A stretch of DNA of 56,676 nucleotides, the filler included, from Sluysia triapertura (lineage: Eukaryota), in assembly GCA_046118255.1 (NCBI GenBank). It is 4 parts of 4 records of this genome, joined end to end, with 100 filler letters (N's around TTAATTAATTAA, not from the genome) between each part and the next. Parts side by side here need not be neighbours in the genome. Positions count along the whole stretch, not along the records: positions 27,689 to 43,326 come from JBJNIA010223242.1; 3 more parts are not named here. One strand, 5' to 3'. How positions within the stretch are numbered: position 1 is the stretch's first letter; each line of letters begins with the position of its first letter. Positions 1 through 56,676 of this stretch are shown piece after piece. The notes beneath the pieces were generated by a model. That model had not been told where the DNA came from and searched no databases. It was given only the letters and a program-made list of their open reading frames with translations. Position numbers and translations under genes: made by a program.

Positions 1-516
1 GATCATTTTTATTTCTTTTATTTTTATAAATATGTCAGAAAGTTTAAGATTTCGACAGAAAAAGATCATGTGAAAAGGTTTTGTAAAGATTTATGTGAAT
101 TTTACTTAAATAATAATAATAATAACAATATTATCGTTGTTGTCATTGTTATTATTATTATTACTATCATTGTACTATTAAACGTACAAATTAATTTAAA
201 TTATTTTAATTAAAACTTTAAATCAGTTACCACCGTCATCATTACCGTTAGTGCTTGTTAAAATTGTCACCAAAATGACACCAATGATGACGTTGGTTGT
301 TTTGTCATTAACAATTAGATTCAATTTTGTCATCACCCAATCAGAGTGCATTCAGTTCTGATCATTTTTTAAACACTCTGATTGGGCAACCTAAAAGAGA
401 CGTAATCACAATTAGTAATTCACATTTTAAGAAATTTTTATGAGTCACAATTAAAATCTTATTCAGACAATAAAATTTTTTACGTTAAATTAAGAGAAAA
501 TTTAAAAAAGCAATTC

Positions 517-1242
517 ATGCAAGCAGTGAAAATCCCAGACAAAAGAATTATTTTCAAAATGTTAATGCCTCATTATACCGTCTTCAATAAAAACGAATAT
601 ACAAGTCGTATTATTTCAATTAGATCAAGAATTATCATTATCTGCGTATCATTAAATAAAAATGAAATCCATGAAACCTTGATAAGTAAAATGTTGATGC
701 CTCATTATACCGTGTTCAACAAAAACGAATATACAAGTCGTATTAATTCAATTAGATCAAGAACCATCGTTATCTATGTATCATTAAATGCAAACGAAAT
801 CTATGAAACCTCGATAAGTAAGATGTTAATACATCACACTACGCTGAATAAGAATAAATGTACGAGTGGTATCGACACTATTAGATCAAGAATTATCATT
901 ATCCGTATATCAGTAGATGAGAACAGAATCTATGAAATTCTATTAAGTAAAATACTTATATCTTTTGTCAATTCGATAAACAAAATTGAACTAAATGATA
1001 GGAAACAAAAGAAAGTTCTCGATGTAATGAACTTCTTGCCAAATACACTTCAATTTTCGAAGTTTGAATCTATTCTACTACGTTTTCAACGAGTCTATCT
1101 AAAGAATATGACGTTAAGTAACCGAGACACACAGTGTTGTATTCATGTGTGGTTGATATTCATCGATGCTCGTGAACAGAAGTTACTAAATCACAATAAG
1201 TCAGTTTTTTTATTATTACTCCAATTTTATAAATTTAATTGA
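517..1242 (+). CDS. Hypothetical 44-aa-repeat protein (weakly LRR-like)
   Basis: 241-codon open frame. Many differences between repeat units are synonymous in this frame (TTA/TTG, GTC/GTG, AAT/AAC, AAA/AAG). No family recognised. Confidence 0.3.
   Translation: MQAVKIPDKRIIFKMLMPHYTVFNKNEYTSRIISIRSRIIIICVSLNKNEIHETLISKMLMPHYTVFNKNEYTSRINSIRSRTIVIYVSLNANEIYETSISKMLIHHTTLNKNKCTSGIDTIRSRIIIIRISVDENRIYEILLSKILISFVNSINKIELNDRKQKKVLDVMNFLPNTLQFSKFESILLRFQRVYLKNMTLSNRDTQCCIHVWLIFIDAREQKLLNHNKSVFLLLLQFYKFN
559..951 (+). repeat. Three tandem ~132-bp (44-codon) units inside ORF 517..1242
   Basis: Units start at 559, 691 and 823 (atgttaatgcctcattatacc / atgttgatgcctcattatacc / atgttaatacatcac). Unit 3 is one codon shorter. 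Confidence 0.9.
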
Positions 1243-2667
1243 TCTTTTTACAGATCACAAAGTGTCATCCTGGATTCAAGCAATGCAACGGCTACAGCAG
1301 TGGAATAAGGAAAAATTTGAATACAACATCCTGATTAATGTAAAATTCAGAAGCATGACTCTAAATGTTCTTTTTTGCAAAATTTCAATAATACATAATT
1401 TATGTTATATTTTAATAAATTTTTTAACAAACAGTAAATTACATAAATCGTTACTTAGGATCTTTATATTTTATAGTATTACAATATACCAAATTTTAGA
1501 ATTATTTACCATTGAATCTAATTCTCTAGACTTGAAATTAAATAAAGCTATTATATGTGTACTCAAAATTAATTTAAACTCTGACATAATTGAATTTATT
1601 ATAAAATTTATATTAAATTACATAAGTATATTCAACACATCGAATTCAAGTTTTTATAATCGTAATTATAGGCCCTCGAAGAGCGATAAAATGTTCAAAC
1701 TACAAAAATTGACCATTAATTTGTTAAAAAATTTTTCTTTTACATCAAGCAACCCCATAAAATAACTTCTTTAAGTTTTAAGGTTTATTTTAATTTTTCT
1801 CATTCATCATCAGATTACTTAGTCATCAACAAAATTGTCATTTTTGTTATTGTTCTCAATGAAGTAATGACTATATGTGACACTTTCGTTCGAATATAGT
1901 TAGTTCTTTTGTCGTTAGAATTGAATTAAGCTATGTTTCTAGACTTGGCATATAGTTGATTTTTGCAGCCGATTATAATTTGATGTGACATCAATTTGTA
2001 ACTTTTAAAGTTACACAATATGCTTTACTGCATTTACTAAGGAGCAATATGTATTTTGTTTATCTTGTTTATTTTACCTTATCTTGAATTTCGTCATGCA
2101 TTGATCATACATAGATTTAACCCACAAATCATTTTAAATCTTTTTATGTAATACATTTAAATTAACATTACTACATTATAAAAAGAAATTATCGATCACC
2201 AGCCATTGTTTCAGTCTTACAACTAAATTTTCACGACAGTTTTGCTCTTCTTCACATTGTAATTGATAGATACGAATTTTACTAAGAATTAAAACAATTT
2301 GTTAGATACAATATTGTACAGATAAACAAACTATTTTTTCCAAAAAAACTACTAGATTACTTGATCAATTTCTTTTCCATAAGACAAAATTGTATACTGT
2401 TGAATCCTTTTTAACATAACAAAAATTATATTAAAGTTTTAAAATTTAAATTCAATTTTGTTGAAGTTTTAGTACACTTATTTCAGTTATATTCTACATA
2501 TCTCTAAAAATACGTGCTCCATTTCGAAAAAACTAAAGACATCATGGTTATTTAAAGCCAATAACTTATCATTTTAAACCAGAAAATGATAAAAAGGTGA
2601 CTGGATTTGACTTTTATGACTGTTTTACTAAATTATTCAAAAATGTTAGCTAAGAAAGATTTTTTAA

Positions 2668-2862
2668 TTATAAGTACGCTATTTCGTAGCCACACAAATT
2701 GTTATAATGTAATTCTTGCAATATTTTAAAGGCCTTCTTTAGGTGTTCAAGTTTTATTATTTCATTTTTATTTACAAATTTTACCGAATTAAGGCCGCGT
2801 GCAACTATTAAATTACAATTATTTTTTACGCTTAAGGTGTATGAAAACAGGAACAAAGAATC
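2668..2862 (-). CDS. Putative terminal exon, resembles the MPP8 C-terminal domain
   Basis: tgttag acceptor, then DSLFLFSYTLSVKNNCNLIV...NLCGYEIAYL*. Reminiscent of the human MPP8 end (DSHFVYSFSP...LLIGAYRVQL, recalled from memory). Same strand as the chromodomain exon. Confidence 0.3.
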   Translation of the reverse strand, partial: DSLFLFSYTLSVKNNCNLIVARGLNSVKFVNKNEIIKLEHLKKAFKILQELHYNNLCGYEIAYL

Positions 2863-5308
2863 CTAACATATAACATGAATGAAATTTTTATTGCACAACA
2901 TAAAATGGTTAAAACCATGTTCACATATTCTCCAATGTTGCATAACGAATTGCAGAACCATGTCTTATTAATGTAGTGTCTTATTTTGTATCACACAGAT
3001 AAAAACATCATCAGTACCAGTAGAAAAAGTACGGCTACTAGAAGTTACAGGTAAACGATTTATATTAAATTCGTGATCCTCAAATGATATTTTTCAAAAA
3101 CGTCATTTCCACCGGTGACTACAACATCTAGAAAATAATAGGTTTATTTTTAAGTGTTTCTTTACATGCAAATAATTAATCAATTCAAGTTTGTTAGTTG
3201 TTAGCAAGTCATGGTGATCAACTTTCAAATTTCAAACTTTATTTGATTATTCGGAAAAACGTTTTATACATTTTAATTGTCGTTTAAATAATTTATGGTT
3301 TCGAGATAAAACATAAACAAGCAAACAATCATTAAATTGTCATAGCAAAAAGAAATTGATCTAAATTTATGAGATTTTAACAAATGTATAATCGACCGCA
3401 GTTAATAATTTTACTTTTTGTTTTGACTCAGTTTGCTGTAACTATAACTAAATAACGAGTATATCATTAATTTTATCATTTAGTTGTTTAGAGTATTCCC
3501 ATGGATATTTAAAATCATTCGTTCATAGAATTCATTTGTTCATTAATTTGTACAAAAATTTATCGATATATAAAATAAAATTTTTTAAATCAGTTATAAT
3601 ATTTTATTTACATAATTTCGGATTCTATTTTGCCTTTATTCACAAAAATTTCTTCAATGTATAGTTAATATCTCTGAAATTTTTATCAAAGTTTTATAGC
3701 AATTATTAAAATCCAACATTTTACACTCAAATGCATTTGTTTGATTTCGATTTTAAGTTTGTAAATTTTTATTTGACTCATTATTAATGCGATTAGGTGG
3801 TAAGTTCTTATTTTTCTTACAAAAAATTATAAATTTTATTGTTGCTACTATGAATTCATCTGTATATTACGTCATAAAGAGGATGTAATTATAGAAATTT
3901 TTCTTCGACAAGTAAAGTTTTCCTAATTTACTATTTGATATGCAGTGAATTGTCAAATACATTTCTAATGCTGATAAACTGAATTCTATAATTTTTAACT
4001 ATTCAGTACTAAGATGTATTTTTATTAAATTTCTTAGTTAATATGCTAACGGCTACTATTTAAACCCTACTTTAGACGTTACAAATATCTTTTAACTTTC
4101 TTGAAATTATTAAGTGAATTAACAATTATTTCTAAAATCTCTGTTAAGAAATTAAATTAATAAATTATTCAAGAGTTTTCTCTAAGTTGTCAAATTATCA
4201 AAGCACACAAAAGAAAATGATCACAAAGACTTTATTAACAAATAATAAACAAATGTCCAAAAAACAGATATATAACAAAATATAATAATAAAAAATAGAC
4301 GATTTTACTTTCTCTATTTTTTAGAACTTGGTAATTTTAAAAAACATTTTAACCAAGTGTAATACTTGGTTTTTGTTAATCTTTTACAATATTTTAGGTC
4401 AGATTTTAACGCTAAGTGAATCAAAGCGCAAACTTAAATAATCATCAACTTACGTTCACAATAGAAAAAAATCAATCGAATATAATTGAAAAAATCCTTT
4501 CGAGTAAGCAATGCCAAAAATGGATCTATTTGAAAGAACTTTCTGAATTGAACCACGATGTAATTGAATCTCGAATTAGCAAATCTTCTTGAACCAATCG
4601 TATCAATATGAATTTTGTATTGAAAATCTTTTGATAGTTCTGCGACATTATGAAATTTTTAATTAATTTAAGAACTTTCTTTTGTGAACATTTTAAAGTT
4701 ATTTTTTTGCTTATATACTTCTTATAAACATATACTACCATGACTAAAGAATTTTTATTATTTTGTGTCGATAATTTGACAATAATTTTATTTATTTTAT
4801 TACTTTTTAGACATTAATAAACAATTAAATAATACTAATTATATGATTAAATAATACTAATTATTTTTTAGAGTTTCTTATAAAGTTTCTAAATAAAAAC
4901 GGTTAAATAGTAAATTAATAAATAAACGTTAAAAGAGTAAAATAGTTAGAATAATAAATAATGAACTAAAAACTAAAATTATTATTTACATTATTTATAT
5001 TACAAAATTAGCAAATTATGTACATTTTAAAAATAATTTTATATACATTACACATTATTTTCTTTTAATTTTACAGATTAATCAAGATGGATTATTAATT
5101 TGATTAATCAATTCCTTTTTTATTTTTTCAGATTTTTGTAAGTATAAATAAATTAATGTATTCATCAATATTTGAACCAGTTTCACTATCATTTAATACA
5201 ATGTTTGTGAGATAATGGTTCAAGAGACCTTTATTTTCATCATTATTAAGATTATTTTGATTTTAATCACAAAACCATGAAAGAATTATAGTAATGAGAA
5301 TAACAACC

Positions 5309-5310
<2 letters not shown>

Positions 5311-5390
<80 letters not shown>
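5311..5390. repeat. (AAT)n immediately followed by (ATT)n: palindromic microsatellite
   Basis: Directly visible. The two halves are reverse complements. Confidence 0.95.
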
Positions 5391-5635
5391 CTTTCGATAT
5401 CGATTAGTTGAAACTCATCACGAGAGAATGAATGTGGTTAGAATTATATTTAATAAGTTGACTTAGTATCACTTAGAGTCATTATTTATTGACTTTTATA
5501 GTACACATAATAATTTTGTTCTTTATTCACATTTGAAACTGTGTATATTAAGAAAAACAAAATGATTTGGAACGCACAAAATAACCTCGACATCTTTACT
5601 TGTTTAATCATACATTACTTTATTTTTGTTAGGTA

Positions 5636-5729
5636 TGCTTCAAAATCATAAGGAACATTTCAGCAACTTTAAAGGTTGCTTCAAAATCATAAGGAACTTT
5701 TCAGCAACTTTAAAGGTTGCTTCAAAATC
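5636..5729. repeat. 41-bp tandem repeat, 2.3 copies
   Basis: tgcttcaaaatcataaggaac(a/t)tttcagcaactttaaaggt at 5636 and 5677, plus a partial copy at 5718. Confidence 0.9.
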
Positions 5730-6402
5730 TTAAAAAAATAAATATTATTATAGTCATTAAGGTTTAAAGCCCTCCTAATAAACAAATATTGTTATGAATT
5801 AACATATTTGGGTAGTGCACATCCTAAGTATTTTATTTATATAGCTTTATAGTATTAATATTGCCATTTATAGGAATATATAAGTGGTATTGGTTTGCTC
5901 ACATTATTTAATAAAATGTTAATGTAGTCAATGACTCATCGATACAATTTTTATAGGCAAGTAAAAGTGAGAAAAACTTCGACACATAAAGTAATAAACT
6001 TAACTTAACATACAACACAAACTTTAAATTGAAAATTCCAGTATTAATAAGTAAATCGAGTCAAGAATATAAATGATTAAGAATATACAGCCATTGAATT
6101 TAATTCCTCTCAGAATTTAGATGTGGCAAAAAGCCCAAAAGAAATCAATAAAATTAATTAAGTTATTATTAGATTCACATTTTACAGGAGAATACGTAAA
6201 ACAAAATCTATATAAAAACCACATAATTGGAAAAAATTAAATTTCCAATACCTCACAAAGAAGCTTTCTTGCCCATTTAAAAGTAACTATAAATAACTAA
6301 ACCAATTTTAGCGAATCAACCAAAATTGTAGTTTCGATATTAGGGAATGCAGTTTATAGTGCAATAAATATGATTTTAAAAATATTATAACACAAAAATT
6401 AC

Positions 6403-6684
6403 GGATGAATCTTCTAATATTTTGACTGGTTTAGTTTGTGTAGTAACTGAATTGCGAATACAGTCGTCAGTAAACGTTGATTGAGATTGGTATGACGATT
6501 TTGTCACAGGAGATGTCTGCACAGCAACAGTTACGTCATCATCGGTGATTTCTCCATCATCATGATAAGGAGTGGTAGTTGATTGTGTCGTCGTAGAATG
6601 TGAACATAAGCTGTAATTGAAAAGGTTTATTTCATCGGTGCAGATACTGTAATCAGTCACCTTATCTAATTTTCTAGTGCCATT
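6403..6684 (-). CDS. Internal exon, Ser/Thr-rich, probably of the chromodomain gene; TQT-like motifs
   Basis: aatcag acceptor and gtaatt donor. Phase 0 at both ends, compatible with the phase-0 donor of the chromodomain exon. Open frame NGTRKLDKVTDYS...VAVQTSP...SVTTQTKP...EDSS. Confidence 0.5.
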
Positions 6685-6799
6685 CTGATTGTGAAAATTA
6701 AAATTTTTAATTTAATAACAAAATAAGTTTAAAAAAATCAAGATTCTGATCAAAATTTTCTAAATTAATTATCATCTTAATTAAATAATAATAATGATA

Positions 6800-7380
6800 A
6801 AAATATAATATAATCATAATTATAATTATAATAAATAATATATAATTTTATTTTGCGATGGCGACTGCAAAATAAGTACGCAAAGCGCTTAAAAGATATT
6901 ATTCACTATAATATTTCTAAAACAGGAAGAACTTTGCCTTTCTTAAATATCTACAAGTAATTTAACAATCTCTAGTAGCTGTTTGTATATTTTTGAAACA
7001 TAAACTGTATGTAACAGTTTATTATCACTATGGATTCTGTAAAAATTATTATACATTAATGACGTATTCATATTGCTTTCCGAATTTTTTATTATTTCCA
7101 AGAGATATTTAGAACTTTAACAATGTAAGCATCTATAAATTATTGCCATGATTTTGAATTCTATTCTTGCTTTTATAGATAACCAATGTAAATCTTCTTG
7201 CTGATTGATTTATTATTGTAATTTTTGCACTTTTCCACACAGAATTGAGTACAATATGCTGTTGTTAAAATCTGTTTAGATGCTTCTTTATTAATAAATT
7301 TTCGAATAATCGATATTTTATTTAAATGATATCTGCACTTTTTAACACAATTAATCCATATATCAGCCTAATTAATTAAT
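6800..7380 (-). mobile_element. L2/CR1-type LINE 3' fragment with 3' tail
   Basis: Minus strand gives IRKFINKEA...DFNNSILY...DLHWLSIKARIEFKIMAIIYRCLH, the typical L2/CR1 ORF2 C-terminus. It is followed by an aagcgctttgcg...cgcaaaataaattata tail. Confidence 0.75.
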
Positions 7381-7632
7381 CTAAATTAATATTTTCTAAA
7401 TTAAAATGTAACTGTTAAAATAGTCATTTACATTCAATTATCTTTTTATGTGATGCTGCATATTTTTTACATGATACAGCTTTTATTCATATATGAACAA
7501 GTATAAATATAAACATTTAATAAGATTTAATGGCTGATTTACCTTACTCAATAATATGACATGTAATTATTACTTATTATAGCGAATCTAAATTTTTTTA
7601 ATATGATGGTAAAAATTAGTTAGCAATTTTAA

Positions 7633-7851
7633 CCACTTAATGCTCGGGTTATTTTTACATGAATTAAAAACATGAAGTTTTTATTTTTTATTTAAAGAGT
7701 TTAGATAATTTGAAAATTGTTTGTTTCAAAAAGTTTTCGTTTCCTTATCTTGTATAACGCAATCAAGTTAAAACAGCACGCAGTTCTCGGGTTGGCTCGA
7801 TGCCATGCCTGCTCCGCGCACGAACACCGCTCGTTCCAAAGCATGAAGTGG
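7633..7851. mobile_element. piggyBac-type MITE (219 bp)
   Basis: TTAA on both sides (7629-7632, 7852-7855). TIRs CCACTTAATGCT / AGCATGAAGTGG match 11/12. Confidence 0.8.
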
Positions 7852-10398
7852 TTAAGTATAAAATAAGTCACTAAGGTAGAAAAAAATAAAAATTACATCA
7901 ATAACCTTTGCCTTTGTTACTTAATACTATAAATTATTAAGCATAAATTAAAATGATTCGGCAACAACTTCAAATTTTACCACAAAATCAAACACAATAT
8001 TTTGACAGCAGTAACTTGAGTTACTTTTATCAGAATTCATAATTTAATTATACTTTATTTTATTTTTATATTAATTCTACAAACTCTAAATTAATATATT
8101 ATATTCGAAATCAGAATGATAAAACCTAATCTTATTGTTATGTAAGAAAAAATAAATTTGGTTAGATCTTTCAAATAATTAAGAGTTTTAAATGATAATC
8201 TTAAAATAAAACTTTTAAAATAGCTAAATAAAACAAACAGTCGGAAGTCTAGTATATAGTTTCAGAGATACAGCTTTAAAATCAGAAACGAAGAAATATC
8301 TAGAAAACATGCTTTTAACCTAAAAACAAAATATAGAAGAATAAGGATGAGAAAACTACAACTTCAATGGAAGAGTGAAAAAAATATACGACTCTTGCAA
8401 ACGAATACTAGCAGACCGGAAACAAATGCAAATAAACAGATAACCACTAAATGAATATATATAAATATATCATAATATGGTCAAACCAATGCTATAACGA
8501 AAAATTAAATATATATGGAAATTGGACCCACTATTACAAAAATAGATATTTTAAGATCGTTTATATGATTTTAACTTTAGAAAAGATGGACCACATAATT
8601 GAAATTAACTGCGGGGAAATGTTAACAGTAAAAAAATTGTAACAAAAATTCTGAATCATAAATTTTAAAATTTAATTAAAACTTTATAAAGAAACAACTT
8701 GGAAGTTTAAGTATTCTTGTGGTCTAAAGACAGAAGCTTAAAAAATGTGTATAAAAAGTGTGGTGACTAAATACAACTAACAATAGTGATAAATTGGTTT
8801 TATTTTTATGACAATAATAAAATAATTTTTACATTTATGTAGTTAACAATATTAATTTTATTTTTATACAATAAATGAAATAACAATATTTTACGTATAT
8901 GTATTTTTATTTAGATAATTTAATTTTTGTTCATAAAGCAATAAATTTTATTCAAATACAAAAAACTATAGTCTAAAACTTTAAAACAACCACACAAAAA
9001 AGGGAAGAAAACCTTCTTAATCAACAGATAAGACGATAATATTAAAGAAAAAACTATTTGGATTATTTCGAATTTTGATTTTTGGAATTAAGCAGTAAGT
9101 TCTAATTGAAAAAGTCCTTTTTATTCTTTAAGGAAGTAAAAAATCAAACTTAAATTATATAATTCTTTTAGCTAGTTTAAGTCTAGATTTAAAATCTGAA
9201 TAAAATTAAATTTTGTATTACATAAAACAGCCTAATATTTTAATCATTCGGTTACATTTATTTTTGGATAGATAAGGAGCTGTAAAATTCTTTCTTAAAG
9301 TCAAATTCCAAATTGTGCGAACTAAATTATGTTTGTTTCAAAATATTTATCAATCTACATATAAAATCATAAAATTAATATGTATTTGTTAGTTTAAACT
9401 ACATATATTCATAGTCTGTACATATTTGTAATTTTTTTCTATCTAAAACGATTATATAAAAAATGTGTTAATAAACCTTAGACTTTGAAATTTTTTGTTA
9501 TAAGTGAATAAATTTACAATTTGGAAAAGATAGTTTGATAACGAGGTATAGATCCTATCCATTAAAATATTGAATTATATAAAATCATAAAGAAGCATCG
9601 CGAGAATTCACGTAAATCGCATTCTAAAAGTAGACCTACATTAGTTCATATCAGAGAAAAAACTATAAAATAAATTGATCATAGCAAAAAATTGACTAAT
9701 ACATAGAAAAAATTAGCTATATTATTATCAAAACATAAAAAATCACATGTACGCTTTTAACTACATGACATAAATATTTGAGATTGAGTTACAAAAGAAT
9801 TATATTTGATATTAAGTTGGATCACAAGTCTGTTTTACGAAGTTAATTTTTGTAAAAGTATTCCACGAAAATAACTTATGTACGATACCTAAATAAAATT
9901 TAAAGCATTCATCCTAAATTAAATTATACGTGGTCCTATACATATACATATATATATTTATATAATAAACTGTAGATAATTTTTTGATTTACATTAAGTA
10001 CAGTTAATTGCAATCTTGAATAAATTCTAATCTATAAATATTATGCATTTACAGATTTAGTATTCACCTCCACGATTTATTGACTAATAAAAGTTAAAAT
10101 TAAGCGATACTTTGAAATTTAAGAGAAACAAGAAACGACTGCTAATAGATATTTAAGTAGTATTCTACAATATGAAGAATAAAATTCAACTTTAAATAAA
10201 TTTTTGATTTAAAATAAGTTTTTGTAAAATAAATATAATTATTTTTAAGCGTATATATTGTATAGCATAATCCTGAAATCAGACATTTTTATTTTTCTTT
10301 AGTATGCTTTAAAGCCTGCAATAATAGAAAAAAAAGGTATTTTCAAATACTGTGAAAAGCAGTTTTCACATTATATTAAAACAATTCTTTTAATAAAC

Positions 10399-11145
10399 CT
10401 GATTCTGTATTTTGCAACATAATTTTGGATTTGATACCAATTTTTCCAGTTCATCTAATTCTTGATTATCCATGCATTTCTGAGTTTTTATTTTTTGATC
10501 GTGAATGGCATTATCCACTTCATATAATACATCTGATATTTTTGCATTACAATTAGAATAAAATCTTGTATCAGTATTTTTTACCACAGATAATGTTGAA
10601 CTAGAATTTACAATATTCACTTCTGGCAAAATATTATTTGCATCTTTTTGAGGTTCGCTAACTTTTTCACTTAGATTTTCTGTTCTTTTTCTTGTTTTAT
10701 CTCTAGAATAAAGATCATTTTTTGTTAAATCAATTTTTCCATCTCTAATATCATCTAAGTATTTTGTCTTATGTGCAACTAATTCATTACTTGGAACGTA
10801 AACATAACTACCAGTACTTTTTAACCGTTTACCGTTTCCACTAGTATAACTTTCACTTTCAGAAGACCGAAGATAATAATCAACTAAATCCAATACATTA
10901 GATAAATTTTCTTCTGGTTCCCAACTGTCCTCCTCCTCAGTATAATCATGCCACCTAACTTTATAAAAATTTTTGTTTCCCGATGATTTATGGCCAACAA
11001 TTTTATCAACAATAAAATAATTATTTTCATGAATATTGTTCTTCCGCACTTTATGCGATTTTAAAGAACCATTTTTACTATCAGGACTACAACTTTTCAC
11101 GCTACTATTATCATGATTATAAAAGGATTTATTTCTTCGCTTCAT
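10399..11145 (-). CDS. Chromodomain protein, first coding exon (MPP8/CDY/HP1-like chromodomain)
   Basis: FIVDKIVGHKSSGNKNFYKVRWHDYTEEEDSWEPEENL has the aromatic-cage residues (F, W, Y) and WEPE motif. The ORF ends just after a CAG|gtttat donor, so the gene most likely continues by splicing. Confidence 0.85.
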
Positions 11146-13441
11146 TTCATACTTATATTATAAATCTGCTACTATTTAAAAACACTCAGAAAATTGATTC
11201 CTTGTTCAAATTTAAATACTATATATAACACGTATTGATTTTCAACGTTAGTTACAATTTAGATGTGATACTACCGTAATTTAAAACTTAAAATATTAAA
11301 CTTTCTGCAAAAATATAAAAATCCAATCTTTAAAATCAAAAATAAAATTATTTCAATTTAGTTAATATTTAATAGTATCAACAAAATTTTATTTTAACTA
11401 AATAATTTATAGGTTTTATGGTTTTAATGCTTAAAATTTTAATATTGTTAGCCACATTTAACTTATATTACTTGGCAGTCGTAAAGCTGGAAAATGATTT
11501 TAGTTGCACTTTTATTTAATTTAACCTTGGGTATGATAATTTTTTAAATTTCTATGTCACTGAGTTCATATTGATTAATTAATTTATTTTAATTTAACAT
11601 AATTGAGAATATTGTGAAAGTCATTTAATTTTGTGAAATTGCTTTTGTGTTTTCGTCTACACTTAGTTTACTTAATATTTTTATTATAAATAAAGTTAAT
11701 AATTTTTTAAAAAGAAATGTTAAATTTTTTTGTTACAGGCTTATGCATTAATATATTTAAAATATAATTTCGGTTTGAAACAGCTAAAGAATTTTTCAGT
11801 TGAGTTAAGCTGAGGAGAGTGTGATGGAGGGAACTTGTAAGCTATACTTTTCTCTTCTGTGGTGAAATTAGCTTTCATCCACTATCCATCATTCTTTATG
11901 TATTTCATAAATTTAAATATATTATTGCATAATGTAGTACATTTCGATTTTAAAACTTATAAAAATCATAATAACCAAATGTCTCTTCAACATGTTGTAG
12001 TGACCAACCCCTTAACTTAAAATAAGTAAAATTCATCACACAAAACAACAACACTCACAACTACAATCATCACTCAATTCATTTTATAAAACAATAACAT
12101 ACTACCCTAACATTTCACCAAACCACATCCAACAATAAATTAATCCATACCTTAACATTCCCAACTCAATAAACTCTTACATTCATTTTCAACAACTCAA
12201 AACACTCACTCACTCACTAAACACCTTATCAAACAATTCACAACATCAATTCATCAAACACTTCAACAAACAAGTCAGAATCATATCACAATTTCCACAA
12301 ACCACAGATACAATAACATTCAAATGTTCCCATTAACTATTTCAGTAACAAAGATCATCACACACAAAACAATAATCAACAATAACATTCCAAATCCACT
12401 TCACACAATCATACCCATCATCTTTAATCATTTTAAAAACACATATACAAAATTATTTCGCAATAATCATCTCAAAACCAAATTAACTTTAATCCTCTCA
12501 ACAAATATCTCAAACTCAACCTTCCAGCAAACACTTTTAACCATCAAATTCAATGCATAAATCTTACCTTAAACCATAAACCCCTTCAAATCAAACTTAT
12601 ATCACTTCTACACATCTCTCTTCATCTTTACCCCAATTTCGCTACGATTCATATGTAGAAACAGAAATTACAAAGACCAGAATAAGTTCGTGTTAAATAA
12701 AAGATAGAGATTTATGCATTAAATTATTGTTATTATTATTTTTACTATTACTTTTTATTATATTATTATTACCATTCGTATTATTATTAATTACATTATT
12801 ATTATTATATTATTATTACTCTTATTATCATACATTATTGTCACTACTAGTCATATGACTAGTATATGATGTAATAATTTAAAGTACAATTATTTCTGTC
12901 GTTACTCATCAGTGTTGCCGTTATTAATCACATCATCGTATAACGTAATAATTGTTACACGCATACATTCGGACACTGATTCCCCATTTCACTTTGCATG
13001 CAAGTGTCTCTCGCTGATTGGATATAAACATCTAAATACAGATTTCCGTATGTGTGCCTGTTATGAAAAATTCACCAATATTGTTACAAAAATAAAAATC
13101 AATACCAGCCATTGGTTATTGCACATTCCAGGCAATCGTGAATTTTTACAACCATAGTTGAAAATCAATATACCAGACATAGAACAACACATAACTGTGA
13201 GTTAAAAAATAGTAATAGGAAAACTAAAATAGAACAAGAATCAATTACAAAAATTGATTAAGCAGCCATATTGAAATCACAATTTTTTGTTAATAGAGTC
13301 AAACATAAAAATTTGAAAAGCTAACATTCAATAATTAACTTCGATCATCAATAAATTACCATCACTACTTCTACGGATCGAGTAGTATAAGTTTTTCCTG
13401 GTTTTAATTCATCAGTCATATTAATCCGAATTCGAATAGAT

Positions 13442-13563
13442 TGTTGGCAATGTACCCAACAGATGAAACCAAAATGATTATCTTAGGTTGTGGGCGAGTT
13501 TTTAATACAGACATTATTCGTCAATGTTTACGATGTATTTCTACGAAAAGATATACTTCAGCA
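13442..13563 (+). pseudogene. Degenerate RING-finger-like fragment
   Basis: DCWQC, then after a frameshift TDETKMIILGCGRVF...IRQCLRC. RING-like Cys spacing with the His and middle Cys lost. Runs into an assembly gap. Confidence 0.35.
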
Positions 13564-13663
13564 NNNNNNNNNNNNNNNNNNNNNNNNNNNNNNNNNNNNN
13601 NNNNNNNTTAATTAATTAANNNNNNNNNNNNNNNNNNNNNNNNNNNNNNNNNNNNNNNNNNNN
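13564..13663. other. Assembly gap with artificial six-frame-stop linker
   Basis: 44 N + TTAATTAATTAA + 44 N. Confidence 0.95.
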
Positions 13664-13794
13664 TAGCAATACAATAAATTATTTACACAATCTTTCAGTT
13701 GAAAATTTTTCTTCTAAACCACTTGGATTCTATTTATCATACCATGTTATAAGAAAAATTTCAGTAGACAATTTTCAGTAGGCATACGTAAACT

Positions 13795-13899
13795 TCTATG
13801 TGTTACTGAGTATGACTTTTAACTAGTGCAGTCATTTGCTTCTTGTTGCATGCCTTTAGACATATCAGCATCTTTAATGACAGCTTTTCGTTCAGACCT
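13795..13899 (-). pseudogene. DYNLL: Dynein light chain LC8 (DYNLL) pseudogene fragment
   Basis: (AGG in place of ATG)SERKAVIKDADMSKGMQQEANDCTS* matches the LC8 N-terminus M(S/C)DRKAVIKNADMSEEMQQD. A following SYSVTH resembles LC8 GSYVTHE, implying an internal deletion. Confidence 0.8.
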
Positions 13900-14208
13900 T
13901 TTTAAATATAATATGAGACTATACCAAAAGGAAGTATAACCAAAAGGAAAGAATATAAGAATTATACTAAGGTAATATACTTGTATGGGACAATATTGAC
14001 GACTTGAATGTGACTGATTAATATAATTTATTATATAATATTATGTGAATTAAGAGACTATCATTTATTTAAGTTATAATATATTAATGTAAGGTAAAAT
14101 GGATGTTTATATTGTATGTGTTAAGGTTAAGGTATGCAGAACACTACATTTCTATTATTGTATCACTATTAATAGTTCTCTGGGACTTGATTTTTGTACT
14201 TTACATGA

Positions 14209-15513
14209 ATTCATGGATGCGAATTCCTAAATGGGAATGTTTACAACAAAAATTATGAAAAAGCATTAACTGTAAATCAGAAAATTGATAAAGTGGGTTT
14301 GAGTAGCGCTATGATAAAACCCACCGTTGTATGTTTATATGTCGTCATGCCTTTGGCTTATAATAACATAGCAATCTATAAAAGAGTTTTAACTAAAGAT
14401 GATTTAAAAGCAATAGGAGAATTTCAACGATCAAAGAGGTTCTTACGCGACACTCCTATTAGTAACACTGATATACAAATTAAACAACATATGTTCTTAG
14501 TATGTGTGAACCCTTTCGAAGAAACTGTTTACGTGTTGACTGATATAATCTGACAAAAGTACTACATACGCAGAATCAAATTGATAAAGTTATGCCTAAA
14601 TGAGCAACTAGAGAACGATAATGAGAATGGTGCTGTTAGTGAGGAGTTTAATGATATTTATGAAGACATAATGCTGGAATCGCAAATGACATTAGTAATA
14701 CGTTTATTTACTTTGGCTCTACGTTTATCAAATAAATTAAAACGAATCATTCTAACTCCAATTTGCTTGAAAAAATTTGATAATCTTCCAGAATATATTA
14801 CTTTGAGTCAATGAATTGACTGCAGTAGAGAAAATGTTCATAAAAAGAAGACGAAGTGCTTGTTCCTTGTTAAAGTGATTAAAAAAGATGACCATCATGC
14901 CAATACTATCCGTATCAATAATTTTATTCATTGTAAACGACAACCTGACGTAATTTCTAGAAATGAGAGAGACTGGAATTTAATAAGTTATCAATTGAAA
15001 ATTAAGAATTTTAGAAATGATGTTGATACACAACCCAATGTGATCGAAGCTTATGGATATGAAAATTTAGTGGATTCACATTTGTTTATCAATGATAATC
15101 GATGTTTAGCGAAACCACAAGCGATTATTGCAATGAATACGTTAAAATATATTGAACTATTCATAATTAACAACTATGATGATGATTATGAAGTTAACGA
15201 TAATGAAGATGATGCTATTAATGAAGAGTTTGTTGATGTATTAAAATTTAAAGAAAATGTTTCGAAACAACCATTAAAACATACAAGTCATTCAAGCAGA
15301 TCTTATTCAAATCAATCCAACAAGAGTGCTACTTGTCCATTCGGTAGTGACAACAATGGTATATGTATAAAGAGCGGAATCAACTGCTGCTATGCACATA
15401 CGTTGTACGAATTGGGGTCTATCAAGAGAAATGATTCAAATTATAACTATCATTCTTCGAGAATAAGAGAACCAGTAAAAGTTTTAGTTCATTGTCTGCG
15501 ATTTCGACTATGA
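14209..15513 (+). pseudogene. Intronless disrupted gene with C-terminal CCCH zinc finger
   Basis: ORFs 14293, 14581 and 14860 share one frame broken by TGA at 14551 and 14812. KSATCPFGSDNNGICIKSGINCCYAHTLYEL matches the C3H1 zinc-finger pattern. Confidence 0.6.
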
Positions 15514-17911
15514 ACGACTTTATCATGAACGATCAAAAAGTAAATAATTCTTTTATTTACAGTGATAATATTATAATCTCTATTTGTTATTCAGATAGTG
15601 GAACATGGAGTCATATTAGGAGCACATACAGAATCGAGTTCTTAAAATTTAAAATTATAATAAATAAATTTTTGTCAATATTACTTATTCTTTTTAGAAC
15701 AAAATATTAAAGATAGTTTTAATTTTTCAATTTTTAAAAATAGACTTTTGATAAAATTTAGTAATTTCTTCGTTAACCAAAGAGCAATTAACTATTTAAA
15801 CTTACTTTTTTATCAAAAAAGATTTAAAGCAAAACTTAAAAATTATTAATTATCTTCCATCACAACAGTAATAACGTAAGGTAATTAAGAAATTTAAACT
15901 TGGATCTAAATTACCATAAATATACATTAGGTTTTCATCAAAAATAATATTTTCTAAAAAAGGACATTCTAGAATTCTTTTTGCTATAATATATGAGTAA
16001 AGATTTCAAAGAAAATTTTGAACAAAGATTTCAAGTTGTAATAACAGTTTTTATTAGTAACCATACTATTAGTAAATTATTTTCAAAACAATCGCGGAAA
16101 TTTTTATGCCAATGCAATTCAGTGTCACAGAACAATAATTCAGTACAGCATCCATACAAATCTTATTTATTCCATCAGATTCAGTAAGTTATTTCTATTA
16201 CGGTTGTCTTAAAAATTATAAATACACTAAAAATAAATTTTAATTAAACCTATTGATTCCCGATTTATTGATGAGTAAAAACATTTTAAAAATATTAATT
16301 GTAATTTTTATTTATTTCACTTTGTTTCTTTTTATCTATTCACTACTTTAATATTAAGAACAATTTGTAAATAATTAAATAATCAACATTTGTGTTTTAT
16401 TATTCGGTTGTTTGTAGAATTTATAATCAATTTTTCAAAATGGCGAAGTTGTGCTATGTTAAAGCGCTGTAAGTACGAGAATATATATTAAAAAATGTTA
16501 CCATTTGAAATTCTAAAGAATAAGATAATTAAATTCAGACCGTCTAAATTCAATCCTATGTATAGTAATATAACCAAGTCAATATGAATAAGTTAGATGA
16601 AATTTAATATATAAAAGATTAAATTTGTATTTTAATTTTAATTTTTATACATTACAATTAACATCGATATATCATTATATCTTAGATAGACGTTTTATTT
16701 ATTGTTTTTCTACACGCAAAATATCGATTAATTTAAAAGTCAAATCTTATTAATAGTAAGTTTGGGTTGAAACATTACTTATTGTAACACGTGTTTTTGT
16801 ATTGCACATATTTTTGTGTATAATTAGCTTTCAAATTCATTATTTGTGTATTTATAATTTCACTTCTATTATATGATCATGACTCCTTACAATAATCACT
16901 TATAAGTTAGACATACTTATTTAAGAAAGAAGAATAATGTAAATAGACTTAAGTTATTCAAAAAAATTGACAAATGAAATAGTAATAGAATCCAGCATTT
17001 CTAAATAAAACTTAATAATATAATAAAAAATGAAAGTTATTATAATATAACAATACTAATACTGATAATAAAATAAAACTCATAATAAAAATGGTAAAAC
17101 AAAATTTTTATAAACATAAATATTTTGAATTAAATGCTATAATAATGAATCAAATTTAACATCATATTTGATACTTTAAAAAGCCTTTAGTATCCTAATA
17201 ATTGATAAATACTTGTAGTATTAATAAAATATTTTCTTTATGATTATCAAAAACATAAAAGTAACATTAAGAATTTATTTTTTGATTTTTAGTAACTTCT
17301 AGAGCGCTAGTTTACCACAACTTATTTACAAGAATGAATATAAATTCGTTTATTGGTTTTTGTGAAAACATTAAACAATATATGTTATTGTTTCTGCGTT
17401 TAAATTTTCGTTCATTTCTAAAATTTGTTTTATTTAACATTTTCATGTTTTGCTTGTAGCTAAAAGCATACGAAAATAAATTCATTATAATTAATGAAAT
17501 ATAAAATGTATAAGAATAAATTTTTAGTAAAAGTATTAAATGAAATGTGATCTACAAATAATGGTTAATCTAAACATTGGATTTTTCTTTTTAAAATATG
17601 TCTGACTATAATTTAAATATTCATTATTTTAAATGTTTAATGTTTTTGAAAATTATTCTGCATAAAAAATTAATTTAGTTAACGATTTATTTTGAAAACT
17701 TACTGGTTTATATAATAATGATGATAATAATAATTGCTGTGATTTTTCTTAAACTTATGAACAAAATAGTTTATATTTAAAACAAGTTACGGTTATAATT
17801 ATAACATTAAAAAAGCATTTCGATAAACTAAATCGATCTTAGTTGGATCTTATATGGAATACTTAATTTAATGTAATTTAATGAATTAGTTAGAATAGTA
17901 ACGTTATTCAG

Positions 17912-17984
17912 CACATAAATGAGCGGGGCGGGTATTAGTACCCGTTTTATGTACTGTCACTTAAGAATACCCGCTCATAATGTG
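17912..17984. mobile_element. Very short piggyBac-type MITE remnant
   Basis: Inverted ends cacataaatgagcggg / cccgctcataatgtg, right-hand TTAA, and an internal hairpin cgggta..tacccg. Confidence 0.55.
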
Positions 17985-19342
17985 TTAAGATAAACTTCTT
18001 GCAAAATACGAAAACAAAGAAAAAATATAATTACTATTTTTCTTTACCATGATAAGCGTACTAATAGTGTACGAATAAAAAATTAAAATTTTAATTTTGG
18101 TTTTTGATTTTATAAAGTTGAAGCATCATTAAATTTGTTGTACGATCTAGATATTTTAAGTACGTTTTGGGATTAAATTATAATTGATTTGTGAATTGAA
18201 TTGCGAATTACTGAGGCTGTTTTCTACAAAATTATTATTACGATAAGTATTATTAAAATTATTTTTAAATTATTGTTAATTATTATTTCATTTTATTGGT
18301 AGTATCATTATAAGAAAATAATAATCCTAATGAAATTTATTAATTAATTAAAATTAATAAAACTGAATCTTTTTATTCCTTGGATTTAATAAAAATTATT
18401 CGAAGTATACTTTATATTTCACTTTGTATAATATTTTGGGGTTATAATACTATTATAAAATCACACAATGAAATAATTTAAATATAGATTATTGATTAAT
18501 ACTGTAAATACACAATGAATTTAAATATAGATTAATTATTGATTTTGTAGCACTTTAATTAAAAATAAATTATTTTTTTTCATAAATTTTTGTAAAAGTT
18601 TATTTTGAATTTATTTTTGGAATGTATGAATTAATGGAATTTTAAGTAAGTACTAAATTATGTAAATTATTTTAAAATAAGTCCATTCTAGAAATGTAAA
18701 TTAATAAATTTTGTTTAAATCCTAAATTATTTATTTTAACCTTCAAGGTCATAATTATAGTATTTAAATAACAAATTTTAAACAATTTCTCTCACAAAAG
18801 ATTTTAACACCTTATTCTAAATCTTTAAATTTTGTCGCAAATTTGAAAGAAGAGCACTATCAATTCGAATTTAGCGGAACCTGCGAATAATTAAAAAGGT
18901 TTTTATTCGTTAGTTTAAAAGTTTTTGTGCAATTTTTAAGATTTCGTTTTATAAAATCTACTTAAAATCATTTTTGTTATATTTCATAGCTACCATTTAA
19001 ATAAGGTAGCGGAGTAAAATATCTTTTCAATATTTAAAGATTAAGATTATTATTATTAATCCATCCATCACTATTTGTACTATCTTTTACTATAATTGTA
19101 ATATTTTTTTATTTTTCAAGAAGTTCTTTATTATTTAAATAAAAATTTTGGCTACTTAAAAAAACGTATAACTTTTAAAATCATTTGACAAATTTTGGTT
19201 AAATTTAAGTATCATTAAAATATCTATAAACTGAAGAAAAAGTTATTAACTCAAAACAGTTATAATTTAAATATCTTTAAAATTTCTTTACCAAGGATTA
19301 GAAATAAAATATTAAGAAGTGCTTAACTTTCATAATAGTGTC

Positions 19343-19480
19343 ATACCTCCACAAACATTAAGATTTTATCTTGCTTCTAAATCCAACGGCTAGCCTTAAC
19401 TGATAAGACTAGTACGTTGGTAAACTCACATTTACATCTTTATTCTTGATTAAGTAATTAAGTTTCATACGCTTTCTCAG
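19343..19480 (-). mobile_element. Truncated copy of the SINE body seen at 43610-43900
   Basis: aaatccaacggctagccttaactgataagactagtacgttggtaaactcac aligns with aaatccaacggctggccctaatcgataagcccagtacgttggtgaactcac (43645-43695). Confidence 0.7.
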
Positions 19481-21099
19481 ATTGCTCAATTTTGCTTTAA
19501 GTTACAATGAATATTATTTTTTTATATAATTTTATTAGTTAATTTAATGCATAATAAACCTTTATGTCGTTATATCTGATGATATAGATAGAAGTGCATA
19601 TCTCACGGTTACACTAAATCATAGTATCAAAATTATGCTCATGATAAAGCAAAATTCAATTCACTAAAGTATATTTAAAAATAAATCTAAAAATTGACAT
19701 ATATATAATTTAAAATCTGCTAAAAAATGTCAATTCCAAATTAAGATTGAAATTAAAATGCATTTTAGTTCTCTTTACTGCTAATTAATTTATAAATAAA
19801 TTTCATAAGTTTCTGATGTAATAGGTCGAAGTACTTTGAAATTTTAATTTGTAAAATTATATTTTCTCTTATAGTCTCAAAGAAAAACAACCTCTTTGCT
19901 AAGTAAGATAATGATCATCAAAAAAAAACTAAATAAGTTATATACGTAAATAAGAAAAACCACACGCAATTAACATGAATTTTGAATTTTACATAAATCC
20001 GATTATTTTAATATTTTATTTTTAGATATTATATGAGATAACTGAATCATATTATATTAAATAAAATTATTTTAAGATTTTCTTTTGGATATTATATAAA
20101 TTACTACCAGATTTCCCAATCAAATTATATTAAATGATTAGACATCAGTTATATCAAATTATCACACTTTTGGTATTGTTATATAAATAAGGTTATTATT
20201 AAAAAGGAGGTGTTTACAAAGTAAAGAATTAACTAACTTGTTATTTATTTTTAATGAAAATATATTCATTAAGACTTGATACAATTCAGAATGAACAGAA
20301 TTACTACGGATTTATTAATTAAATTTAACTGAAAGATGATATTATCTCTTGATGACGAAGGTGTTAATATCTTATTTTGGTCACTCGAGTTTTATGATAG
20401 TGGAGTTCTATCAATTTTAAATGAATCATGTAAATTAAAGGACTTAAAAATTCATTTAACTCCTTTGATTAAATTAATTATTAATTTAATTAACATTACA
20501 TTTATTGTATATTAAATGATTAACACGTTCGCTACCACGGTCGCATATATGCACCGTATAAGTTCTTGATTTTGAGCCCGTAAATGTTTGGCATATTTAC
20601 TTTATCGATAAGGTGTGGAACTATTTTTTCGCTGTTAAAAAATCCAACACCGTTTAAAATCATTTCATAAGAAAAATTTCCGTGCGCTGTGGAGGAGAAT
20701 ATATAGTTTATTATATTCGTTGACATCAGCAGAATTACGAAGACCACCAAATAAATAATCCAACATTACAACAGAACAATTGTCAATCACTTTAACCTGT
20801 AGTTGAATCGTCTCAATGCTAAATCTGGTTATTTCGTGACGGAATTCTTGAGGAACATCTTCTAAACTTATACTGACGTTATTCTTTTAGATTAGACTAC
20901 ACAGTGACTTTAAACCGTAATTTTGAAATGATACAAACTGAAGAATATCTTGATCTAATGAATAGCATTTTACAATACGCAAATTTATTAACTCAACATT
21001 CTACTGTGCAAACAAATTTTAAAACAGCAGTTATTGAAGTGCTTATCATTTATAGTACAGTCTATTTTTTAAACAAGTACTAATGGCACGGCACTTATA

Positions 21100-22260
21100 A
21101 ACTTCAAAATACACTTCGTACACTATGTACAGGAACCACAAAACCTCTGAAAATGAAACAGATTACGATGATATGAAGGATGTGAAACAAAATGTACAGC
21201 GAAATAAAGATCTTGAAGCAATACAAAAAATAAATCCTATTGAACAGAAAAATTCGTATTATTTAAAGAAATATTATAATGGAATTTATCAAAGAATTTA
21301 TCCCTAAATGGTTTTACAGATATAGGATCACGAATGTTAGCAATTCGTTATAAAATTTTCTCGTAGAAAGAAAAAAATAGATAAAATGAAATATTTTGAA
21401 CGCGTAAATTGGGGAATAATAAATGCAAAATTTTTATAGCTAGAACAAAAATTCTAAATCACAGAAACGAAACAAAAAATCAACGCAATGGACGACTGTT
21501 TGAAGGATATAATAATTTGAATGGATATAATACGACAACTGAAAGACGTATGGAGACACATCCAAAATATAACCTCATGACATTAAAGAAGTTAGCAGAA
21601 ATTATATCAAACATAATAGATGTTATCATTAACGAAGACTGGTTGAAAGAAAAGAAATAAATTACATCGATGTAGGTGATATATTCCTAGAGTTGAACAT
21701 TGAAGATACAGATATAGAAGAACTGCCCGATTAATCATTATCTTTGCCTACAATAAAAGGTATTGAAAACTTAAGGAAGAATCACTGGCAAAACCTTAAA
21801 TGAAAAGCAAAAAATTAGTTATACTATCGATGTTACAAGAAACAGCGATCTAGTAAAAGGAGTCTTATCAGATTCCAGAATAGACAATTATCTGCTAAAA
21901 TACAATATAACTAATAAATTATTAACAGTTGTTCCAGCATCAAAAAGGGAGAAAATACTAACATTTTCATTATGGAAAATTATGAGGTCACCTTTTGACA
22001 AATAGAACAGTAGAAATAATCATAATAAAATATTATTGAAAAATTAGTAATTTTTGGAAAAGCCAGACACGAGGTTAATAAATATAATAGATTATCACCG
22101 ATAATTAATACTTCGAATCGAAATCTTACGTGACAAGAGATAAACCAATAGAGATTCTATCAAGAAGTATATTAATTATCGGAAAACTAATACAGGGATT
22201 AATTGAAAGCGCTCTAAATTGGATTCAACGAGCTGGCTTGTTTGAGTTTGTAAATAATTT
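21100..22260 (+). mobile_element. Heavily deleted Ty3/gypsy remnant (gag-like, RNaseH trace, integrase Zn-finger, post-integrase protease-like motif)
   Basis: LTVVPASKREKIL..HYGKL*GHLLTNRTVEIIIIKYY (~21920-22040) aligns with HDGQLGGHLLTRKTLSRINNKYYW of the element at 34080. LSRSILIIGKLIQGLIESA lies at ~22157-22213. Confidence 0.6.
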
Positions 22261-23851
22261 ATAGGATGCATTTGTCTAATGTATTATTATTGTGAAACGA
22301 TTTAAAATTTAAAATATTTGACTGAATGAATTTCTTGGATGTGAAGGTTTAAAGACATAGAATGTAAGAAATACTCAGAAATATTTAAGGATTCAGTGAT
22401 TTAGACCGGAAATTATGTTAATTATGTTTTGAGTTGAAAATTGGTTATGAACTAATTTTGTAATAAAATCATATGCAATGGGTTTGGTTACCTCATCTTG
22501 GCTGCGCATATCATATCATTTTCCCGTACTGGTTCTAGCATTCCAATTTCTTTATTTTTAAAAAATTTAATTGATCACAAATATGATTACAAAATCTTAA
22601 CAGGTAATTTATGATGTTTTACAAATTACTATGTAAAGATATTACAAATTATAAACGATGTCTTAATTCGCTACAAAACTAAAAGGTTGTCCAGATTTAA
22701 AATAACCACTAAACGTGGATAGAATCGAAGTAATTTGGTAATTATAATGGATAATTATATTTAAGTGCGGTATCCTTAACTAAATTAAAATTAAATTAAA
22801 TTTTTTGTAAAAAAATTTAATAAATGAAGTGTGACTTGTTGATCTAACTTAAACATTTTATGTTTAAGTGATGTTTTATTATTTAGTTAGTTCATATATT
22901 TTGTCGGGTCTTTTTATTCTATGTTGCTATTTAATACGACTTAGTTAAAACTTCTCACACTTTTAAAATTGAGTCTTAAAAAGAGAATTCATATTTAAAA
23001 TTTAGATTTCATTAACTACTTCTATATCGTACATCAGAAACATGTGGAACTCTTATTTTCAGATAAAGATTGTCTCAGAAAGTATTACGAGAGTTTGAAA
23101 TATATTAAAGTCACTTTAAGTAATTTTAAAATAGAAGAAAAAATTATATTACAAATAAATTAAATGTGAGTAAGAGTTATTACTTATAAACAATTTGCAG
23201 TTATTAAAACAAAACAAAAATTACGTGTATATATATAGTCTTAACTTAATAAATTAATTTGATAAACTAAATGTAAAATGTAATTTTGAAAATTTCGACA
23301 AATCACGATTAAAGTACAGATAGAGCATCAATTTCCGGTTTTAGTTGTTATTGCATCGACATTTTTTGTCACTACACTAAACAAATAAAACGAAATACAA
23401 AATCATTAATACCATGCATACAATTGAAACCATCACATCATTCAGAACATACGTTAGACGTTTAGGATACAAGTGGACTCACTATGCTGCCTAATAAATT
23501 CAAAGCACTAGCACTTTTATGTTATATCTTTTCAAACATTTAATTTAAAGGTCTGAAATTGTTTTTTTATTATTTATTAGAGCTAGAATATTGCTTGAAT
23601 CGACAAATTAATCTAATTAAGCTATCCTAAGGAAGTCTTTCGGTTATATTCGTTTTATTATAATCACAATCAACTAAAGTATTACTATCATAACAGTTAG
23701 TTCTAGATACTCAAGCGATATGTGAATATCTTTTTCATTGATACGTGTAACTATTCGACAATTGTGAGCGAAAAAAATGGTATTCTGAATCAGTGAATAC
23801 CAAAAATTGATGCTTTACCCCTATATCATTTAATAAATGTTTCAAATGAAA

Positions 23852-24194
23852 TCAAATTGCTTCAGGTGGCCAGTTCATTCGCGTTAAAAATGTTCTATAT
23901 GATTTAGGTTTTTCTGATTCAAATAAGTATTCTTTATTCACTCTTCGTCCTATGAAACCAGATGTCGTTTGTGGATATGGTTTCGGAGATGGAAGTGCAT
24001 CAGTTAGAACATCAAAATGAACATCTTTACATATTAAACGTAAATGTTCTGGTATTTCGATTTTTGGACGACATGGGTCTTTTAGTTGTGCCATTTCTGT
24101 TTCTGTTAAAATATTTTTAATTGGTCCTGAAATATTTCCATATTTGGATAAATACGTAGCATTTGCCTCTCTTTCTTTAAATACTTCTTGTTCA
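23852..24194 (-). CDS. CIMIP1: C20orf85/CIMIP1-like (LLC1 domain) ciliary microtubule inner protein, terminal exon
   Basis: PKIEIPEHLRL...PSPKPYPQTTSGFIGRR...FLTRMNWPPEAI matches the C20orf85 motifs PKIELPERFRI, PSPPVPQTTQGFIGWR and ELCWP. ttctaag acceptor at 24195-24196. The 5' exon is not resolved. Confidence 0.8.
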
Positions 24195-24289
24195 CTTAGA
24201 AATAATAGCAATATAATAATATTACATTAACTTAGGTAGAGCTAAAATCTAACAAAAATAGGTACCAAAACGCTAAAAAAAATCATTCA

Positions 24290-24670
24290 TTATAACACTT
24301 TCAGTAGAAAAAATCTTAAATATTTCATAATCTCACAGTAATTTAACATTCTATGGTGAAATTACTGGTATTCAAAAGGAACAAACGCTATTCAAGCTAT
24401 CATCTCTTATTATCACTGTTTAAACTGTTATATATTAAAGACATTTATTTCTATTTTCTCATTTTTTATTATTCAATTTACAAATTATTGCCATGATTCT
24501 GAATTCCTATTATTGATAACTAATGCAATCTTTCTTTGAAAATAATTCTTGCAAACCGACTCAATAGTAATTTCATTTTTCGTATATCTCTATGTGCTAT
24601 TGACTATAATTATACCATTATTAAAATCTAAATTATTAGTTTCGTCGTGTATCATTAATCTTATTAATGC
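24290..24670 (-). mobile_element. L2/CR1-type LINE fragment, same family as 6800-7380
   Basis: Shared sequence aattattgccatgatt(c/t)tgaattc...gataac(t/c)aatg. Confidence 0.6.
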
Positions 24671-27303
24671 TTTTATAAAATGTTTAATGCTATAAAATTA
24701 AAATTTATAAAAATGATTTATAAAATTTATAAAAAATATTATGAAAATATAATTTAAAAAATAAAATACTTTGAAATTATTTTAATTTTAGTAAATATAA
24801 ATTTATAATTCTAAATAAATAATGAAATTAATTTTTAATGTACACAGAAAATTATTAATAAATTATCAATAATAAGAGTGTAACTTTTCTATTAGTAGTA
24901 AAAAAGGAGTACATAAGAAAAATTAAAATGATCATATTTTAATAATACTTTTTGTAATAATTGGGTAATTACCACGTTACAATATTTTTTAACACACCAT
25001 TAGGCCATGTTTTTTAATATCAAGAATCGGAACACTTGAGTTTTATATCTGAAAGTTTCAAACTATAAAATAAACTAAATTACTTGTTCATTTTTAAGTT
25101 TATTACTGTTACCTGTAAAATATTATATTACAATTGGAAAACTATATAATAAATATTTAATATTTATTAATAAATTGTATGCATTTGTTTTATATTCCGT
25201 CCATTTAGATTGATATATAATTATAGTTTTTCTTTGTGATGCCAAAAGAACAACTATTATCAATAGTAGTTATTTTTGTACATGCATTTCATCACAAACC
25301 GTCTTCGATGTGTTAATTTCACAAAGGCAACAAAGGTGCATATGTTCATAAAATTTACTCTCATACTAAGATTATATCCAAAAATTATCATAGTTTATTT
25401 GTTTCATAGAAATTTTGCATTAAAAGTGCACAGATGTTAAATAGTTACGTAGACTTTCAAGTAAAATATTTGATTTAAGGACTAAGTAACATTATTTTTA
25501 AATTGTGTAGTAGTGGGAAACATACTAAGTTTCCCACTATATGCGAACCCATAGAGTAAATCATAGAGTATGTTTTAAAAGTACTTTAAAGAATAAATTA
25601 AAATAATTCCTGTTTCAGAATATTAAGTAAATTCATAATTACTTAACTTAATATATATTATATGATACAACCTAAAGTATGTAATAATTAAGTCAAATTT
25701 CAATATGTATGTTTTAATTTTTAAGATTAAATTTTAAAACTATATTAAAATTCTCATTTACAAATTGCGTACTAAAATTGAACACGTTTAATAAATTTTA
25801 AGTGATTCTTCTATTTATTCATTATTTAACCTAGATTTAAATGTAAATATAAACATGTCTTCTACGTTATTAATGAACGAACCTTGACACAGTCGTTTAA
25901 TAATAAAGTGTATAATTAATTTAAAATTTTATTGAAAATAATTAAATGAGTTTACGTAGCAGCAAATGCATCATTAAAATTTACTTTCATTTTTAAAAAT
26001 TTCTTGATTTATAACTCATTAAATAAATAATTTTTAATTAATGTTATTTCTAATGAGATAAAATATATTTTTCATTACTTAAAGTATTTTTCTTATGTAA
26101 TATGAAATCATTTAATCATTTAATGTTAAAGTTTAATGCGTTGTTGTTGTATGGTTTACGTTTGAAGCTTTATAATTTGTAGATTATAATAATACTTAAC
26201 AAAGCTATAAGGAAACAATTTTCATAAATGAAACACTTTTTACAATATTGCTGCACTTTTTATGTATTACTTTTATTGAAAGAGAAATAAAATCATCAAA
26301 AACAAAGGTGAATGTGAAATGTTCCATTTTAAATAAACTCTACCACTCCAAAAATAAACTTTATGCTAAAACATATTTAGAAAAACTGCATTAACCCTAG
26401 GATTAACAAAATTACTTAGATTATCAAACGCTTGCGAAATTTTCCACAATATATTTCTTTATTTTCAATAAATTGCATATTTAAACACACTCATTACATA
26501 TTATTCCCTTCTTTGGATGTAAAAGATAAACATAATTGTTGCATTTACAGCACATACTAGAAATTATTTTAGCTTTTTGCTTTTATTCTGTGTGCCAGAA
26601 TATTAATAATAAATAAAGCATCTTCCTAGGAATGTTGATGCTGTGTTTAAATTTTTTCTGAGCAAATGGCTTTGGTTCCGCTTAAAATATCGGTATGCAA
26701 TCCTACGAAGTTTGATTAACGCAAAATTAAAATTGAAAATTTTCAAAACTTCAGCTCAATATGTTTATAAAAAATTAAAATAGCTGTGGACAATTTTGTC
26801 CACGCTTCGTAAGCGTAGGTTTAAATAATGGTTTGGTTGAAAATAAATAAATGTCAGAAATACAACTTGTACAACAAAAAAAATGTTTTATGTAATTTTA
26901 AGAATATTTTTATAAATAATTTTATAAGATTTTTTTTCAAAATGAAAAACATTACGTAAACTACTTACAACATTCTTTGATATTCTTCGTGTTAATATAT
27001 TTCAAACAAATATTCTTAAAATCGCAAGCGCTGAATAAGGTGAATTTTCACTAAAATAAGAAATATTCAAATTGAAACTGAAGGTGAAAAAAAATATAGC
27101 TGCGAATTGTGCCCAAAATAAACATCAAAAAAATAAATATTTAAAATTTAAATAAAAATGGAAACATTATTAATTTTATGTAATAACTGCATTTAAATAT
27201 ACGTTGAATTATTTTGTTAAACTTATTTATGTACAAATTTTGGCAGCGGAAATGTTAATTTTACTTTAAAAATGTGTTTAAAAATTCAATATTTAATAAA
27301 TTT

Positions 27304-27445
27304 NNNNNNNNNNNNNNNNNNNNNNNNNNNNNNNNNNNNNNNNNNNNNNNNNNNNNNNNNNNNNNNNNNNNNNNNNNNNNNNNNNNNNNNNNNNNNNNNN
27401 NNNNNNNNNNNNNNNNNNNNNNNNNNNNNNNNNNNNNNNNNNNNN
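27304..27445. other. Assembly gap (N run)
   Basis: Directly visible. Confidence 0.98.
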
Positions 27446-27588
27446 TGGATTTTTAATTGCAAAATACATTTAACTTACAAATCTATTTGACTTTGTTTCG
27501 TTTTTTAGTGAACAAAAAAAACAAAAACGATTTTATAAACCTTGTAAATTAATTAAATATTTTAGAAAGAAAAATTCAAGAGTTATTT

Positions 27589-27688
27589 NNNNNNNNNNNN
27601 NNNNNNNNNNNNNNNNNNNNNNNNNNNNNNNNTTAATTAATTAANNNNNNNNNNNNNNNNNNNNNNNNNNNNNNNNNNNNNNNNNNNN
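27589..27688. other. Assembly gap with artificial linker
   Basis: 44 N + TTAATTAATTAA + 44 N. Confidence 0.95.
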
Positions 27689-27872
27689 GTTAAAATCTAT
27701 GTTGTTAGTTATCAATGAGTGAACAATAAGTTTAGCTGTTTCTTTATTAATAAATTTTCGAATATTTGATATTCTATTTGACTTTTTAACAATACAGTTA
27801 ATATTTTCTTCCATGTTCATTTTTGAATCCATATAACAACCTATATTTCTTACACTAAACGACTTATGCCCT
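27689..27872 (-). mobile_element. L2/CR1-type LINE reverse-transcriptase C-terminal fragment
   Basis: SVRNIGCYMDSKMNMEENINCIVKK...IRKFINKETAKLIVHSLITNNIDFN matches the VRNLG..D...IR.FL..A..LVH....LDY motif series. Confidence 0.75.
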
Positions 27873-28365
27873 GAAGTTGGCTCTACTTTAAATATATGTA
27901 ATCAAAAAACTACATAATATGGTCGTAAAACTATTAACTCTTATTCTCGAACAAAATTTAAATTCTTTACAAAAAATTCATTTAAATAACGAATTTATTA
28001 AAATTACAAATACTTTATTTGCATAACTTAAAATGTAAAATAGACAAATAAACAAAAATGAAAACGGAACAATTTAGTTTACATTGAACTAAATGTTTTT
28101 TAATTTTAGTATGAAATTTTTCCGTTCGGAATTTTAAAGATAATGCTAATAATGTTCTTAACAATAAAAAGGTTTACTTATTGCACGGAAAAGTGTAAAC
28201 GAATGAATAGATCAGAATTGAATAATAAGAATCATTACAAAGATAATTAAAACTTCTTTTCTACTTTTAGTAATACGTTTTCTTTTTATTCTTTTAAGAA
28301 TTTTAATGATTTTAAAGGATCATGATGATAACGTAACAGTATGAATATAATTATTTTTGAATTGT

Positions 28366-28485
28366 GGCGGGAAATTTGTCCATATATAATATAATTTTAG
28401 TGATTATATTTGATTATTAGTGAAAATAAGCGCGGAATTATAAATCGAATTAGTATTCACAAATTGACCAATCACGAATTCGTGA
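28366..28485 (+). promoter_or_regulatory. Possible promoter: E2F-like GGCGGGAAA, CCAAT box, 14-bp palindrome
   Basis: ggcgggaaa at 28366-28374, ccaat at 28468-28472, tcacgaattcgtga at 28472-28485, directly upstream of an ATG at 28499. Confidence 0.3.
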
Positions 28486-28498
28486 AACATATTAAGTT

Positions 28499-28672
28499 AT
28501 GTTTGATTTGCAAACGAATTACAGAATATTTTACATGGCTTGCCTGTCTGGCCATAATGAATTTCTCAGTATATGAATTTTGATGAAATATTATTTACAA
28601 CAGAACAGTTAATTTTTGCAATCATTCTTGATGCATTTAATTCGCGGTGATCCCCAAGGCATACAACATGTT
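28499..28672 (+). pseudogene. Ankyrin-repeat gene 5' fragment, apparently disrupted
   Basis: MFDLQTNYRIFYMACLSGHNEFL, a 35-nt gt..cag intron, then KQLIFAIILDAFNSR*SPRHTTC. This resembles the ANK consensus (AC..GH.E..K.LI; D..N..G.TPLH.AC) but has an in-frame TGA. Confidence 0.4.
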
Positions 28673-30407
28673 AATAGTCAAATTATTAATTAATTTACTA
28701 ATTTAGAACTGACAGTTAAATGGGAATATTCATAGAATATTCATAAATAAAGCAACTCTTAATTTTTAATTTTAATATTTTGTTTTGCATTTATAAATTG
28801 ATTTTACAGATACATCTATTTTGAGTTTCTATCTGAGACCCTTACTCTGAGTTATATAGATTAAACTTATATCTTTATTGCTTCTTTAGGCAACCTTAAA
28901 TTGATTATTTATGTGGAATATTTTAAAAAACAAATTATATTTTATTTTATTTTAGTTTATTATATATTTATTATATAAATTATAAATTATATATTTATTT
29001 TCTTTTTTTTGCTTTACATAATATTTAATTTAAAATTAATATTACTAAATAAATCAATTTATGATTGAATAAAACAATATTAAAATAATAATACTTTTAT
29101 GCAACCGATTTTAATTTACTAATAAATTTTGATGAGACACAATCAATATTACGGTTTATAAACAAAATTAATTGATTATTTCGAAATAATTTAATTAAAA
29201 CTTTTTTGGATAAAATGATATATAAATATATCAGTTTAGATATCAATATTGAAATTTAATATTTAATCAATGAATTTAAATAATTCAGTTTGGTTTTATT
29301 TAGCATAAGTTTACTCTTCGAGTATTTCGAATTTAAACTACTTAAATGATGATCATTTCAATTTGGTCAAAAATGATGTCAAAAACTAAATTAAATATAT
29401 TTTTAAATTTTAATAAATATTTGTAAGATTCGTTTTACATTGTTTGAATTGTAATTATTTCGAAAATTATTTTTGTTCACAATTATATATTATTTTATAC
29501 ATTATACATTATTTAATTTGTACTTATTACTGTTTTTATAAATAGTTTTAGTTTTATTAAATTATATTTACATATGATCGATTTTTCATGCGATATTCAT
29601 TAATATATTGTTATACATATTGATTATAGAAAAATATGCATACACAAAATCAATTACAAGCAAGCTATTTCGCGTGATTATGTTATTGTTATTATAATTG
29701 TTTATTATTATTTTATACATATGTGCTTGTATAATATCGATTTCATTAAAAAATGAGTTACTGAGTGCTAATTTGATATGATTTATAACAAACTTAAAAA
29801 GTACTTATTGGATTCTGATTTGCTGATTCTCTAATATTGTCCAGAATGTTATTATAATTATTATTAATTCTCTTTAATAATTCGAAATTGATATTAATGC
29901 GGCTTTCATCTAATAGAAAATAATTATTGGTTGGTTTCTTATTTTTCAAGAAACATCTTGTCTAACAAACATTCATTTTAGTCCATATTTTTATATCGTG
30001 GGTCCAAGTTGCAGTAAACGTCTTAGAGTATTGTGATGACATTTTCGATGGTTGTGATAGCAACGCTAACAACATTAAAGTTCACATTTTATTACTTACT
30101 AATTTGCGTAATATAACTTAATTTAGAGTTTGTTGTATTTGTAGAAACACAACTATAATCATAACTCTTCTACCTTTGCCAAGCAAGAAACGAGTCAAAA
30201 GAATTCACGATAACTCATAACTATAATCATAACATTTAATTCATCGATCTAAGACTATATCATAAATTTAAAGAAGTAAAGATAACAAATTTCAATAAAA
30301 TTATAAATCTATTATTATAATTATTATTATGATTATTATTATCATAATTATTATCATTATTATTATCATCATTATCATTATATTATTATTATCATTATTA
30401 TTATTAG

Positions 30408-30912
30408 ATGTATCTAAATTCACTGATGGTGTATGTAATCGTCGAAATATTCGAAACATTATACCCAAATCTGATTTAGAATATCTTCAAAAAACCGTAT
30501 CATCAAAATCATTTCTTAATAAATATAATCTTGCAATAGAATTAAGTCAAATATTTACGAAATATCTTCACATTCCAACCAATCAAATCATTCAGTCTGA
30601 TCAAGCTCTAAGAATAGTCAAATCGATTAAAGAAAAGTTCAAACATGTACTACAAACACCTTCATCGAAATACGGTGGAGTGGGATATAAGTTTCAATTG
30701 GAAGAATTAAATGAGTTACTAAATAAAGATACAGAATTGTATTGTTTTATTGAAGGATTGAATCAGTGTGCAAATTTGAAATTGAAGTTTATTGAAGCCA
30801 ACCGAAAGGAGAATTTGAAGGATCCTATTATACCAGGTACGTCAGTTGATGTGGAAAAATCTGTGGTACCTATTCAACATGTTAGTCATAAGAAGAACTC
30901 AGAAAGCACCTC
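30408..30912 (+). CDS. MPP5: PALS1/MPP5/stardust exon: L27N and L27C domains
   Basis: ttag acceptor and TC|gtaagt donor, phase-compatible with exon 35863. DLEYLQKTVSSKSFLNKYNL and LEELNELLNKDTELYCFIEGLNQCA resemble the two PALS1 L27 domains. Upstream exons are not identified. Confidence 0.7.
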
Positions 30913-31445
30913 GTAAGTAAACTTATGCTTTGTTTTAATATTTGTGGATATAATTATTTATCGCAACCCTTATTGGGCCATCTAAACCAATGATTTTTAA
31001 AACAATTTTGATTTATTAAAATTGAAATAGTTTTTTAATATTTGGTTTTGATTGGCTGGAATGAGTGAAAGTGATTGGTTTATTTTAGTATTTCAGGGAA
31101 CGATATTATTCTAATTCTGAGTTCGTCGATAGTAGGAGACTTAAAACTTACAATAGGCTCTCTTATAGGATTTTAACAAAATTATATAATAATCAGACTA
31201 AACTAGTACGTTGAAATTATTGATCAGATATACTTGCACAGAATAGTTGTTCTCAGAAAATCGATTACTTTATATTAATATCCAATTGAGTATCTCTATA
31301 ATTTATTACTATTATTTTTCTAAATTTTAAATGTGTATTTTATTATGAAATATTTTCTTATTTATTGTTGCCTTAAATGAGGATGTAGTCGTAATGCATG
31401 TTAAGCAAATACAAAGTAAAACTAACTGATGAAATTTGTAATCTG

Positions 31446-32470
31446 TTATAATGAGTAGACAATATTGGATTCGTATAATGGAGATGCCATTATAGGTGGT
31501 AATGGTGGTCCTGGAGGAGCAGAAAATCGATTAAATCTTGGAATTGAATAATGGTTATTATCATCATCATTAGGCGGTAAATTTGAGTACTTACACTTAT
31601 TCATGATAAACATCGTAATCATTAGTAAAGTGATGATTAATGCAGTAACGAATAATGTAGCCGCAATGATTAAAATTGTTAATGATTGATCCTTTTGTAA
31701 TGATTCTAAAATCTTTTAAGCTTTTTATTACCTTGTATTGCATAATGTAATTGTTTAATGATCTTAGTTTGATTTCTTATGAATATTATTATATGTCGAT
31801 CTTCAGAGAATAAGTAATCTTTACAAATTGCAACCGGATATTCCATATTAGGTATTACGTGTGCATAAATTTCCCATATACTAAAGTTTAATCTTATAGG
31901 GTTGATACATATATAATGTGCTTTAATATGTGTTTTAGTCATTTTAATTTGTACTTCCGTGTCATAATTGTAGAAATCGAAATATTTTGATCTATAAACT
32001 CTGAGATTCATTTGAAATTGTCATATATTATTAATTCCTATAATTCTATTGCATGTTATTATATAATACATGGTGAATAACATGCATCTGACAGTAAAAA
32101 CTAAAAGTGCTAATATGAGAATCTGCGTTTTTCTTAGAGTTGCATAATATATAGTTATTTATCTTGTTGGTGATATTATCTACTTCGTTTGTTGGTATTA
32201 AAATTTCTTGACGCTGATTGTATTGGAACACCTATCGTTGTTACGCATAGCGAAAGTTAATTAAGTAGTGTAATGAATGATTTATTAACGATTTAAAGTA
32301 AATACAATTTCAATTGTCCAGCGTTGATTAAAAATGTTAGGAAAATCTCCTGTTTAGTATTGGTGTATTTAGTCAAATGTGATGAATATGGACTACCATT
32401 GTTAATAATTGGATAAATAGTAATACAAAAGAAATAGTAATGTAAAGAAATTTATTATTCTTGATGCTTC
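31446..32470 (-). pseudogene. Env-like type-I membrane protein remnant
   Basis: N-terminal hydrophobic stretch KFLYITISFVLLFIQLL (~32400-32455). Cys-containing ORF fragments 32046..32231 and 31706..32011. TM LTILIIAATLFVTALIITLLMITMFIM (~31602-31682), then a Tyr/Pro-rich tail to a stop at 31446-31448. Confidence 0.55.
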
Positions 32471-32679
32471 TTATGAGCATTATACTAATATTGCTACTAC
32501 TACTATTATTGTTAAAAGTTACTACGCCGGATGTATTTGATTGAGAAGTTGATTTGGAGTTGGCGTCGAGTCTTGGGGATTTTGTGGAGAAATTTGATAA
32601 TTTTGCTGTGATGGTAATGGTGGTATTGCCCTTGTTATTTGAGGTAAAACTAGTTGCAGTAATACTACGTATGTACCCA

Positions 32680-32990
32680 ATGGTATTTTAAGAAAACCTA
32701 ATCTTCCATGTATTACAACATTTTCTAATTTACTAAATACATCCATTCCTATTATAACCTCATATAGACATCGGTCCGAAGCTAGTATGTAACAAATAAA
32801 TCTACATCTAAGATTGTTTAATTGACATTGTAAAATTCAATTACAGAAAATAATTGTAACATTAATTTCTAAAGCATTTAACATATTATATTTAATAATA
32901 GTATTATTCGAACCTGTATCTACAACAGATCTAACCCATCTTTGATTAAATTTAATACTTTGTACTAAATAATTTTGTATTTGAAAAAAA
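32680..32990 (-). pseudogene. Retropepsin-type aspartic protease located downstream of the integrase
   Basis: NYLVQSIKFNQRWVRSVVDTGSNNTII (DTG at 32912-32920) and CLYEVIIGMDVFSKLENVVIHGRLGFLKI. Confidence 0.8.
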
Positions 32991-35222
32991 ATGTTATCAT
33001 ATTTACCATACTTATCGGTTTAGGTGGTTTGTCTCTATCTTTAGTTCTTGGTTTGACTTTTAAAACACTTTTGTTACTTTTCTATCTCTTAAATTATCTT
33101 CATCTCTTGGCGCCTTTTTACAACGATTTACATGTACTACAAATGTTTCAGCCTTTGTATCGTTTGGTTTTTTAATATATAAATTAGTAGAAGTCGTTTT
33201 CATTACTTCATATGGTCCTTTAAATGGTTTATGAAGGCAAGTATCTTGGTTTTGCTGTTGGATAATCTACTAAAACTTTATTTCCTATTTTAAAATTATG
33301 CTCATTTGTCTTTTTATCCTAGATATTTTTATAAGTTTCCTGCGTATAACGTATTTGTAATCCGACACGTTTCCATGCATCTTGTAGATTTTCCCTCATA
33401 TTCTGGAGTTTCTATATACTGTGATAAAGGTGTAATCCAATCTAGATCTACTGGCATGTTTGAATGCCTTCCATACATTAAAAAGAATGGTGTAAAATTA
33501 GTAGCAGAATGCACTGAATATCTATATGCGAATAAGCATAAATCCCAGTCTTTTGCCTTTCGTTTACGTATGACTGTAACGTGTTTATTAGTGTTCTATT
33601 AAATCTTTCCACCAATCCATTTGTTTGTGGATGATATGGAGATGTATATATCTTTGTAACTGATTTTATCGCGTCGCTACTAAAATTGGTTCCTTGATCA
33701 GTTAATAGCTTTCTTGGAGTCCATAACTATATATTAATTTTTCTACTAAAATTTGCGTCACAATTTCAGCTTTCTGATTCGGAATCAAATAAGCTTCTGG
33801 CCATTTTGTTAAGTAATCAATAAATACTATTATATATCTGTTTCCATTTATTGTTTCTGGCAATGATCCCATTATATCCATTGCAGTGAATTCCATTGGT
33901 GAGAGTGGTACCGGCATTGGTTTTAATGGTACTTTTGTTTTACTTCCTGTGTTTTTTCTTCTACAACAAATAGTACAATTCTTACACCAATTTTTAATAT
34001 CCTCTTCCGTATTATCCCAATAATATTTATTATTAATTCTAGACAATGTTTTTCTTGTTAATAGGTGTCCACCCAATTGACCATCATGATATTATATTAG
34101 TAATGGCGTTATTAAAGATTTTGGTACAATCGTTTTCCTCTCATCTTTTGAATATACCATCTGTTATTGATAACTTTTTTGCTTGATCTTAATTTAACAA
34201 GCCTTTAGAATTGCTTCAAATGCATATGACATTTCTTCATCTTCTCTTTGATGTTTTATTATTTATTTTGGTTCTTCTACTGAGATTGACATTATTTGTA
34301 TGAAATTTGTTTCATATCAGTGTTAGTTAATCGAGACATACAGTAGGCACCATTGTTAATTGATCCTGGTTTGTAAATTATTTGTAAATCGAATTCTGCC
34401 AATTTTGTGAACCATCTATTTAATCGACTTACTTCATCCCTGTGGTTATACAGATACGTTAACGGTTTATGGTCCGTATATAAAAATACCTTTTGTCCTA
34501 ATAAATAGTGTCTAAACCATTTACACGCATACACTAATGCCAAACATTCTTTTTCTATTGTTAGGTAATTCATTTCCGCTTTATTTAATCTTCTACTTGC
34601 ATAGGCTATTACCCCTTCTAAGTTTTCTTTATTTTTTTGTCCCAGGATTGCTCCTATCGCAAAATTACTATAATATAATATCAATTGTTAATATAAACGG
34701 TTTACTCATATCTGGAAACATTAATTTTGGTGCAGTTGTTAATTTTTTCTTTAATTCAATAAATGCCTTTGTTTGTTCTTCGGTCCATTTAAATATTACG
34801 TTTTTCTGAGATAACATTTTCAAAGGTAGAACCTTTTTAGCAAAATCTTTCACAAATCTTTTGTAATAATTTGCTAATCCTAAAAAGCTTTGAATTTTCT
34901 TTACACTATATATTAACCTTTGAACATAAAGAGGAGAGATCCGACAAAGAAATTAGTTATTAATAAAATAACAAATTGATATTAATTTTTTTAGCTACAA
35001 AGAGTAGAGAAATACTTATTCGTAGTCAGTTCTGTGGATACGTCCACTTTACGTTGTAAACCGTAACGTACAGACGAACCCGATTAATCTTCATAATTAA
35101 ATAAATAAGTTTATTAACAATCTGAAGCCAGTCCAACCTAATATAAAACATTAATTACATAATTTATTAATATATCAAGTTACTTACTTTTCATATTCAT
35201 AACTATCATACATTCTTCTTAA

Positions 35223-35288
35223 CCCCTTAATGCATAATTTTAAAAAACCGTGCATGCCCGTGTTAATACGTTTCTGCGCGTTAAGGGG
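35223..35288. mobile_element. 66-bp piggyBac-type MITE
   Basis: TTAA|CCCCTTAATGC...GCGTTAAGGGG|TTAA. Confidence 0.75.
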
Positions 35289-35862
35289 TTAATGCAAAGT
35301 AGCGTTGCATATGTTTAAAACACTCTATTAAAAATGTAATTTTATTCTTTCATTGTTTTTACAAATGATATTTTTAGTACGTTAATAAATACATTGATTT
35401 ATTTAAATACTTAATTAATATCGATTAATTCAGTTACATATTTATATGCAATAAGAAATGTATTTCGCGCAAAAAATATTTTCTTGATTCACGATAAATA
35501 TTCATTTTCCCTAATTACAAACATCATCTAACTAATCATCGATTTTCGTACGTTAGATGATTTAGATCTTTTGGTTAAATCAATTTTTGCTTGAATAATG
35601 ATTTCATTTAAATTAAAATTATGTCAATATGGAGTCTGAAACAGAAAATTTTCAAATTCAATTTGTATGCATTTGTGCATTTGGAGACATACATAGCTAC
35701 CAAAAACTATTTATTGTATGATAAAAATGAATCCTTGGATTGTGTCGACAAAGCAAAGTTTGAGAATCTGGTTAAAATCCACTAATAAGTTCAATATTAA
35801 ATCAAAAATAATGTATAATTATCTTGCTGGAAAGCATTATCCAATTAAAAATTAATTTTCAG

Positions 35863-35989
35863 AAAAGAACTTGCACCTGTCACTAGAACCATCAAATCTC
35901 ATATTCCGAACTGTTATGCATTAATTCATGATACTGAAAGCGGCATACCAATCAAAACTGTTGTCTTGGAAAAAGGAAAACAACCATTG
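35863..35989 (+). CDS. MPP5: PALS1/MPP5 exon: linker and start of PDZ
   Basis: ttttcag acceptor and gttagt donor. ...GIPIKTVVLEKGKQPL joins in frame to GATVRNE. Confidence 0.85.
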
Positions 35990-36822
35990 GTTAGTTTTTA
36001 TTTAGCAAGTAATAATAACATAATAAAAATCATTACTTTTTTCAAATTCAGATTCACATTTATTGTGCTGATACCATTAGCATTAATATTTAGTAAAATA
36101 TTATTATTGCTCATTAATATTGGATGTATTGATTTATTATTTATTATAACATAGGTAATAAAATTTGACATTTATTTTTGATTTGTTTAATAACAATGTT
36201 GTACCATTTTTAATGTGTGCAATGTAAACAATGATTAAACAGCCATAATGATATTACACTTAATGTTCTATTTTTAGCAAATAATTATTGTATTTTCTTT
36301 TTTCATAATGTTAGTATATTTAAATTTGGATATTACTTAATAAAATATTCTATCTTCATTTATTTTCTACATCTTTATCTGAATATTTGTTATTAAAATG
36401 TAAAAGTAAATATGTAATGCTGGCAAGAATCTTTTAAGATATTTAATTTATAATTATTTTAAAAATTATTAAATGTGGAAACCTATTGAAAATCGTTTTA
36501 AATCAACAAAACATTATTCAGCAAAAGTTTTATAATTGAATTGATATAAATAAGGATATCATAATTAGACGAAGAACTTAAGTACAATAATGGAAAGAAA
36601 ATAAATCAAAAATTAAAAAAGAAAAGGAGAAAATGAAAACAGGAAGCAACATAAGATAAAATTGATTGGTCAATTTAGATGGATGTTAAGTTTGAAGATT
36701 AATGACTTTTAATGAATGAAACTTGTAAATATTAAAATGTTTTCAATATGACTATGATGACGATATTGATGATGATGATGATAAGGATATTATATTACAA
36801 TTAATAGTAAATTTATTATCAG

Positions 36823-36898
36823 GGTGCAACTGTTCGTAATGAACGAGATTCAGTCATTATTGGTCGCATTGTGGTCGGCGGAGTTGCTGAAAAATCTG
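36823..36898 (+). CDS. MPP5: PALS1/MPP5 exon: PDZ
   Basis: [25 protein letters not shown] versus human [25 protein letters not shown]. GT-AG boundaries. Confidence 0.93.
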
Positions 36899-36956
36899 GT
36901 TATTTATTTACAAACTTTATTATTATAAAATTAATGATATTTATTTATGTAAACAG

Positions 36957-37042
36957 GTTTAATTCGCGAAGGTGATGAACTGCTAGCAGTTAATTCCATT
37001 GAATTGACAGGGAAAGATGTTAATGAAGTTTCGGATTTATTG
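36957..37042 (+). CDS. MPP5: PALS1/MPP5 exon: PDZ
   Basis: (G)[28 protein letters not shown]. 58-nt upstream intron and gtgagt donor. Confidence 0.93.
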
Positions 37043-37090
37043 GTGAGTCTTTTTTTATTATTATTAAACACGTTCATTCTTTATTTTTAG

Positions 37091-37177
37091 AGTAATATGA
37101 AGGGCATTCTTAAGTTTACTGTGGCATCCCAAGAAGCTTTAACATCTTTGTCAAGGCAAAACAAATCCAGCAACCGA
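37091..37177 (+). CDS. MPP5: PALS1/MPP5 exon: PDZ end
   Basis: SNMKGILKFTVASQ... versus human SDMHGTLTFVLIPSQ. 48-nt upstream intron and phase-0 gttcgt donor. Confidence 0.85.
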
Positions 37178-38590
37178 GTTCGTTTTGTATTATGATTATG
37201 ATTATTATGATTGTTATTATAATTATGATTATTATTATCATTATTATTATCATCATAATTATTATTATGATTATTATTATCATTATTATTATAAAAATGA
37301 AAAATCGAATACTTGATTTATCAATGATCGTTTACGCTTGAGATTGGATCGCTGTCCAATTCCAAATAATGAAATAAACACCAACAAGCGACCAGATTTT
37401 GTTTGTAATAAATTTTTTTGTACAATTACAAAAAAGCATCAAAAAGAAACGTCATCGAAATCGTTGATATTAGATATTAAAGTAGATATTAAAAATTTTA
37501 TTCGAAAATTATTATTGTTAGTTGATTCCATAGTAATTGTAATTTTTGCACTACTCCAAATGTACAATTCATCATCAAAATGTTTGGTTCTAAATCAATA
37601 ATCACTTTTTTTGTCTTCGTTTTTAATCTTTAGTATACGAATTTATAAAAAAAGTGTGCTGGAAATCGATTTTTAAACTCTACGCTGCCTACTTAAACCA
37701 TTTTCATGAACAATCCTTTACTGTTCATAGACGTTTTTCCATATAAATATCATATTTGTCTTTAGAATTAAATTTTATAAATGTCAGATTAACTTTTATT
37801 TACGCAACCCTTTTTTTAAAAATAAACATTTGGATAAAATTTTATCTTTCGAGGAGCTAAATGTTGGAAAGGACCCGAGTGTTTAACTCTGTAACGGAAT
37901 AAAAAAAATAATTGATACTTGGGGTTTATATCTTTATTGAAGGAAAATAACTTCTAGTATTTCTCCAGGGAAAATAAAAGAAGTATATGTAACATTCGTC
38001 TATTTCGACCATTAATTTAAATGTTATATATAACTAACATTGGTACACTAAAAGTTAAGTTGGATTTAAAATGTTTGTGAGTACATTAAATTTAAATTTT
38101 AAAAAATGGAAACATAAATGAAGGAAAATAAATATGGAACGTAAGAAATTAATTAGCAAATCAAAAAGATTACCAATCAAACGGTAACGAATCAAAAAAT
38201 GAATATTAATTCCAGTCAATACTAAATCAAATGTTCTTAATATAAAATCATTTTAAACTTAGTCTTTATTTTGATATATCTCGGTAGCATTTCAAATTCT
38301 TTAAAATACAAAAGATTCAGAAAGTACTATTGTGAAAAGATAAGGTATACAATACAAGTATACCTTCATCTCTCTCTGCTCGCGATCCAATTCAACAGTC
38401 GAAACCGTTTTCAATGTGAATGAGTCATCAGCTCCATGACACATCTTATCATCTACACTAATTCATTCATCATTATCAAAAAGACTGGCTTGTGTACATG
38501 CGACAAAATAGCCTCGTTCATAACTTATGGCTGGGTCTCCTATCGGTGTTTCGTTGCTCTCTGATTAAATATTTGAAGATAGATCTTCCT

Positions 38591-38735
38591 TAATTAAATA
38601 ATTAGAAATAAAATTATTGACTGTGTATTTATTAATGGACAATGTATTATGTGTAATTATGTAATTAAATAATTAGAAATAAAATTATTGACTGTGTATT
38701 TATTAATGGACAATGTATTATGTGTAATTATGTAA
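38591..38735. repeat. Perfect 71-bp direct tandem duplication
   Basis: taattaaataattagaaataaaattattgactgtgtatttattaatggacaatgtattatgtgtaattatg at 38591 and 38662. Confidence 0.92.
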
Positions 38736-40899
38736 ATTTGTGTACATTAGTACACAAGATCGCTCAAATAAGCGTATTGAAACAATATTCGTTGCAACTC
38801 GAAATAATTCAATCTAAATTATAGTAAGCTTTACTATATAAGTTTTTGTCTTCTATAAACGTTATAACTAGTTTAAAGCTAGTTTTAAAATCACATTTAA
38901 ACTTTATTGGTATAATTTATTATTATAATCATTATTAACCTTCTAAAATTTGGCGACATTAGTAGCAAGGAAAAAATTAGTGAGTAGAAGATAGTATTAA
39001 ATAAAATGTGGTTAATCGACAAAAGATTCGTTGAAACTATAGTGATTTTTAGGTGCTAACCTTCAGAGTATTTCGTTAGGTAAATATTTAAGATTAAATC
39101 CTACAGGGACGTCGCTGATAGATGCATACTGTATGAACCAATGTGAATCTTGAGACAATTGAAGATCTTAACAACCTTTAAAAATCTTTGAGTACCCTTG
39201 TAAAGTATTTGAAATTTTTAAAATATTTGTGAAACAAAATCATTGTTACTAACACTAAAGATAAATTTGATACATTAATAGTTAGCTGAAAAAATTAAAA
39301 AAGGAATCAGAATATTGACGGTGAAAACATCTAGAACCTTATAAAAAGAGCTAGGACTTTGAAAGATTTTCTTGCACCGGTGCACCGAGTACAGCCCGCG
39401 ACTCAATAATTAAACTCCCACTGAATGATTTAATAATAATGCATTATTTAGTTAAATGTAATACAGTAATAACAAAAATGAAATTACAACGTAACGTTAT
39501 GAATTTCTATGACTTTTTAATAAAATAAAGGTAGAACCAGATGTATATATTATACTATATATGTATATTATGAAACACCTACAAACAACTATTATTCCTA
39601 AATAAGACATGTTTTGTATTATAAAACATTGATTTATTGTAAATATTCTAGAATTTTATTTCAAAAAACATTCAAGGAGGATAATGAAAAGTTATGATTT
39701 TTAGACCATTTATTTATTGACCATGTTTATAAGATAAAATCAGGTGCACCAGTGCACCGGGAACAGCCCTACTTATAAAGTATTAAAGAACTTTAGAATC
39801 TTAATAAAACCTTTAAACATAAAATAGGATAAAGTCTAAAAATTGATTAATTAATTAAATTAAGAAAAATATGCTATAACGAAGTTGTAACTGTGAGATC
39901 TTTCGATGAAGATATAATTTGACCAAGTTCATGCAAAGAAAGCCTTAATATTGAGAAAGTTAAATTTTAATTAACTCTTAATTCTAAAATTTTTCATATC
40001 TAGACTAATGAAACGATAATGAATTGAATATGAGATGATTACTAATAAAGAGGATAATTTAGAAATAAATTTGAAATGTTTATAGAATGATCTGTTCGAC
40101 AGTGAGAAGCTTAAACATTTTCCAATATAAAATTGGATGTGGAAAACTAAAAATCAATTAAATTATAAAAAATGGAGTTAATTAGTAATGCCTGTTATTT
40201 TAATGTGAGAAGTAATTTAGGAGAAAATAAGATGATTAGGATGGAGGAAAATAATGGTTGATCATTAATCACTTAATATAGTCTGACAAGTAGTACCATG
40301 TAATTGTCCGAGCTCTCATTGTAAGAAGATGTTTTATTGTAAAGCTCAATAGTGATTGGATAATGAAAAAGTAGTTGTAAAATTTTCACACAACAATAAC
40401 AGAGATAATAATAACAATGACAGTACAACAATCCATGTATTTTTTTATTTTAAATTTTTTTAATACTTTATTTTAACTCTTTAATTAGTGATAATATTTA
40501 AATTTTATTGATTAATATTTATTGTATTATTTGATAAGTGATATTTATTATGATATAAAATATAATTGAGATTAAGTCTTATTTTTGAATTTTTAAGATT
40601 TGAATTTAAGATCAATGCATTAAATAATGAAAATAGACAATCCCAGATATATAAAATGTTGCAGTCGATGCATGACTAACCCACTACAAGTTCTTCTAGG
40701 GCTCGGAATTAGATGCAGATAGATTTTGTGTTTTAATCATTAAATAGTGTTTTCTGTGTGACCAATAAATTTTCCAATATCGTAGTAGCTTCTCTGTAAT
40801 TAAATTTTCGCTACATTTAATTGCAACTATGTCACCAATTTCTCTCTCAATAGTTCATCAAATCTAATATTCGAATATTCTGGTTTTGTAATAAAATTA

Positions 40900-41351
40900 C
40901 CGTAAATTCGTGCGGTTTTATTTGTTGCAAAGAAAACACACCAACCTCTTGTTTTAACTGATTTGAGTTATATTCATTCAGCTGAATTATCTATTTAAAT
41001 CATTTTAGACTAACTTTCACTTTCATTACCCTCATTAAAATAGAGTTTCAGGTAGATAAAAATGAACATTTACTACATCTGCTCCTTTTCTATTTTAATC
41101 AACACTTAAACGCTCTAGAAGCCACCAGAATGATTTGTTGTGGTGGGATTGACAAACTGCCAGAACGGTGGAAGGAAATGATCGATTGTGGCAGAGAATA
41201 TCCCACCGATTGAGATTGAGATATTTGTTTTTTCTAATGATTTAATAAATTCATTTTGTTATCTGTAATTTTTTGAATGGTTTCTATTCTTGATCAGTAT
41301 GCATTTTTCATAATTGTAAAAGACCGCACGAACTTATGCACCAACTCAATA
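40900..41351 (+). mobile_element. Internally deleted mariner element
   Basis: GIDKLPERWKEMIDCGREY* is the mariner transposase C-terminus. Right TIR ccgcacgaacttatgcaccaactcaa followed by TA. Partial left TIR taaattcgtgcgg. Confidence 0.75.
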
Positions 41352-42440
41352 GTTAATTTTTCCGCATAATATTAAATTGATATTTGAGTTTTATTTTATC
41401 GAATTTTATATTATTGAACAATTAAGTAATTTTCACATTAATGATAATAATAACAACAACAATAATAATATTTTAAAATTATTAATTTCACTTCAGTTTG
41501 ATTTTGTTCTACATAGAGAAATGCATTAAATATTCTGCTTTATATTCATAATTAGTGATATTACGAAAGATGAAGCTTTTAATAAGGAAATATAAAAAAA
41601 CATTTATTGTGGAAACAATGCATAAAAAATCAAAATATTTATGAAAAGGTTCAAAAACTAATTAGCAGAAAAATAATCTCCGGAAACAAATAATAAGATA
41701 CAAAAAAACAAAAAAGTTGCCGAAATATTTATATTTGTTGACTCCCAGCATCAAATAACGTTTCATATTGTTATAAAGTGGAATTAACAGCATTCATCTA
41801 TATTATGAGATAATTAATTATTAATTTCTAACAATAATGATAATAATAATTAAGTATTTATGTATGGTATTTAATTATAATATAAATGTCCATAAAACGA
41901 TAAAAATATGGTAAACTAAATTAAAATAAACCGTAAAATTCCGTGTATAAGCCGCGGACTATCTAAGAAAAAAGTTTTTTTTAAATCATTACTGCAGGAT
42001 TTTAAAACAACTTTAGTTTGTGAAAAGTGAAGATTAACACAGTTTTTAAATAAAGATTTAATAGGGGTGAGATTGATAAAGTTAAAAAGAATCATTAAAC
42101 TGATATATCTAAATGATGCTAAAAAATTCAAACATTTATGTTTCAATGGATATGCCGCAGCTAATGTATCAACAAAGATATATTTTATAGAAAATTAATT
42201 GTGGAGAAAGTATTATACGATACACATAAGAAAACTCTGGGCTATAATGTAACATCAATGAAAAATACTATAAAAGGGGGGATTATTTTTATTGCAAATA
42301 CAGATATTCTATAAATAAAATGCGAAATAATATAAACAATTTCATTGGCGGTTTTTCTTTTTGACTCATTGTAGTAGTGAGTTATTATTTAATATGGCAT
42401 TCATTATTGTTAGTGAGAATTTAATTATTCTCATTTGTAG

Positions 42441-42720
42441 ATTCATTTACGAGCTCTATTTACGTACAGTCCATACGACGATGCTTACATACCTTGCAAA
42501 GAAATAGGACTCCACTTTGATCGAGGTACTGTTCTTCACGTGACTGACACACACGATCCAAATTGGTGGCAAGCCTATCGAAATGAAGATGGAAAAGGTT
42601 CTGGCCCATACGAAGATTTAGCTGGGCTAATACCGAGTCCTCAATATCAATACAAGCGTGAACAATTGCGAAGAAATCTCCAGTTGAAAGATTGTGACTT
42701 GGAATTCGAATCCGAATCAA
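42441..42720 (+). CDS. MPP5: PALS1/MPP5 exon: SH3 and start of HOOK
   Basis: IHLRALFTYSPYDDAYIPCKEIGLHFDRGTVLHVTDTHDPNWWQAYR...LAGLIPS. ttgtag acceptor and gtaagt donor. Confidence 0.95.
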
Positions 42721-42741
42721 GTAAGTACTTTCTTAAATGTA

Positions 42742-43247
42742 CAGTGGTGGCCAAATTATTAGACTAAAACTGGAAAAATATGTTTTATTTGCTTTTCTTA
42801 ACATTTGCTACCCTGGCCTGGAAACACTCCAGACATTAATCACATAGAAGATCTGTGGGTGATTGTCAAAAGAAGAGTTTCTACACGTAAACCAACCACT
42901 AGGACGAGATCAAAGACTTGTGACCCAAGCTCATCCGTGGCATGCCTTTAAGGATCAGGAAATTATTGAATAACAAAGGAGGGAAAACAAAGTACTGATG
43001 CAACAGTTTGTATAGATTTGATTAGTAGTAAATTGTGTTATCATTTTATATGAATAAATTTTCTCTATGTTTCGGATCTCAGTATTTTTATCTATTATTT
43101 TACTTTCACCAGAATTTTTTGGAGAAGGTAGTTATTTTCCGTGACAATGTTTTTATACGCTTTTAATTAATAGTTTCATAGTATCCTTGAAAAATGTTGA
43201 ATTTTGTCACAAAAATGGTTTTTAGTCAAATAATTTGGCCACCACTG
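42742..43247 (+). mobile_element. Internally deleted Tc1-like element (506 bp)
   Basis: TA-flanked TIRs cagtggtggccaaattatt(a/t)gactaaaa. Internal WPGNTPDINHIEDLW corresponds to the Tc1 motif WPxNSPDLNPIENLW. Confidence 0.9.
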
Positions 43248-43326
43248 TAAAAACACTTGTTAAACTTTTATAAATGAAAATAATCACTAAATGAAACAAA
43301 TGAAAGAATAAATAAATTATTATATG

Positions 43327-43426
43327 NNNNNNNNNNNNNNNNNNNNNNNNNNNNNNNNNNNNNNNNNNNNTTAATTAATTAANNNNNNNNNNNNNNNNNN
43401 NNNNNNNNNNNNNNNNNNNNNNNNNN
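43327..43426. other. Assembly gap with artificial linker
   Basis: 44 N + TTAATTAATTAA + 44 N. Confidence 0.95.
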
Positions 43427-43609
43427 TCTCTATAATCAATAAAGGTTCGTTTTAGGAACCTTATTAAAATCATTAAATTAAAGGTTCAGTTTAAGAACCA
43501 AATTAAATTCTTAACAGGTTCAAAGTAAGAACGTTATCAAAATACAATTAAAGTAAATTTTGTAAGGAAATTTAATATTGGAGCAACTTTACTTAAAGTA
43601 GTAAATTAA

Positions 43610-43900
43610 TTAACACCTCCATTTACTTTAAATTTTTGACAGAAAAATCCAACGGCTGGCCCTAATCGATAAGCCCAGTACGTTGGTGAACTCACGTTAA
43701 TCTTGACTTATTTATTCTGACACTCACACTTTTCTTACAAAGATCTTAATTATTCTATTATGATTTTCGTGTGCCTTTTCGACTTCGAAAGTCAAATTGT
43801 GGTTTAATTGATAAAAATTTTAATGCTAGGCTTCCTAAAATGGACTACCCGGGAATCGAACCCGGGCCATCTCGCGGCACAGTTTGATACTCTGCCATCT
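43610..43900 (-). mobile_element. tRNA-derived SINE (5'-truncated tRNA-like head plus repeated body)
   Basis: Minus strand agatggcagag (A-box-like)...gcccgggttcgattcccggg (T-arm with B box). The 5' acceptor strand is missing. The body recurs at 19343-19480. Confidence 0.7.
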
Positions 43901-44101
43901 AACAATTTTAGATTTTATAGTCAATTATACTAAATGGCACATTAGGCCTGCATCCCAACATTAATACATTGTATTAGGAAGAACATTACCTTTATTATAA
44001 ATATTTATAACAATAAACTCCGTAATAATAAAGTTTTACGTAATATGTTACAAAATTCTGAAACTTTAATGATGTGAAAATGGGGGCCTGTATTGCAAAT
44101 A

Positions 44102-44780
44102 TCAAGTGTCCCAAAAGTAACCCACCTGAAAAAATTGGATATCAAAAACGTCAAGCGTAATTTCTCCTTTCATGTCATTTTATGTTATCGTCGCTACTAT
44201 TCATTTCTTTATGTGTGATCTTACTGATTCTGTTCGGACGTCATTGTTTGATTTTTGTTCAGCGCGCGCTTATGGACTCTCATTCTTAAAAATGCAGCGA
44301 AGGACTTTAGATTTAAACGAACGTATCTTCGTTATTAAAAAATTACTCTTCAAGGACTAGCTGCAAGTATGTTGAAGAAAGATGGGAAGCAAACTCCAAA
44401 ACACCTGTACCGAGTAAGTCGACTAGCCTAGTTGACCCATTTCGGTGATCTTTATTTTCAACAAGATGTAGCACCTGTGCACTACGCCAAAGATGTCGGA
44501 CAATGGCTTGATGAAACATTTCCTTGACGTTGGATTGGATGTTTATAAAGCCTAGGACACTTGATCAACTAAAACAAAGTATTTAGCCAAGTAGAACCAA
44601 ATTTCAGAAGAAACTTGCCACAAAGTATGTCGCAGTGTCGTCAAACGATTTCGTGCTTGTATTGAGTTCAACGTGGACATTTTGAACATTTGTAATTACT
44701 AAACACACCCATTAAATTGGTCGTTTTTGATATCTAATTTTTATTTAAGTTTATGGTTCAGTTATTTTTGGGACACTCAG
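44102..44780 (+). mobile_element. Internally deleted Tc1/mariner element of rosa/DD41D type
   Basis: TA-flanked TIRs ..agtgtcccaaaa(g/a)taac. FQQDVAPVHYAKDVGQWLDETFP*RWIG and terminal GHFEHL*. Confidence 0.8.
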
Positions 44781-45899
44781 TAGTATACTAACATTAACCT
44801 TAATTAAAAGGTTATATTAATTCTAATAAATGCGTTATGTGACTATGATTGTCTTTAACAATCAAATTTAAAGTTTATACAGATTAACGAAAATATCTTA
44901 CGATATGCTTTGTAAATAGTAAATCTAGTCTAACTTTAAGTCTAAATTCTAAAACAGTAATAATTATGATTTTTTGTAAGAATATGTTCAATGCAATTAT
45001 TACCAAACATAAAAATGAAAATTATTCCATCTATGCAATTCCTATACGCATACTTCTGAATTATTTATATTGGGCACCAAAATATTAAATTTGATCATCA
45101 CATGTTCTTTCTGATCCACTGACAGAGATTATATTATCATACTTTTTCATCTTGTAAAAGAAATAAGAATTATAAAATTATTATTAAAAAATATTTTGAA
45201 ATTCTTCAATGTTTTGATACATCAATATTAGACATTTTAAACAAGAAAATAATTTCAAATTTTAAAATTGTTTTATTTATATTATCAAATTTAAATAAAA
45301 TTTTATTACAAGCTACATTTGAAATTAATTTTTTTTGAACGGTGATCTAAACTCCGTTTAAATAATAAATAATTATTTCTTGCCTAAGTTGACAAAAATT
45401 GTACGATTAAGTATCTTGTAAAGTATGCCAAGTGTAGGTAAAATATTGCATTACCCATCTAGTAGCTTAGTTTATAGCGTAACCATATTCCCAATCTAAA
45501 GCACATATTACTAGATGTTTCATTACTCCTTTGTACATTCTGTACCTTATAACTTTTACTATCATTCATTAAACCATTCAATAATAATGTTGCATTAAAT
45601 AATTGTACGCTATATCACAACGTAATTCATTAAATTCACTTCGCAATTTAACGTTACTCGTAAAATTATTTTGTTTTTATTAAATAATAGTAAAATCATT
45701 TTCAAATTACAATTGCTTTAATACATAACATCACAAAAATGATATAACCTTACAAAAACCTAATAATATTGCCAACTTCAACATCTTATTAGATGACATT
45801 CACTTAATATTTTATCTTTTTGTTTTTTGATAGAAATTTATTATTATAAATTATAAGAAATTATTATAAAATCTAAAAAATATTTAAATTATTTTACAA

Positions 45900-46790
45900 A
45901 TCATTTTTACCGAAAATGGAACAATCGCATATTAGTATTATTATGAAGTATGAGTTCTTGCATTGATCTACAGCATCGCAAGCCGCGCGAAATATTAAGT
46001 GTATTTGGCTCTAGTGCTACTATTCAGCTTTCAGTATCACATTTATTTACAAAAATTGATCTCACAAATGAGTCACGTGGTTAGTCAGAATTAAAGGTCA
46101 TTAATCTCAAACTAAATGTCACCACTCTTATCACTCTCAACATGCCTATGAATTATCGTTGAAGTTTGGTGTTATAAAGCAAATAATTTAAGCTCATTTA
46201 GCTCAAATCGGTAAATTGAAAAAGTTCGATTTAAGTTTCACTGACCTCAATGAAAAAAAAACATAAGCGTTTAGAAGCTTTCTTAACTTTGCTTTCTCGA
46301 CCAAATCTGATTCACTTCTGAATAAAATTGTCACTTGCTATGAGAAATGGATCCAATATGATAATCTCAACCATTCAGCACAGTAGTTGGATAAGGCTAA
46401 AGCACCAAAGCGCAATATCCATAAAAATAAGCTGATAAAGTTTTTGGTAATTTCCTGAATGTCATCCAGTATAATTTCATGAAACCTGGCTCACCGAGAA
46501 CAGCAATGATGCAAAACTTAAAAACAGCCTAGATTAGTTTATAGATGTATTCACATCTTATTGCATGAAAACGCTACATCACAATGAACAAACGACTGCG
46601 GAAAAAACTATAGGATTTGAGTTGGAACTTCACAGCCCCACTAACTACAAGTTCTGCAATTGGAACAACTTTTAATTTGGAAAACAATTTAATTCAGAAT
46701 TTACTGACATGGTTTTACAGAACTGCATTGAACAACATGACAAGTGCATAAACATAGATCCATAATTTGATGAATAAACAATTCCTTACA
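45900..46790 (+). mobile_element. Decayed mariner (DD34D-type) transposase
   Basis: Ordered motifs MKYEF..ASQAARNI, HLAQIGKLKKFD, IVTCYEKWIQYDN, ILLHENA, PTNY, with many deletions. Confidence 0.75.
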
Positions 46791-46899
46791 TATGTAAGTT
46801 ATCAAACAATTTTTCCTTTCTTCTACAATATTGACAACCTTTTAGTTTCATTATACACGTAAGAATTCCAAATATGAGAATTTGAAATCAAATAACAGA

Positions 46900-47330
46900 A
46901 ACTGAGGTAAAATTGAGGTCTTTGAACAATCTGCATTTATTTCTGTCCCAATCTCATGGAGCAGAAATAAATGTTTGATAGTCAAAACAATCAAATGTAG
47001 TATGCAATCATTAAAATTAATAAATTTTAAATAATCTTTTCATAAATTAAAAGCAGATCGTATCAAGTGACATTGGAAACAAGATTTGATGAGTACGAAG
47101 TAATTTTGAATTTTATTCTTCAACTGTACAATTGAGACTTTTAGCTTATAACGTGCATCAACCTACAGAAACAAATATTAGATGCGTCGCATAAATGTAA
47201 TGTTTTATCAATCATAAGGGATCCGGCATCACAACTCAAGAATTTATATTGATGGGTACCCACAGCACGACATTTGTTATAAAGATAACGAAGTTAGAAG
47301 GCATTAATTTGTACGCGTTCAATATAAATT
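46900..47330 (+). mobile_element. Possible LINE ORF2 C-terminal remnant
   Basis: VLSIIRDPASQLKNLY*WVPTARH resembles the I..DPSHPL...LPSGRR end of L2/Rex-type ORF2. Confidence 0.3.
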
Positions 47331-48590
47331 GTTACGTATTAAATATTTTAATGTATTCTTTACAATTTTATCTATCACGGACTTATTTTCGGGTAAAAAT
47401 TTTATTATTTTAGCCTTGAATTTGTATTTTAAAATGACAATATTCGACACAACGTTAAATTTTGATCTTAATTAAAATTTAAAATTACGTTTCCTTCGCT
47501 TACATAAGAACTGAAACATCACTTTCAGTACACACAGCACTATGGACTTCACAGAAAATGCTTTGTATAATTACAAACTAACCTGCTAACACAATGAAAT
47601 AATTTTTATATTGATTTTATTTTTTAAAGTTTATTAAAATCAAAGCAAATACTTGTTAAAAATAACTGAAGCACAAAAAACCAAAACTACATTATTTTCA
47701 TATATTATTAAAACAATATTTAATTCAAAATATATATACATATATAAACACTTACACAAAAGCAAATGATACACAAAATCTTGCTTCTAGTTTAATTTTC
47801 TTGAATCATTAACAAGAAACAGGTTGAATAATCAAATACTGATTTCAGATTTTTTTATAAATCAATCAATATTTGAAAATTAAATATTGTAATTTAATTG
47901 TAATTGTATTATAATTGTAATAACGAGATAAAGCACAAATATATCTAATTCAAAACAGTTTAATAACAGCTGCTGATTGTATAAGGGATATATTCAACGT
48001 AAATATATCGAATTTAATTTCACGATAATCTAAATAAATTATTATTCATACATCATATTCAGATTCGATATTGATTATGAATTATTGTTTTGTTTTAATA
48101 TTACTCTATACCTTATTTTTATTTAACACTGTTTATAGAATTTTAAAAATAGCTAAGTTGGTCAATTTCAACAATTAAGTATGACTAATTATTGTTCGTT
48201 ATTGAATGTTAAGCTCTAATCCTAAGCATCAACTATTAAGAAGTAATTTTAATAACGTCTAAATTTTGTTATTATTCTTTTTAAATATTCTTTCTATCAC
48301 TTATTCCTCATATGTAAACTAAAATTAAAAGACGTTAATGTACTTTAATTATTTATTTCAAATTCCCAAATCAAATTTTTAAGTTTTAACACGTTTACTT
48401 AATTTAAATAGTCGCGCTTTATATCATACACATTGATTAATGACATAGAGCTAATATAGTTGCATCGGAATAATCTGAAGCATGTGCTCAAAACACTTAG
48501 CGTATAAAGAATTTCGACATCTTTCCAAATATTTCCTAATCTTCCTTTGATTTGGCATCTTTGCTGGCTTGTAGATTTTAAAAATATTAA

Positions 48591-48977
48591 CACATTCACG
48601 GACATTAAAACATGCTATGTTCGTGATGTGACACATTGATATTTTGATTGATTATTTACTGGTAACTCTCTTTAAACTGCTCTTTAGATTAAAATGAAGA
48701 AAAAGGTATATTGAGAATTTTGATAAGAAATTTTAATATCGTTATTTTCATCATACATTTGCAATATTAAAAAGCACTTAAAAATTGTTCAAACTTGTGA
48801 TGACAAAATGCCTTTACGTTACGTGACATGATTCATGTACGTATGAAGAATTAAGTTAAACAAACAGACGGCTTTTACCGCTTTGCATTTAAAAATAAAT
48901 TTTTAACGGTTACACCCGTCTTGTCATAGCATGAATAACTAGAAAGACGACTATAGCCGTCTCTGTCCGTGAACGCG
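48591..48977. mobile_element. piggyBac-type MITE; internal part repeated at ~52670-52816
   Basis: TTAA|cacattcacggac ... gtccgtgaacgcg|tt. Internal ttatttactggt..ctctttagattaaa...catttgcaat.ttaaaaagcactta is shared with 52670-52816. Confidence 0.6.
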
Positions 48978-51969
48978 TTTTTTCTTATTGGTTAAGTTAA
49001 GTGCCACTTTCATGCATAAAATATTACATAAAAATGCAATATTTTTAGAAATTAATATCATTACATCATTTTTAATGAAGCACATACGGAATACTGAATG
49101 CAAATTCAAATCTGTACACATCATCAATCATATAATATAATTAGAAAAATTAATGATATTGAAATTTTCAATTGATCATAACAAATTTCCATTTAAATTT
49201 TAAACAATTGCCAACGTTTATTCTATTCTATATATCTACAAAAACTCATATTAATTAATAAATGTTTTAAAAGTTTTAGTTTATGAATTTACACTGTTAC
49301 ACACGAAAATACAAAAACCTTACTATTAGCATTTTCGATCATTCTTATTTATAAATATAAAATTATATCATTTCATGAAACAATTTAAAGATTTAAATCT
49401 TAAATATGGGGAAAATTACAAAATATTATGTAGCCAATATAAAAATACGTTAGTAAAAATTGAGCAATACATTATGAACTATTTTGCATTAGGTAATTTG
49501 GGAATAAATTCAGCAATATTACTTATCGATCAATTTAATAAATTTATATTCAGAAGAACTCAACTGGATTCATTTATCTTGTTTTTAACATTTAAATATT
49601 CTCATCACATTTATAAATATTTAATATTCCTTGCGTTAATTTTTATGGCATTGCACGGATGATAAACCATTCAATATATTATCATTTAGTTTTATATTAC
49701 GCACTTACTAATTTACATTAAGCGCATTAAGTATTTTTTGTAATCTAACTAATGAATAAAGCCTCAAGATGTCACTAATAAATTACGTTTCGATAATTTT
49801 AAAATCAATTTATTAACTATTAGTATAAGTCTTATGCAGTTTATAATACTAAGATTGTTCTTTTTACAAATATAATAAAATTTAAGAAATAAATATATAA
49901 ACATAGAATGACTTTTTATATTGTCTACTACTTGTACTTTAAAACTTAATCAATTAATCTTTAATTTAAATTAACAGACATTAAACAACATTGATTAGAA
50001 AAACAGACTTTCTCTGTTTAGGCATTTGTTCATACTTTCAATTTTTGATTATTAATTATTTATATTTCAATATTAAATTAATTTACCAGTAACTGAATTA
50101 TTTCAAATGTTTTCGTACCAAACACATGCTACGAGTTAGCTCCAAACAAATCTTGTGCTATTTGAGAATTTAAATTTTTTTTACAAAATTGGATAGAATT
50201 TATTTTTAAAATAACATCAATAATAAATTATTATTTTTCCAACAAAACTACTATGAATTTATGGACATAATACATTAAGTCTTTATTATTTTAATTTATT
50301 ATTATTAATTTAACACAAACAAGTATTCTATTCTTTAAAAGTAATAATGTCGAATTTCATTTAAGTTCATTTAAACTAAAATTATCGATACGAATACAAT
50401 TTAATTGATTAGATAAAACAATGATTATTATTATTCCTGAATCACATAAAATGTAATTTTATTTTAGCGAAACTTAAAACATTTTTTCAGACACTGACTG
50501 AAAAAGACTGATAACAGAGTATAACTGATAAGTTTTAAAATCAATTTTATATTATTAAAATATATTTTGCAGACAGTTTACATACTTTAAAATTGCATTC
50601 TTCTTGATTGAACATAATTCGAATATATACAATAGTATTGAATTCAGTTTAATTGTGTTAAATCAAGAAATTTGAGAAATAAAATAAATACTAAGCATTT
50701 AACAAAGTCTTGATTTTTAACTATTTTTACATTCAAAGTATGTTAGAAATTATTACAATTAAACATCCTGTAAAAGTTAAATAATTATTAATAAAATTAC
50801 TAATTACTGACAAATATGTCAAACAAACTCGTTCAAATTAAAGAATAATTAAACACGACACCAAATTCTGGAAAGGGTTAACCACTAATTATGAAATTAT
50901 TTAAGATATTTTAAAGAATTTATTCATCGATTTTATAAGGTGCAGATTCCGAAAATATTGTTCTGGTATTAATTCAATAAATTAATCAATTATTTTAATT
51001 TCTTCAAAAATAATAAGTATTATATATTCTTTACTTTCGATAAATTTATATTGGAACCCAAGAAACATTATAGGAAGCGTTTTTTAAAGATTCCTGAATT
51101 TACTTATTTCCCATTTTCTGCTGCATTGATTTTATGTTTAAAATAATCAGTTATGGTTTTTTGAGTATATTAATTCTAAATATTTAATATTTTTTATTCA
51201 GAAGAGTGCACAATAAAGTAATGTCATAAATATTTAATTGATATAAATATCATGATTCACTTTCATTAAATCTAGAAATTTATTTCCCGTTTTAAAAGCA
51301 ACTTCAATTTTTATATCGTTTAAAATATATTACTTATTTTTTATTTACTAATTTTAAAGGTTGTTTTATATTATTTATATTTAAATACCTATTTAATCAA
51401 TATTAATTTTAATCAATAATGTATTAAATTAACGCTTAAATTTTAATAAACTTTTTAAGTTTATGACATCTGTAAGAACACTACGATATTTACAAACAAT
51501 TAATTCTACAAGTTATATTCAATTAATTTTACTTTTTATTTGTTCATTTATATTTAATGACAATGTTCGACAGTATAAAATTTAAATAATTTATGATCTA
51601 ATATCTCCTGCCTGATAGTGTAGATGCTGACAACTACACTTTCAAAATATAGACAAATAATTAGGGCGAAAGCTACTATTAGCTGCTAAAATAATTCGAA
51701 ATTACGAATACCTATTTCATAATTCATGTAATTTTTTGGAAAAGAATGGCACTTCTATTTTCAAAAATTTACAAAGTCACAAGAAATAAGGGTTTAATTT
51801 TAGAATTTAGTTTAAATCACAAAATTCGAAACTTTTAATATTTTTGAAATATAAAAAGTGCTCTTTATATGCCTCATCGCATTTTATATATTTGTAACAT
51901 GAAATTATCAAAATTTAATAAATGTAAAATACCACATATTCATACTACTCATGATTGTGTTATTAATGA

Positions 51970-52490
51970 TAATATAATGCAGTAAGTTCAATAAGTAGGC
52001 GGAAAATCTCACACATATTTAGTAAACCATTTTTCTACATACTTCCACCGGGTTACGAAGTCCTCAATATTTTTAGAATATAAGAATTATTTCATAATTA
52101 ATCTACCCTGTTAACAAATTACAAGTACCAAATTAGAACACTATAACGAAGATGCTTTTTTGGTTTTTAGCATTTATGATTGCTCCTTTTTAATAATATC
52201 CACTTCTAATCGATGTACTAAATTTTCCTTCATTAAAAACAGAAATTCTTCAATTTTAAAGCTCCGTCGTTTTATAGTTGCATGCAATGAGTATGCATTG
52301 ATTATTTGGCACTGCATAATTGAGTAACATAAACAACTTTACCATTCGTACACATTGCAAATTTTCCCTAAATAAAATATTGAAAATCATTGTCATTGAC
52401 AGTGCATTTTCATAATACTGCCAACCTTTTCCTGAAATCAATTTCCATAGGATACCGATATATGCAATAAATTATGTTGCGTCATTATTC
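51970..52490 (-). pseudogene. Degenerate ankyrin-repeat gene fragment
   Basis: Successive ANK-like pieces in shifting frames: HNLLHISVSYGN, ENLQCVRM, CILIACNY, KGAIINAKNQK, CEIFRLLIE. Confidence 0.4.
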
Positions 52491-54029
52491 AAATAACATC
52501 TTATAATTTTACTCATCAAAGTTGCAATAAAAATAGAAAATTTCATTTAAAAAATTATATCGTCAAAATGATTTAGATTAAATATTTATTTTGAAATTAA
52601 TATGTAACAAAAATATCTTAATTGTATAAAAATGCTTCTCAAAACAAAGGGTTAAATATATTGCGATTAATTATTTACTGGTCACTCTCTTTAGATTAAA
52701 TTGAAAGCACTTCTAATACAGTCAAGAAATGAAGAACAAAGTACATTCACAATTTTGATGAAGAAATCGATATATCATTATCTTCATATTACATTTGCAA
52801 TGTTAAAAAGCACTTACACTTTGAAATTTTAATAAATTTCTGGATCTTAAAGTTAAAAATCATAGAATCTCATTTCCCATATTATTATTATTTTATCGTA
52901 ATTCTTACGTAATAAAACACATTAATTAGGAAAAACATTAGTTACTTTATTGTGCAATATCATTTGTGGATTAAGCTTGTTTAAAACGCAGCACAATTAT
53001 TGTAGCTTCATCTTAGTTACTAATTTATTTTCAGTTTTACTATTTATTACCACGATGACACAATCCGAAGAATTCTAAAATCACTTGTATATAAAATTGG
53101 TTTCCTTGAGTTTGTTCAATTCTTTTTAATAATTCCAATATCATAAATATTTATTTATTTAAAATGTATTAAAAGCATAAAAATAAACCCGAACTAAATG
53201 CATGATATTTTAAAAATATTTGTTTTAAAGTCAAATTCTCAAATTCTAATATTAAATATAAATTTATATCAATACAACATTTTAGATATTAAACTTAGCT
53301 ACTGGCATAGTTGAATTTACTTTTACAATTTATCTTATATTACTTCGATTTGTCAATTCACATCCGGTTATAAGAAAAATTGCAAGCATTTTAAAATATA
53401 CATGAACGCTATTTCAAAAGGTATTATTTCAGCGCCATCAACCAACTTGTATCACTTTGAGTGATTGGATGACTTCTTATATTGATTCGCTTACCTACTC
53501 ACAAATTTTTTTTCATGATATTAAGCACCTATTACATTTAATAAGTTTATCGCAATTTACCTCAAATTTAATTATATTATGACATATTTAATCGAAATCA
53601 TTTTTTATTTATAACATTAAATTCCAGAAATTTAATTTTACGAAACGCCACTCATTAATTTCAGGGAATGTTGAAACTTACATTGGCCTATATTGGTCAT
53701 AATAATACAATGCGAATTCCATTTCAAATTACAAACATCATTGAAATTTAACTATGAATATAATTTCATAATTATTTAAGAGCTTTAAATTACCAGGCAC
53801 ACAAAGTATGAAGTTAAGTATTTTCTTAAGCAATTTAAATTTAAAGCTCTATTAGAAAATTCAACACCCAAGCATTATATATATTTATATTCTCTCAAAA
53901 AATATAAAACCAAAGTTAAAATCTTAAATATCTACATATGAGTAATATTAAAATTTTTAATAGTAAATCTAAAAATATGTAAAATAAACAGAAAGACACG
54001 TTATAAAAATCTCACCTAACTGATTTAAA

Positions 54030-56309
54030 TCAATGAGAAGAAAAATTCGGCGTCATAAATTCCACTTCTAAATTATTCGTTTTGAATTTAGTGCCATTAT
54101 ACTGCTCTTTGAATTGTTGTGCCACATCACGATCTTTTAAAGTAATTACAGCTTCACCATTGTGACGATTATTTGTATAACACATCTGAATTGATATCAC
54201 TTGCGGTTTAAATCCTTTCAAATAACTCGATAATTGACTGTGACCAATGTAGGTAGGCAATTTCTTTAGTTTTACTTTTATATGACCAGATTTATCAATA
54301 TCGCTTGGTTTTTGATCTAATGTACTATTATTGCAATCACCATTCGATTCTTTATTTGCAGTAGATATATTGTGATTATTACTGGGCTGTGTCGTAGTTT
54401 TAACAGGAGGCGAAGGTGTACTTGGATCTGGACGATTATTTGTATTTGCAACCGACAAAGTTTTTACGAAACTAGATTTTAAAGTTTGATAAGTACTTGT
54501 ACTTATAGTATTAATGGTAAAACTAAAATTGGATTTGTTCTTTATTTCATGAACAATTTTGGAACAAGTTGAAGGCGTAATGAAATCAATAATTGCTTCG
54601 GTACCATTAACAATAATATTTGACATCGGAATAACCGTAGGTGACAGCAAATTACATAAAGTGGATGCTGTTGTACCAGGACGCAATTTTTCTAATTTAG
54701 CACATGTCATTGCATTTTTTAATTCCTCCACATAACGTTGAGCAGCAATATGTGGCTTCACTGGTTCTAAAGGCTTGGTAAAATCCTTCTTTTTACCAAC
54801 AAAATTTGTCATTTTTTTATATTGATTCAATGAAATTGCCAATACACGAATTTTTTCATTATCCATTTTTGAATCATTGAAAGATAAAATCTTTAACATT
54901 GTTTCTTCATCTAAACCACTCAGCAATACAGATACACGGCTATCATTAACAATAAATAATACTTTGATGTTTTCAAATTTTATACTAAAATGCTTTTCAA
55001 GTTTTTCCACAGAAACATCTGACGGAACACTATAAATTTCAATGCAACGATCTTTAAAATATGGCGACCTATCATCAATAGGTGTTTTTGATGTGTAAGA
55101 TTTTAAATTCGCTGATTCTGTTGCTGATTCAAATTCTTCTAAAGTACATTTTTCGACAGTTATAATGACACCTTGAACACTTTTTTTATTTAAAGCTAAA
55201 GCCTTAACCGCTTCGTCGTCATTAGTAAATTTAATAAAAACATAACCAGTTAATCTTTTATCATTATCACATTCTATTTTTATACCAGTTTTAGATACTA
55301 TTGTCATACCATGAAATATTTCAAATATTTTTTTAAGCTGTATCAAAAAGTTTGGTAAGCAAACCTTGACAGCAAATGTAGCAGTAATTTTAGATTTACG
55401 ATCATCATTTCGTCGAGTCTGCGATTTATCAGGTGACATCCTACGAATATCTTTCCGACTTGGTTTTTCATCATTTCTACGAAAATTATGATCAATTTTA
55501 TTATTGATATCTTCATAACGACCATTGATATAATAATCGAATTGACGAGGCCTTTCACTTTCTAAATATAAGCGCTCATAACGTGCGATTTCGTTTCCGC
55601 TACTGTAACGAACATAATCGTATTCATCAAATTCAGTATTCATATTAAATCTTTCTTCCGGAACACGTAAATTACGATAATTGTCTCTTTCATCATATCG
55701 ACGATTAATCATATAATTATCATTATAACGATATAAATCATAATCATGATAATTGTGTTGCGGCAAAATACCCTTTCGCATATACTGATCTCTGACTTCG
55801 TAACCAATTCCATTACTCTTAGCAGAATTGCGATATGAAAATTCTGTTGGACGTGGTGGTGCGTCATTAATCAAACTTTGTTGTGAATAATCAATAACTC
55901 TTACTTTTGAAATAGGTTCAGACACTGAAACATTAGGATCAAAATAAGAATAAGCCCGTTTCTGTTCAACTTTCAACGATGTTGATTGAGAAATATGTAA
56001 TGCTGGTTGAGGTGACAGTGATGGACTGCACTGGCTCAAAACTCGATTTTGGGCTTCTGTAATCAATGTTTGCATTTCAGATTTACTGCTCAACATCAGT
56101 CGGATTGGTATAGAATTAATGCACTGACCAGACAAAAGCATTCCCTTACGCGCATCTTCATCAGTTGCAAATACGATAAACGCATCTCCATTTTCACCAC
56201 CAATAATATTTACACCACCATCAGGAATTTGGAGGCCTTGGAAAAATTCTCGAATACTAGCAGCATTAGCAGATAGCGGTAAGTTTTGTAAACGTATAAT
56301 TACAGACAT
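54030..56309 (-). CDS. RBM12: RNA-binding protein 12 family (RBM12/RBM12B/SWAN-like), multi-RRM, intronless
   Basis: The N-terminus MSVIIRLQNLPLSANAASIREFFQGLQIPDGGVNIIGGENGDAFIVFATDEDARKGM is the diagnostic RBM12 RRM1. Further RRM-like units follow (GYVFIKF; GEAVITL). Uninterrupted 759-aa ORF. Confidence 0.93.
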   Translation of the reverse strand: MSVIIRLQNLPLSANAASIREFFQGLQIPDGGVNIIGGENGDAFIVFATDEDARKGMLLSGQCINSIPIRLMLSSKSEMQTLITEAQNRVLSQCSPSLSPQPALHISQSTSLKVEQKRAYSYFDPNVSVSEPISKVRVIDYSQQSLINDAPPRPTEFSYRNSAKSNGIGYEVRDQYMRKGILPQHNYHDYDLYRYNDNYMINRRYDERDNYRNLRVPEERFNMNTEFDEYDYVRYSSGNEIARYERLYLESERPRQFDYYINGRYEDINNKIDHNFRRNDEKPSRKDIRRMSPDKSQTRRNDDRKSKITATFAVKVCLPNFLIQLKKIFEIFHGMTIVSKTGIKIECDNDKRLTGYVFIKFTNDDEAVKALALNKKSVQGVIITVEKCTLEEFESATESANLKSYTSKTPIDDRSPYFKDRCIEIYSVPSDVSVEKLEKHFSIKFENIKVLFIVNDSRVSVLLSGLDEETMLKILSFNDSKMDNEKIRVLAISLNQYKKMTNFVGKKKDFTKPLEPVKPHIAAQRYVEELKNAMTCAKLEKLRPGTTASTLCNLLSPTVIPMSNIIVNGTEAIIDFITPSTCSKIVHEIKNKSNFSFTINTISTSTYQTLKSSFVKTLSVANTNNRPDPSTPSPPVKTTTQPSNNHNISTANKESNGDCNNSTLDQKPSDIDKSGHIKVKLKKLPTYIGHSQLSSYLKGFKPQVISIQMCYTNNRHNGEAVITLKDRDVAQQFKEQYNGTKFKTNNLEVEFMTPNFSSH

Positions 56310-56676
56310 ATTACTTCAATATGTAGAATAATTACAAAATTATTCTTGCAGAATTCTTTTTGCAATGATAAATAAAGTTTTTTTTAATATAATTTCCGCA
56401 AAATGAATATAAATATATATAATAATATAATTTATATTTACTTATAATTTTTACTTTTTCAATTGTAAAAAAATTATATCGTATATTAAAAAATAATGTA
56501 AATAAAAATGCTTTAGTAAAACAAATACTTAAATAGATTATTTTTATTGAATAAGTTAAATGAATATAAAGTATAGTATAATATTTTATTGCGTAATAAT
56601 ATAATATATATTTACAAAATACAAATTGTAATAATTCAAAGATTTATTATGGTACTGGTGATTATTATTTCTGATA

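Follow-up and report, generated by a model that had tools for sequence, protein, structure and literature searches.

The window analysed here, a stretch of 56,676 nucleotides from Sluysia triapertura, carries a decayed, 5'-truncated copy of a Ty3/gypsy element. This copy is dead, and it leads to a clade of giant Gag-Env-Pol elements, which possess multiple proteases and, besides the fusogen, another membrane protein. On balance, we favour the reading that the copy is the 3' part of such an element, and that the retropepsin behind its integrase (PR2) is additional to the canonical protease (PR1) and likely helps to free the integrase from the signal peptide that follows. In intact relatives, a single ORF contains Gag, a gB-type fusogen, in some cases an extra protease, the canonical protease, reverse transcriptase (RT), RNase H (RH), integrase (INT), again in some cases an extra protease, and then a signal-like segment, an ectodomain, a transmembrane segment (TM) and a tail. 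A first-pass annotation of this DNA had proposed the order RT-RH-INT-PR-Env; the relatives instead read Gag-Env-PR-RT-RH-INT-PR-membrane protein.

The element lies on the minus strand, and all its pieces are interrupted by stops and frame changes (Table 1). The RT-RH-INT order, together with the gypsy-type RNase H and integrase, places it in Ty3/gypsy (Metaviridae). The 5' truncation noticed at first pass holds: sequence searches of the rest of the window found no canonical protease, RT core, Gag or fusogen; nor did they find a second RT, as had also been claimed, and the RT listed for the element is present, but only as the end of its thumb. No long direct repeat was found in the window flanks around the element, nor in five contigs, which may be collapsed or cut, and the searches for Rfam families and tRNAs returned none. 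The window itself is AT-rich and of animal type, with a GC content of about 0.25, and has RRM, SH3, chromo and CCCH genes nearby.

Table 1. Parts of the element copy in the window, followed by Pfam matches obtained on single-frame pieces
Feature	Position	Strand	Remarks
RT thumb/connection end	34680..34907	-	42-53% identity to relatives
5' truncation point of the copy	near 34910	-	
RNase H	34313..34669	-	PF17917, E 6e-32; 54-58% to P0002-P0005
Integrase (HHCC, core, GPY/F C-terminal part)	33110..34130	-	several frames; Pfam matches, 62-67% to nearest proteins
Basic linker	32975..33109	-	contains frame changes
Accessory retropepsin (PR2)	32735..32974	-	DTG 32920-32912, IIGMD 32755-32741; stop and internal shortening
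Low-complexity spacer	32451..32734	-	Pro/Gln/Thr-rich in one frame, Ser/Thr/Asn-rich in another
Internal signal-peptide-like hydrophobic segment (predicted)	32391..32450	-	hydropathy 2.6 over 15 residues
Broken ectodomain	31683..32390	-	~236 codons; piece 31709-32002 weakly beta-sandwich (model)
Transmembrane segment (predicted)	31614..31682	-	hydropathy 2.7 over 21 residues
Cytoplasmic tail	31446..31613	-	~55 residues; PPGP stretch, as in P0003 and P0004
RT_RNaseH_2	34668-34952	-	Pfam E 2e-9
RT_RNaseH	34292-34687	-	Pfam E 6e-32
Integrase_H2C2	33702-34091	-	Pfam E 5e-15
rve_3	33478-33726	-	Pfam
Integrase_p58_C	33060-33266	-	Pfam E 4e-6
gag-asp_proteas	32837-33019	-	Pfam E 3e-4, below curated cut-off

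Behind the integrase and its basic linker, both hallmarks of a retropepsin follow, as the first-pass annotation had noticed: a D[TS]G motif, found in the position it had given (codons GAT-ACA-GGT), and a downstream hydrophobic-hydrophobic-G-x-D/N motif, IIGMD, whose glycine lies at 32749. When a profile built only from the canonical proteases of the clade was run against the 2,375 stop-free pieces of the window, the top rank went to the DTG piece (iE 1.8e-5) and the next to the IIGMD piece (iE 0.006), the two being correctly ordered. Only about 66 codons separate the end of the integrase from the catalytic aspartate, so neither an LTR nor a gag gene fits between them; a nested or tandem insertion of a second element was rejected, there being no LTR, no room between integrase and protease and no second RT. 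In this copy integrase and protease stand in different frames, whereas in intact relatives they are in frame, as is the membrane protein. The linker ends in a hydrophobic, Met-containing stretch, which resembles the one found before each PR2 of the relatives and which we infer to be a candidate cleavage site. Such stretches are like retropepsin cleavage sites.

To which class this protease belongs is suggested by several comparisons. PR2 gives its N-terminal piece the highest score (26.6 bits, compared with 22.1 for PR1 and 23.0 for PR0), PR1 scores highest for its C-terminal piece, and its best single match is the PR2 of L008. Of 14 upstream and accessory queries searched against the window, the only one to match was an accessory protease of P0021, which hit the PR2 site of the window (tblastn, E 0.011). 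The spacings fit those of PR2 carriers, with the signal-like segment 157 codons past the catalytic aspartate versus 154-172 in four relatives; the distance from DTG to IIGMD, 57 codons versus 70-72 in relatives, is 13-15 codons shorter. By sequence, the window protease is not firmly classable as PR2 rather than PR0.

A protein search with the integrase piece of the window found relatives at 62-67%, and a metagenome scan added six long contigs (59-64%). Among these, L008, L010 and L012 read INT-protease-...-signal-ectodomain-TM in one open frame, and the canonical protease before RT was also seen in L008 and L012. A second search widened the clade to 27 non-redundant elements, 26 of them with sequence past the integrase (the duplicates P0015, P0027 and P0011 were dropped, and P0005 stops inside the integrase); their single ORFs reach 4,057 aa. 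A later protein search returned 95 new proteins, none of them a Burro record or a closer relative. P0165 and P0170, which have the fusogen and lack PR2, and P0218, which is cut at the integrase, were kept out of the 26, and three of the 95 with a protease after the integrase were left uncounted as multi-RT gene models of tandem elements. Viral contigs gave no match to the window integrase, and their four distant RT matches, at 27-29%, were not used; a search of the whole library with the protease-to-ectodomain frame of the window returned one unrelated repeat-type match only. None of the relatives sampled represents, in intact form, the subfamily of the window copy.

A retropepsin in frame behind the integrase, 46-75 residues past its end, is present in 11 of the 26 relatives, and the protease seen after the integrase at first pass is indeed a trait of the lineage. 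It is absent from the other 15, so that accessory proteases are optional. The profile of canonical proteases recovers all 11 (iE 4e-14 to 2e-19) and no other tail, Pfam is concordant for the relatives scanned, and every PR2 has an intact D[TS]G with a spacing of 70-72 residues to G-x-D/N. Moreover, the upstream PR1 is kept in all nine carriers that reach far enough upstream, as in every relative that extends to this region (L010, where the C-terminal half of PR1 lies at the contig start, and P0016, which begins after PR1, were not counted). PR2 is therefore additional and not relocated: carriers have both protease domains, and of the relocated or second protease suggested by the first-pass annotation, only the second stands. 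Outside the clade, a protease after the integrase was seen in just one of 101 proteins, the unrelated element P0064, where it lies directly behind the fusogen TM.

PR2 is not the only extra protease of these elements. One or two further protease-like domains lie behind the fusogen TM in 10 of the 15 long relatives, three proteases each are found in seven elements (P0017-P0023), and P0016 has three protease-like domains behind the integrase alone; across the clade there are two to four such domains per ORF, on both sides of Pol. All the accessory copies fall in a predicted cytosolic loop of the polyprotein, and most adjoin a membrane anchor. PR2 is not always beside the anchor, since 400-800 residues of cargo (a dead protease copy and ankyrins) separate it from the signal peptide in L008, L010 and P0016. 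P0020 has a PR2 with neither signal nor TM behind it. Ankyrins occur in P0009, P0010, P0016 and P0024, and the window copy has no room for them; the contigs also have accessory ORFs, located after the polyprotein, that encode DEDD exonuclease or RING domains.

When the thumb, RNase H, integrase and C-terminal blocks were used to build a tree, the window fell inside the clade (support 100 against the outgroups), with the truncated P0005 as sister (100) and P0028 next (82). The nearest relatives with a tail, P0028 and P0002, lack PR2 and the carriers sit in three further groups, so PR2 is patchy in its distribution. The lack of PR2 in these nearest relatives speaks for a local accident in the window, in which a fragment of a second element, with an accessory protease and a membrane protein, would have been joined behind the integrase by recombination or mis-assembly. 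A possible source exists in L009, which has a protease-signal-FN3-TM block upstream of PR1, and the closeness of the PR2 and PR0 scores given above points the same way. However, the spacing and linker match those of intact PR2 carriers, and other copies of the family were found in a DNA run that contains 0.64 of the words of the stretch, which is possibly the source sample and is not independent. Summed contig depth in this run, which is no copy number, is 20-140 over most flanking bins (20-60 in the flanks taken for comparison), 24,000-215,000 over RNase H and integrase, 92,788 over the integrase end and linker and 36,693 over the protease; integrase, linker and protease thus stand thousands-fold above the flanks. 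It falls to 7,043 over the spacer and, close to that of a single copy, to 61.5 over 32170-32436, and is 1,800-3,800 over the remainder of the membrane ORF. We read these depths only as those of a highly repeated family, the protease included; given the low depth over 32170-32436, this reading does not extend to a link between PR2 and ectodomain in other copies of that run. A mis-join near 33000, which the first-pass annotation had considered, is answered in part: other contigs connect 32956 to 33008 and 32978 to 33032, that is, both sides of the linker-protease border, but none of the contigs listed crosses 33000 with zero differences. One contig does cover 31959-32614 without a difference. 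Taken with the spacing, these data make a local accident quite improbable.

The membrane proteins of the relatives tell a second story. Every one of the 15 relatives that extend more than 600 aa upstream of PR1 has a gB-type fusion protein (PF24664), encoded within the one ORF after Gag and ahead of Pol. Behind INT or PR2, a signal-like segment is found in 25 of the 26 relatives, with a TM in that ORF as well in 23. The ectodomain of the relatives is a repeat of about 110 residues, of which an iterated profile, with its own members included, finds 37 domains in 21 of 23 stretches. For a model of two repeats of L011 (pLDDT 79), fibronectin type III (FN3) tandems are the best match (E 5.6e-8), at TM-scores of only 0.3-0.4 over the tandem. 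The protein behind the integrase in the relatives has a type I membrane topology, and its predicted folds are FN3.

The window ectodomain resembles it less directly. Neither its pieces nor P0028 match the repeat profile of the clade, and a pairwise comparison of the TM piece with P0028 gave no significant match. A single-sequence model of the piece 31709-32002 (pLDDT 53) retrieved FN3 cytokine-receptor domains at Z 6-6.7, which falls within the range of common beta-sandwich matches. In the ESM Atlas, the window ectodomain piece met only low-recognition, unrelated clusters; the tail of P0003 met FN3 proteins at 0.81-0.86, which is a lead only. By position, size, topology and this weak model, the window ectodomain may be the FN3 protein of the clade, and we describe it as FN3-like.

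The first-pass annotation had taken the downstream ORF as Env-like, possibly with the protease moved there to process a Pol-Env precursor. Signal, ectodomain, TM and tail do follow the integrase, at the usual place of env in Metaviridae (PMC7879559), and the lost 5' part of the window copy leaves its own PR1 and fusogen out of sight. Nevertheless, the post-integrase ORF lacks a long ectodomain with the profile or fold of a class I or class III viral fusogen, being only about 236 codons in the window and made of FN3 repeats, by predicted fold, in the relatives, where the gB-type fusogen stands upstream in 15 of 15 and PR1 is kept in nine of nine. We thus give almost no credence to a fusogenic Env behind the integrase; the term Env-like describes the topology and not the identity of this protein, which is probably not a fusogen.

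How might the extra proteases serve such an element? Judged from hydropathy, the polyprotein would cross the membrane several times, which would anchor the Pol block on either side, through the fusogen TM in front and the signal peptide behind. The most economical account is that accessory proteases, in predicted cytosolic loops next to these anchors, set Pol free, perhaps ahead of the canonical protease and possibly before particle assembly activates PR1. In retroviruses, the canonical protease acts at particle maturation.

The evolution of these proteases bears on two other explanations. Between L008 and L010, PR2 has a dN of 0.29 and a dS of 1.02 (dN/dS about 0.29), compared with a dN/dS of 0.01-0.05 for RT, RH and INT, a rough value as synonymous sites are near-saturated; PR2 evolves about ten times faster than RT and RH. 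Such speed suits the idea of a cargo function: the extra proteases would leave the polyprotein as the ankyrin, RING and DEDD exonuclease domains do and act on host proteins such as antiviral, apoptosis or silencing factors, while PR1 processes the polyprotein. Indeed, cargo or conflict proteins evolve in this manner, and the patchy presence and shifting position of the proteases, the three copies behind the integrase of P0016, and neighbours that include ankyrins, RING domains and DEDD exonucleases would all agree, as would Burro, for which the available text describes an abundance of apoptosis and ubiquitin domains (PMC6431247). Against this, PR2 keeps a narrow distance behind the integrase with a conserved hydrophobic stretch in front, and the accessory copies are all in predicted cytosolic loops, mostly beside a membrane anchor. 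We regard a cargo role as rather unlikely, though it is the main rival of the processing model.

Alternatively, PR2 could be a tolerated duplicate that has no function besides that of PR1 and is drifting. Its absence from 15 of 26 relatives is compatible with this, as are the copies that have no catalytic motif (PR3 in L008, L010 and P0016, and PR0 in P0024). However, the motif is kept in 11 of 11 PR2 domains despite a pairwise identity of 25-35% between subgroups, the dN/dS of about 0.29 points to constraint, and no PR2 is closest to the PR1 of its own element, so PR2 is old; a drifting duplicate is improbable. In the protease tree, the 19 canonical proteases occupy one side and the accessory ones the other (support 92 with LG, 78/82 with a mixture model), which is suggestive of a split between canonical and accessory lineages. 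PR0 and PR2 are intermixed, and PR2 monophyly was neither recovered nor rejected (p-AU 0.078).

If PR2 does help to free the integrase, it is tempting to go one step further. In the multi-pass polyproteins of flaviviruses and alphaviruses, host signal peptidase cuts on the luminal side of an internal signal and the virus's own protease on the cytosolic side. The elements would work alike if our model is right, by analogy only, as the proteases and genomes are unrelated. We tentatively raise, as a possibility more doubtful than the release of integrase itself, that accessory proteases free Pol at synthesis, that the canonical protease matures the particle, and that the FN3 protein is a second virion glycoprotein, which joins the gB-type fusogen in mediating entry, much as gB works together with receptor-binding proteins in herpesviruses. 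If true, a multi-pass polyprotein in which two protease lineages divide the work would be a strategy unknown among retroelements.

As far as the available parts of the sources describe them, the closest known elements are planarian Burro/GYPSM1 and the GAG-ENV-POL errantiviruses. The text available on Burro places env, in frame, after gag and ahead of pol, and gives ankyrin cargo and one protease, named before RT (PMC6431247). Burro and the relatives have in common one huge polyprotein, env between gag and pol, ankyrin repeats and accessory ORFs, and Burro shares with the window family a very high copy number and an AT-rich genome. In contrast, that text mentions no protease behind the integrase and no second membrane protein; the relatives measure 2,600-4,057 aa versus 4,873-5,140 aa for Burro, which was compared by description only, and the MATH, BIR, BCL2-like and SUMO-like cargo reported for its 25-30 kb is absent, as Pfam families, from the relatives scanned. 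The errantiviruses, in Platyhelminthes, Bryozoa and Nematoda, have an HSV/gB-type ENV (PMC13524379), and so resemble the relatives in having a gB-type Env between gag and pol. Six Schmidtea env rows of that work share short motifs with the clade fusogen, by motif and by-eye match and not by alignment; among 131 proteins, one motif occurs in 11 and another only in P0028. On these motifs, a flatworm host for the window would be no more than a guess. In the parts available, 'protease' appears once in the main text and in none of seven supplements, 'fibronectin' and 'ankyrin' do not appear in the main text, and the authors state that other ORF arrangements were not looked for.

Canonical Metaviridae have a single protease, and env as a separate gene downstream of the integrase (PMC7879559). 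The clade shares with them the PR-RT-RH-INT core and a membrane protein downstream of the integrase, but differs in its upstream fusogen, its one ORF for everything and its up to three or more protease domains. In the literature searched, no second protease or FN3 protein is reported in gypsy elements, Repbase reports and figures lying outside that scope, so earlier notice is possible; the available parts of PMC6338049, PMC11410931 and PMC8532177 contain nothing on extra proteases.

LTR retroelements and retroviruses have been described with one protease at a fixed place, and this clade departs from that description. It also raises the question of how RT and integrase leave the membrane in elements such as Burro, whose env is in frame with gag before it and pol after it. 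Finally, these elements carry two warnings for annotation: a membrane ORF after the integrase need not be env, and a protease after the integrase need not signal a nested insertion.

Constraint persists on a retropepsin-like copy that lacks the catalytic motif and follows PR2, the accessory retropepsin behind the integrase, in some members of the clade of giant single-ORF Gag-Env-Pol elements (dN/dS of about 0.3; see table). This copy could be the partner of PR2 in a single-chain pseudo-dimer, or a regulator. A retropepsin is also found in P0064, an unrelated element with the order Gag-Pol-chromo-Env, where it occupies aa 2672-2774, behind the TM of its gB-type fusogen and ahead of another hydrophobic segment.

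In the clade members L007-L012, the polyprotein is followed by one or two separate ORFs that encode mutually related members of the DEDD exonuclease family, and L007 also has an ORF for a RING protein. In L008 and L010, short tandem repeats (8767-8944 and 8368-8488, respectively) that share a GGTAGGAGGC...CGCCCCAAA-like core lie shortly before the DEDD ORF; they are a possible signal for a subgenomic RNA. Public databases file the proteins L005 and P0031, from this animal-type clade, under bacterial metagenome bins, most likely reflecting contamination.

Single-copy open frames flank the Ty3/gypsy element of the window on both sides, on the opposite strand. A Pfam scan of these frames gave no match; they may be exons of a single host gene, with the element being intronic. 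Close to the truncation point of the element, on its upstream side and within a repeated stretch, lies a 74-nt element (35219-35292) whose inverted ends, TTAA-CCCCT...AGGGG-TTAA (15 nt, 93%), resemble a piggyBac-type footprint. Elsewhere in the window, 21811-22051 (+ strand) weakly matches, by tblastn (E 0.009), the zinc finger of the integrase and the spacer between RH and INT, and is perhaps a further, very decayed gypsy fragment.

Coordinates of motif-less retropepsin-like copies and of open frames flanking the element
Feature	Location	Strand	Context
Motif-less retropepsin-like copy	L008 aa 1384-1484		directly behind PR2
Motif-less retropepsin-like copy	L010 aa 1246-1346		directly behind PR2
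Motif-less retropepsin-like copy	P0016 aa 1192-1290		directly behind PR2
Single-copy open frame	window 30299-30916	+	flanks element
Single-copy open frame	window 35849-36154	+	flanks element
Single-copy open frame	window 37317-37601	+	flanks element

The signal-FN3-TM cassette, found behind the integrase in clade polyproteins, has been duplicated inside a single polyprotein, since a second cassette lies upstream of PR1, the canonical protease, in L009 (aa 1583-1780) and P0003 (aa 45-235). In the tails of P0029, P0030, P0032 and P0033, the integrase is followed by another ectodomain, either a small Cys-rich or an Ig domain (PF13927), flanked by unchanged signal and TM segments. The ectodomain behind the integrase is thus swapped in some branches.
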